A stretch of 64,000 nucleotides of DNA from Octopus bimaculoides (Eukaryota): contig NC_068999.1 of the NCBI RefSeq assembly GCF_001194135.2, positions 41,280,210-41,344,209 of the forward strand, in the 5' to 3' direction. The translations under genes and the position numbers were made by a program. Under the pieces are notes generated by a model that was not told where the DNA came from, ran no database searches, and saw nothing but the letters and a program-made list of their open reading frames with translations. Within the stretch, counting starts at the first letter, position 1; each line of letters opens with the position of its first letter. Shown piece by piece: positions 1 through 64,000 of the stretch.

Positions 1-54
<54 letters not shown>

Positions 55-611
55 TCATGTATATATCATATATATGTGTGTGTATGTATGAATATATTAT
101 ATATATATATGTATATTATATAGATATATATACATGCACACACACACAATTACATATGTAGATAGATAGATACATACATACATACATACATGCATGAATA
201 TACTTATTGTGTGCGTGTGTGTGCGTGTATATAGAAAAGCCCACTTATGTACATCCTCCTTCAATGTTTTACTCATTATCTCTTGATAGTAACATATTTT
301 CTCGCTGACATATAGGTATGTACACACACACACATATACACACACGTGTGTGAGAGAGGTGGGGAATTGTGTGTTACTGGGTGTCTGGCTTATATATATA
401 TATATAAGTTTGTATATTTTAAATGGATTCACGTGGATCGTTATATCCACATACATTCAGCAGCTATGAGTAAATCGGCCGCATAGGTCCCCCTCTATCC
501 CTGTCTTTATTTGCTTCACCCTCTCTATCTCCTTACTTACCTTCCCTTTCTCATTCTGTTGAAATGATTTGGGATCAATCCTGGTACAGATCATTCCTAT
601 CTCGTCAGGAA

Positions 612-691
612 TGTAGGTCGCAGAAAGCAAACTTTGCTGATGAGCTACTAATGACCAGTTCATCAGGAACGTTTGCTTTGTGTGTCCTGCA
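612..691 (+). ncRNA. Candidate pri-miRNA hairpin (predicted 5p ~626-647, 3p ~658-679)
   Basis: 35-bp stem (612-646 with 657-691) containing 28 Watson-Crick pairs, 3 G-U pairs and 4 mismatches, with a 10-nt loop. It has a basal UG at 612-613 and a CGC/GUG mismatched-GHG-type motif at 619-621/682-684. No CNNC or apical UGU was seen. It does not match any miRNA I recognise. Confidence 0.55.
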
Positions 692-954
692 GTGACAGAG
701 AGAGGTGGAAGACAGAAAAATGCACTTGAAAGGGGAACAGACAGACACATATAAAGACTATATGCATTTTCATGCTTCTTCTGAAAATTGCTGTGAACAG
801 CAATCACTCTATTGACATATTTGCTTAACAATACGATCGTTAGTGTTACACATTAATTACTAAAATCAGTGAGTTTTTGCATACAGTTCATACAAATACG
901 ACACAAATCTCAACTACAAAGAGAATCTATAGCTAAACCACGGCTTTCTATTCC

Positions 955-1125
955 TACATTTTACTTGTTTCAGTCATTTGACTGCAGCCATGCTGGAGCA
1001 CCGACTTTAGTAGAAAAAATTGACCCCAGGACTTATTCGCGGTAATCCTAGTACTGATTCTATCGGTCTCTTTTGCAGAACCGGTAAGTTACAGAGACGT
1101 GTAAACACACCATCGGTTGTCAAGC

Positions 1126-1130
<5 letters not shown>
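955..1130 (-). mobile_element. SINE family A, 3' half
   Basis: Reverse complement of the family A tail (gaccgatagaat..agtactagg..ggggtc..ggtgctccagcatggc..gactgaaacaagtaaaa); abuts (AT)n. Confidence 0.8.
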
Positions 1131-1166
<36 letters not shown>

Positions 1167-1844
1167 CCTGCCCTTATTCTTGTATATTTTAAATTTATTA
1201 ATTAATTGATGATTCCCTGCCCTTATTCTTGTGTATATATATATATATANNNNNNNNNNNNNNNNNNNNNNNNNNNNNNNNNNNNNNNNNNNNNNNNNNN
1301 NNNNNNNNNNNNNNNNNNNNNNNNNNNNNNNNNNNNNNNNNNNNNNNNNNNNNNNNNNNNNNNNNNNNNNNNNNNNNNNNNNNNNNNNNNNNNNNNNNNN
1401 NNNNNNNNNNNNNNNNNNNNNNNNNNNNNNNNNNNNNNNNNNNNNNNNNNNNNNNNNNNNNNNNNNNNNNNNNNNNNNNNNNNNNNNNNNNNNNNNNNNN
1501 NNNNNNNNNNNNNNNNNNNNNNNNNNNNNNNNNNNNNNNNNNNNNNNNNNNNNNNNNNNNNNNNNNNNNNNNNNNNNNNNNNNNNNNNNNNNNNNNNNNN
1601 NNNNNNNNNNNNNNNNNNNNNNNNNNNNNNNNNNNNNNNNNNNNNNNNNNNNNNNNNNNNNNNNNNNNNNNNNNNNNNNNNNNNNNNNNNNNNNNNNNNN
1701 NNNNNNNNNNNNNNNNNNNNNNNNNNNNNNNNNNNNNNNNNNNNNNNNNNNNNNNNNNNNNNNNNNNNNNNNNNNNNNNNNNNNNNNNNNNNNNNNNNNN
1801 NNNNNNNNNNNNNNNNNNNNNNNNNNNNNNNNNNNNNNNNNNNN

Positions 1845-1905
<61 letters not shown>

Positions 1906-2109
1906 TCAAATTTACAGAAAGCAAAAGACGAAGACGAGTGTAGGAACAATGATTAGGTGTATTAGTTTAACACTTGGAAGAATGGAAATGCCTTTTACGT
2001 TTCGAGCCTACGCTCTTCGACAGAAAGGATATTAAGAAGGAAAAAGCGGAGCAAGACATATATAGTAGGCATATCTACATATGTATGTGTGTATATAGAT
2101 AGATAGCTT

Positions 2110-2162
<53 letters not shown>

Positions 2163-2680
2163 AATATAATATATATCCATCTATGTGTGTGTGTGTGTGT
2201 ATAGACAATACATACAGAATTATATACACACATATCCCTACATGTCTATTTACAGGAAGTAGCATACACGCATATGTAACACACACAAAAGTACATTCAT
2301 AAAACTACTACGTTCGTTTGCAGCCATATAACGACATAATACATATGGTCAATAATATTGAAACAAACTACGAATAAGAAATGAAAAAAAGGAAACAAAA
2401 TAAAGCGAATCAGCTATAGGAAGTGATATTTTCAATTCAACATAGTTAGGACATTGTCAAAAACTATGTTTGTATCAATCAGCTGTGAAGCGAATCACAT
2501 TTCACCAGATTTTCGACCAAAATATTTTGCACCGGATGTGCTTCTCCATCACTATCATCGGCATTTGTTGATGCAGGGTTTTTGATATATATATATATAT
2601 ATATATATAAATACTTATACATATAGATATACATATAAATACATATAGATATACATATAAATACATATATATATATATAC

Positions 2681-2720
<40 letters not shown>

Positions 2721-2990
2721 CTTATACATATAGATATACATATAAATACATATATATATATATATATACACACACATATATATATACAAATATGTATATA
2801 TAGATGTATAAATATATATATATATCATTTAATTTTCACTTTATTGTTCTTCTCTGTTTATTTATGTATTTCCGTTGAAGCAATACTAAATGTAGAGCAA
2901 GGCAGTGTCTCACAGCGGTTAGATGAATACGCGATAGTGATGTAAACAAACATCATACTAAACAAAAGGCGGGTTGGGTGGCATAATGAT

Positions 2991-3023
<33 letters not shown>

Positions 3024-3539
3024 CAATACATGTTGAGCGATTTATCTAAGGATGTGCAGAATAAGATGTGATTATGGCTGACAACTCGGAGATTGTTGCT
3101 ATAACAATAACAGCGATATAAATGTATTGTGAAATATAAAGACACACATACACACGCGCACAAAAAAAAACAATAAATAAAATGAAACCAATGAAAAGTG
3201 CGCTAGATTTTTATGCCATTAAAGCCGCAAAATAACGTCTGGCTTGTTGTTGCTGTTGTCGTTTTGTGTGTGTGTGTGTGTGTGTTGAGTGGGAGGTTGG
3301 AGCGCTCTTGTTGTTTTATAACTTTATATGAGTGTGTGTCTCTGTTCTGTTTAGATATATATCATGTGGACACTTTTGCCCTCATACAAACACTCACGCA
3401 TACAAACGCACATGCAGACATACACCCGCACGCACACAACAACTAAATGTGAAAGTATTATATAGTTCTGTTTACGTAGATATTTGTATATAAATATTTA
3501 TATATACACACGTACATATAAATAAACATGTTATATATA

Positions 3540-3790
3540 TAGGCGCGGCATGGTTGTGTGGTAAGAAACTTGCTTCCCAACCAAGTGGTTCTGGTTTCTG
3601 TCTCACTGCTTGGCACCTTGAGCAAGTCTCTTCTACTAAAGCTTCGAGCCGACCAAAGCCTTGTGAGTGGAATTGGTAAACAGAGACTGAAAGAAGCCCG
3701 TCGTATATATATATATATATGCTTGTGTGTGCCCTCACTGTCGCTTAACAACTGATGTTGTTGTGTTTACGTAGAATAAGTACTAAGCAG
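3540..3790 (+). mobile_element. SINE family A, 5' two-thirds with internal (TA)n
   Basis: tRNA-like head (ggttgtgtggtaag..ggttctggttt), body ggcaccttgagcaagt..gccgaccaaagccttgtgagtgga..gaagcccgtcg, then microsatellite. Confidence 0.8.
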
Positions 3791-3855
3791 GTATTAATTT
3801 TACCTTGGTCTTATTCTTAGTGTAAGTTTTCCAGAGTGCAGTTCAATTTTAACAG

Positions 3856-4898
3856 TTATATTTTGGGTTCACTAAAGGCAACAACGCAACGGAGAATGCG
3901 ATGAATAATTATGCAGTATATGGGGATTGGACAATAAGCGTAAGCTAATGACGTTGGTGATTACAAAAATTCCGAGCCGGAAACTACAGCCTAAGAGACG
4001 ACCCTCGTCCTGGAAGATCTTCAGAGCTCGACAAAGACGTCCTGCAAACTCTGTGGGAACAAAATCTCACCGTAACTGTTGAGGAACTAGCAGAGAAGCT
4101 TGGATTTGGTTAGTCAACCATTCATCGACATCTGCGTGCCATCGGAAAAGTCAGCAACTTGAGTCAATGGGTTCCTTACAAACTTTCTGAATCTAATCGC
4201 GTGCAGAGAGTGAATGTGTGCTCTTCTTTGGTGTCATATCTCACAAATGTACCATTTTTTAACTGAATCGTGACCGGTGAGGAGAAATGGGTTCTCTATA
4301 AAAATGTCAAGCGCCGAAGACCGTGTGTAGAGGCATTCCAGGCTAAAGAAGGTCTTCAGTTATGCAAAGTGTTATCTGTTTCGTGGGATATGAAAGGTTA
4401 AGTCTACTTTGAACTTTAAAACACAAACCAAACGATAACAAAGGAGATCAACTGCGAGTAGCTTGAGCGGCTTAAGTCAGCGCTAGAAGAAAAACGATAA
4501 CCTTTGGTTTCAAGACGAAAGGTGTTCTTCCATCAGGATAATGCTCGGCCGCATACAGTGAGGATGACATTTCAAAGGCTGGAGCAGTTTGAATGTGGAA
4601 CGATGCCCCACCCACCATATTCGCATCTTATCATCATTTATTCCGCAATCTTCAAAATCATTTGGACGGGTACAATATAAATTCTGTAGACGAGGTGAGA
4701 ACAGTAATGGAGGAGTATTTTTCGTCACGAACAAGTGAATTTTGGAAGAGGGGCCTTGCAAGTCTGCCAGGTATATGGAAGACTATCTTAGAAAATGAAG
4801 GAGAGTATATTTTAGATTTCAAAAACACTTTGTTTACCTTAATTCTGAAAAATAAAGAAGCATAAAAAATCCGCATTATTTATGGGATGACTCACTAT
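3856..4898 (+). mobile_element. Decayed mariner (Tc1/mariner DD34D-type) transposon, 5' end truncated
   Basis: Translated motifs KGNNATE, QKFRAGNYSL, WVPYKL, IVTGEEKWVLYKNVKRR, FHQDNARPH and YHHLFRNLQNHL, with several stops and frameshifts. A mariner-like right TIR (aaaaatccgcattatttatgggatgactcac) is followed by TA at ~4897. Confidence 0.92.
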
Positions 4899-7052
4899 AT
4901 ACTTATACACATATATTCACGTAAGTATTATAAGTAAATATACATGTACATAAACGTGCGTATGATTCAGTCACAGTTAATAAGTGTTTCATGGAAACTG
5001 CCACGTGATATTTGGAGATTCCTTTGATAAACTCTGCCCTCAAGCTCGTACAGATTTCAGTGATCACGTCTCCTGCCTTCTGTAGACGTGCATTTATTTA
5101 ATAGCTGCTGTCGTCTGCTAGATAATGGCAGTCGTTTAACTAAGGTTACTACAAATATTTCTGACTCATGTTCTGAGTCGCCATTTTAGTTCGGTAAATA
5201 TTACATTTTTACAAGAAACTATTTCTAAATAATCTTTGCAACTTTGTTTTTCGTTTTCTTTAGCGTTTTTTAAATCGTAGTTTTTACCCCACTTTTCTTT
5301 ATCATTTTATATGTTTGCATCAATATATACTTCTGAATAGAGAAAAATACAATCTGGTTCCATTTGTATAAGGAATACATACATTTTTCATTTACAGTTT
5401 AGTTTATGTGTATATTTATTAAGCAAACATTAAATAAACATTGATACAATTTTCTGCTGAGAAATATATAAATATACAAATAATAAATAATGCGTAAGAA
5501 GTAGTAATTGAAACAAAAATTCACGACAAAAATTATATGGGTTGAGATTGAGAGTATATATCTTGTTATAAATCGAGTGTATATATCTCGTTTCCACACT
5601 CATATATGTACACACGTCCACATACTGATTTAACAGAAATGCACTTTTGTAATAAAGGTTACTATTTTTATTGTTCAGAAGTTACCTTAATCGAGACGGC
5701 CTCTAATCAACGACATTCTATTAAAGATTATCCCTACATTTTTTTAAATATCTAAGACATTATCTAACAGGCCATACCCTTTATTTTGTTCCGTTGACAG
5801 CGTAATTAGATATCATGGTTATTCCCGCCCCAAAATAGAATTGATATTTCCTACTTCTGCAATACTTTTTCAGCATCTCCTGTGGGTACGGTTTTCATAT
5901 TCATCACCAAAAGAATCTAATTCTTGCTCTATAAATAGAAAGAAAAAAAAACAAAGATAATCAGCAAAACTGTCTTCTGTGAAAAATGTCACTGGCAGTG
6001 TTTCGGCTTCTTGCAGAATAATGAGAGGTGTTTTGCAAAGCCGTGAGGTAAAACCGCTTTCAGCAGTTAACGATAATAAATCTTTGAGCAGACAAATCCG
6101 CTTTTCGCGTTGAAATGGTCAATAGCAGAGTTTGGTTTGATGGAAATTTAACAGCTTTTCATTTTAAACTAATCAACAACGCAGTGATCAATTTCGTTGG
6201 ATCGCCAGAAAGAATTTAGTTACAGTTCTGGGTCGCTTACGTCGCTTCTCTCTTCCGTGTATTTTGAATAGTACTTGTTCTGACACTGAAATATTCCTTC
6301 ACACGTTGCTATATCAACTTTCCAAATATTGTGTCTTTAGAAATGACAATATTTGACAGCATAAAATAGCAGACAACACACTGATAAATATTGGTTTTTA
6401 GCTGTTAGATATCTGTTATTTGCAATTAGAAAGTCCAGACTTACGTCAGTGGAACATCTGGGGAGAATTTAGCTGTTGCTACTATCGACGATATGATGCT
6501 AGCGAATTCAATGACAGTCTTCTGTCATGCGATAGTGTTAACTCTGTATAGTCTCTGCTAAATTTAAGCAGGAAATAAAAGCGAATTGTCATTTTATCCT
6601 ACATATTTCATTGACTGGAATAAAGAAATACAAAACCGAATTAAATAAGATTTCAAGCCTCCAGTAAAGTGATTCCATTAAACTTTTTCTATCACTGGTT
6701 TCTCTTTCTTCCGTCTAATTTCCTGGTTTTTCTTCGTCGTCGTCGTCTTCTTCTTCTTCTGCTGCTATCACTACTACTACTACTACTAGTAGTAGTAGTA
6801 GTAGTAGTAGCAAACTGGCTGAAAATTTAGAGCGTCAAAAAATGCTTTTGGCGCTTTTCAAATCCTACCGAGCTCAACTTTTCTTCCATTTGGGGGAGGG
6901 GGCCTATAAGTGCGGGATCAATAGTATCGATTAAGCCCCACACCTCCAAATTATGCATTAATCAGAAAATCCGTATATTAATAATATTGGCATATTATTA
7001 TTATTATTTTATTTATTGCTACTGTCAATATGGTAATTTTTTTCTCTTCCAG

Positions 7053-7137
7053 GGGACGATTTTAGCAGTAGAACCACCGATCGAAGCTTACGACCCAGAC
7101 TACACTTTTAACGAAACAATCAAATTTTCTATTGATG
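7053..7137 (+). CDS. Cadherin-family gene, internal coding exon A (GTILAVEPPIEAYDPDYTFNETIKFSID+G), phase 0 to phase 1
   Basis: Acceptor ttttttctcttccag| and donor |gtaagt. The 85-nt exon is open and encodes the cadherin AxDxD motif (AYDPD) and a YSI-like strand (KFSI). It joins exon B in frame. Confidence 0.88.
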
Positions 7138-8409
7138 GTAAGTACTTCAATTGACATTTCTAACTTCTATACTTTCGTCTTCGACTACAATTTTCTCTAT
7201 GGACCTCTTCCCTTCCCAACCTCTTCCTACTACTACTGTATTACTACAGTCTGTATATTAAGGTCTATCTATTTGACTCCGTTCTTCCCCTTAAGGTCCC
7301 TGGCCAAGTGCCAATTTTACAAATTATTTGTATTATTAAGAGAAAAACTGGTAAAACGATGCTAATTAGTTTGCCGTGGGGAGTGGAAAGCTTAATGTTT
7401 TATGAAACTCGGTTGCTATCTAATTCCAGTTCTTTTTCTATCTTTTCTTGATGTTTACAGCTTATTTTCTCCCAAACCACCTGTCTTTGGCTCACTTTTA
7501 TTTACCCTAATATCAACATACATTCTTAAGGCGCACACAAACACATACATACTGCTCTTGCACTTCAGACATCCACGCCAGCAAGACGTTATTATTTCTG
7601 CACTCTGATGAAAGACAAACGTCCGAAAAGTTAGACTCTCACTCTTCACTGAAACTGAATTTAGTTAATTGTGGTAGAAATAGCAGGGCATTTTTGACCT
7701 GACCCAACAGTTAGTTCAATAAGTGAACCTTATTACATATTTTATACGATTGATAAAATTATTCACCTTTGCTCTGTCGACGAATTGCATCTCCTTCGTA
7801 CACGATAACGGGCCTGATCACACATTTCGTTAATGAAAGAGTTAGTGAGGTATTATGTATTAAATATAATAATTGGGTCGCTTCCGGTCACAGAAATAAT
7901 GTGTCTGATGGAATTTATACCCTCACTTATCCGTTAAGTACAAGTCACACTAACAAGATTAATTCAGGAACCTTTGATTCAAAAAGGATTGGGAGACAAC
8001 AGTATTAGTCGATCATATGCAGTTCAATACTTGACTGGTACTCTATTTTATCGAGACCGGAACGATGAATTTCAAAATAGACGTCGGTCGGATTTGAAAT
8101 CAGAACAGAAATTATCACAACTACATTTTTCTCTCTATTTTTTGGCCGACGCTTTACCGATTTGGCCAACCACTACTCGTAAAAGAGTAAATCAAATATG
8201 AAATACGAGATCAATAACTGATGGCCACAGGAATGATTTACTCTCAGCAGTTAGAGTGGTGGTTTTCAGTTTAAATCCCATCAAGGTTAAATTTACTTTT
8301 TACCCTACCTTGATTGCTAAAAACATACCCTTCATGTAATGACATACCGAAGACGATTTCAGCAACAAAGCATTCCCCGCATCCAATAAAAAATAATCGA
8401 CATTAGAAA

Positions 8410-8635
8410 TGAATATTTCTTTCCAGTTTTGGCACAAGGCCTACGCTTTTGAAGGAACGGAGCTAGTTGATTACACTGAGTCCAGTACGTCACTGGTACA
8501 CTTATTGTTGGCCCGGAAAGGATGAAAGACAGCGTCCTTCTCGGTGGCATTTGAACTCAGAATGTAAAGAGATGGAAGGAACGCTACAAAGTTGTTTATC
8601 CGGCGGTGTAACGATTCTACCAGCTTGCCACTTTG
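8410..8635 (-). mobile_element. SINE family B, near full length
   Basis: Reverse of the family B consensus seen elsewhere in the window (ttttggcacaaggcc..cactggtac..ggatgaaag..atttgaactcagaatgtaaaga..taacgattctaccagct). Confidence 0.7.
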
Positions 8636-8974
8636 TGATAAACCAATATTAGAAATTAACTGGTGCATCTCCAAATGAAATATCTTTAGAATTTGGTTTT
8701 GCCAAAATTCCTGGCAATGGAATCTATTCATTCCATTCATGATTTTATTGAAGTGAAGTTAGACATTAGACACTAAAAACCATTCTTAATTACGCTTCCT
8801 AGATTTATTTATTTACTTTTCTTCTTCTCCTGCCAAATTATAACTGTAAAATGTCAAGCAATGGAAACAAACGAATCACAATCCATAAAACACAAATAAC
8901 AAAAAATTATTAACCCGATATGAAGCGTAATACTTATCACAGATATATTTACTAGGTGCGTGGAAAAAAATGTC

Positions 8975-9125
8975 TAAGCATGGCTTCGTGGTTAAGAAGC
9001 TCATTCACAACCATGTGGTGTTGGATTCCAGTTCCACTGCGAGGCGTCCTGGGCCAGTGTATTCTACTATAGCTACAGGCCAAACAATGCCTTGTGAATG
9101 AATTTTGGTGGATGGAAACTGGTCG
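8975..9125 (+). mobile_element. SINE family A, diverged 5' half
   Basis: gtggttaagaagct..caaccatgtgg..ttctactatagc..gccttgtgaatg..gatggaaactg. Confidence 0.65.
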
Positions 9126-10009
9126 GGGCTCAATGGCTAAGACATTCGTAAGATTTTATTTGTATATAGCGTATTTGTATCCTTCAAACAGACTCCTTAT
9201 TTCCCGTTGCTTTAGTCTACTCAACAACAATAAGTTGTACCTGTAATTCACAAAGGTCAGTCTTGTCACGCTGAATCTCCCCAAGGGCCATGTTAAGGGT
9301 ACACGTTACTGTATATATATATATATACACACAGCGGTCTTGTACTTGTGTGTGTGTGCCTCTGTGTCATTGTGATTGCGTTCGACCACCACCTCCGCTT
9401 GGCAATCGTGTTTTCATCTACAAAATGACCTTCCTCCATATCGGGTCTAGTTTCGAGATACGTACATACATATTTCCAGGAAAAAATACACCTTTTTGTG
9501 GCATACATACGTATATACAAATGCGCGCGTAATATACGAATATATGTTGTATGTATATGTGTGTGTGTACGCGCGCATTTATCCACATGACTATATGCAG
9601 GTGTGTCTCTGTGTGAGTATGCATACGCAGTACAAATATGCATGTGTGTGTGTATCGCTATCTATGTGTCTCTAAATATATGGCACACACAAAGATTGAA
9701 AGACGAAGAGTTGCGTAGAGAGCTAAAAAGAGAACCGGGTGAATAGATTGCTGAATGCGCAGATAAACGGATGGATGCAGTCGCGCGCACGGACATACAC
9801 ACACATACCTACCTATATACGGACACATAAATCTGTACATACGCATATATACATATATGCATACACACACACACATATGCATATTTATATATATGTTTAT
9901 ATAGTTATATATATATGCATATATATATTTGCATATATATATATATACATATGTATACATATATATATATATAGATAGATAGATAGATGGATAGATACAT
10001 ATATCTATA

Positions 10010-10122
<113 letters not shown>

Positions 10123-12615
10123 TTTCGCTTAATTATCTGATTTCAGTAATTATTCATGCTAACGTCAGTAATAAAGAGCAATATGAGCCGGCAGAACAAA
10201 GAACCCAACAACGACCGTAAAACCAAGATGGCGTTTGAGTGTGTGTGTTTATATGTTAATAAGTCTCCTATGAACTCATCTAACTACATTTTAACTCGTT
10301 TCAATTTAAGTATAACAAAGAGCTCAGCGAATAATTATAAGCAATTATAAATAATTCATTACTGCATATATATGTGAGTGGATATGTATGTATGTATGTT
10401 TATATATATGTATATATACATATGTTTGTGTATGTATAGATACATGTATATTTACATATATATGTGTGTGTGTGTATGTTTATATGTATGTATATTTATG
10501 TGTGTATATATATCTATATATACATATGTTTGTGTATGTATAGATACATGTATATTTATTATTACACACAGAAACACACATATACATATATATATATAAT
10601 ATATGTATTTGCGTGTGTGTACATATGTATGTACGCACACATGTATACATATGTACGTATATATCTATGCATATATGTGTGTGTGTGCGTGTGTGTGTGC
10701 GCGTTTGTGTATAGCTTTGCGTCTACTTATGTGTGTGTGTATGTGTACATGTATGTATATATGTATGTATGTACACACATATATGTGTGTAAACGGTTAT
10801 GAGTGTATATTAGTATATACATGTATACGTGTGTCCATATGTATGTCTGTATACATATGTACGTATATATCTATGTGTGCGTGTGCGCGTTTGTGTATAG
10901 TTTCGCTTCCGTGTGTACGTATTTCTGTTGACACGCGTACATGCATTCGTAACTGCAAAGCAATACACAGACAAATATTTGAGTGTATGTATATGTATAT
11001 CGTTCTATATATATATATAAAGTGCATATATTCACGTATATACACATCTGCATATGAAGCACATTAAAATACAATAATAGAACTAATAACTTTGTATTCA
11101 CTTTTCTCTTTTTGTTTATTATAAATGCATAAAATGCAGTCGAAATTGTAATTCCATTGCAGAAATGGCAAACATGCCGATTCGCAGTTATTTGCAATTA
11201 GCCAATAGTGGGGGTGAGCTAATTTTTCTGGTTTAACAGAATGAAATTTGAGGAATGTAGAACTTTCTTCATCACGTTCGATCTCTCTTGATTCATGCAT
11301 TTTCCCAATATTTCCCCTCTCCTTCTCACTTCTCACTCTTCCATTGTCTTACTTGCTCTCCACATGCTCACGCTTTCGTCTGATATCACTTTCTGTGAAT
11401 CTCTCTAGCTATCGGCATACCTTCATATATATCTCTCATGAGATAATATATAGGCACGCATACTCACACTATTCTTTCTCTCTCTGTATATCTATCTAGC
11501 CTCCTTCTATGCTCGTCTCTCTCTCTCTCTCTCTTTCTCTCTCCCTCTCTCTCTCCTTCTCTCACTTTCTTTCTCTTTCTCTCACTCTATGTATTTATCT
11601 TTTATACACACACACCACTCCCCCAATTTTCTACCTATCTTTAACCTACCCGATCTATATATATGTTTACCTCTCTAGCCATTTATCTATCCGCCTAGAA
11701 ATCTATAAATATATATATATATATANNNNNNNNNNNNNNNNNNNNNNNNNNNNNNNNNNNNNNNNNNNNNNNNNNNNNNNNNNNNNNNNNNNNNNNNNNN
11801 NNNNNNNNNNNNNNNNNNNNNNNNNNNNNNNNNNNNNNNNNNNNNNNNNNNNNNNNNNNNNNNNNNNNNNNNNNNNNNNNNNNNNNNNNNNNNNNNNNNN
11901 NNNNNNNNNNNNNNNNNNNNNNNNNNNNNNNNNNNNNNNNNNNNNNNNNNNNNNNNNNNNNNNNNNNNNNNNNNNNNNNNNNNNNNNNNNNNNNNNNNNN
12001 NNNNNNNNNNNNNNNNNNNNNNNNNNNNNNNNNNNNNNNNNNNNNNNNNNNNNNNNNNNNNNNNNNNNNNNNNNNNNNNNNNNNNNNNNNNNNNNNNNNN
12101 NNNNNNNNNNNNNNNNNNNNNNNNNNNNNNNNNNNNNNNNNNNNNNNNNNNNNNNNNNNNNNNNNNNNNNNNNNNNNNNNNNNNNNNNNNNNNNNNNNNN
12201 NNNNNNNNNNNNNNNNNNNNNNNNNNNNNNNNNNNNNNNNNNNNNNNNNNNNNNNNNNNNNNNNNNNNNNNNNNNNNNNNNNNNNNNNNNNNNNNNNNNN
12301 NNNNNNNNNNNNNNNNNNNNNNNNNNNNNNNNNNNNNNNNNNNNNNNNNNNNNNNNNNNNNNNNNNNNNNNNNNNNNNNNNNNNNNNNNNNNNNNNNNNN
12401 NNNNNNNNNNNNNNNNNNNNNNNNNNNNNNNNNNNNNNNNNNNNNNNNNNNNNNNNNNNNNNNNNNNNNNNNNNNNNNNNNNNNNNNNNNNNNNNNNNNN
12501 NNNNNNNNNNNNNNNNNNNNNNNNNNNNNNNNNNNNNNNNNNNNNNNNNNNNNNNNNNNNNNNNNNNNNNNNNNNNNNNNNNNNNNNNNNNNNNNNNNNN
12601 NNNNNNNNNNNNNNN

Positions 12616-12662
<47 letters not shown>

Positions 12663-14049
12663 CACAAATATATATAAATATGCTCATACATATATTGAGG
12701 TATGTGTATATATGTAATGTATGTATATGTATACGCACTATGTGGATATGTATGTATGTATGTATGTATGTATATATTAGGGAGAGGAAGACAAACAGGG
12801 GGAAGACAGACAGATAGGAAATGTGTAGTTTTGCTTTTCAAAATCTGAACAAATGTCTAAAAGTGGAATTCAAAAGATGAAATTTCTAAGACTAACATTG
12901 CACACACACTCACACACACACACACATACACACACACTCACTCTATCTTTCTCTCACACACACATGCAAACACACATTAACCGAGAGGTACAAGCACCAA
13001 CACTAACTTTCCCACATACGCAAGTACTAACACACACACACACACACACACCTGCTGAGACAGACACAAATACACATGCAGACACACATACATACACATG
13101 CAGACACACACAGAAATACATGAAACAAGACTCGCACATATATATATATATATATGTATACACACACACACATACTCATATTTATACACACAGACATTAA
13201 TACTCGCTAACTTTCACACACACACACACACACACACTCAAAGACATACTGAGGCATATACAAACACAAGGGCATATACCTGNNNNNNNNNNNNNNNNNN
13301 NNNNNNNNNNNNNNNNNNNNNNNNNNNNNNNNNNNNNNNNNNNNNNNNNNNNNNNNNNNNNNNNNNNNNNNNNNNNNNNNNNNNNNNNNNNNNNNNNNNN
13401 NNNNNNNNNNNNNNNNNTCCCACATACGCAAGTACTAACACACACACACACACACACACCAACATAATTTTCAATAGTTTACATTTGTTTCAGAAAATAT
13501 TTCTTTTTTTTTTTTTTTGGCGGGATTATTTTTACACCATATTTGTTTTGTTGTTGTCGTTGCTGCAACTGCTGCTGCTGCTGCTGCTGCTGCTGCTATT
13601 GTTCTGGATATTGCTATTGTCTTTGCAGTTGTTCTTGTTGTTGTGATTGTACCTGCTGCTCCTGATGATGATGATGTTGTTGTTGTTGTTATTTTTCTTC
13701 TTCTTGATGTTGATGTTTCTACCGCTGTTGTTGCTCCTGCAGATATTATTGTTGATATTTTTATTGTTGTTGTTGTCGTTGTTGTTTGTACAGTTATTGT
13801 TGTTTTTTTCTGTTAAAAGTCTGTGATATTCGCTATAAAAGTCTTTAATGTATTTCCTGCCAGTATGAATTGGCCACAGACTCTAATATTTGGCTGAGTG
13901 TTTAGGTGGGAGTTGAGAGTGAAAAGGAGGAGGAGGAGGAGGGGGAAGATGAGAGAAAGGGGAGGGGAAACTGGCGGAAGAGGAGAAAGAATAATGGGAG
14001 GGGAGAGAAAGAGGAAAAGAGAGTGAAAGAGGATATATATATATATAGA

Positions 14050-14097
<48 letters not shown>

Positions 14098-14640
14098 GTG
14101 TGAAAGAGGATAGAGAGACAGAAAGAGAGAGAGAGAATGCAAAGAGGGGAGAAGGAACGGGAATGCGAAAAGAAGAGTTACGAAATCGGCTGGAAATAAT
14201 GAACGATGCGCGCGCGCGTGTGTCTGTGTGTGTGTGAGGAAGATAGTGCAATTGTATGAGACAGAGAAATTGAAGGATAATGAGAACTAGTAATGATCTA
14301 CATATACCTCACAATGTGTAAAATGTGTGTATTCGTATCTATGCGTGTGTTTTCGTATACATATATATGTGTGTGTGTGTGTGTATGCCTTAATATGTCG
14401 TATAGAAGCACACATTCACACATGCATTTCCATACATGCATGTAATGTAAGATAAATGACAAATATCTTTCTATAGATATATATATGCATACACGTGTGT
14501 GTATGTATATATATATATGTGTGTGTGTGTGTGTATGAGTGTGTGCATATGTATCTACTCATATATATATATGTGTATGTATGCATGTATGTATGCCTAT
14601 GTATGTATGCGTAAATATATGTATGCGTGTTTGCATCCAT

Positions 14641-14975
14641 GAGTTGGACAAAATACTGAAAACACCTTGCTAATGGAAGTTATATTATTTAGTATGGAGT
14701 TGTCCAGCTTTGGCATCAATTACAGATTTCATACATCGAACAATTGACTCATAAACGCTTTGAACTGATGTTAGAGAAATTTTGTGCTATTCCCTTAGTA
14801 AAATCTGCTCCAGTTCTCTCAGCAATGTTGGTGATGGGAAACGGTCCCTCAAGTTCAAAATGCGCCAAAACTATTCGATTGTGGTAACATGATTTTAGAA
14901 ACTGGTTAGCTCGAAACTTTAATGAATTCAGCAATATTAACGACTGATATTCCAGCCATCTGCTCTTCCATCATT
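14641..14975 (-). mobile_element. Decayed Tc1-like transposase C-terminal fragment with terminal repeat remnant
   Basis: The minus frame reads IE*FWRILNLRDRFPSPTLLRELEQILLRE*HKISLTSVQSVYESIVRCMKSVIDAKAG, the typical Tc1 C-terminus. The end gagttggacaaaatactgaaaacacc is TIR-like. Confidence 0.8.
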
Positions 14976-15600
14976 TGTCAGCTTTAGAAACCAGTTAGGT
15001 GTATCAATGTAACTTATTTAAATATAAATATCTGCTAAACAAAGAGACAATGTTATATCATGAACCACAATGCATATATAATGCACATCAACACATATAT
15101 ATAGACTAGAACAGTTTCATATTTGTCATATTACCAAAAGAAAAGAAAATAGTCAACTCAAAAGTGATATTTCCATTATTTTGTCCGTCCATTATAGAAA
15201 CACATCATAACTTTCACATATTTACGACCGTCACTCTAAACATCGTATGCCTAGGAAGCGGCCTCTCATATTCCACTGAACTCTATTCAAAGCTAGATAC
15301 ATGAGAGAGTATCAAAAAGTACAAAGTGATACTTCTTGTACTTCAAGAATTATTAATGCATAATTCCACCAAATAGTCCCGTAGTTAGAAACAAAATGGT
15401 ACTTGATGCCCACCGTAAGACGCTATTGTTACTCTGTAACAATACAATCGTTTTCGTTCTCATAAAATCAGATTGTCATTTTCCAAAGAATTAAGATATT
15501 TAAATACACACACACACTCATATATATATATATATATATATTTCGTTTTGGGATTTTGTTTGCAAGATACTTTATGTATCTTTGTGTGTTGAAGCATATT

Positions 15601-15795
15601 TTGTTTCTGGGGAGAGGCATTCACTTTCAGTGCCTTACTATTTAACACACTCACCGGTAAAATTTCCACTCATTTACTTATTTTTATTTTTCCTAAAATT
15701 TTCGTTGCGTCTGGCAACGTAAATGAGTGGAAACTTTGCCGGTGAGTGTGTTAAATAATAAGTCACTAAAAGAGAATGACTCTCCCCAGATACAA
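15601..15795. mobile_element. Fold-back / MITE-like element, ~76-bp imperfect arms
   Basis: The inner 38 bp (15639-15676 / 15720-15757) differ at 2 positions, and pairing extends outward to ~15601/15795. The spacer contains the hairpin cgttgc-gtctg-gcaacg. Confidence 0.75.
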
Positions 15796-16744
15796 CAATA
15801 TATATGTGTGTGTGTGTGATGTGTTAGTTGTCCTGCGTTGTGGTTTTTATGGTATATTTTGTGGTTTTTATGGTATATTGACAAGTGAAGTGTCTGTGTG
15901 TGAGGAGGGTCTTTGAATGTAACGCCAAAATTGTCCATGATACGTAGACGTGCTTGTGCAACAAAAAGTACTCAATTCCGTTTACTCTTGTTACCATTCG
16001 ATCCGTCTATCTCTGTTTCTCATCTTCCACCTCTCACAATCTCTATCTCAACCCTCTCTATTTCTCACCCATATGCGTTCGTACACGCGCACACAGATGC
16101 ATATGTATATGTGTACACACATTCATATACATATTGAGAGTGAATAACAAGAAAGCTAGAGAGAGGGAGAGAGAGGGAGAGACTGTGTATGTGTGTGTGT
16201 GTGTGATTATGCCAATATTTGATTAATATGCAGGTTCGTTTCATTTTTTTTCTTTTTTTTTTGGCTCCGGTACATGAGGTTCTTTGAAGAAGCCTCTTGT
16301 ATGACATCCTGTTTCTATATTGTAGCTTAAGTGCTCTTACAGCGCACACAAACTCACAAAATACAAACACACACACGTACACACGCGTATAAGTCTTGCA
16401 GTAACAAGAATATGAACATATTGAAGTACATGCAGATGTATACACACTTTCCGTCTGTGAATTATACATGTGTGTGCGCGTGCGTGTGGACTGATATATA
16501 TAATATATNNNNNNNNNNNNNNNNNNNNNNNNNNNNNNNNNNNNNNNNNNNNNNNNNNNNNNNNNNNNNNNNNNNNNNNNNNNNNNNNNNNNNNNNNNNN
16601 NNNNNNNNNNNNNNNNNNNNNNNNNNNNNNNNNNNNNNNNNNNNNNNNNNNNNNNNNNNNNNNNNNNNNNNNNNNNNNNNNNNNNNNNNNNNNNNNNNNN
16701 NNNNNNNNNNNNNNNNNNNNNNNNNNNNNNNNNNNTATATATAT

Positions 16745-16915
16745 ATATTTTACTCTTTTATTTGTTTCAGTCATTTTACTATGCCCATGCAAATCGACCC
16801 CAGAACTTATTCTTTGTAAGCCTAGTACTTATTCTATCGGCCTCTTTTGCCGAACCGCTAGCTTACGGGGGCATAAACACACCAGCATCGGTTGTCAAGC
16901 GATGTTGAGGAGACA
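16745..16915 (-). mobile_element. SINE family A, 3' half
   Basis: tttgtttcagtcatt..aaatcgaccccagaacttattctttgtaagcctagtacttattctatcgg..ggttgtcaagcg. Confidence 0.8.
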
Positions 16916-16950
16916 AACACAGACACACAAACATATACACACACAGACAT

Positions 16951-16983
<33 letters not shown>

Positions 16984-17354
16984 ATATACATGTGTGTGTG
17001 TGTGTTACAACCTGTAAAAGACCAATACGTAGCCTGTCTGCTCTTTGTTCCTTTTCTCTTTGGAAATGCTTAATGTTTCGTTTTCTTCGACTCGCTACCA
17101 AATGTCTCAATGCCAATATTTCCAAGATTAGTTACAGGAATATCCAAATATTATTATTCCTAATGTTTGACGAACAACACAAGACCAAGAGTTGGCACAC
17201 AGGCTGCGCTCAATGTCTACCATTCTAATTCCATCTTGGAAGTAAATATAAGATTTCTAACACAAAAGGCAAATATTAAAAGGTTACGGTGCTAGCAACT
17301 TCCTGTTCAGACATCGAAATAAACAAATATCTGGGTATATCCTGTTGGACAATA

Positions 17355-17720
17355 ACAGTGAGGATGGGGTGGTGGTGGTGGTGATAGTGGTGGTGGTGGT
17401 GATGGTGGTGGTGGTGGTGTGTAGTGGTGAAGATATTGGCAATGACAGCGATGGTGGTAGTGATAAGGTGATGATGACGGTGGTGGTGATAACGGGTGAT
17501 GGTGACATTTAAGATGTCGGTTGTGATTATGATGGCGGCGGCGGTGGTGGCGGTTATTGTTGTTATTGTTGTTGTTGTGATGACGATATTTAAGCTGATG
17601 ATGTCAATGATGATTGTGGTTACGTTCATAATGATGATGATGATGATGACGAAGGTGCTGGCGTTAGTGCTATTGTGTTTGATGGTGGAGGTGGCGGTGA
17701 GATGGCGGTGATGATAACGA
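17355..17720. repeat. (GGT)n/(GAT)n/(GTT)n trinucleotide low-complexity tract (similar (GTT/GCT)n tract at 13540-13810)
   Basis: Directly visible; source of spurious poly-His/Thr/Val ORFs. Confidence 0.9.
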
Positions 17721-18384
17721 TGTTCTTCTCTCTCACAATATGGCGACGATTCTCAGGGACAAAGTAAAAATATTTACACACAATTTAATGGATTATTTCG
17801 CCATTGATTTACTAATTAGATGCATGTAATTAATACTAGTTAAATAATACTGAAATTGGTGGTGGAGATGATGTTGCAGGTGGTGGTAGTTGTATTCGAG
17901 GGGGTAGTGATGGTGGTCGTCGTCGTGGTGGTGGTCGTCGTCGTGTTAGTGTTCTTGCAGTGAAGATGGCGATATGGAATATTTTGAATAACGGCACAAC
18001 CTCACAAATTTTTAGATGGTGTGGGGCGGGGTATAATAATATAGCTGGTAATATTATCCCCAGTACCTGACTGGTACGTTTTTCATCGATCTTGGCTAAC
18101 TGAAGACTTGGGACGACTTTCGGTGAAATTAAGACAAATCAGAATTAAATCAGAATAGTTTTCTCGATTAATTAAGAATATTTGTGTGACGTCAATTGCG
18201 AAAATGCTGTCACCCACATGAGAAGGCACGTAGCTTAGCGGTTAGGGTATACAGCCGGACGAAATGCTTAGCAGTATTTCGGACATCACTTCGTTCTGAG
18301 TTCAAATTCCTCCGAGGTCGACTTTGCCTTTCATCCTTTCGAAATCATCCTTTAGTAGAAATTATTGTTATTATTATTATTATT

Positions 18385-18710
18385 AAGGCGGTGACCTGGT
18401 TCAGTCGTTAGCACGCCAGGCAAAAAGCGTAACAGCATTTCGTCCAGTTCTATATTTAAGAGAGGAGGAATTATGTACATCATTTACATTTGACGGATAT
18501 TTGTCCTCATCTTGTTTGTTGTTAACGAAGCATCTTGTTTGTTGTGTCAACAACAAACAAGATGAGGACAAATATCCGTCAAATGTAAATAATGAGCTTT
18601 TCGTCCGTCTTTACGTTCTGAGTTCAAATTCCACTGAGGAACAACTGGGGTTGACTTAATCAAATTATCTCCAAAATTGCTGGCCTGGTATCAAAATTTG
18701 AAACGAATAA
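18385..18710 (+). mobile_element. SINE family B interrupted by the 18448-18595 fold-back element
   Basis: Head aaggcggtgacctgg..cgttagcacgccaggcaaaa..atttcgtcc; resumes ttcgtccgtctttacgttctgagttcaaattcc..ttgctggcctggtatcaaaatttgaaac. Confidence 0.75.
18448..18595. mobile_element. Internally deleted copy of the same fold-back family, inserted into a SINE
   Basis: Perfect 42-bp inverted repeat (18482-18523 / 18549-18590). The extension gttctatatttaagagaggaggaattatgtacat matches the reverse complement of ~54010-54048. The ribozyme segment is absent. Confidence 0.8.
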
Positions 18711-18724
18711 GTATGTCATGGTTC

Positions 18725-19865
18725 GTTGTATATTTAGATAAGTTTCCCAAGTAATTTTTAAATTGAGACATTGTCCTAATTGAGTTCTGAAACTTCGATT
18801 AACAGAAATTTCCTTTCTATGTAATCCTTGATATTAAACATCTGGCCATTTAAATTAACCACCCCCACTATATGTCATATCGTCTCACCAAGTCTGATCA
18901 CTCTAGCGTTCAAATGGACCTTTGCTCATTTATGTTTACACCACCTCAACTCTATTCTCTCGCTTTTTCATAATGCTGCTATAATTTCTAACGTATAAGA
19001 TCTCCAACTCTGTCTTATGCGTAAATATATATTCTTCTGTCTTAGAGCAACCAAAGACAATTTAGTTAATAGTTTCTTTCCACCTACACATATTCTGCAA
19101 TTATTAAATGTATTGTGCTTCATTACATGATTTCAGTGGTTTTTAACGGCATCTCTTTGATCCTCTGATGCAATTAAGAATTCTTCCGTCTCAGTTTTGC
19201 ATTCAGCGATTCACGTCCAATTCTACTGCAAGTTTTCCTCGTCTACTTCTATGTGGCTCGGTTTTACGTTTTATTTTCGTTTTGCTTTGTTTTTCGGCCA
19301 TGTATCAGCGTTGCTTGTCATTATTTTAACATGGTATTCCGTCGACACATTTTTAGCTTACTTTTTAACTTTTTCCACAATTTCTGGTGTTTCTTGTTTC
19401 GATCTAAAAACTGTCTGTCATTTCCATTTCTATTTAGTTGTTCACTTTGTATTTTGAGTTATTGTTCTTTTCGTCTTCGATGAAGACAGAAATTAATTTT
19501 TTGTTTCGCTTGTGTTTATCATGTTTTGTAACTATTTCCATTGCCTTTTTTGTAGTTCTTCATTCGACATTCTATCTTAGATTTCTAGGTGCTTAAGACT
19601 CCTTAATCTCTGAAGTCGTAGTAAATATAATCTTTATATGTCAGATTGCCAGTGATGTATTTATTATTTTCCTTGTTTTCCTGTCTAGTCCTTCTAGATT
19701 ATTTGCCCCTTTGAGAATATTATAAAAATAACTTATCACAGTGAGAACAAGAATATCTTTGCATTTACATGTTTTAAATAATAGATCTAATGTATCTGTA
19801 ATACTCCTTTCTTGTCTTTTCGTTCATTTCTGTGTACTGTACTGTCTAATTCGGTGATTCCTAAG
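18725..19865 (-). mobile_element. Decayed R4/Dong-type (RLE-clade) non-LTR retrotransposon fragment: RT thumb, zinc knuckle and start of the endonuclease
   Basis: Minus-strand motifs in the expected order across frameshifts: LGITELD, KEYYRYIRSI, GLDRKTRKII, ETEEFLIASEDQ, CRIC..KETIN*IVFGC (CCHC knuckle remnant), KDYIERKFLLIEVS..DNVSI. Confidence 0.8.
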
Positions 19866-20281
19866 TGTTCTCCTCCTAGGTCGAGTTTATCTTTTGGGGT
19901 TCGATAAAATAAGTACCAGTTCAGGTACGGGGATCGATGTAATCGACTTTCCCTCTGCGCCCAAAGTTGCTGGCAATGTACCGAAATGAGAAGGAGTCAT
20001 TTTTTATCACGGAGATTGACAGGAAAAAAATCTGTTGATGCTGTCGCTGTCTACGCTTGAGAAACGTAGTTTTCGCACCTTTACTTTAGATTCTAATTTC
20101 AAATTCCATCAAGGTAGAGACATTAAACTTTCATCATTTTTCAGAATCGGTGAAATAAGAACCAATCAAGTATTGGCTTCGATGAAATTGATCTCATTCT
20201 TTCTCTGAGTATGTGTGGCCTTGTGCCAATGTCAGAGACCATCATTATTAGTATGTTAGACAAATTATAGATGGGAGAAAC

Positions 20282-20314
<33 letters not shown>

Positions 20315-20657
20315 GCAGCTTCGTTTCCTTTTGAAAGAATAACGACAATGCTATCTACAACGTAATATTTCTAACATCATCAATCACGTATTTCAAAAGT
20401 AATTCAACAACAACAATATCAATCAACGTTTCCGCCATCTTTTTTTATACGATTTCTAAGTCAGACAAAATGGCGGAATTTCCATGAAAGGAAAAACTAG
20501 ATTAGGGACCAAATGAATAGACCACAGAAGGAAAACTCATTTTTAACTGCGTGAATAGCGGAGCAGACACATATTTAGATAAATGACTGATGAACGGAGT
20601 AGATAAAATTTTGGAGCTAAACCAAAAAATTTTGAACATTCTGCTTTATTCGTCATG

Positions 20658-20705
<48 letters not shown>

Positions 20706-21189
20706 NNNNNNNNNNNNNNNNNNNNNNNNNNNNNNNNNNNNNNNNNNNNNNNNNNNNNNNNNNNNNNNNNNNNNNNNNNNNNNNNNNNNNNNNNNNNNNN
20801 NNNNNNNNNNNNNNNNNNNNNNNNNNNNNNNNNNNNNNNNNNNNNNNNNNNNNNNNNNNNNNNNNNNNNNNNNNNNNNNNNNNNNNNNNNNNNNNNNNNN
20901 NNNNNNNNNNNNNNNNNNNNNNNNNNNNNNNNNNNNNNNNNNNNNNNNNNNNNNNNNNNNNNNNNNNNNNNNNNNNNNNNNNNNNNNNNNNNNNNNNNNN
21001 NNNNNNNNNNNNNNNNNNNNNNNNNNNNNNNNNNNNNNNNNNNNNNNNNNNNNNNNNNNNNNNNNNNNNNNNNNNNNNNNNNNNNNNNNNNNNNNNNNNN
21101 NNNNNNNNNNNNNNNNNNNNNNNNNNNNNNNNNNNNNNNNNNNNNNNNNNNNNNNNNNNNNNNNNNNNNNNNNNNNNNNNNNNNNNNNN

Positions 21190-21525
21190 CAGTCCCACTG
21201 CGTGGCACCTTGGCCAAGTGTCTTCTACGATAGCCTCGGGCCGACCAAAGCCTCGTGAGTAGATTTGGTAGACGGAAACTGAAAGAAGCCCGTCGTATAT
21301 ATGTATATATATATATGTGTGTGTTTGTGTGTCTGTGTTTGTCCTCCTAGCATTGCTTGACAACCGATGCTGGTGTGTTTATGTCCCCGTAACTTAGCGG
21401 TTCGGCAAAAAGAGACCGATAGAATAAGTACTAGGCTTACAAAGAATAAGTCCCGGGGTCGATTTGCTCGACTAAAGGCGGTGCTCCAGCATGGCCGCAG
21501 TCAAGTGACTGAAACAAGTAAAAGA
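21190..21525 (+). mobile_element. SINE family A, well-preserved copy (head lost in N-gap)
   Basis: Complete body, internal (TA)/(TG) tract and 3' tail ending gactgaaacaagtaaaagagt. Confidence 0.88.
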
Positions 21526-21754
21526 GTATATACGCGTATATATGTATATGTGTGTGTGTGTACATATACACGTACACATATATTTATACACACACATAGA
21601 AACATACCTAGACACGTACATATATATCTATATACACACATAGAGAGAGACAGAGACAGAGAAAGTGTCTACGTGTATGTGTCAGGTGTGCGTATTGATC
21701 TTTTCAGTTTTATCCGACCCTAATCTTAACCCGAATATTAAGAGAGAGCCCTTG

Positions 21755-21888
21755 GTATTAAGGTGATCGTATCGAATAAATTTGATTACCGTACAGTTGC
21801 ATTGCAATGCTCCGGCCCGAAATATGACAATATTTTGCTTCGGCAAAATTGGAAAAAGTTGGTTGCCTTAGTTTTGGGACACACTGTA
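21755..21888. mobile_element. Tc1/mariner-type MITE terminus
   Basis: Ends in ttttgggacacactg-TA, a CAGTGTGTCCCAAAA-type TIR with TA target. No partner end was seen. Confidence 0.4.
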
Positions 21889-23484
21889 TATATATATATA
21901 TATATATATATNNNNNNNNNNNNNNNNNNNNNNNNNNNNNNNNNNNNNNNNNNNNNNNNNNNNNNNNNNNNNNNNNNNNNNNNNNNNNNNNNNNNNNNNN
22001 NNNNNNNNNNNNNNNNNNNNNNNNNNNNNNNNNNNNNNNNNNNNNNNNNNNNNNNNNNNNNNNNNNNNNNNNNNNNNNNNNNNNNNNNNNNNNNNNNNNN
22101 NNNNNNNNNNNNNNNNNNNNNNNNNNNNNNNNNNNNNNNNNNNNNNNNNNNNNNNNNNNNNNNNNNNNNNNNNNNNNNNNNNNNNNNNNNNNNNNNNNNN
22201 NNNNNNNNNNNNNNNNNNNNNNNNNNNNNNNNNNNNNNNNNNNNNNNNNNNNNNNNNNNNNNNNNNNNNNNNNNNNNNNNNNNNNNNNNNNNNNNNNNNN
22301 NNNNNNNNNNNNNNNNNNNNNNNNNNNNNNNNNNNNNNNNNNNNNNNNNNNNNNNNNNNNNNNNNNNNNNNNNNNNNNNNNNNNNNNNNNNNNNNNNNNN
22401 NNNNNNNNNNNNNNNNNNNNNNNNNNNNNNNNNNNNNNNNNNNNNNNNNNNNNNNNNNNNNNNNNNNNNNNNNNNNNNNNNNNNNNNNNNNNNNNNNNNN
22501 NNNNNNNNNNNNNNNNNNNNNNNNNNNNNNNNNNNNNNNNNNNNNNNNNNNNNNNNNNNNNNNNNNNNNNNNNNNNNNNNNNNNNNNNNNNNNNNNNNNN
22601 NNNNNNNNNNNNNNNNNNNNNNNNNNNNNNNNNNNNNNNNNNNNNNNNNNNNNNNNNNNNNNNNNNNNNNNNNATATATATATACAGAGAGAGAGGTACA
22701 CAGATACATATATATATATATGCATGTGTTTTCATTATATGTAGACATTAATATATATATATATATGTGTGTGTGTGTATTCATATATAATATACACTTA
22801 TACGTATATACTGTACCTTAGAGACACACAAACTGACTGACAAAAAGACATAGAGAATGTAAGTCGCTACTAGGAAATCCTCTCTTATTTCGATTTCAAA
22901 TATGGACTTTGTTACACGTTCGTTCCTATCAAACAAACAATTATTGAGGCATTCTATGAAGCAGATATCCTCCACTCTGTGCAGACATCATAAACTTCTT
23001 AATAGCAATATCAGTGCTTAACAAATTGCTTTGGCATTTTACGCAGCGCTCTCCTATCAAATGTGTTTTATCACAGTTTATCTTTTCCTTGAAAAGTTTA
23101 CCTGTACTTCTAAAATAGTGCATTAATAGTTATTGCTTGCTTTGTTTCCTATTATTCATTGATTTTATATATATNNNNNNNNNNNNNNNNNNNNNNNNNN
23201 NNNNNNNNNNNNNNNNNNNNNNNNNNNNNNNNNNNNNNNNNNNNNNNNNNNNNNNNNNNNNNNNNNNNNNNNNNNNNNNNNNNNNNNNNNNNNNNNNNNN
23301 NNNNNNNNNNNNNNNNNNNNNNNNNNNNNNNNNNNNNNNNNNNNNNNNNNNNNNNNNNNNNNNNNNNNNNNNNNNNNNNNNNNNNNNNNNNNNNNNNNNN
23401 NNNNNNNNNNNNNNNNNNNNNNNNNNNNNNNNNNNNNNNNNNNNNNNNNNNNNNNNNNNNNNNNNNNNNNNNNNNNNNNNNNNN

Positions 23485-23519
<35 letters not shown>

Positions 23520-23579
23520 GATAGATAGATATTTTTGTGTGTATGTATATAATACCTATTTGTATTAATTTTTTGGCAG

Positions 23580-23674
23580 ATGCTGATAGCATTCCATATG
23601 AAATTCAACCCTATAACGGTACAGTTTACATAAAGAAACACCTGGAAGTCGGATCTACTACTTATGTGGTCAGG
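23580..23674 (+). CDS. Cadherin-family gene, internal coding exon B ((D)ADSIPYEIQPYNGTVYIKKHLEVGSTTYVVR), phase 1 to phase 0
   Basis: Acceptor ttaattttttggcag| and donor |gtaaga. The 95-nt exon completes the split codon G+AT=Asp. It matches the cadherin F/Y-x-I-x-P-x-x-G-x-V/I pattern, with LE at the LDRE position. Confidence 0.88.
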
Positions 23675-24494
23675 GTAAGAGAAAATTATCATTAACTATC
23701 TTGTTATTTTTGTATTCGATTTAAGTTTTTTGTTATCTACGATATTTTAGTTTTTTTTAAAGCGTTTTCAGAATCTTTTCTGAATCATTTGCATTGTTCG
23801 TGAAGTTTGGACTGAAAATCCCCTGCCAACGTCAGAGAAGAGACAATGCCAATCATAATCAAGTGCAGCTGCAAGTTAACTTCTGCACTATAAATGGGCA
23901 GCGTAGGAACTGAAAATGACTGACGCTCTGGGACAGAAAAATTGAAGATTGTCTTGTGCAGCACCAGTCAGAACGTATTCAAAATGGTGACAAATAAGAG
24001 AGAGCGGGGGGGGNNNNNNNNNNGGGGGGGGGGTAGCGATTAGTGACATAAGCTTAACAAGAGGTAAAGTGAGGCTAATCAGATCCGAGGGGATTTTTTT
24101 TTTTTACGTTAGTAATTATTATTAATATTGTCTATGTGTTTATACGACAAAATGAATATAGAATGACATTATTATTAGTTACAACTGTTTCTGTTACTGC
24201 TCCGTTTTTAACCACATTATACGTAAATAATTCCATGTGATAAGTTACTCAATATGCATAGTTGAATATATCGAGTGGTAGACACTTTATCACATTATAG
24301 CATTTAATCGATTCTTTTTGCATTGAACCGATTTTGTATTATATGCTGCTCTCCGAAACACCCTCTGCTTTTGCCGGTGGGAATCCTGGAGTTTCTGCAC
24401 CAGCGGACTTGGAATAATTAGTGTAGATAACCAAAAATCTATGCGAAGTACTGCATTGAGAATGCACTGACATTCTACACTATCGGAACGTACC

Positions 24495-24860
24495 CCAATC
24501 ACATGGTTCCAGGTTCATTGCCACTGCGTTGCACCTTGAGCAAGTGGTTTCTACTATAACTTTCAGTCAACCAAAGCCTTCAGTGGATTTCGTAAACGGA
24601 AACTGAAAGAAGCTCGTCGGATATCTATGTTTGTGTGTGTGTGTGTGTGTGTGTGATTATCCTCCACTACCGATTGATAACCGGTGTTGGTTTGCTTACG
24701 TACCTGTAACTTAGCGGTCTGACATAAAAGACCGATAGAATAAGTACCAGGCTTTGAAAGTAACAGCACCGGGGTCGATTCATTCGACAAAAAATTCTTC
24801 AAGGCGGTGCCCCATCACGCCCACGATCACATGACTGGTAGAAATGAAAGATAAAAGATA
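24495..24860 (+). mobile_element. SINE family A, near full length, alternative 3' subtype
   Basis: caatcacatggttccaggttc..ttgagcaagtg..internal (TG)n..ccgatagaataagtaccaggc..aaattcttcaaggcggtgcccc..gaaatgaaagataaaaga. Confidence 0.82.
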
Positions 24861-24959
24861 TATATAAGATCNNNNNNNNNNNNNNNNNNNNNNNNNNNNN
24901 NNNNNNNNNNNNNNNNNNNNNNNNNNNNNNNNNNNNNNNNNNNNNNNNNNNNNNNNNNN

Positions 24960-24993
<34 letters not shown>

Positions 24994-25744
24994 CAGGGTG
25001 TGATCAAGTATTTGAATTGATTGCTGCAAACGGTGTACATGTTGGCAAAGTACAGCAAACACCGAAATTATTGTTATTCCATCCTTTTGCTTGTTTGTTC
25101 TCTGTTTTTTGTTATTGTCTTTGTTGTAAGTCAATTTAGAGTCTAAAAGCCAACTGGCTATTAACGGGCGTACAAATTACATAGGAAGGCAAACCACCTA
25201 CTTATTAGCCATAACCAGATAAACGTAGACATAGAAACACAAAGTGCGGTGATGGGCGTGGTGTTCAGCCTGTCGTTCTTTGGTGGTGGTGCCAATGAGA
25301 GCGGTGGAGCTTACAGAAAGTTCTGAGTACTGGTTGCTTCGCTGTGATACGGTAGTGGGCAGATAATTGTGATGAAGAGAGAAGAAAAAATATATTACCG
25401 CTCTTAACCGCAATAATAAAACACGTTTTAGATTTACTTTATAGCTCAAGTATAATTACTTCGCTATTTTCGGAGGTCTTCTACAGTCAGCAGCGTTTGT
25501 TGTCAATACGGCTGACATGCTATAAAACATCTTGCGTTATCCTCATTTCTTTACCTCTTTTTTTTTCTTTTTGTTTGTTTTTATTTCTTCGCAGTTTTAG
25601 TGCTAGGGTTAGGGTTAGTGCTAGGGCCAGGGTTAAAGTTAAGTTTTTGTGGCTCACTGTAAAGTGATGCTCACAGCGAAGCTACGAACTTTGTAATACG
25701 CCTTTCTCTTTATTTCCATCTATATTTAATGAACGCCATTTCCC

Positions 25745-25796
25745 TTGTATGCATGTTATATGATCTATATGTATGTATGTGATATGTATATATATG

Positions 25797-25835
<39 letters not shown>

Positions 25836-26088
25836 CTGTGTGTCTGTCTATCTGTTTATGTACGTACAGGTATAGAAATACACATACACACACATATATA
25901 CCATTTATATATATATATACCTTTATATATGTGTGTATGTGTATACTAATTCACATATATCGACATGTATTTATATATATATATATATATAATACATGTC
26001 GATGTATGTGTGTGTGTGTATATATATATATAATACATGTCAATGTGTGTGTGTGTATATATATATATATATGTGTGTTTGTATATAT

Positions 26089-26138
<50 letters not shown>

Positions 26139-26142
26139 ATAT

Positions 26143-26188
<46 letters not shown>

Positions 26189-26194
26189 ATATAT

Positions 26195-26228
<34 letters not shown>

Positions 26229-26231
26229 ATT

Positions 26232-26296
<65 letters not shown>

Positions 26297-26299
26297 ACG

Positions 26300-26360
<61 letters not shown>

Positions 26361-26797
26361 GATTTTGAATTTGTTCTATTTTCTTTGATTTGTTTTGTGT
26401 AGCTTTTTATGTATTTTTTTAATGATACCCTTGATATAGTCGTTGTTATTGTTAATGGTGTTATCTGTTTTCTGTTGGTTTGTTGTATTTGGCGGTGAGT
26501 TGAAGGTGGCTGAGAAAGGGTAATTGTATTCTGTCTAGGACATCGATAAAATTCCAGAATAGAAAATCGAAATTTCGGTTCGCTATGTAAGGCGCCGGAC
26601 TGTGATGAAAGGTGATAGACGAGTGTTCTTTACTGCCCTCTCACTCTTTCTACCTCTCTCTATCTCTTACTCACACATTCTCACTCTCCCTCTCTCTATC
26701 TATCTCTCAATATTCTGGCCATAAGGTGTTTCATAGTTTAGTCACTCTTCCTCAATTTAGGTAGACATTAACGACTCTGATTCATTTTTATCTCTTG

Positions 26798-26864
<67 letters not shown>

Positions 26865-26955
26865 ATATAAGTGAATATGTATATATATATATGTATATAT
26901 AAGTATATATGTCTTTATATATATATGTATGTGTATATATATATATATATGTATG

Positions 26956-26987
<32 letters not shown>

Positions 26988-27211
26988 CATGTATATATAT
27001 ATGTATATATGCGTATATATGTATATGTGTATATATGTATATATAGATATGTATATATATATATGTATATATGTATAGATATATAAATGTATATGTATAT
27101 ATATATATATGTGTGTGTGTATATGTATGTATATATATATATGTATATATATGTATGTGTAGATATGTATAAATATGTACATATACATGTGTATATATAG
27201 GTATGTATATA

Positions 27212-27251
<40 letters not shown>

Positions 27252-27275
27252 AGTGTGTGTGTGTGTGTGTCTGGT
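25745..27275. repeat. Compound (TA)n/(TG)n microsatellite fields with higher-order units
   Basis: Directly visible. Similar fields lie at ~1-400, 9830-11050, 30450-30890, 41930-42360, 43210-44150, 50710-51320 and 62440-62650. Confidence 0.9.
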
Positions 27276-27624
27276 AAAAGTCGGTAGTGCGTGCCATAGT
27301 GTTGATCTCTATTTTATCCGACTCTAATCTTAACCCGAACATTAATAGAGAGCCCTCCCAACCATTTACGAGAGATTGCTGTCGTTGTTTCTGCTGCTGC
27401 TACTCTCGTTTAGTTGTAGTTTAACCGCAGGTCATTTGCGATTGAGTGATGTGGGGACTCGACCCGTAGCGATTAGATGTCGTTCAAGTCGAAGAGCCCT
27501 CTACCCCCACCCTTTAAAATTAAAAACTTCTGCAGTCGATGTAAAGCGACTGGGAAGAGATAAAACCTGAAATCTATTTCAATGTGAAACGAACCAAAAA
27601 CATAATGCAACGTTGGTAGACAAT

Positions 27625-27830
27625 AGCATCAACTTTTGGCACAAGGCCGGCAATTTGAGGGGGGGGGTCCTGGAAGTCGATTACATCGATTTCATTGCTC
27701 AACTGGGACTTATTTTATCGACCTAAAAAGGATTAAAATCAAAGTCGACCTCGGTAACGTTTGAACTCAGAGCGTAAAGAGCCATTATGCATTTTTGTTC
27801 GATGCACTAACGATTCTGCTAGCTCACTGC
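27625..27830 (-). mobile_element. SINE family B, full length
   Basis: ttttggcacaaggccggcaattt..aagtcgattacatcga..ttattttatcgacc..aaagtcgacctcgg..tttgaactcagagcgtaaag..taacgattctgctagctcactgcc. Confidence 0.82.
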
Positions 27831-27834
27831 CTTA

Positions 27835-28860
27835 CAATTGATAATATAAAGAAGTCTGTCGTTCGATTTGCCTTGATTGCCACTCTACCTTAAATATGAT
27901 ATCATATAAACCAACAAGGGTACGTCTATCATGAGTTCCAGCGCTTCTTGTGGTGTGGTGCATACCTGATTGACCCTGGAAGGTATACCAGCGGATCTCA
28001 AGTGTTTCACAGGTCATAGAACAAAAGGCAGACTAATATTGACCATTTCTTCCTGAAGTTAAAAATGCGTTTGCGTAGAGCCAACACCCTTATCTAGACA
28101 ATTCAAAACCAAATTAAAAGACCTGAGACAGGACGGTCTTTATTCAGGGAAACATGAAACGTTGCAGCGAAATCTAAAAAGGAAGATACAAGGAAAATCA
28201 AAAGATCCAACTGGAGAGAAGCAGAAAAAACAGCCGAGTCGAGAACATTGGAGAATGATTATCAACGACTTATGTTCCAAAGGGAATGAAGGGCTTCAGA
28301 AGAAGAATGAAGAGCATGAATGCATTATTGTGGAATGTTAGCACCAAGGACTTCGGGTCGACGCAGGATTTTTGAGGGAAATTAGGGACACTGAAAATAT
28401 TTGGAAGTTGGATGGATTGCGCTTGTAATTCAAAAATGCCCGGCATGGTAACACACTGTGTCATTGTATATCCCCGAAAATTACGTTAAGAATACGCGTG
28501 TCAATGGAATAATCAACCAATTTTCATGTTAATTCAAAGACTGGGTCATTCAAGTGACCAGACAACTGTACACTCATCGTCAAAATCGGCGAAGGATCCA
28601 AACTAAGACTAGCCAATTGGCGCCAACGTTGTTGGTCACCCGAGTGTCATAATGTGGTTTGGACTTCGCATTGGCTAAAACTAATAGAATAATCATAAGG
28701 TTAATACCTTACATCTCAGGTCTGTTAAAAGGAAACTGACCTGGGATTAAAGACCAATAATAGAGAAGCCCACTAAGCATTCCACATACCTGCTGCAAAT
28801 AGTGACCAAATATTTCTGTAATCACAGACCGCTGTCTTAAAAGTGCAAGGAGAGACATGT
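27835..28860 (+). mobile_element. Highly decayed LINE ORF2 fragment (L2/Rex1/CR1-like, region between endonuclease and RT)
   Basis: Reads KLKDLRQDGLYSGKHETLQRNLKRKIQ...PSREHWRMIINDLC, with a later SVIM-WF segment resembling the RPxALTSxxMKxFE motif. Many stops. Confidence 0.45.
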
Positions 28861-29395
28861 AATAATAGATATGAAGTCAAAATCAACAGGGTGGGTGTGG
28901 CTGGGAAGCCTTTGATCATACGACTCCATAATATGGACTGACTTGGGGCTAAACAGTAACATCATGAAAAATAGCTTTTAACTTTCCGAATTATATTTTT
29001 TCACACTCATATTATTTTTTTCTGTCTCCTCCATTTTACTTCTGTGACTTGTTTTGTCCCTCTCTCTCTCTCTCTCTCTCTCTCTCCCATTCCCTCCATT
29101 CCTACCCCTCTCTCCCTCCCTCTCTATCTCCCTCCCTCTCACATCTCATCTCATTTTCTCTTGTTCGCTCTCTCTCTCTCTCTATCTTCACCATATTATT
29201 CCTCTTCTTTCCCTTTCTCTTTCTCTCTCTCTCTCTCTCTCTGTCTTCTCTCAATCTCTTTATCCCTCTCTGCATTTTCCTCACTCTTTCTAGCACCATT
29301 TTCCACTCTCCTCCAACTATCACTCACACTTTCCGTTTCCTATCACTCCGGTCTTTACCTTCTATCTTTCTTTTCATTTCTTCTTATCTCTCTCT

Positions 29396-29447
<52 letters not shown>

Positions 29448-30515
29448 NNNNNNNNNNNNNNNNNNNNNNNNNNNNNNNNNNNNNNNNNNNNNNNNNNNNN
29501 NNNNNNNNNNNNNNNNNNNNNNNNNNNNNNNNNNNNNNNNNNNNNNNNNNNNNNNNNNNNNNNNNNNNNNNNNNNNNNNNNNNNNNNNNNNNNNNNNNNN
29601 NNNNNNNNNNNNNNNNNNNNNNNNNNNNNNNNNNNNNNNNNNNNNNNNNNNNNNNNNNNNNNNNNNNNNNNNNNNNNNNNNNNNNNNNNNNNNNNNNNNN
29701 NNNNNNNNNNNNNNNNNNNNNNNNNNNNNNNNNNNNNNNNNNNNNNNNNNNNNNNNNNNNNNNNNNNNNNNNNNNNNNNNNNNNNNNNNNNNNNNNNNNN
29801 NNNNNNNNNNNNNNNNNNNNNNNNNNNNNNNNNNNNNNNNNNNNNNNNNNNNNNNNNNNNNNNNNNNNNNNNNNNNNNNNNNNNNNNNNNNNNNNNNNNN
29901 NNNNNNNNNNNNNNNNNNNNNNNNNNNNNNNNNNNNNNNNNNNNNNNNNNNNNNNNNNNNNNNNNNNNNNNNNNNNNNNNNNNNNNNNNNNNNNNNNNNN
30001 NNNNNNNNNNNNNNNNNNNNNNNNNNNNNNNNNNNNNNNNNNNNNNNNNNNNNNNNNNNNNNNNNNNNNNNNNNNNNNNNNNNNNNNNNNNNNNNNNNNN
30101 NNNNNNNNNNNNNNNNNNNNNNNNNNNNNNNNNNNNNNNNNNNNNNNNNNNNNNNNNNNNNNNNNNNNNNNNNNNNNNNNNNNNNNNNNNNNNNNNNNNN
30201 NNNNNNNNNNNNNNNNNNNNNNNNNNGAGGAAGGAGAACGGGCATCATAACGGACAGAGGTTTCCAGTAGTTTTAATGGTTTCAGGTTTATCACTGCTAT
30301 TATGCTATTATCTTGCAGTAGGCTGACTTCCCGATTTGTTGATAGAACTTTAAGACTAGCAGCAGAGTATGACCCAGAGATTCGAGTCCGGTTTCGGAGC
30401 ATCTGAAAACGTCTAATCTCTCAATAAGCAAGTCTTATTATCTGATTTATATGCATATGTGTATATCAATACAGATATACGATATATCTCACTATTTCCT
30501 CTCTCTCTTTATATA

Positions 30516-30565
<50 letters not shown>

Positions 30566-30580
30566 TATATATACATATAC

Positions 30581-30627
<47 letters not shown>

Positions 30628-30724
30628 CATATATATCTATATACATATATACATATACACATATATATACATATACATATATATATATACATATATATAT
30701 ATACATTTATATATATACATTTGC

Positions 30725-30758
<34 letters not shown>

Positions 30759-30843
30759 GTACACATATATATGTACATTTATATATTTATGTATATGCAT
30801 TTATATATGTATATGTACATTTATATATATGTATATGTACATT

Positions 30844-30885
<42 letters not shown>

Positions 30886-31283
30886 NNNNNNNNNNTATAT
30901 ATACACACATCAAATGAACAAGAGCAGCAGAAACGACCGACAACATCATATATTCTAATATAAAGATTAACCTATTTGACATATTTCTACGTCAAGTTTG
31001 TATTAACCTTGGTGGAAATTGAACCTCTACTAGAGAGAGTTACTTTATTCCTTCTAACAAATCCAATAAATGTATTTCGATTTTTGTTTTGTAACTTTCT
31101 TTACGTTTGTGCTCAGAAACTCGCTAGCAGACAATTATTTCAAGTAAGACGCCATTTTCCATAGATGCATACATACACACACAGACACACACACAAAGTT
31201 CGACAAGTTTTACACTTTGTTTAAGCATGACAATTACATCGAGAACATACGTATATACTCAAAGATATACACTTGCTTGTATG

Positions 31284-31357
<74 letters not shown>

Positions 31358-31485
31358 CATATATAAAGAGAGAAAGAGACACAGAGAGAGAAAGAGATAC
31401 AGAGAGAGAAAGAGACAGAGAGAGAGAAACGTATATATGTATACCAGGTATGTATATATACGTTTCTCTCTTTCTCTCTCTCTCT

Positions 31486-31516
<31 letters not shown>

Positions 31517-32499
31517 ATGAGGGAGAGAAACGTATATATGTGTACATACATGTCTATATATATACAGATGCACAAGTGTATATATGTATGTGCCCGTGTG
31601 TGTACGCACGTATGTTTGTACACTCACACACACATATATATATATATGTATGTATATATACATATACGTGTACATCTACAGAGAAAGATTACATTTAAAA
31701 CAAAATTGAAAAAATACAAAAAATTAATTTTAATCAAATTTTATTGGTTGCCAATAATAGCCTGTAGTAAATTTATTTTTTAAAAAATACATAAAAACTA
31801 ACAGGATGGTAGATAGAATAGTTAAACAAAAAACACACATCTCTTACTACAAAATCACCCTCTTGCTCATGCGCGCATTCACATACACACTCGAACACAC
31901 TCACTCACTAGCACCCCATGAAAAAAAAAACGTGATACACAGACTAAAGATGGCGGATGGTAGAGAGAACATACGACTTAAAGAAGAGAAAAAGCTACTT
32001 CTTCACACAAATTCAAATTAGTTATAATATTAAAATTTGTACGAGAGAAAGAAAAAACGAAATCGTAACGAAAAAAGATAAAGAACAATGTGTGTGTGTG
32101 TGTGTGTGTGTGCGTGTGTGTGTGTGTGTGTGTAAGCAAATGAGTTCTTTTACGACAAGTAACGAAAATTAACGGATACAAACGTAAATCAACGGAAATT
32201 AGTGTTATATGTGAAAAAAGACAGAGGAATGTTAAGAATTGAACAGAAAATTTTTTCGAATAGTTAAATTTCAAAATATTGATTATTTTAGGTTTAGGCA
32301 CACCATAGTAGATAAGGCAATGGGATCAGGGAGTTGATATGATGTTGGTTAAAGCATTCTGGCATGAGACTATTTTATTTTTTCAGCACCCGGAAGAATA
32401 AAAATATTAATGTTGAACACGGAGGGATTTGAACTCAAAACATCATATAGGCGTAACTAATTAGATGTTTCTCCTACTGTTTCTACTATCCACTGTTTT

Positions 32500-32720
32500 A
32501 ATAATTCTTTCTTCTATTGGCAATTTTGGTAAAAGGGGTAAGTCGATTCCATCGATCTCACTGCTCAAATGGTGCTTATTCCCCCCCCCCCTGAAATGAT
32601 GAAAGGTAAATTCGATCTCAGTGGTATTTCAACTCAGAACGTAAAGTCGGACGAAAATGCTGTTAAGCATTTTGTCCGGCACAGTAACAATTGTTTCGAC
32701 CCACCACCTTGTCCACCATT
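32500..32720 (-). mobile_element. SINE family B, diverged
   Basis: aagtcgattccatcga..gatgaaaggtaaattcgatctcagtgg..tcaactcagaacgtaaagtcggacgaaaatgc. Confidence 0.7.
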
Positions 32721-33004
32721 TTTAAGAAAGCTTACAATAAACCGTAACACCTTGCTTGAGCAACTTAATCACCATTGCTTTAGAATTATATTAAAAACGC
32801 TTAATTATTTTAGGACTACTGCATACGAAAGACAAAATATGTCGTAATATATCCAATCAGGTTTTAAAATTCCACATTCAAATTCAAAGGCAGCTGGTTC
32901 TAATCAGGGTTGAAGCAATTAGGTGTTTAGCTCATGAGGAACGAAATTGGTTACGTTAATGGAATCTTAATGTTCACAAAATATCTTTCACTTAATTCAA
33001 TCAT

Positions 33005-33470
33005 TAGACTGAGGCCATACTGGGGCACCTCCTTGCAGAATTCGCACTCGGATGAATCAAGTCTAATACTTATTTTTTAAAGCCTAGTAAGTTTTCTATC
33101 GGAGATCCTTCGCCGAAACGCTTGGTTAAAGGGGACGTAAACACACCGACACTGGTTGTTAAGCGTTGGTGAGGGACAAATACAGACACATACCCTCTAC
33201 CTTCTCCCCTAAATACATACATCTCCCAAGTAAATTACACTGAGAATAAGACTATCGAACACCAAACTCGTCAGTTCGCTTCAAAACCCCGTAGCGGTAA
33301 CACCTTGAATGAAGTTGCATGGATACGTATACCTTGGATAGACTTACAATGCCTTGGTCGGCCCGAGGCTAATAGTAGAAGACACTAGCCCAAGGTGCCA
33401 CTCAGTGGGACTGAATCCGGGACCATGTAGTTGTTAAGCAATCTACTTACCACACAGCCACTCATGCACC
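33005..33470 (-). mobile_element. SINE family A split by a ~160-bp unrelated insert (33190-33345)
   Basis: The 3' half at 33005-33190 and the 5' half at 33345-33470 are collinear on the minus strand. Confidence 0.7.
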
Positions 33471-34357
33471 TTTATATATATATATATATATATATATNNN
33501 NNNNNNNNNNNNNNNNNNNNNNNNNNNNNNNNNNNNNNNNNNNNNNNNNNNNNNNNNNNNNNNNNNNNNNNNNNNNNNNNNNNNNNNNNNNNNNNNNNNN
33601 NNNNNNNNNNNNNNNNNNNNNNNNNNNNNNNNNNNNNNNNNNNNNNNNNNNNNNNNNNNNNNNNNNNNGAATGGTCATATTGCAAATATATATATGACAA
33701 AAATAAAGTGATAGACGTGTTAATCAACGGTGTTTTTTTTTTCTGCAGGTCTAGACCTGTTTGAATTATTCATCGCTAAATATTTATGGGAAAAAAACAT
33801 TTTATTTTCCTCTTTAATGCTACATTTCTGGGATACTTGTTCTCCTTCGAGAATTCGGATTTATTTTCCTTTTTTACTTATACTTTTTTTTAATGTTCTT
33901 TGTTTTATTATTATTGTTTTTCTAGTTGTTGTTAATGAAATGTTTTGATTTTTCTTCCATTGAAATCGATTGGAATTTAATATAGAGGAAACTTCTGATA
34001 AAGTGTGATATTTATCTTATCTGATCGAAGTTGAACGTTGTAGTGTCTTGTGTTTGTGTTGTGTTAGCGATGGTGTTGTTTTTAAAATCTAGAAAATTAA
34101 TTTATCGACCAAAATTTCACTAAACACACACACACAGACACACGTGTGTGTGTGATTGTGTGTGTATAAGTGTAGATATATGGATATCATCTATAAACTT
34201 TTGTAAATTTTGATTTCTCATTTAAAGCGTATATATATATATATATATATGTGCGTGTGTGTGTGTGTGTGTGTGTTGAAGAGAGAATATATGTACACTC
34301 ACATATTTTTATTTATGCATCTTTGTGCGTATATATATATGACCACATATACGTCTA

Positions 34358-34413
<56 letters not shown>

Positions 34414-34954
34414 ACATACACAAACGTAAGCCTATACATATATTTAAGGTAGGTGTGTACCTATGTATGTACCTATGTGTGCGCGTGTATATGTATGCAT
34501 TTATTCATGTATGTGTAGATTCCTACATAAAAGAAGACGAAAAAAAATACGTGAAATGGGAGAAAATTAATTTGAAATCATTTACGAGATTCTCTAGAAT
34601 TAATTATATTTAAAATATCTTCTTATTTGTACAAAACATTTATAGAGAAGTTAATTAGAAAAATGGCTTACAGAGTTAAATTGTATAAACTTATTCCGTA
34701 ATTATCTGTATGTATGTATGTATGTATGTATGTATGTATGTATGTATGTATGTATGTATGTATGTATGTATGTATGTATGTATGGTTACGTCATAATAAT
34801 TTAGTTACTTGGAGAGACATAAAATAAATCGCTTTATTTAACGATGGAATCCAGGCAGCCTTTAATTCCTTCCAACCAACAGGGTATTCTAACACATTAT
34901 TCCCACGCTACGAAGGGTTCCACCGTTGATGTTTGTGTATGTATATATAAGTAA

Positions 34955-35110
34955 GCGAAGGAGTGGTTGTGTGGTAAGGAGTATACATAGATAGACACCG
35001 GGTTCAATCACACTGTGTGGCACCTTGGGCAAGTGTCTTCTACCATAGCCTTAGGCCGACCAAAGCTTTGTGAGTGGATTTGATTGACGGAAAATGAAAG
35101 AAGCCTGTCG

Positions 35111-35205
<95 letters not shown>

Positions 35206-35725
35206 GTACGTATATATGTGTGTGCCTGTATTTGTTCCCCCACCATCGCTTGACAACCGATGTTGGTGTGTTTACGTCCCCATCATCTAGCAGTTCGGCA
35301 AAAGAGACCGATAGAATAAGTACTCGGCTTGCCCACGCAACCAGCGATTCGAGGTCGCTCCCACCTAGGTTGCCCATTCGGTGTGCTATCGCAAGTGAGG
35401 TAAGGTAAAAAGTGATGGTGTTTGATAATCGCTAACAGTTAGGAAGTTCGCTTATGAATGAATCTGGTAAACGGAAACCATGTTGAAGCCCGTCGTGGGT
35501 GTGTGCTTGTATTTGTTTCTGTCCTTGTGTCTGGCAACCGCTACACAACCTGTGTTGATCTCTTTACGATCTGTTACATAGCGGTTCAGCAAAAGTGAAC
35601 GAATAAATAAGTAACATTCTTTAAAAATTATAAGGACTGGTTTCGATTCCGTCGATAATACCCCTTCAATGTGATGCCCCAGCATGGCCGCAGTCCATTG
35701 GCAGAAACAAGTAAAAGATAAAAGA
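34955..35725 (+). mobile_element. Two tandem SINE family A copies (34955-35330 and ~35455-35725)
   Basis: The first has head, body and a long internal (TA)n(TATG)n. The second is more diverged and runs from ggtaaacggaaac..gaagcccgtcg to gaaacaagtaaaagataaaaga. Confidence 0.78.
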
Positions 35726-36167
35726 ACGATTAAATACGAGTTGCAGGAAAAGACGGGATGGTCATAGATGGAGTGTCTTTGATTACAGGTCTGCACAATC
35801 AGGACTGACCTGACATCAACCAACAACAACAGTAGCATCAACGACAAAAATATTTGCTCCGATGTCAACTTGGAAATCAGAATTATTAACGAATAGAGCA
35901 GCCGTAGATGACAAGCTTAATCAAGACATTCAACGTTTAAAACTAAGTGCTTCTACAAAGTCTTGAACCTGTCCATTTCTAAGGTTAATCGTTTATCAAT
36001 TTAGATTAAGTAATCCCGCCTCCGACCGCCCCTCTTCCACTCTCTCTCTCTCGTTTTATGTATCATAGCACGGGGAGCCTTTGCCGTGACATTGATACAG
36101 ACAGAAATTTGTATTTGTGATGTGCGTGTGTGTGTGCGCGCGTGCACGTGTCTGTATGTGTTTGTGC

Positions 36168-36214
<47 letters not shown>

Positions 36215-36663
36215 NNNNNNNNNNNNNNNNNNNNNNNNNNNNNNNNNNNNNNNNNNNNNNNNNNNNNNNNNNNNNNNNNNNNNNNNNNNNNNNNNNNNNN
36301 NNNNNNNNNNNNNNNNNNNNNNNNNNNNNNNNNNNNNNNNNNNNNNNNNNNNNNNNNNNNNNNNNNNNNNNNNNNNNNNNNNNNNNNNNNNNNNNNNNNN
36401 NNNNNNNNNNNNNNNNNNNNNNNNNNNNNNNNNNNNNNNNNNNNNNNNNNNNNNNNNNNNNNNNNNNNNNNNNNNNNNNNNNNNNNNNNNNNNNNNNNNN
36501 NNNNNNNNNNNNNNNNNNNNNNNNNNNNNNNNNNNNNNNNNNNNNNNNNNNNNNNNNNNNNNNNNNNNNNNNNNNNNNNNNNNNNNNNNNNNNNNNNNNN
36601 NNNNNNNNNNNNNNNNNNNNNNNNNNNNNNNNNNNNNNNNNNNNNNNNNNNNNNNNNNNNNNN

Positions 36664-36707
<44 letters not shown>

Positions 36708-37155
36708 TATATATATGCATATATATGTATGCATATATATGTATGTATATAAATGTATTTGTGTGAGTGTGCATATATATATATATATGTATGTATATGC
36801 GTTTATGCATGTATTTATGTGTGCTTGCGATTATATAATTATGTATGTATGTATGTGTTAGTGTATACCCATATGTGCGTATACGTACGTACATTTGTGA
36901 GTGTCTCTGTGTGTAATCGATGAGTGTGTGTACGTACGTAAGACGCGTGCGCACGCACGTCAGTGAAATATCAATGTCAGGTTCGGTTTAAGTTTAGTTT
37001 ACAATTCTGGAGTATCTTTATCCGCTGCTGAACGTTAAAGAACAACAGTGGAGACATCTACATAAGTAGTAAAAACGATTTCATTGGATACTCTGTGTGA
37101 GGTGGGGTGAGAGAGATAGATGGAGAGTAGAGATAGATAGATAGAGAAAATACAT

Positions 37156-37186
<31 letters not shown>

Positions 37187-38011
37187 NNNNNNNNNNNNNN
37201 NNNNNNNNNNNNNNNNNNNNNNNNNNNNNNNNNNNNNNNNNNNNNNNNNNNNNNNNNNNNNNNNNNNNNNNNNNNNNNNNNNNNNNNNNNNNNNNNNNNN
37301 NNNNNNNNNNNNNNNNNNNNNNNNNNNNNNNNNNNNNNNNNNNNNNNNNNNNNNNNNNNNNNNNNNNNNNNNNNNNNNNNNNNNNNNNNNNNNNNNNNNN
37401 NNNNNNNNNNNNNNNNNNNNNNNNNNNNNNNNNNNNNNNNNNNNNNNNNNNNNNNNNNNNNNNNNNNNNNNNNNNNNNNNNNNNNNNATATACTAATGTG
37501 CATTACATGTGTGTGTATATATATATTTATATATATATATTTGTGTATGTGTGCATACAGACATACATACACTCACACACAGAAACAGTGTAAATATAGG
37601 TATATGCACACATGCCCACACGAATACCCATATACGTGCATATATAGATACGGCGGGGGGCATCTGAGCAAAATACATACTTATACACAGGTATACATGT
37701 ATATATATACGTATATATTTGTGTGTTCTCAGAGATTATATACATGTGTGTGTGTTTGTGCGCGCGCGTATGTGTTTATATAAGATATTCATATAGAACT
37801 GGCAATGACTGTAAACATTGATATGCACACACACTTTATATGTGTGTGTGTGTGTGTGTTATGTATATATAAAACACCCCTTTCCTCCAGCTACGTTTCT
37901 TCATTATTTTCTATATCAATAAATATCCTCATGAAATGAGCGAGTTTTGAAACATAAAACAGAAATCGAATGAGTATGCTGTATGCGCGATGGTTACAGT
38001 ATACACACACG

Positions 38012-38051
<40 letters not shown>

Positions 38052-38055
38052 TATA

Positions 38056-38092
<37 letters not shown>

Positions 38093-39079
38093 TCTCGTGT
38101 ATGTGTACAAGGGACCATTGGACCAGGTGGCAGACGACGCAATACATTCAGGTAAATTTTATTATAAATAGAAGGTATATGTGAGCTTGTGTGCGTGCGT
38201 GTATACACATATACGTGCATATGCACCTGTATGTTTGTGTATGTATATATATGTGCGTGTGTGTGTATAATTATGCATCTGTCTATATATGTATGTGTGC
38301 ATACATGTGCGCGCGTTTCTTTTTCTATAAACACAAACACATATGTAAACACGCATGCACACATTCACACACACAATAAGATATATATGAATGTGTACCA
38401 TGTGTGTGTGTATATGTCTATGTGAGTGCTTGATGTTTATAGTTGGAAGAAAACAAAGATGTCAGTTCTTAGTGCTCCGTTTGCAGACCACCGTCTCGTT
38501 TCCCCATTCATCAATATGGCTCCGCGCATTCATCACTGCACTGGGTTTCAGGCTAGAAGCGCTCTTCCGGTGAACTGGAGACATTGGACCACAACTAGCA
38601 CCAAAAATAACATCTTCGGATTAACCACTTCTCCGCCAGACCATATTTATTCTGATAGCAAACCAAGTAGGAAACGCGGAACGTCATATTTCTCAGGTTA
38701 AAATAGGAAACCTCTTCGTTTTTCATTTGTGTGTGGGGGGGGGGGGACGTCCTGTTATTTGTTATGCGTGTTCAGCGGCGTTCCTTCGAGCTCTTTCCGT
38801 TCTGTGCTCAAAATTCCGCCGAGGCTGATTTTGCCTTTCAACATTTCGGTGTCTATAAGCAGTTGTAGTAGTTGTTGTTCTTCTTCTTCTTCTTTTGATT
38901 TATCAGTTATTTTGTTTTCACAGGAATTCGAATTGTCTTTCCCCACACAATTTTTTCCCTAATTGTTTTTTTATCCCATATGGAGTTTCTTTTCCTTAGG
39001 GAATAATATATTTCCGTTTAAACAAAATCCATTCCTTTTTTAAATAATTAAAGGAAGATTATGTGCATATATTTTATAC

Positions 39080-39290
39080 CCTTTACCGGTTTCACTGATT
39101 AGACTGCGGCCATGCCGGGGCATCGCATTGAAGAATTTTAGTCGAACGAATTGACCCCAGTATTTATGTTATTAAACCAAGTACCTATTCTATCGTTCTC
39201 TTTTTCCGAACCGCTAAGTTACGGGGACGTAAACATTCCATGACCGGTTGTTAAGCGGTGGTGGTGACAAACACGCACACAAAGACACAC
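39080..39290 (-). mobile_element. SINE family A, 3' half
   Basis: gattagactgcggccatgccggggca..gaccccagtattt..attctatcgttctcttttccgaaccgctaagttacggggacgtaaac. Confidence 0.8.
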
Positions 39291-40213
39291 ACCCACATAT
39301 CCAATATAATCAAAGTATTTAAATAACATAGACACCAGGGTAGAGTCGGGGGACAACATACCTGTGCACTGACAATGCGTACAGACACTGACGTGCTCAC
39401 TAAAGCAAGAAAACGATTTGTCCTTTCAGTTACGCATACATTCACACGTGTTGACCAAATACACAGCGAATACGTAAAGTCAGACAGGGGTATACTCCGG
39501 CACGTATTCCATGGTCCCCTATAGGCTCAAGACCCAACATAGGGAGAGTCTCGAGTGTGATGCAGTACAAATAATAATACAGATAGGCTCCTTTCAGTTT
39601 CCGTCGGCCAAATCCACTCACAAGGCTTTGGTCACCCTGAGACTATAGTAGAAGACACTATCAGCACAATAAAATACTTTTAGCACTTTGAGCTGTGTGA
39701 ATACATCCACACAACCACACGATTTGCTACAAACATTAGCTAAATTTCCCTCGAAGTGCATTCTAGCGTCAGCACAAAAGAGGCTGTGCGATCACGGCCG
39801 GAATGTTTTTGATCTTCTGTCAGCATTAACAAGGCTGACCTAGGACTTAAAAATAATAATAACCACAACTTTTAAGTATTTAATCCTACATTCTATTATT
39901 TTGCCATGTGAATTTGTTGATAAAACGACGTGTTAAACTTCTTATGAAGGTGATCGAATACCGATTACCAATATTGATAATCAGCGGTTAGCGATAGGTT
40001 AACAATTAGTAGGATTGATTTTAGTGAGTAGGTAAGTTAAATCTGTGACACGACTGTCTTTTCCCAAGAGCATTGATCAATTGCTGTCTCTGCGTAAATC
40101 TCAATATATATATNNNNNNNNNNNNNNNNNNNNNNNNNNNNNNNNNNNNNNNNNNNNNNNNNNNNNNNNNNNNNNNNNNNNNNNNNNNNNNNNNNNNNNN
40201 NNNNNNNNNNNNN

Positions 40214-40251
<38 letters not shown>

Positions 40252-41955
40252 CGTAAACACGCACACATACACATTCATTGTTATAGATACTTCTCTCAGT
40301 CATACAATTTTTAGTTACAATTCTTTAAATAAAGTTCCAATTTATCTTATGCCAACTCCATCGCCCACTCTTCTGTGTTAATTAAAATACAGTGTGTGTG
40401 TGTGCAACTGCCACTCATTACTGTCACTCAGCCAGGGGTAAGTAACGATCCGCAGGTGTTGGGAAGCGCGAATGTTTACCTGCAAGAAATACTTGTATTG
40501 ATAGCCACCTTTTCTATATTTATTACTTTGTATTTTCAATGAACTCCAGGCCGAATCCAGATCATGTTCATTTATATAACCCACTTTTAGCAAGACTATG
40601 TTGAGTAGAAGAACGATAAGACTGGCTATTCCACATAATCTCGAAGAGAGGGACCTTTTGACGTGGAGTGTTTTTGAAAAGCCCCTCTAAATTTTATTCG
40701 CTCTCTTTTGGAAATTCTAACGTCATTTCCGAATTTTTGCGTTTAACTCCCAATGCTTTTACGACGTGTGCGTCCAAGTGCTTTCTCTTTACATATTGTC
40801 ATTTCATGTAAAATCAACCATTGTAGATGCGTTTTTATTTCTGGTAATTCACGATATTGTCATTGTTGTTTGCTGTAACGCTGTGTGTGATTCACCATTC
40901 ACAACAACAACAACAGCAACAATAATGATAATAATTGTTATTGCCACAAAGGTGGCAGATGAGAGGATGTAATATTAACGGTAATCTCCACGAATAATAT
41001 AGGCACAGTATGACCGTTGAAACATACGCATGCGTATATGAACATGTGTATTGTATAGGTGTATATGTGTGTATATGTGTACGTATATGTATATATAAAA
41101 GGTGTATATAAGTATACATGTGTATGTATTTGCATATATGTGTGTATGTGTATATATGTGTATGCATATGTATACGTATATATAAATGTGTGTATGCGTA
41201 TAAGTTTATATGCGTGTGTGTGTGGTTGTGTCGTATACTCAATAGCGTGATCCTTTATCGATGTTTCACTGCTAATACAGAAGAGAAAACTCCAGAAAGA
41301 GATCTAACGCTTCTTTGTTGTTTTGGTGTGTTATTTGTTTATTTTTTATATAATTCTTTATTTTACAATGACGAAGAACGGAGGGGGAGACGTGGGGCCG
41401 GGAATGAGGCAACAACAAGAACAACAAAACAGCACTTACAACAACATCTAACCACCAAAAACATTACACATACCACAACTGTAACATTAGCCGTTTCATC
41501 TACGATACATAGAACACAGCTCCAACTACCACATAAACAACAATAAAACAAACTACAAAAACAGTCACAACAATATAGAAAAATAAATAAACAACTACAA
41601 ACGAAAAATTCTATCCACGAGCCAAAAGGCAGACCTATGCGGTCACTCCTCCTGCTAGAAGGAGCAGCCGAATAACACTCAAACCATTTTCTGTTATACC
41701 ATAATAAGAAGGACATTAAAGACAGATATATATGTGTGATAGCTCCGGATACAATGTGTCCAAATCAGATGAGATGTTCATAGTTGGATCGTTTTGGTTA
41801 TACATCTACACGAATAAGGCTGACCCGGCCTAAACAACAATAAAAGTAATAATAATAATAATTTTGATTATGAAAAAAAATTGTTACTGGAAGAAAATTC
41901 TGTTAGTGCAGCTTGAAACTTGGTTAGCCATGGTAACACTTATGCACACATATTT

Positions 41956-42001
<46 letters not shown>

Positions 42002-42176
42002 TGTGTGTGAGTATATATGAATATATGCATGTATGTGTATGTATGTATATACTTATCTATATAAATTCATGTGTGTATATATATGTCTTTGTCTGTGTGT
42101 GCATATATATATATACATGCATCTACATACACACGTATATGTGTGGATATATATATACACATATACATATATTTGC

Positions 42177-42219
<43 letters not shown>

Positions 42220-42258
42220 AATACGTGTGTATACATATATATATATAGATATATTTGC

Positions 42259-42313
<55 letters not shown>

Positions 42314-43217
42314 GTATTTACACACACGTTTACATATTTCTGCATACATACATCCATACATACACATGTACACATCCGCAAACGTATTAACACCAATTCC
42401 ATCATCATCGTCATCATCATCAACAAAACCCTTTCATACTCCAAAATCGATATATTTCTGTCATTGAACAGAGGAAATGTCATTTATGGATCATAAACTA
42501 GAAAAGACCTTCGATCTATAGAGACTGATCAGTTGGACATATCTGCAATAGAGATCAATGATCTTCAGTAATGATCGCAGCCGACAGTTCGATCTTCGTA
42601 CTGTCGGCTTTCATCAATGTTTGTTCTTAACGATCGAATGAGAGTGTGAACGCGCGTTTCTTTCATTTTTTACTATTTTTTATTTCTTATATAACTTGTT
42701 TATATATTTCTGGTTTGCATTTAGTAATGCGTATATATGTGCGCATGCATACGTGTTTGGAATATATGCATGTATACGTGTGCATGAGTTGTTGGTATTT
42801 GTGTGTGTATATATGTGCAGATATGCGCTTCTCTCTGTGAAAGCTTTATGGCAGGTTGGTTAAAGAATTTATTTCATAATCTCCTGGGTTCGATTCCACA
42901 CTATGGCTTCTTGAGCAACTGTTATTTTCCACAGCCTCCGCTGGCTCCAAGCATTGGGAAAGAAACTCGGTCAAGGACACTGCGTCAAGCCATACACTTA
43001 TAGAGAAAGTAGGCAAATCAGGTGATGAAACGATTGCGAACTCATCGTCGAAACAGATGGAAATCCATGAGCTTTAGTGTGTGTTTCTGTGTATGTGTGT
43101 ATACGAGCCAATAGTTATGTGCGTTATTTTTCTGTTATCTTACTTCGAGCTATGCGGAGAATACCGGACTAACTTGGTGCCTTAACTTAAGTACCTCATT
43201 CAACTAAATCTTAATTA

Positions 43218-43257
<40 letters not shown>

Positions 43258-43669
43258 TATATACCTGTGTGTGTATGCTTGTGTACGCCGGCATATTTTT
43301 ACATGCAAATACGTTCACTTGCAAGCGTGCATGTACAAATGTGAATATATATGGTCGTATTCATCCATGTATATACATGTGTGCATGTGTTTGCGTACGT
43401 TTGTGTTTATACATATGGATGCGCGTGCCTGTGTATGTATGTTTGTGCGTACGTATATATAAATACATATATATTTATATATACATATACATAAATACAT
43501 ATATATACGTGTATAAAATACATATATATACACACACACACATATATATCTACTCACATGATTTTATATTCTATGTATATATATATCTGTAAGCGCATTA
43601 TGAGACCCGTGCATGCGTAAATAAGTGTGTACGTATACGTAACTATCCAAGAGCTCGCCATCATGCATT

Positions 43670-43740
<71 letters not shown>

Positions 43741-43900
43741 GCATGTCTCTCTGCACGCGCGTATATGTACATATGTTGATATGTGTGTATATATTAAATG
43801 AATCAACTTACATATGCACATGTGTATATTTATAGGAGTGTCTATCTATATGTATGTATATATGTATGTATGTGTAAGTGTGTATGTATGTATGTACATA

Positions 43901-43935
<35 letters not shown>

Positions 43936-44083
43936 GGGTATGTATGTATGTATGTGTATGTGCATATATATAAATATATACATCTGTCTGTATATGTAAA
44001 CAGGAGTGTCTGCACAAGTGCATGTCCATGAATGCAAGTGTGTGTGTGTGTGTGCATATGTATGCACATATAGGAGTGTAATG

Positions 44084-44134
<51 letters not shown>

Positions 44135-45144
44135 ATATACGCATGTGCGTAAGGGGAACAGTCGGATTTAGTTATTGATTTATTTCGATAGTTTTTTTTG
44201 CTTGTTTTGTAATATCTGTTTTTTAATATATTTCTTTGTTGTTTTAGAATTTGTTCTTAATGTTATTGTTGTTTTAGTAGTCGTTGTTGTTGTTGCTCTT
44301 GCTTTAGTTTGTTTTTGTTTTTGTTTTTTCTCCTTTTTTTATAATTGCATTAGTTGTTGTTGCTCCAGTTGTTGTTGTCTATCATGAAAAGTAGAAAGGT
44401 TAGAAGTTGTACTTAAATCACGAACTACAAACGAGTCGAGAAAAATAGAGTACGGCTAAACAACAGATTTTGTTGAGAATCCTAAAATCTCTCTATCTTT
44501 ATCTCTCTCTATCCATCTGCCTCGCTCTATTTGTATGATTGTTAGTATATTTATATATATATATATNNNNNNNNNNNNNNNNNNNNNNNNNNNNNNNNNN
44601 NNNNNNNNNNNNNNNNNNNNNNNNNNNNNNNNNNNNNNNNNNNNNNNNNNNNNNNNNNNNNNNNNNNNNNNNNNNNNNNNNNNNNNNNNNNNNNNNNNNN
44701 NNNNNNNNNNNNNNNNNNNNNNNNNNNNNNNNNNNNNNNNNNNNNNNNNNNNNNNNNNNNNNNNNNNNNNNNNNNNNNNNNNNNNNNNNNNNNNNNNNNN
44801 NNNNNNNNNNNNNNNNNNNNNNNNNNNNNNNNNNNNNNNNNNNNNNNNNNNNNNNNNNNNNNNNNNNNNNNNNNNNNNNNNNNNNNNNNNNNNNNNNNNN
44901 NNNNNNNNNNNNNNNNNNNNNNNNNNNNNNNNNNNNNNNNNNNNNNNNNNNNNNNNNNNNNNNNNNNNNNNNNNNNNNNNNNNNNNNNNNNNNNNNNNNN
45001 NNNNNNNNNNNNNNNNNNNNNNNNNNNNNNNNNNNNNNNNNNNNNNNNNNNNNNNNNNNNNNNNNNNNNNNNNNNNNNNNNNNNNNNNNNNNNNNNNNNN
45101 NNNNNNNNNNNNNNNNNNNNNNNNNNNNNNNNNNNNNNNNNNNN

Positions 45145-45225
45145 GTAGAAGACACTTGCCCAAGGTGCAAAGGGAAACCGGAACCATGTGTTTGCGAAGC
45201 AGACTTCTTACCACATAACCACGCA
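45145..45225 (-). mobile_element. SINE family A, head fragment beside N-gap
   Basis: gtagaagacacttgcccaaggtgc..ggaaccatgtg..gcgaagcagacttcttaccacataacc. Confidence 0.7.
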
Positions 45226-45227
45226 AC

Positions 45228-45298
<71 letters not shown>

Positions 45299-45689
45299 CA
45301 CACGTATATATGCATACACATATATATATGCACACACATATATATGCATAGCATATACATACATACATATATATATCCGAAGATAATCTCGATTTATGTT
45401 TTTGTTGTTGCTGTTATTGGTATTTTTCTTCTCCTCCTCCCCTTCCTTCTCTCTTTCTCCTTCGACTTCTTGCTCTCTCTCTCTCTTCTTCTTATTCATC
45501 TTTCATTTTCTCTTCTTTTTTTGCTATGTTCATATTGTCTTGTTTTGTGGGAGAGGGTTGAGAGGGGGCGTGCCTCCTTGTATCTGTTCCTTTGCCTCGA
45601 ACACACGCTCTGGTGGTTTCGATTTTTATTGTTAGATGTTTCCTTTATATCTTCATGGCACTCCTAAGATGTCTGGGGAACAAAACAAT

Positions 45690-45764
<75 letters not shown>

Positions 45765-46420
45765 TAATCTCAGAGAGTCAGAGACAGAAAGAGAGAGAGT
45801 ATTGTTACTGGCCAGTTATTTGTAGGAGCAACAAAGCAAAGTTCTCCATCCAGTCAAAGATAAATACCATTTGCCATACATAGGTTGGTTGAAACGCAAG
45901 CTACAATAGGTTTCATACCTATGATAATACAATGGACGGACAACCTTGTATAGCATTCCGCGTATTATCAGGCAGTCGTTCAGGCTTTTGTGTGTGTGTC
46001 TGTGTGTTTCTTTTCATAGGAGTAAAATATTTCACGGAAATGCGACAAAGGAATGCACCTAAAACAATAAGAAACACTCAAAAGGCGTTGACTCGCTTAA
46101 CCCTCAACACACAACATATATAATTTGAGTTGGGTTGAGTAACAGATGGACTCAGTTCCTCATTTTACTTGTAAATTTCCGAGGACCTGAAGAAACAACA
46201 ACTTACGCCTCGGATATTCAGAAACAATTTCTTTGCCTCAGAATATCCTAGGAGCTGGTTGTCTTTTGTTCACATCCGAGAAACTTAAAGTAACATGAGG
46301 ATCTATGGTCAACTTATATGAGTGTGTATGTGTGTTTTAAGATTTCTTTTTTCCCTAACAAGGATGCAAAGAATACAATTATAATCCGAATGAGAAGAGA
46401 AAAAAATATTTTAACACATA

Positions 46421-46641
46421 TTTAATGACAAGTTACAAGTGTTTCTGTGCCAACTTTGCTTTCAAAGCCAGTTCACGCAAAAGTTACAAGTGAAAATTTC
46501 CGTAATATTTGCAGGTCTGAGGAAGAGGTACTCTAATGTTTAAAACCGTAAATATTACGTAAATTTTGCGTAATATTACGTTTGCGTGAACTGGCGTTGA
46601 AAGCAGAGTTGGTACAGAAACAGTTGTAACTTGTCATTAAA
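46421..46641. mobile_element. Fold-back element, 60-bp arms (4 differences), spacer with a partial hammerhead-like core
   Basis: 46421-46481 pairs with 46581-46641. The spacer has CTGAGGA-A-GAGGTAC at 46517-46531 and palindromic aatattacg/cgtaatatt repeats. Confidence 0.7.
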
Positions 46642-46707
46642 GATGTGTTGAAGTCTTTTTCTTTTTTTCTTTTTGTATTGTATTCTTACTTGGATCACTC
46701 ATATACA

Positions 46708-46741
<34 letters not shown>

Positions 46742-47217
46742 NNNNNNNNNNNNNNNNNNNNNNNNNNNNNNNNNNNNNNNNNNNNNNNNNNNNNNNNNNN
46801 NNNNNNNNNNNNNNNNNNNNNNNNNNNNNNNNNNNNNNNNNNNNNNNNNNNNNNNNNNNNNNNNNNNNNNNNNNNNNNNNNNNNNNNNNNNNNNNNNNNN
46901 NNNNNNNNNNNNNNNNNNNNNNNNNNNNNNNNNNNNNNNNNNNNNNNNNNNNNNNNNNNNNNNNNNNNNNNNNNNNNNNNNNNNNNNNNNNNNNNNNNNN
47001 NNNNNNNNNNNNNNNNNNNNNNNNNNNNNNNNNNNNNNNNNNNNNNNNNNNNNNNNNNNNNNNNNNNNNNNNNNNNNNNNNNNNNNNNNNNNNNNNNNNN
47101 NNNNNNNNNNNNNNNNNNNNNNNNNNNNNNNNNNNNNNNNNNNNNNNNNNNNNNNNNNNNNNNNNNNNNNNNNNNNNNNNNNNNNNNNNNNNNNNNNNNN
47201 NNNNNNNNNNNNNNNNN

Positions 47218-47316
<99 letters not shown>

Positions 47317-47456
47317 CAGACAGACAGACATATTCATTTATACGTTAATTGAAAGAACGCTGACGGGTCTCTAGATGTAGCGACCAAATAATGTTTCAGT
47401 TTTGTGTAAATCAATAAATACCAGTACATGTCTTGATTACAGCCTTCTCCAGTTAT

Positions 47457-47493
<37 letters not shown>

Positions 47494-47954
47494 CAGCTGA
47501 TTTTCATCGCGTGCGGGCGTATATATATGTGTGTGTGTGTGTTGTAATAGAACTGAACGTGACGTCATATATCTAAAGTAAAATCCCTCAAAATTCAATC
47601 ACCTACGTTTTTCGAAGCCTACTCTGACGCCTCTATCACGTGTTCAATGGAGACCGTTGAAAAACGCATAAATTTCATAATTCCCCTTTCATACGCTTTT
47701 CTGTTAAAATGCACTGACATTGAGTACGTAAATATATATATATAAATATTTATGAAAGAGGCGAAATCGGCTTAGCAACCTGCTAAGACGATTTATCCTC
47801 CCTTTCATCTTCCCTTAATGTACCTCTTCTAGTTTACTAAAGGCACTCTAAGGCTTTTGCAATGCTGTTGCCTATCATAGGCTTATGTTTACTTCAAACA
47901 CTGACTCACTTGAAGACACTGTTCTCTGGCATGGTCTTTTATATAAATATTGGC

Positions 47955-48165
47955 TTCAAATGTTGGCACATGGCCAGCAATATTGGGGGAGGAGGTAAGT
48001 CGATACTGGCGACCCCACTGCTCAATGTGTAGTTATTTTATCGACCCAGAAAGGGACGAAAGGCAAATTCAACACCAGTAGCATTTGCGTTCAGAGCGTA
48101 AACACGGATGAAATGCTGTTAAGTATTTGCTCGGCGCGCTAACAGTTCTGCCAGCTCACTACCTA
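47955..48165 (-). mobile_element. SINE family B, full length
   Basis: gttggcacatggccagcaat..taagtcgatac..ttattttatcgaccc..gttcagagcgtaaacacggatgaaatgc..gctaacagttctgccagctcac. Confidence 0.8.
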
Positions 48166-48500
48166 TACACACTCACACACACACATCAATACATACACAC
48201 ATAAATACACACACACATAAATACACACGTACGTAAAATGTTTATGTATGATGAGAACAGAGGAGAATATACGTTCGAATTCTCCTACATAGCGCTCTTC
48301 AACGTAGACCTCAGCAACATTTATACGTGGACATTGTGGCGCAAAAAGGAAAGAGGAATTTAACTGATTATTTTCAGATATACAAGACAAGATATTGAAA
48401 ACTTGCTGTTCAGTATATCTTATTTTATTAATGCTGAATCATTTTGTCTTTAATTCTACCTTCAAGCAACTGCAGGTTCACGAAAATCGGTTTGCCAAAA

Positions 48501-48531
<31 letters not shown>

Positions 48532-48618
48532 GCCGTTCAAATAAACGATGCGTGCGTGTGTATGTGTACATGCACGCATCCAAGAACAAACGTAGACACA
48601 TGCATATATGCATATATG

Positions 48619-48674
<56 letters not shown>

Positions 48675-50841
48675 TATAAGTCATTTATACGTTAATTGAA
48701 AGAATGCTGACGGGACTCTCGAGGTAGCGATGTAGTGGGGATTCAGTTAGTATAAATCAATAAATTCTAGTACATGTATTGAATAATTCGTTCTCCGGTT
48801 TCTATAAATATATATACATATGGTAGGGGGGTACCTTTGAAGGAAAAGATAGATAGATAGATAGATAGATAGATGCGTGCAAACATATGTATGTGCATAT
48901 ATACTTGCATACACATATACATACATACATCAGCTGGTAAGTATATAAATATAAACAAAGAGCCAATGATAACCTTATTTGCTTTTTAAACTGTATACAA
49001 TTGGATTTCTTCATTGGGTGCCTTTTGCTTCACTCTAAATACACACACACACACACGAATGTATGTACATATGCATATATAGTTGTACGTGTATATGTAC
49101 GAGTGTATGCATGTATATATCAAATATGTATATATGTATATATACGTATATATATTTAGGTGTATAAATAATTATGAATGTAAAGGTAGAAGGGAGGGAC
49201 ATGTATGATATATATGTATATATATATATATATATATATAATACAAATATATTAATATAAATAATATATACACATACATATATATATATAGTATGTGAAG
49301 CTATGCGCTTGATAGCCCACAGTATCGATCTTCGATCTTGCTGAAATTGGAATTCCAATTAAGACTAGAAAATTATTAATGTATGATAGCTTAAAGATGG
49401 AGGAATCCCAAATGAATAGCGCCATCTTGTTTTCCGCTTTCCTATCCTTATTTAACTTTTTGCAGTTATATCGTGCTTTATGGGTATATATGTATCTGTG
49501 TGTGTATGTATGTGTGTATGGTGTACATGTACGCATCAGTGTTTGTGTATGTCCATTAGTTTATGTATGTACATATGTGTGGTTGTGTGTTACAAAGCGT
49601 ACTTGTGTCTATATGTCTATTAGTCATGTGCAAACGTAAACTTCAGTGTTTATGTGTGTGTGTTCATGCACAGTCACTTCTGGATATTCGTGTATACACT
49701 TTTACTACTCCTACTAACTCCTCCTCCTACTACTACTAATAATAATAATAATAATAATGATAATTTCTTTTTATTTGCCACAGGGGCGAAATAATGATAA
49801 TCATTCTTTCTATTATAGGCAAAAAAACTGAATTTTGGGGAAGGGGGCTAATCTATTAGATCGACCCTAGTAAACAACTGGTATTTATTTAGCTCAGGGA
49901 GTTAAGCAGTTGTTATCGCTGTAAAAGTTGGTAGTAATACCAATAATTGTCGAAGCCCTGGAAACAGTGAGTAAAATCTTGAGAATTACACAGAACAAAC
50001 AAATAGGGGCTGCAATAAGGATGGAGCACTTGCAGAAAACAGCACTGCATGGAACCACTCGAATACTCCAGATGGTACTCGAAAAATAAGAAGTGTTACT
50101 TTAGTTCACTGGTGGTGAACAGCTGACACCATAGTACAACTCCAACGTTAGAAGCTGTGCAAAGACATTAAATAATAATAATAATATAACAGTAGTTTGT
50201 GATTTAGCTTAAAGGCGAGCAACCTTTGAGGGGGGAGGGAGGATTAGGCTGTAGTAAAGAACCTTATACTTGAATGGTATTTTGTATCATCGAGCTCCGG
50301 AGGAGTGAAAGACGAAGTTGATCCCGGCGGGATTTTATACTCAAAACTAAAAGCAACAGAAGAAATACCGCGAGGCATTTCGTCCGACACTCTAATGTTT
50401 CTGCCAACTTCAACAGCAAAATTAAACAGCCACATCGGTCGAAAAACCGGTAACAACAGCATAAATAGCATAATCTTCACTTTTTATTTTCTGAATATAT
50501 TCTCGTATTATAGTATTCCATTTTGTTTTGCGGGCATTCGTCAACGTCGTCGTCGTCGTTGCTGTTGTGTTCTTAGAAGGACGCGGCGTCTGCATCTTAC
50601 TCTCTTCTCTCTCTGTTATATGTATTTAAACTTTTCTTTTACATCATCAATATTCTCTTATAAATATTTCACTTCTTTCCTACCTATATTACCTTCAACA
50701 TCCGTACTGTATGTATGTCTCGGTGCACGTGTGCATATGTAGATATATATATGTGTGTATATGTATGTGCCTTGTGTACATATATGTGTGTATAAATAAA
50801 TATATATGTATATGTACATTTGCATGTATATGTATACATCT

Positions 50842-50918
<77 letters not shown>

Positions 50919-50988
50919 CATACATACATATATATATATACATAATACATACATATATATATATACATACATACATACATATATATAT

Positions 50989-51019
<31 letters not shown>

Positions 51020-51262
51020 CATACATACATATATATATATACATACATACATACATATATATATATACATACATACATACATATATATATATACATACAT
51101 ACATACATACGTGTGTGTGTGTGTGTGTGCGTATGTATCTATATGTGTATGTATATTTTTATATATGCATATGTATAGATGTATATATGAATGTATGAAA
51201 TGTGTTCGATTGTATATAGGCGTGCGCGTACATGTATCTACGTAAGTTATATAGTTATAACG

Positions 51263-51298
<36 letters not shown>

Positions 51299-52529
51299 TG
51301 TATACATAGATTTATAAGCAATATTAAATATATATGATAATGTTATACGCAAGAGCATTACGTATTATGCGAGTGTGTGTGTTCGTATTTGTGTACGTAT
51401 GTGTGTTAACTAATATGCATACATATATGTGTAAGTGTGCAAGAGGAGAAAAAAATATGCGTCTGTATAGATATGAATTTGTTAAAATAGTTTCATTTAA
51501 ATAGTTCCAAAAGTGGCGATCATCTCTTACCAATTTCTATCAATAAAGATAATTCAATCTTGAAATTCTTCTTGGTTTTTAAGTCCAAAAGCTTTTTACT
51601 AATTTAAACTTATTTTATAAAACCGTTTTCCTCTCCATATAAATGCGTCCCTGCGTGTTCTTACGTTTGTATGGGTGTGTGCAAGTCTGTATGTATGTAT
51701 GTATATGTGTGTGTGCGTACATTCAAACATGTGTTTGTGTGTGTGTGTGTGTGTATGTATATATATGTATGCATGTATATATACATGTATACGCATATAT
51801 AGACACTCATTTCTAGACGCATATGCATATATACATACGTTTATAAATATACGTGTGTGTATGTATGTATACACACACACATACACATATTTGTATTCAT
51901 ATGCGTGCTTATGTGAGTGTGTACGCGTGTGCTTTCATTAGTAAAATGGCGCTGCAGTGTTATCAATCATTTCTTTATTCATATATCTTCGTATTATAAT
52001 TTTCCTTTTCTTTATTCCTGATATTTTAAGTAGTAATTTTACAAAATTCAAATATTTTGCTTGGCTTTTCCTTTTCTTCACCAAAATTTCGTTAATATCT
52101 ATCGTAAGTCTCTCTCTCTCTGTCTGACCCCCCCCCCCAACCGCCGACCATTCCGATTCGTTTGATAAGTGTCTACGCTTCTTATAATATTCTCACCAAT
52201 TTCTCAGATCCCTTACTTTTATCTTGTTCTAAATGAGTTGTTGGTTCTCGCGGGGTGAATCTTTGTACGACTTCCGGTTAGTTCTGTTCATGTTTGTTAA
52301 TGCGGAATATCTTTATCACGAAGATTAGGAGTCTAGAGATGAGACCGAAAAGAAACGCGAGAAAAAGTGAGACGAGCAATGGAGAGTGTCGTTATTTTTT
52401 ATGTCATCAGAACTTGATAAACTTGGGAGAGAACGTGACGTTCTCGAAGTGCATAATGCTTTAAACCATAGCATGAAATTATTGTGTTGGAAAAACTTTC
52501 GGAATAGAATATTTACGTGCTATTATTCA

Positions 52530-52880
52530 AAGCTTGTGGTAAGAAGCTTGCTTCCCAAACACTTGGTTCTGAGTTTCGTGTCACCTTCAGCAAGTGTCTT
52601 CTACTATAGCCTCGGGCCAACCAAAGCCTTGTGAGTGGATTTGGAAGACGGAAACTGAAAGAATATACATATGTTACTTGTGTCTGAGTCTGTTCCTCTA
52701 CCGTCACTTGACAACCAATGTTGGTCTCTTTACGTCCCCGTCACTAAGCTGTTCGGCAAAAAGAGACCAATAGAATTAGTACTAGGCTTACAAAGAATAA
52801 GTCCTGCGTTTGATTTGTTCCACTAAAGGCGGTGCTCCAGCGTGGCCGCAGTAGAATTACTTAAACAAGTAAAAGAATGC
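52530..52880 (+). mobile_element. SINE family A, full length
   Basis: gtggtaagaagcttgcttcccaaacac through ggcggtgctccagcgtggccgcagt..aaacaagtaaaaga. Confidence 0.88.
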
Positions 52881-52974
52881 TTCGAAATCCAGTGTTCCAC
52901 AAAAAAAAAAGAATTACATAGTTCTTTTTGTTGTTTGCGGAGCCAAAAAAATCGTTTTTGTTATGTCGGTGAAT

Positions 52975-53185
52975 CCTCTTCTAGGCTACCATCCTCTTCA
53001 TACCTGTAATTCAAAAGGGTCCTGCCTTGTCACATTCCGTGTCACTCTGAATCTCTCCGACAACTGCATGAAGGGTACACGTGCCTGTAGAGTACTCAGC
53101 CACTTGCACGTTAATTTCACGAGAAGGCTGTTTCGCTTGTTATATCAACTGGAACACTCGTAGTCGTAACCGACGGAATACCAGT
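52975..53185 (+). repeat. Interspersed repeat family D (second, truncated copy at ~9190-9310)
   Basis: Shared segment tacctgtaattca(c)aaagg(g)tc..ccttgtcac..ctgaatctc..aagggtacacgt at both loci. Confidence 0.65.
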
Positions 53186-53689
53186 TTTTCAATCTTCTTT
53201 CTTTTTTTTTTTTTTTGTCGTTGACTCTGTTTGCTGATAGTATTGTTCTTGTCGTCGTTGCTGTTGCTATTGTTTCCATGGAAATTACATCAAACCCAGC
53301 TGTATTGCCAATTTCTTCGTGTGCTGAATAATCTGAAAATCTTTTAGTTTATTTTTTCGTTTTATAATAGAATTGAGAATCTTCAAGTTCTGAAAACTTA
53401 AAACCAAGACAAATCAATTCCAAGATTTCAAACACAGGGCGTTTCTAACCTTAGGGTTTGCCTCCCTTGACAACGCCTAAGTTTACTTGATTTTGTATTT
53501 TAGCTTTTATCATGTTTGTGTTTTTTGTTAGCTAAAAGCAAAAATTGTGTTTACATCTCTTGTATACGCGCGCACGTGCGCGGTTTACTCCATAATACTT
53601 ATTTACAATTTAAATGCCGAGTACAAATATTCTATACGAAACTACTGGTTTATTGGTTGCAGATTTCTAGAAGGTCTAAACCTTATTTA

Positions 53690-53829
53690 CATTATTTATA
53701 TTTGACGGATATTTGTCCTCATCTTGTTAGTTGTTAAGACAACGTTTCGGCTGATATACCCTCCGGCCTTCATCAGGTGTTTTGGGGGAAATTTCGAACC
53801 TGGGTTCTCATTCCTAAGGTATTTCTCAA

Positions 53830-53865
<36 letters not shown>

Positions 53866-54045
53866 ATTGAAAAATCTCTTAGAAATGAGAACCCAGGTTC
53901 GAAATTTCCCCCAAAACACCTGATGAAGGCTGGAGTGTATATCAGCCGAAACGTTGTGTTAACAACAAACAAGATGAGGACAAATATCCGTCAAATGTAA
54001 ATAATTTAAATAATGTACATGATTCCTCATCACTTAAATATAGAG
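53690..54045. mobile_element. Fold-back element: ~140-bp inverted arms around a (TAT)n spacer, each arm carrying a hammerhead motif; probable Penelope-like terminal-repeat derivative
   Basis: The left arm tttgacggatatttgtcctc...ctcaatgt is the reverse complement of the right arm acattgaaaa...atatccgtcaaa, with scattered mismatches. A related copy lies at 18450-18595. Confidence 0.75.
53915..53960 (+). ncRNA. Minimal type I hammerhead ribozyme motif (Penelope-like-element type)
   Basis: Stem I AACAC(53915-19)/GUGUU(53956-60). Core CUGAUGA (53920-26) plus an extra A. Stem II GGCUG/CAGCC with a 10-nt loop. GAAA (53948-51), then palindromic ACGU stem III and the predicted cleavage triplet GUU (after 53955). 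Confidence 0.65.
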
Positions 54046-54915
54046 CTGAAGTACATATACCGTCAGGAAGAACGGTAAACTAGTGTCGCAGACTAATCTT
54101 TTGTCTGTACAGCTAGAACTACCTTCCAGATTATATCCATCCAATTTTAAAACAACATGACATATGACGGAGATTTAACTGCTATTTTTAGCAAATTAAA
54201 AGAGTACTTACAGACTATCTTTTCTAACAACCACAGATATAATTCACTGAGGATGATACAGAATCTCGTTCGAACTGACAGATGTGAATTTCCATGTCTC
54301 AAAACGGTTCTTCCTTTCTCAGAGCCTCAAAACGCCCAGATTTATTTCCTCTGCAAAGCTATACAAACTTATCCAGCGATATAATTTATGCCTGACACAG
54401 AACAACCACTAATTTCCAGGGACTCTGGTCTCTTTTTTTATATTCATCTATTGGTCGATATTTAAATGGAACGGTGTATATAAAGAATTCGAATAAATAA
54501 AACATTGAACTGTTGCCTGCAGGATTTCAATTTAAAATCTTCCAATTCTTCTGTTTTAACCTTCTTCGTTCTTCATTTTTGCCAAAATAACCAAATCTTC
54601 ACTTCTTATACACTGCCAGAACTTCTTAAAAACCGAAACATGTGGGTTTCAGCCACGCCGGCAACTTGAGATGCGTGACAACTCTCGTCTGAACGCAAAA
54701 AAAAACAGAACAGTTAGTGCACTGCATCGCGTCACATGCTCTACCAGATCCCACAGTGCACTGCTCTAGATTCGTATATTTCTTTATCCTCTGAAAGGAG
54801 GAAAAGCACAATGGACCGCGGCGTGATTTGAATTCATAGAGCAGTGAATCGGGTCTTATACTGCGAAGCATTCTATCCAATGCTCTAAGGACTCCACCAA
54901 TTTGCCGTCATGAAT

Positions 54916-54952
<37 letters not shown>

Positions 54953-56010
54953 TGCAAGATGGCATGTGATCAACCCTCGCTGGGTCATCTGGGTGAGGGG
55001 ATGACGGTCTGATGTTGAAAGAACCGAAACCCCCACAAACATTAGTGACGTTGCACACAGAGCATCCGCGAGATATAAAATAGACGTATATATATATATT
55101 GAAAGAGAGTCAGACAAGTAGATTGACAGAGTGGTTGTTCAAATATTTTGACATCACGATGGATGCACAAAGATACACGCGTCTGCATACGTGTACACAT
55201 ACATATACCCATGCATACATATACAAACACCTCTATCACGGACACACCAACTACGATACATATATGTACGCAGCGCCATCACATTATTTCGTACGTAAAT
55301 ATATGAAAACACTAAACAATAGACATTTCGCTCTCTCTCACTCACACATTCCACTATTCGAAGATCTTTATACTATCATATATAGACCTACATACAAACA
55401 CATGTCCATATATAAACTTAATAAACACAGTCTCTCGCCCCGCCAAGCAACACCAACCCAGCAATAACAACAACATCGTTAGTCCATAACTCACGCAAAC
55501 CGTCTGTCTAATTACTCCACCTTTAATCAACCAAATCAATGAAATATGACGGCGATGTTTGTTTTTCCTTGTTAATTATATTTAATTATGTTTAATTCGC
55601 TTGATTAACTAATCGTCTAGCAGTTTAAAGTGTCGTTAATCATCCAAGCGTGTAAACAATGACCGTGACACAAGTAAGTCTTTTCACACCACAACTTCCG
55701 CCATGACATTCAAAGCAGTGAAGCGGAAAACTGGCAGAAAATTTCTTGGGAAGATAAACATTTATAATGTAATATAAATTACAATGAAGAATTATAATAA
55801 AGTAAACTTAATTTTAAGTTCAGTACACTAACAAAAATGACTGTGAATTGACACTGAGGACCGGCACAACCAGCTTGCAAATACAGGCTGCAGGGAAAAA
55901 AAAGAAGAAACAATAAAAAACAATCTCTCGCACTGCCGTTAGAGTGACGCTAGTGAAGAAATTCAGGTGGAAATTGTCTTAAGATAGATTATGTTTTATT
56001 ATTTAATTTG

Positions 56011-57093
56011 TTATTACCTTCGCTAAGGCGGAGGTATTGTTTCCAATCGTATTTGTTAGTTTGTCCGTGATCAAGATATCTCAAGAAGCGATGGATGAAT
56101 TCAGATGAAACTTTCAGAGATGTTTGACGTCGTGACTGGCACGAATTGATTAGATTTTGGGATGGACAAGGATTTGGGATTATTTTTCCTGTTTTTTTTT
56201 TTTTTCCTTAGTGTGATAAACGCTTAATACTACTGAAGAAGTTTCAGAATTTCAGTGGATTATATTGAAACAAGTACATAACTGGTGAGAATGACCGTAA
56301 CATACGACTGGTACTAGCACTAAACAACTGGTACTTTGTTAATTACTCAAGTACAAATCTAATACTATCATTTTCAAGAGACAAGTCGTGTTTGCATTAA
56401 CAATCTCAATACAGAATTGTTTGTATTAACGACTCCACTATAGAAATGCGGAAAAAATATATCGGAGGAATGAAACACAAAGTCAATCCTCGCATGATTT
56501 GAACTCAAAAGTTAAAGGCAAACAACTCTTGGCTTCACCTGACACCTAACCATCTTCTTTCGTGTTATACGTCACAGCCCCGTTTTTTTTTCTTCTGTTT
56601 TATATAATAGAAACCATCAGGTGTGAGTATAACATAAATTACTCGACTTAATACGCAAACTTAATACAAACACACACAGTTACACAACACACACAGAGAT
56701 GTTTATCATCTCAGTTGAAACAGCTACGAATGAGACAAAACATTTCTTCACAGCCATATTGTCTATAATACCATAACTACTTCGGCTGCTTTCTTAAATA
56801 TTATTACAGTAATTCGGTTATTGCTAAATTATATTAGTTATTAATTGTTAAACTCAATTGTCATCGAGCTATAGAAAATATAATTCACACTTACTGTATA
56901 TTATCTACAGGCCTTTTAGTAATGAAGATGATGGTGATTATTATTATTTGACAGTGCAACATACGTCATCAAAGTGACGCAGGGGTACAAACTTACAAAG
57001 CCCAATATACCCATCGTGACTACTCAACTGATAAGGTTAGAGCAGGCACATGCATCACGACCTTGGCGGAGGTTTGCGCTCTCTGAGTGCTCT
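56011..57093 (+). mobile_element. Helentron-associated (HINE/DINE-1-like) non-autonomous element ends
   Basis: The 5' end ttattaCCTTCGCTAAGGcggagg (56017-28) is an imperfect inverse of the 3' CCTTGGCGGAGG (57061-72), which is followed by the short hairpin gcgctc-tct-gagtgc (57076-90). The two ends may belong to separate copies. Confidence 0.5.
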
Positions 57094-57348
57094 CTGGGTG
57101 CGCTGCATGGTGACCTCATATCAAGACAAACTGCGTATGACCTTACAATTTCTTTCAGATCGAGTAGCCCATCCCGCTCAAAAGGTCCCTGAATAAGGGC
57201 TGTTTAAGGATGATGAATAAAACACCCATGCTTCCAGGGGTTAATAATTCAGACCCTAAAGAGGTCTTCTCAATAGATGACTATGATGCTCTCCAACTAC
57301 ACTGTCCAATGATTCTTGTTATTAAAATCGTTGTGTTTCTAATTTCAG

Positions 57349-57519
57349 GGTGTTCAAGCAAATAACGAAGAAAGGTTCTGTATTGCTCTCCTACAAGTTG
57401 ATGTTCTTGCCCAAAACGATACGTCTTTGATATTTTCAAAATCCTTCTATGAAGCAGCTGTGGTTGAAAATGCCCCCGTTGGAACAAATATTCTTACTTT
57501 ACCTGTCATATACAAAGCC
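57349..57519 (+). CDS. Cadherin-family gene, internal coding exon C (GVQANNEERFCIALLQVDVLAQNDTSLIFSKSFYEAAVVENAPVGTNILTLPVIYKA), phase 0 to phase 0
   Basis: Acceptor ttgtgtttctaatttcag| and donor |gtaagt. The 171-nt exon is open and encodes the end of one EC repeat plus the hallmark start of the next (F-x4-Y-x-A-x-V-x-E-N-A-P-V-G-T). Confidence 0.92.
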
Positions 57520-57799
57520 GTAAGTATATTAGACATTTCTATTGGTTTTGGCTATTTTTCTTTTTCGACTTTTATTGTCTGAGAGATGTGTCCTTGCTAT
57601 TCATTTGTGTGTATGTAAGTATGTGTGTGCTTGGTTATGTACAAGTTTCTCATTCGTAATATTGTTCTCTCTATCTTTATTTCTCTCATTTTATACATAC
57701 AATCACACGTACACACGCGCACACACATACACACACACACGCACACACACATATAAATTGTATGAATTTATAAACTTCTTCAATCTCACATTCAACCAA

Positions 57800-58050
57800 C
57801 GTGACAAGAAGTTTGCTTCCTAACCACATGGTTTAGGGTTCAGTCCTACAACGTGACACACTGGGCAAGTGTCTTCAACCAAAGCATCGGGTCAACCAAA
57901 GACTTGTGAGGGGATTTGGTATGCAGAAAGAGAAAGAGGCCCGTTACGCGTATATGTGTGTGTGTCCCATCACCGCTTTATAATCAGTTCCGCAAAAGAG
58001 ACCGATAGAATAATTACCAGGCTTTACAAAACATATGGCTGGAAATTCTG
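57800..58050 (+). mobile_element. SINE family A, diverged and internally deleted
   Basis: aagtttgcttcctaaccacatggtt..ctgggcaagtgtcttc..gagaccgatagaataattaccaggc. Confidence 0.7.
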
Positions 58051-59818
58051 ATCGAGATCCTTATTTTCTTTAGGCGATATTGTTCAATACGAAGGTCAAT
58101 GGTTTAATTTGAGGGAAAGAAGGCTGTTGTTTCTAGCAGACCGAGCGATTATTTAAATGTTCATTCGATGATGCGTTGAAGGAGATGGAAATGTCAGAGT
58201 CAAAGAATGGAGAAAAAAACAATGCCCGGCTTATATACACAAAGTACACATACACAGTTTCGCTCATAGAAATGCATAAACGCTAGTATACAGCCATACA
58301 CACATACACATAAGCACTTATGATGCATATATTTTCACATATGCACATACGTGAAGAGATACGTATGCACATACCCACATCTTCACACAATCACTTAACC
58401 ACACATACATACACATGTACACACACACACACGTATATACGTATACACAGATTGGCAATTAATACGACCAGATATATACACGAACACTGACGCATATACA
58501 TATATGCCCGTGTATATACACACATAAAACCATACATGCATACACATATATTCGCATAAAGAACATAAAAAACGTACAGTTTCCCACTCACATACATATA
58601 AACCCACGCGCGTACACGAATACAGATCCCGTACATGTGTCCATACACACAAGCATGTGCATATATTTAATCCCACGCATTAGCACACCCACGCACAAAT
58701 AAATACATACACAACACTAACACAACCATACACAGAAGCCACTCGCATAGACGCATACACATGCAACGATGCACACTCCTACATAAACATGTTTGTGTGT
58801 GTGTGTGTGCCCGCGAATATACACACACATGCATATATGCAAATGTATACACGTATAAAGAGAAGCAGAATTATAAAGAAACGAAATGTATATTGTCTGT
58901 GTTTTCGGTTTTCATCGAAAACATTTTTCCAGTGGATTTCTTCCAGCAGCATATTGGTTAGTGCTCTCATAGGAATTAAACCAATGCTGATTTTAATGGC
59001 GTTCCTAAGTTATTATTATTATTATTATTATTATTTATTTATTTCATATTTCTTCCTTTTATGACGATCCCTTAGTGAGCAAACGGGCGTCTGTTTTAAA
59101 AGATACGTCATCACAGAGGTCCGATTTTAATGGGATTTTTTTTTGTTTTTTTGTTTTTATAACAACGTCACAAAGCTAAAAACAAAATGTTTTGTAGGAA
59201 AGCATGAATATAATCGATTTAATCGATTCCAATAATCGACGATTGATTCCTGTCTTTAAACCAATACCCCCCATTTCAACCTGCTCCCCTCACACGAAAA
59301 GATGAATGGCAAAATTAATCCCCTAGCGGGATTTTAATGCATTATACATAAAGGGAGATAACTAAATGGAGCAAGATATTTGCTCTTAATTTTATTTTGT
59401 CTTGTATATATATTTTTTTTTCTTTTTTTTTTTGTTTGAGCCGATGCTCACATGATGTTTTATGTTCATCTACATATAAAGCTTCATCAATATTTCTATA
59501 TTTAAAAGTTGTAAGTTGGCACAATCGTTAAAGTATCTGACAAAATGTGTATTTAACAACGAATTATGGCACTGCCGAGGTGTCGAAACCCTAATGATAT
59601 CCGTGGGGCAGCTGATGATGGAGGTATGTTGGATTGCTGGTATGGCTGTTTTTGTATATGTGGAATAGTGTTATAAGACATCCTTTTGATATATANNNNN
59701 NNNNNNNNNNNNNNNNNNNNNNNNNNNNNNNNNNNNNNNNNNNNNNNNNNNNNNNNNNNNNNNNNNNNNNNNNNNNNNNNNNNNNNNNNNNNNNNNNNNN
59801 NNNNNNNNNNNNNNNNNN

Positions 59819-59853
<35 letters not shown>

Positions 59854-61664
59854 GAAAAATGTATTGTAAATAAATAACGACACATAAAGAACGTATGCGT
59901 ATACTGAGTGTACAACCGGACAGGAGACAGACACAGAAGATCCCTAACTCTTCATCAGTTATCAACTAGATGGTAATATACGGTTTCGCACCATTAATGA
60001 TAAGACTGTTCTATGTGTGAACAAGATTTTAATGTTTCCACACATAGAACAGACGAAACGCTTAAACAAATTACGGAAGCTCCACACACAATAGAAGATA
60101 AACCTAGCCGAAATAGAAAACTAGAATGGAACATTAGCACACACACTCCATACACCACAACTTATGACAGAATACGATCCTCATAAACTGATAATAATAT
60201 GAAACTAATAGAATACACAAATAAATAAATAGAATTTTATATATATATCTATATATATATATATATATATATAAACATNNNNNNNNNNNNNNNNNNNNNN
60301 NNNNNNNNNNNNNNNNNNNNNNNNNNNNNNNNNNNNNNNNNNNNNNNNNNNNNNNNNNNNNNNNNNNNNNNNNNNNNNNNNNNNNNNNNNNNNNNNNNNN
60401 NNNNNNNNNNNNNNNNNNNNNNNNNNNNNNNNNNNNNNNNNNNNNNNNNNNNNNNNNNNNNNNNNNNNNNNNNNNNNNNNNNNNNNNNNNNNNNNNNNNN
60501 NNNNNNNNNNNNNNNNNNNNNNNNNNNNNNNNNNNNNNNNNNNNNNNNNNNNNNNNNNNNNNNNNNNNNNNNNNNNNNNNNNNNNNNNNNNNNNNNNNNN
60601 NNNNNNNNNNNNNNNNNNNNNNNNNNNNNNNNNNNNNNNNNNNNNNNNNNNNNNNNNNNNNNNNNNNNNNNNNNNNNNNNNNNNNNNNNNNNNNNNNNNN
60701 NNNNNNNNNNNNNNNNNNNNNNNNNNNNNNNNNNNNNNNNNNNNNNNNNNNNNNNNNNNNNNNNNNNNNNNNNNNNNNNNNNNNNNNNNNNNNNNNNNNN
60801 NNNNNNNNNNNNNNNNNNNNNNNNNNNNNNNNNNNNNNNNNNNNNNNNNNNNNNNNNNNNNNNNNNNNNNNNNNNNNNNNNNNNNNNNNNNNNNNNNNNN
60901 NNNNNNNNNNNNNNNNNNNNNNNNNNNNNNNNNNNNNNNNNNNNNNNNNNNATATATATAATCCTTTTGCACAATATAAGATGAAAACAAAACATCAACT
61001 TCGAAAGAGAAAGGAAGAGTAATTTATAACAATTTCCAATACAGTACTATATTGGAAATAATTAATGCCGTTACAAAAAAAAACAATACAACTTACTCTT
61101 TATGGATAAATTTGAAACACGTTTACACGCAAAATACTCAACAAAACACTCTGTAGAAAACCCTTCCACAAAGGTTAGTGACATTCTGTTAAACAAAAGC
61201 AATTTCTTTAATAAAATGTATTTTTCTCGTTATTGTTACTGCATCAAGCAATCTTTACAAAAGCTTTTAAATTCATAGATAGATAGATAGATAAATGGAT
61301 GGATGGATAAATAGATGCATGGATGGATAAATAGATAGATGAATGGATAAATAGATAGATAGATACGTGCATATATGCATTAAACGTATGTGTATGTGTG
61401 TGCATTATGTACATCTATGAATTTCGTTGCTATATATATGTATTATGAATATGAATATATGTATTACATATATATGCGCATGTATTTGAATCGGTATTAT
61501 ATATATCCGCATATAGATGCACACACACACGTATGTGCGTGTATGTGTATACAAAAATATATGATCCTTCTCTATGCACATATACAAGCATACATAAACA
61601 CACAGACGTCAGAAATCACTCACATACCTTACATGCATACATACACACACACTTATATTCATAC

Positions 61665-61708
<44 letters not shown>

Positions 61709-62464
61709 TCACCAGACACATAAATATCTTCTCGTTGAACTCTCAGCCAACCTTGTTTATATGCAACAATGTTACAAAGTCAGTGCTAATGCTTAATATA
61801 GTGAATTAAGATAATTGAATTAGTTAAAATTCCGTCTATATTGACGAGAATAAAGCCATTAGCTTAATGATAAAATCTGGTTAAACAGAACGTAAGGGGA
61901 GATAAATCAGAAATATGTTTCAATAAAAAAAAATGTAAAAGGTAATTAGTGATTAATTAATTTTATTTTTGCATTAATTAAAAATTAAATGCATTTTAAT
62001 TTATTGAAAATATAATGCATTTAAGTAGTCAGTAATGTTGGGGCGAATATACGAAATTTCCGTGTAATGATATAACAGGAAGTTAACGTAATCGAGTTTT
62101 CATGGCGGCATTTTGCGGACAGGATTTCAAGAGAATGTCCCGCATCTTAACGATTTCGTTACCAAAGATTAATGCTACTATGAAGTGCGTGTGAACCGGG
62201 CTATCTGTCAGGCATTCTAATTGATGGCAACTGGCCCTAAGTTGACCTACCATGAATCATAGAGGACATTAATATAGCTGAACTGTTACACGATATATCG
62301 AGGATGCTTCACGAAAATACTATCGGAGCAAACTCTCGGCGTTTAAATGATTTATGTGTAAGTGTGTGTGTGTCTGAATAGAGGGGAGAGGTAGGTATGA
62401 GCGTGTTTGTGTGTACGTTGATGCTTGATTCTATGATATATGTGTATATGTATACATATACGTT

Positions 62465-62577
<113 letters not shown>

Positions 62578-63325
62578 ATATATATATGTATATATATATT
62601 TATATATGTCCCTATATATATGTGTGCGGGCATATATATATATATATACGTGTACGTGTCTATTGAGAAGGAGGTCAATCTCTGTATGATTATATATGTA
62701 TATACCAATGTATATCCATATATATGTGCATTTAATGCTTGTGTACCCGTATGTGTCTGTGCACATACACACATATACATACATTCATACGAACACTTAT
62801 ATAGCCTTCGAGTTTCTTATGTTGCTTTGCAGGTAATAAATTATGGTACGCGTGTGTGTGATGTGATAAAGTTTGCGATCAGATCCACCTGGAACATAAA
62901 AAGAAAAAGATAGTGTTAACACTGCAAACTAGTCACCTTATAAAGAACACAATTTATGTGTATGATATGAGAAAAATCTGGCTGCTGTTTCTAGCAGAAC
63001 GTAAGTATATTTAGATGGCAGTGGTGAAGTACGGTTACCCTGCACCACTTAATTACATGCAACTACTACGAAACGGTGTCATTCAGTGATTTCCCTGCTA
63101 GAACCTCCTTGTCTCATCTCTTGTGTCAGTAGTTCTTAGGGAACCGGAAGAATCGTTTGAGTATAAATAAATAGTTTGTCTAATGTGTTTGGGCTTTCTG
63201 TGCCTTGAGTTCGATCAAGATTGAAGGATCAAGACATAGGATCAAGATTGAAATAGAATTTGAACCTTGATCTTTTTGGAATCGATAATTAAAATACTGG
63301 TTCACTGCTGGCATCCATTAACCCC

Positions 63326-63381
<56 letters not shown>

Positions 63382-63479
63382 GAGGAGGGATATAATATCC
63401 AGGCAGAATACCCAAACCACTAAGCTACGCGCCTTCATATTATATTAATAGATTATATTATTAGATATGATAAGCACAA

Positions 63480-63785
63480 GTTTATTTATATTGTATAACG
63501 GTATTGACCAGATTATCGAATGTTATACAATGCTGGTCACAATGCGTTTTACATAGTTATAGCTTTCCAATGACGCCACCCTACTGGCTAGGCGAACAGG
63601 CCAATATTGCCTCTGATCGTAGAACTATTCCGTCACAGGGTGACCCATTTGCTTCTGAGTGAACAGGAGAAACGTGAAAAGAAGTGTTTTGTTCAAGAAC
63701 ACAACGCATCGCCCGAACCTGGAATCGAACCCACGATCTAGCTATCGTGAGCATAATACCCTAACCACCAGGCCACGCGTTTTCA
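63480..63785 (-). mobile_element. SINE family C with a recognisable tRNA-derived head
   Basis: Minus strand: A-box-like tggcctggtgg, B-box ggttcgattcc, then gcgttgtgttcttgaacaaaacact body. No intact cloverleaf or CCA end. Confidence 0.75.
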
Positions 63786-64000
63786 CATATATTTGTAACA
63801 GTCCAGTCTTTTTTTCTCACGTTGAGACATGCTGAGGGATCCGGATTATTATATGTGTGAGCTGAATGGCTTACAAGTATATTTTATTAATTTTACCAGC
63901 TGAAATTCGGTTTCGGCAATCAAAACTGAATACTGACCGACCAGACGGACGGGGAATCAACAGTTGTTCTCGTTAATAGATCTGATGGCATATAAATGTC

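What the first reader, a model, noticed from the sequence alone, without database searches (positions are those of the whole stretch)
612..691. Unrecognised pri-miRNA-like hairpin, sense to and probably intronic in the cadherin gene
Seen: 612-646 pairs with 657-691 over 35 bp with a 10-nt loop. All three transition-type imperfections are G-U on the + strand (614/689, 620/683, 644/659) and none are A-C, which favours a + strand RNA structure. Established: Microprocessor substrates have ~35-bp stems, a basal UG about 14 nt before the 5p cut and a mismatched GHG at -7 to -5. Here UG is at 612-613 and CGC/GUG at 619-621/682-684, and both place the 5p start at ~626. Inference: the products would be about AGCAAACUUUGCUGAUGAGCUA (5p) and GUUCAUCAGGAACGUUUGCUUU (3p), with a 2-nt 3' overhang. 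I do not recognise either as a conserved family, and coleoids are known to have many lineage-specific miRNAs. CNNC and apical UGU are absent.
Basis: partly seen in the sequence, partly recalled or inferred. Interest (0 to 1): 0.75.

Follow-up and report, generated by a model that had tools for sequence, protein, structure and literature searches.

The report
Unverified miRNA-like hairpin in octopus intron
A real 80-base hairpin with textbook microRNA-precursor geometry sits in non-coding DNA 6.4 kb upstream of the first visible exon of an octopus cadherin gene, but similar inverted repeats are common in this window, it matches no known microRNA, and nothing available here shows that it makes a small RNA.

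Summary
Bases 612-646 and 657-691 form a 35-position stem (28 Watson-Crick pairs, 3 G-U, 4 mismatches) with a 10-nt loop. It folds far better than shuffles and 16 kcal/mol better on the + strand. It is single-copy in the window and too good to be chance.

The microRNA reading could not be tested. No cephalopod DNA or small-RNA data is reachable with these tools. What could be tested lowers it:
- No Rfam family matches.
- None of the predicted seeds appears in the held part of the published target tables for octopus miRNAs.
- The 56.8 kb of sequenced bases hold about five comparably strong non-repetitive hairpins, two from one foldback repeat family.
- The helix continues below 612, so the "basal junction" is an internal loop.

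Sense orientation to a cadherin-superfamily gene is confirmed. An intronic position is likely but not shown.

My best reading is an incidental intronic inverted repeat (about 0.7). A young, unannotated miRNA is about 0.1. The hairpin also has mirtron-like ends, but no flanking exons are visible.

The parts
612..646 (+). 5' arm of the hairpin
   Evidence: Pairs with 691-657: 28 WC, 3 GU, 4 mismatches; RNAfold.
647..656 (+). Terminal loop ACUAAUGACC (10 nt). With U646 it reads UACUAAU, which resembles a branch site.
   Evidence: The branch-site resemblance is my own reading of the sequence.
657..691 (+). 3' arm of the hairpin
596..607 (+). 5' half of a weaker basal extension of the helix. It is separated from the main stem by internal loop 608-611.
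   Evidence: MFE and centroid structures of 592-711 and 532-771.
693..705 (+). 3' half of the basal extension
626..647 (+). Hypothetical 5p product AGCAAACUUUGCUGAUGAGCUA. This is geometry only; there are no reads.
   Evidence: It lies 14 nt from U612 and 21-22 bp from the loop. Unique in the window at up to 3 mismatches.
658..679 (+). Hypothetical 3p product GUUCAUCAGGAACGUUUGCUUU. This is geometry only.
   Evidence: 2-nt overhang geometry. The only other match in the window is the opposite arm.
7053..7137 (+). Nearest downstream exon-like segment of the cadherin-superfamily host gene: acceptor ...ttccag|GG, donor G|gtaagt.
   Evidence: weak Pfam Cadherin match, E = 0.07.
57349..57519 (+). 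Cadherin-repeat junction exon, identical to residues 5-62 of the O. bimaculoides protein A0A0L8GSF1 (P0001).

Best explanation
This is an incidental inverted repeat in non-coding, probably intronic, DNA of a large cadherin-superfamily gene of Octopus bimaculoides.

It most likely arose in one step, either as a small foldback or MITE-type insertion or by a template-switch inverted duplication, and has since picked up about 20% imperfect positions. When the host pre-mRNA is transcribed, the + strand folds into a 35-position stem (about 47 positions with the basal extension).

Such a duplex is a plausible passive substrate for dsRNA enzymes, with ADAR editing the most likely in a coleoid and occasional Drosha cleavage possible. 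It has no dedicated, selected small-RNA product.

Shown: the structure, its strand bias, its non-randomness, single copy in the window, sense orientation to the gene, and no match to known miRNAs. Inferred: the origin, transcription through the site, and the lack of function.
For: 1. Strong non-repetitive hairpins are common here. Besides 612-691, the 56,839 sequenced bases hold four more:
- 18478-18594 (-72.6 kcal/mol);
- the 337-nt palindrome 53680-54016, which shares about 55-nt termini at 93-98% identity with the 18478-18594 hairpin, so these two belong to a repeat family;
- the 191-nt palindrome 15610-15800;
- the imperfect hairpin 46178-46282.
That is about one per 11 kb, against 162 annotated miRNA genes in the whole O. 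bimaculoides genome (PMC9699675).

2. The same interval holds other mobile-element debris: a mariner transposase relic at about 3961-4862 and at least 8 SINE-like copies.

3. No Rfam family reaches its threshold. The best is mir-2235 at 25.2 bits against a gathering score of 61.

4. None of the 8-mer target sites predicted for a 5p starting at 625-627 or a 3p starting at 657-660 appears in Data S3 of the octopus miRNA study, where annotated miRNAs occur 38-75 times each. GTTTGCTA is explicitly labelled a non-seed k-mer in Data S2. That study included O. bimaculoides whole-body small-RNA data.

5. Only 2 of the 4 Microprocessor sequence motifs are present (motif list from PMC6298569).

6. The helix runs on below the supposed basal junction.

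7. The octopus miRNA study itself describes hairpins in octopus introns and 3'UTRs as ADAR substrates.

8. One-step origins for such hairpins are documented: Made1 MITEs (PMC1784062) and template switching (PMC10710096).
Against: - The geometry is close to the Microprocessor optimum: 35 positions, a 10-nt loop, UG at -14 and a C-G / G-U / C-G motif at -7 to -5.
- All three transition-type imperfections are G-U on the strand that is sense to the gene, worth 16 kcal/mol.
- The element is single-copy in the window, shows no target-site duplication and has no similarity to the mariner relic's ends. A transposon origin is therefore not demonstrated.
- The published annotation required presence in two octopus species, so it would miss a species-specific miRNA.
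- The supplementary tables I searched were truncated when stored.
Confidence: 0.7

Rival explanations
1. A genuine canonical intronic miRNA gene that is evolutionarily young or simply unannotated. It would be transcribed within the cadherin pre-mRNA, cut by Drosha at about 625/626 and 679/680, then cut by Dicer next to the loop. The 5p (AGCAAACUUUGCUGAUGAGCUA) is the likelier guide because it has a 5' A and the weaker 5' end pair.
For: - 35-position stem with a 10-nt loop; 80-mer at -43.5 kcal/mol, MFEI 1.21, ensemble diversity 1.6.
- UG at 612-613 and the wobble GHG-like motif agree on one cut site.
- G-U bias towards the sense strand.
- Single copy in 64 kb.
- Coleoids gained about 90 novel miRNA families, and the authors say species-specific ones were missed.
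Against: - A base rate of roughly one comparable hairpin per 11-28 kb in this window against about 160 known genes genome-wide gives a prior well under 1%.
- No CNNC and no apical UGU.
- The seeds are absent from the published target tables. The nearest is Ovu-Novel-38-v1 (nt 2-8 UCAUCAU against UCAUCAG here), which shares only a 6-mer.
- No Rfam hit.
- The helix continues below the junction.
- The motif rules come from vertebrate work.
Confidence: 0.1
2. A decayed miniature inverted-repeat or foldback transposon copy, built like the 80-bp Made1 elements that gave rise to human mir-548. Any small RNAs would be siRNA/piRNA-like or absent.
For: - The 80-nt arm-loop-arm layout matches the Made1 design (PMC1784062).
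- A foldback family and a mariner relic lie in the same window.
- The inverted repeat is far beyond chance.
Against: - No second copy in the window, even at word size 7.
- No TA or other target-site duplication at either candidate boundary.
- No similarity to the ends of the mariner relic.
- At 80% Watson-Crick pairing it would have to be an old copy.
Confidence: 0.15
3. A mirtron-type short intron (613-692). Splicing rather than Drosha would define the hairpin ends, and Dicer would then produce 613-634 and 671-692.
For: All read directly:
- GUAGGU at 613-618.
- UACUAAU in the loop, 41 nt upstream of the 3' end.
- A pyrimidine-rich tract followed by CAG ending at 692.
- G613 pairs with C690, leaving A691-G692 as a 2-nt 3' overhang.
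Against: - There is no sign of flanking exons. TGA sits at 693-695, and the flanks have low-complexity translations with no cadherin-like sequence.
- The donor context AAU|GUAGGU is weak compared with the GTAAGT donors of the two real exons.
- The helix extends beyond the would-be splice sites.
- At 80 nt it is long for a mirtron.
- The pyrimidine tract is partly forced by pairing with a purine-rich 5' arm.
Confidence: 0.02
4. A chance hairpin with no generating process.
For: None beyond the large size of the genome.
Against: - 0 of 200 shuffles fold as well.
- 0 of 15 block-shuffled windows contain a stem with at least 31 of 35 pairs.
Confidence: 0.01

Closest known systems
Novel coleoid/octopus miRNA genes (Ovu-/Obi-Novel families, MirGeneDB; Zolotarov et al. 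2022, PMC9699675)
   Same: - Single hairpin of pre-miRNA size in a coleoid genome.
- Near-ideal stem length and loop size.
- Located in a gene of a neural-type family.
   Different: - No read support.
- The seed is not among those in the published target tables.
- Conservation is unknown.
- Those families had to be present in two octopus species.
Made1 MITE hairpins / hsa-mir-548 (PMC1784062)
   Same: An 80-nt near-palindrome made of two ~35-nt arms around a short spacer. It lies in a region that also carries a mariner relic.
   Different: - No TA target-site duplication.
- No other copy in the window.
- No similarity to the local mariner ends.
Hairpins created by template-switch mutations (PMC10710096)
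   Same: A local, single-copy inverted repeat in an intron that could have arisen in one event.
   Different: Showing this needs an outgroup sequence that lacks the inverted copy. None is available here.
Mirtrons (Drosophila, C. elegans, mammals; from my own knowledge)
   Same: GU...AG termini, a branch-site-like loop, a pyrimidine tract and a 2-nt AG overhang.
   Different: No flanking exons are evident. It is longer than typical mirtrons, and the stem continues outside the putative intron.
Intronic ADAR substrate hairpins of coleoids (PMC9699675)
   Same: A long imperfect intramolecular duplex in an intron of a neural-type gene.
   Different: Editing was not measured here. This describes a consequence of the structure, not a selected function.

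Membership tests
Canonical animal miRNA gene (MirGeneDB-type criteria) | Imperfect hairpin with at least 16 nt of complementarity between the arms and a loop of at least 8 nt | tested here: met
   31 of 35 positions paired, 10-nt loop.
Canonical animal miRNA gene (MirGeneDB-type criteria) | Reads of 20-26 nt from both arms | not testable with these tools
   No small-RNA data is accessible.
Canonical animal miRNA gene (MirGeneDB-type criteria) | Homogeneous 5' ends and 2-nt 3' offsets between the arms (Drosha/Dicer signature) | not testable with these tools
   The geometry allows 626-647 / 658-679 with 2-nt overhangs, but there are no reads.
Canonical animal miRNA gene (MirGeneDB-type criteria) | Orthologous hairpin in related species with arms more conserved than loop | not testable with these tools
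   Protein-based contig look-ups found nothing. The protein search returned only the O. bimaculoides fragment. The metagenome and prokaryote scans gave only chance 20-mer hits.
Canonical animal miRNA gene (MirGeneDB-type criteria) | Not a multi-copy repeat | tested here: inconclusive
   Single copy in this 64-kb window. Genome-wide copy number is unknown.
Optimal Microprocessor substrate (Auyeung 2013; Fang & Bartel 2015, as summarised in PMC6298569) | ~35-bp stem | tested here: met
   35 positions from 612 to the loop. However, the helix continues below an internal loop.
Optimal Microprocessor substrate (Auyeung 2013; Fang & Bartel 2015, as summarised in PMC6298569) | Basal UG and mismatched GHG | tested here: met
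   U612-G613; C619-G684, G620-U683, C621-G682. The central pair is a wobble, not a full mismatch.
Optimal Microprocessor substrate (Auyeung 2013; Fang & Bartel 2015, as summarised in PMC6298569) | Downstream CNNC and apical UGU(G) | tested here: not met
   692-715 has no CNNC in register, and 644-656 has no UGU or GUG.
Any described miRNA family | Sequence/structure match to a curated model, or a seed shared with an annotated octopus miRNA | tested here: not met
   - Rfam best hit is mir-2235, 25.2 bits against a gathering score of 61.
- The predicted seeds are absent from PMC9699675 Data S2/S3, which were truncated in storage.
- No paper text contains either arm.
MITE / foldback transposon | Multiple dispersed copies | tested here: inconclusive
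   No other copy in the window. The whole genome is not searchable here.
MITE / foldback transposon | Target-site duplication flanking the terminal inverted repeats | tested here: not met
   No direct repeat or TA at the 612/691 or 596/705 boundaries.
Mirtron | The hairpin is a complete spliced intron between two exons | tested here: inconclusive
   Splice-like signals are present at 613, 646-652 and 672-692. The flanks show no exon-like coding sequence, and no RNA-seq is available.
Intron of the cadherin-superfamily gene (host context) | Exons of the same gene on both sides, on the same strand | tested here: inconclusive
   Downstream + strand exons at 7053-7137 and 57349-57519 are confirmed as cadherin-type. 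No exon lies upstream of 612 within the window.

The most novel reading that the evidence does not exclude
The hairpin is an unannotated miRNA gene specific to O. bimaculoides or to octopods. It would be hosted in sense orientation in an intron of a cadherin-superfamily (CELSR/protocadherin-like) gene, and would have been born recently from a single inverted-duplication event. It would be a snapshot of how the coleoid miRNA expansion recruits new genes in neural adhesion loci.
Probability: 0.1. Interest if true: 0.4.

Novelty: new member of a known kind. Interest (0 to 1): 0.2.

Why it matters
If the hairpin proved to be a processed miRNA, it would add one lineage-specific gene to the roughly 90 novel coleoid and octopus miRNA families already described. 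It might also illustrate birth from an inverted duplication inside a neural adhesion gene. That would be useful but incremental. If it is an incidental inverted repeat, as I think most likely, it is ordinary. The practical lesson is that structure-only calls of miRNA-like hairpins in this repeat-rich genome have a very high false-positive rate, and read evidence is needed.

Tried and rejected
1. Rfam scan of 400-900 at a permissive E-value gave only sub-threshold generic hairpin matches.

2. A full-text search of 8.3 million papers for either arm, in U and T forms, gave 0 hits.

3. Supplements of Zolotarov et al. 2022: the miRNA annotation file (Data S1) is not held. Neither arm sequence occurs in the held files. 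Seed-site look-ups in Data S2 and S3 found no match. The 8-mer convention, RC(nt 2-8)+A, was verified with Mir-190 and Mir-33. Ovu-Novel-38-v1 shares only a 6-mer, which I judged to be coincidence.

4. I tried to reach orthologous DNA through spurious ORFs that span the hairpin and through the real exon protein. Four exact look-ups found nothing. The homology search returned only the 82-aa O. bimaculoides fragment.

5. Scans of metagenome and GTDB contigs with a degenerate 20-mer that matches both arms gave 9 and 12 hits. The metagenome loci were checked and none has a second arm nearby. The GTDB hits are single matches in bacterial contigs. I treat all of them as chance.

6. Mariner-MITE origin: the hairpin arms were aligned to the ends of the mariner relic in the same interval, and no meaningful similarity was found.

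7. Pfam did not confirm either the cadherin exons (E = 0.07, below cut-off) or the mariner relic. PDB phmmer confirmed both.

8. Chance origin was rejected by shuffles.

Full report
**What is there.**
The window is a gap-rich, microsatellite-rich draft sequence (7,161 N in 19 gaps). An exon at 57349-57519 is identical to residues 5-62 of the Octopus bimaculoides protein A0A0L8GSF1, so the source is O. bimaculoides.

At the reported coordinates the + strand reads UGUAGGUCGCAGAAAGCAAACUUUGCUGAUGAGCU-ACUAAUGACC-AGUUCAUCAGGAACGUUUGCUUUGUGUGUCCUGCA. Position-by-position pairing of 612-646 with 691-657 gives:
- 28 Watson-Crick pairs;
- 3 G-U wobbles (614/689, 620/683, 644/659);
- 4 mismatches (618/685 U-U, 623/680 G-G, 633/670 U-C, 636/667 G-G);
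- a 10-nt loop.

**Is it more than chance?**
RNAfold of 592-711 gives -55.2 kcal/mol on the + strand (z = -7.0; none of 200 dinucleotide shuffles as good) and -39.5 on the - strand (z = -4.1). The 80-mer alone gives -43.5 on + and -27.4 on -. The hairpin persists unchanged in a 240-nt context.

In 15 block-shuffled versions of the window, ungapped stems with at least 30 of 35 pairs appeared 0.2 times per window, and none reached 31 of 35. The hairpin is real and was produced by some process, not by chance.

All of the following check out directly against the sequence:
- UG at 612-613.
- C619-G684 / G620-U683 / C621-G682, a GHG-like motif whose centre is a wobble.
- No CNNC 16-18 nt downstream of the putative 3p end.
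- No UGU or GUG at the apical junction.
- 5p 626-647 and 3p 658-679 with 2-nt 3' overhangs.
- No A-C mismatches on the + strand.

The determinant list itself (a ~35-bp stem, mismatched GHG, basal UG, apical UGUG, CNNC) is as summarised in PMC6298569.

Two qualifications apply:
- The helix continues below 612. Bases 600-607 pair with 693-701 and 596-598 with 703-705, across a 4x1 internal loop. The "basal junction" is therefore not a clean single-strand/double-strand boundary.
- Three G-U and zero A-C is only a 1-in-8 outcome under neutral decay of a perfect inverted repeat.

**Context.**
Two + strand exon-like segments with good splice sites lie downstream: 7053-7137 and 57349-57519. Pfam is below its cut-off on these short pieces (E = 0.07). 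A PDB sequence search is decisive: CELSR1 8vy2_A at E = 3.4e-20, followed by protocadherins and cadherin-23, all aligned on the repeat-junction motif.

The gene is therefore a cadherin-superfamily member and the hairpin is sense to it. Exon A begins in the middle of a cadherin repeat, so upstream exons must exist and an intronic position for 612-691 is likely. No exon upstream of 612 is visible in the window, and the only deposited model found is an 82-aa fragment that starts at about 57.3 kb.

**Known miRNA?**
- No Rfam family reaches its gathering score. The best is mir-2235, 25.2 bits against 61.
- Neither arm occurs in any searchable paper text.
- The octopus miRNA study (PMC9699675) annotated 162 miRNA genes in O. 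bimaculoides from small-RNA data and required each novel family to be present in two octopus species. Its annotation file is not held.
- Its target-site tables are held, in truncated form. I confirmed that they list 8-mers as RC(nt 2-8)+A, using Mir-190 and Mir-33.
- None of the sites expected for a 5p starting at 625-627 or a 3p starting at 657-660 occurs in Data S3, where annotated miRNAs appear 38-75 times each. GTTTGCTA is labelled a non-seed k-mer in Data S2.
- The nearest entry, Ovu-Novel-38-v1 (nt 2-8 UCAUCAU), shares only a 6-mer with the 3p read from 659 (UCAUCAG). With about 160 genes and several registers tried, that is expected by chance.

**Base rate.**
A sliding RNAfold scan of the window (10,972 100-nt windows, both strands) ranks this hairpin second among non-low-complexity sequences. 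It has company:
- 18478-18594, a near-perfect foldback at -72.6 kcal/mol.
- The 337-nt palindrome 53680-54016, whose termini are 93-98% identical to that foldback, so the two belong to a repeat family.
- The 191-nt palindrome 15610-15800.
- The imperfect, quite miRNA-like hairpin 46178-46282.

That makes about five strong complex hairpins in 56.8 kb. Extrapolating from one window to a genome of about 2.7 Gb (genome size from my own knowledge) is rough. Even so, it implies tens of thousands to a couple of hundred thousand such hairpins against about 160 annotated miRNA genes.

Generous likelihood ratios for the UG and GHG motifs and the strand bias are partly offset by the missing CNNC and UGU and by absence from the published set. 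They leave the probability of a genuine miRNA near 5-10%.

**Origin.**
The same interval carries a frameshifted mariner transposase relic at about 3961-4862 (Mos1 3hos_A, E = 2e-22) and at least 8 SINE-like copies. Mariner-derived 80-bp MITEs are the source of human mir-548 (PMC1784062), and this hairpin is also 80 nt.

However, I found no second copy in the window even at word size 7, no target-site duplication and no similarity to the relic's ends. A template-switch inverted duplication (PMC10710096) is an equally good one-step origin. The tools here cannot separate the two.

**An unplanned observation.**
The hairpin also carries mirtron-like termini:
- GUAGGU at 613-618.
- UACUAAU in the loop, 41 nt from the 3' end.
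- A pyrimidine-rich tract and CAG ending at 692.
- G613 pairs with C690, so A691-G692 would form a 2-nt overhang.

Against this reading, there is no exon-like sequence on either side and TGA sits at 693-695. The donor context is weak next to the GTAAGT donors of the real exons. The helix also extends past both putative splice sites. I give it about 2%.

**What could not be done.**
Look-ups of exact ORFs and of the exon protein found no contigs. The protein search returned only the source species' fragment. The metagenome and prokaryote scans gave only chance 20-mer hits.

**Verdict.**
The inference that it is a miRNA is untested and unlikely a priori.

My ranking:
- Most likely an ordinary intronic inverted repeat that folds in the pre-mRNA and may be edited by ADAR, as hairpins in octopus introns are reported to be.
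- About 0.1 that it is a young, unannotated miRNA.
- About 0.02 that it is a mirtron.

Interest is low to modest. Either way it belongs to a known kind of feature.

Noticed in passing
window 18478-18594 and 53680-54016: A near-perfect ~50-bp foldback hairpin (-72.6 kcal/mol) shares ~55-nt termini at 93-98% identity with both ends of a 337-nt, 90% self-complementary palindrome. This is a foldback/MITE-like repeat family with at least two members in the window.
   Followed up: partly
window 15610-15800: A 191-nt palindrome, 76% self-complementary, folding at about -96 to -102 kcal/mol on either strand. It is single-copy in the window.
   Followed up: partly
window 46178-46282: A second imperfect, miRNA-like hairpin: about 37 bp with 1-nt internal loops and a 5-nt terminal loop. 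It is more stable on the - strand, antisense to the cadherin gene (-42.1 against -34.3 kcal/mol), and single-copy in the window.
   Followed up: partly
window ~3961-4862 (+): A frameshifted, degenerate mariner-type transposase relic. Its best PDB matches are Mos1 transposase 3hos_A (E = 2e-22) and the SETMAR transposase domain. Pfam did not report it, and no terminal inverted repeats were found.
   Followed up: yes
window 959-1127 and at least 8 further sites (e.g. 21355-21523, 52704-52874, 39082-39257): A SINE-like dispersed repeat, 73-86% identical between copies and present on both strands.
   Followed up: partly
window 613-692: The hairpin's ends coincide with splice-like signals: GUAGGU donor-like at 613, UACUAAU branch-like in the loop, and a pyrimidine tract plus CAG ending at 692, with a 2-nt AG overhang. 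This is mirtron geometry without visible flanking exons.
   Followed up: partly
window 7053-7137 and 57349-57519 (+): Two small cadherin-repeat exons lie about 50 kb apart. The deposited protein A0A0L8GSF1 (82 aa) covers only the second, so the public gene model for this large cadherin-superfamily gene (best PDB match CELSR1) is fragmentary.
   Followed up: partly
whole window: There are 19 assembly gaps (7,161 N), most of them flanked by (AT)n, (TG)n or (CT)n microsatellites. These simple repeats dominate naive hairpin and ORF lists.
   Followed up: no
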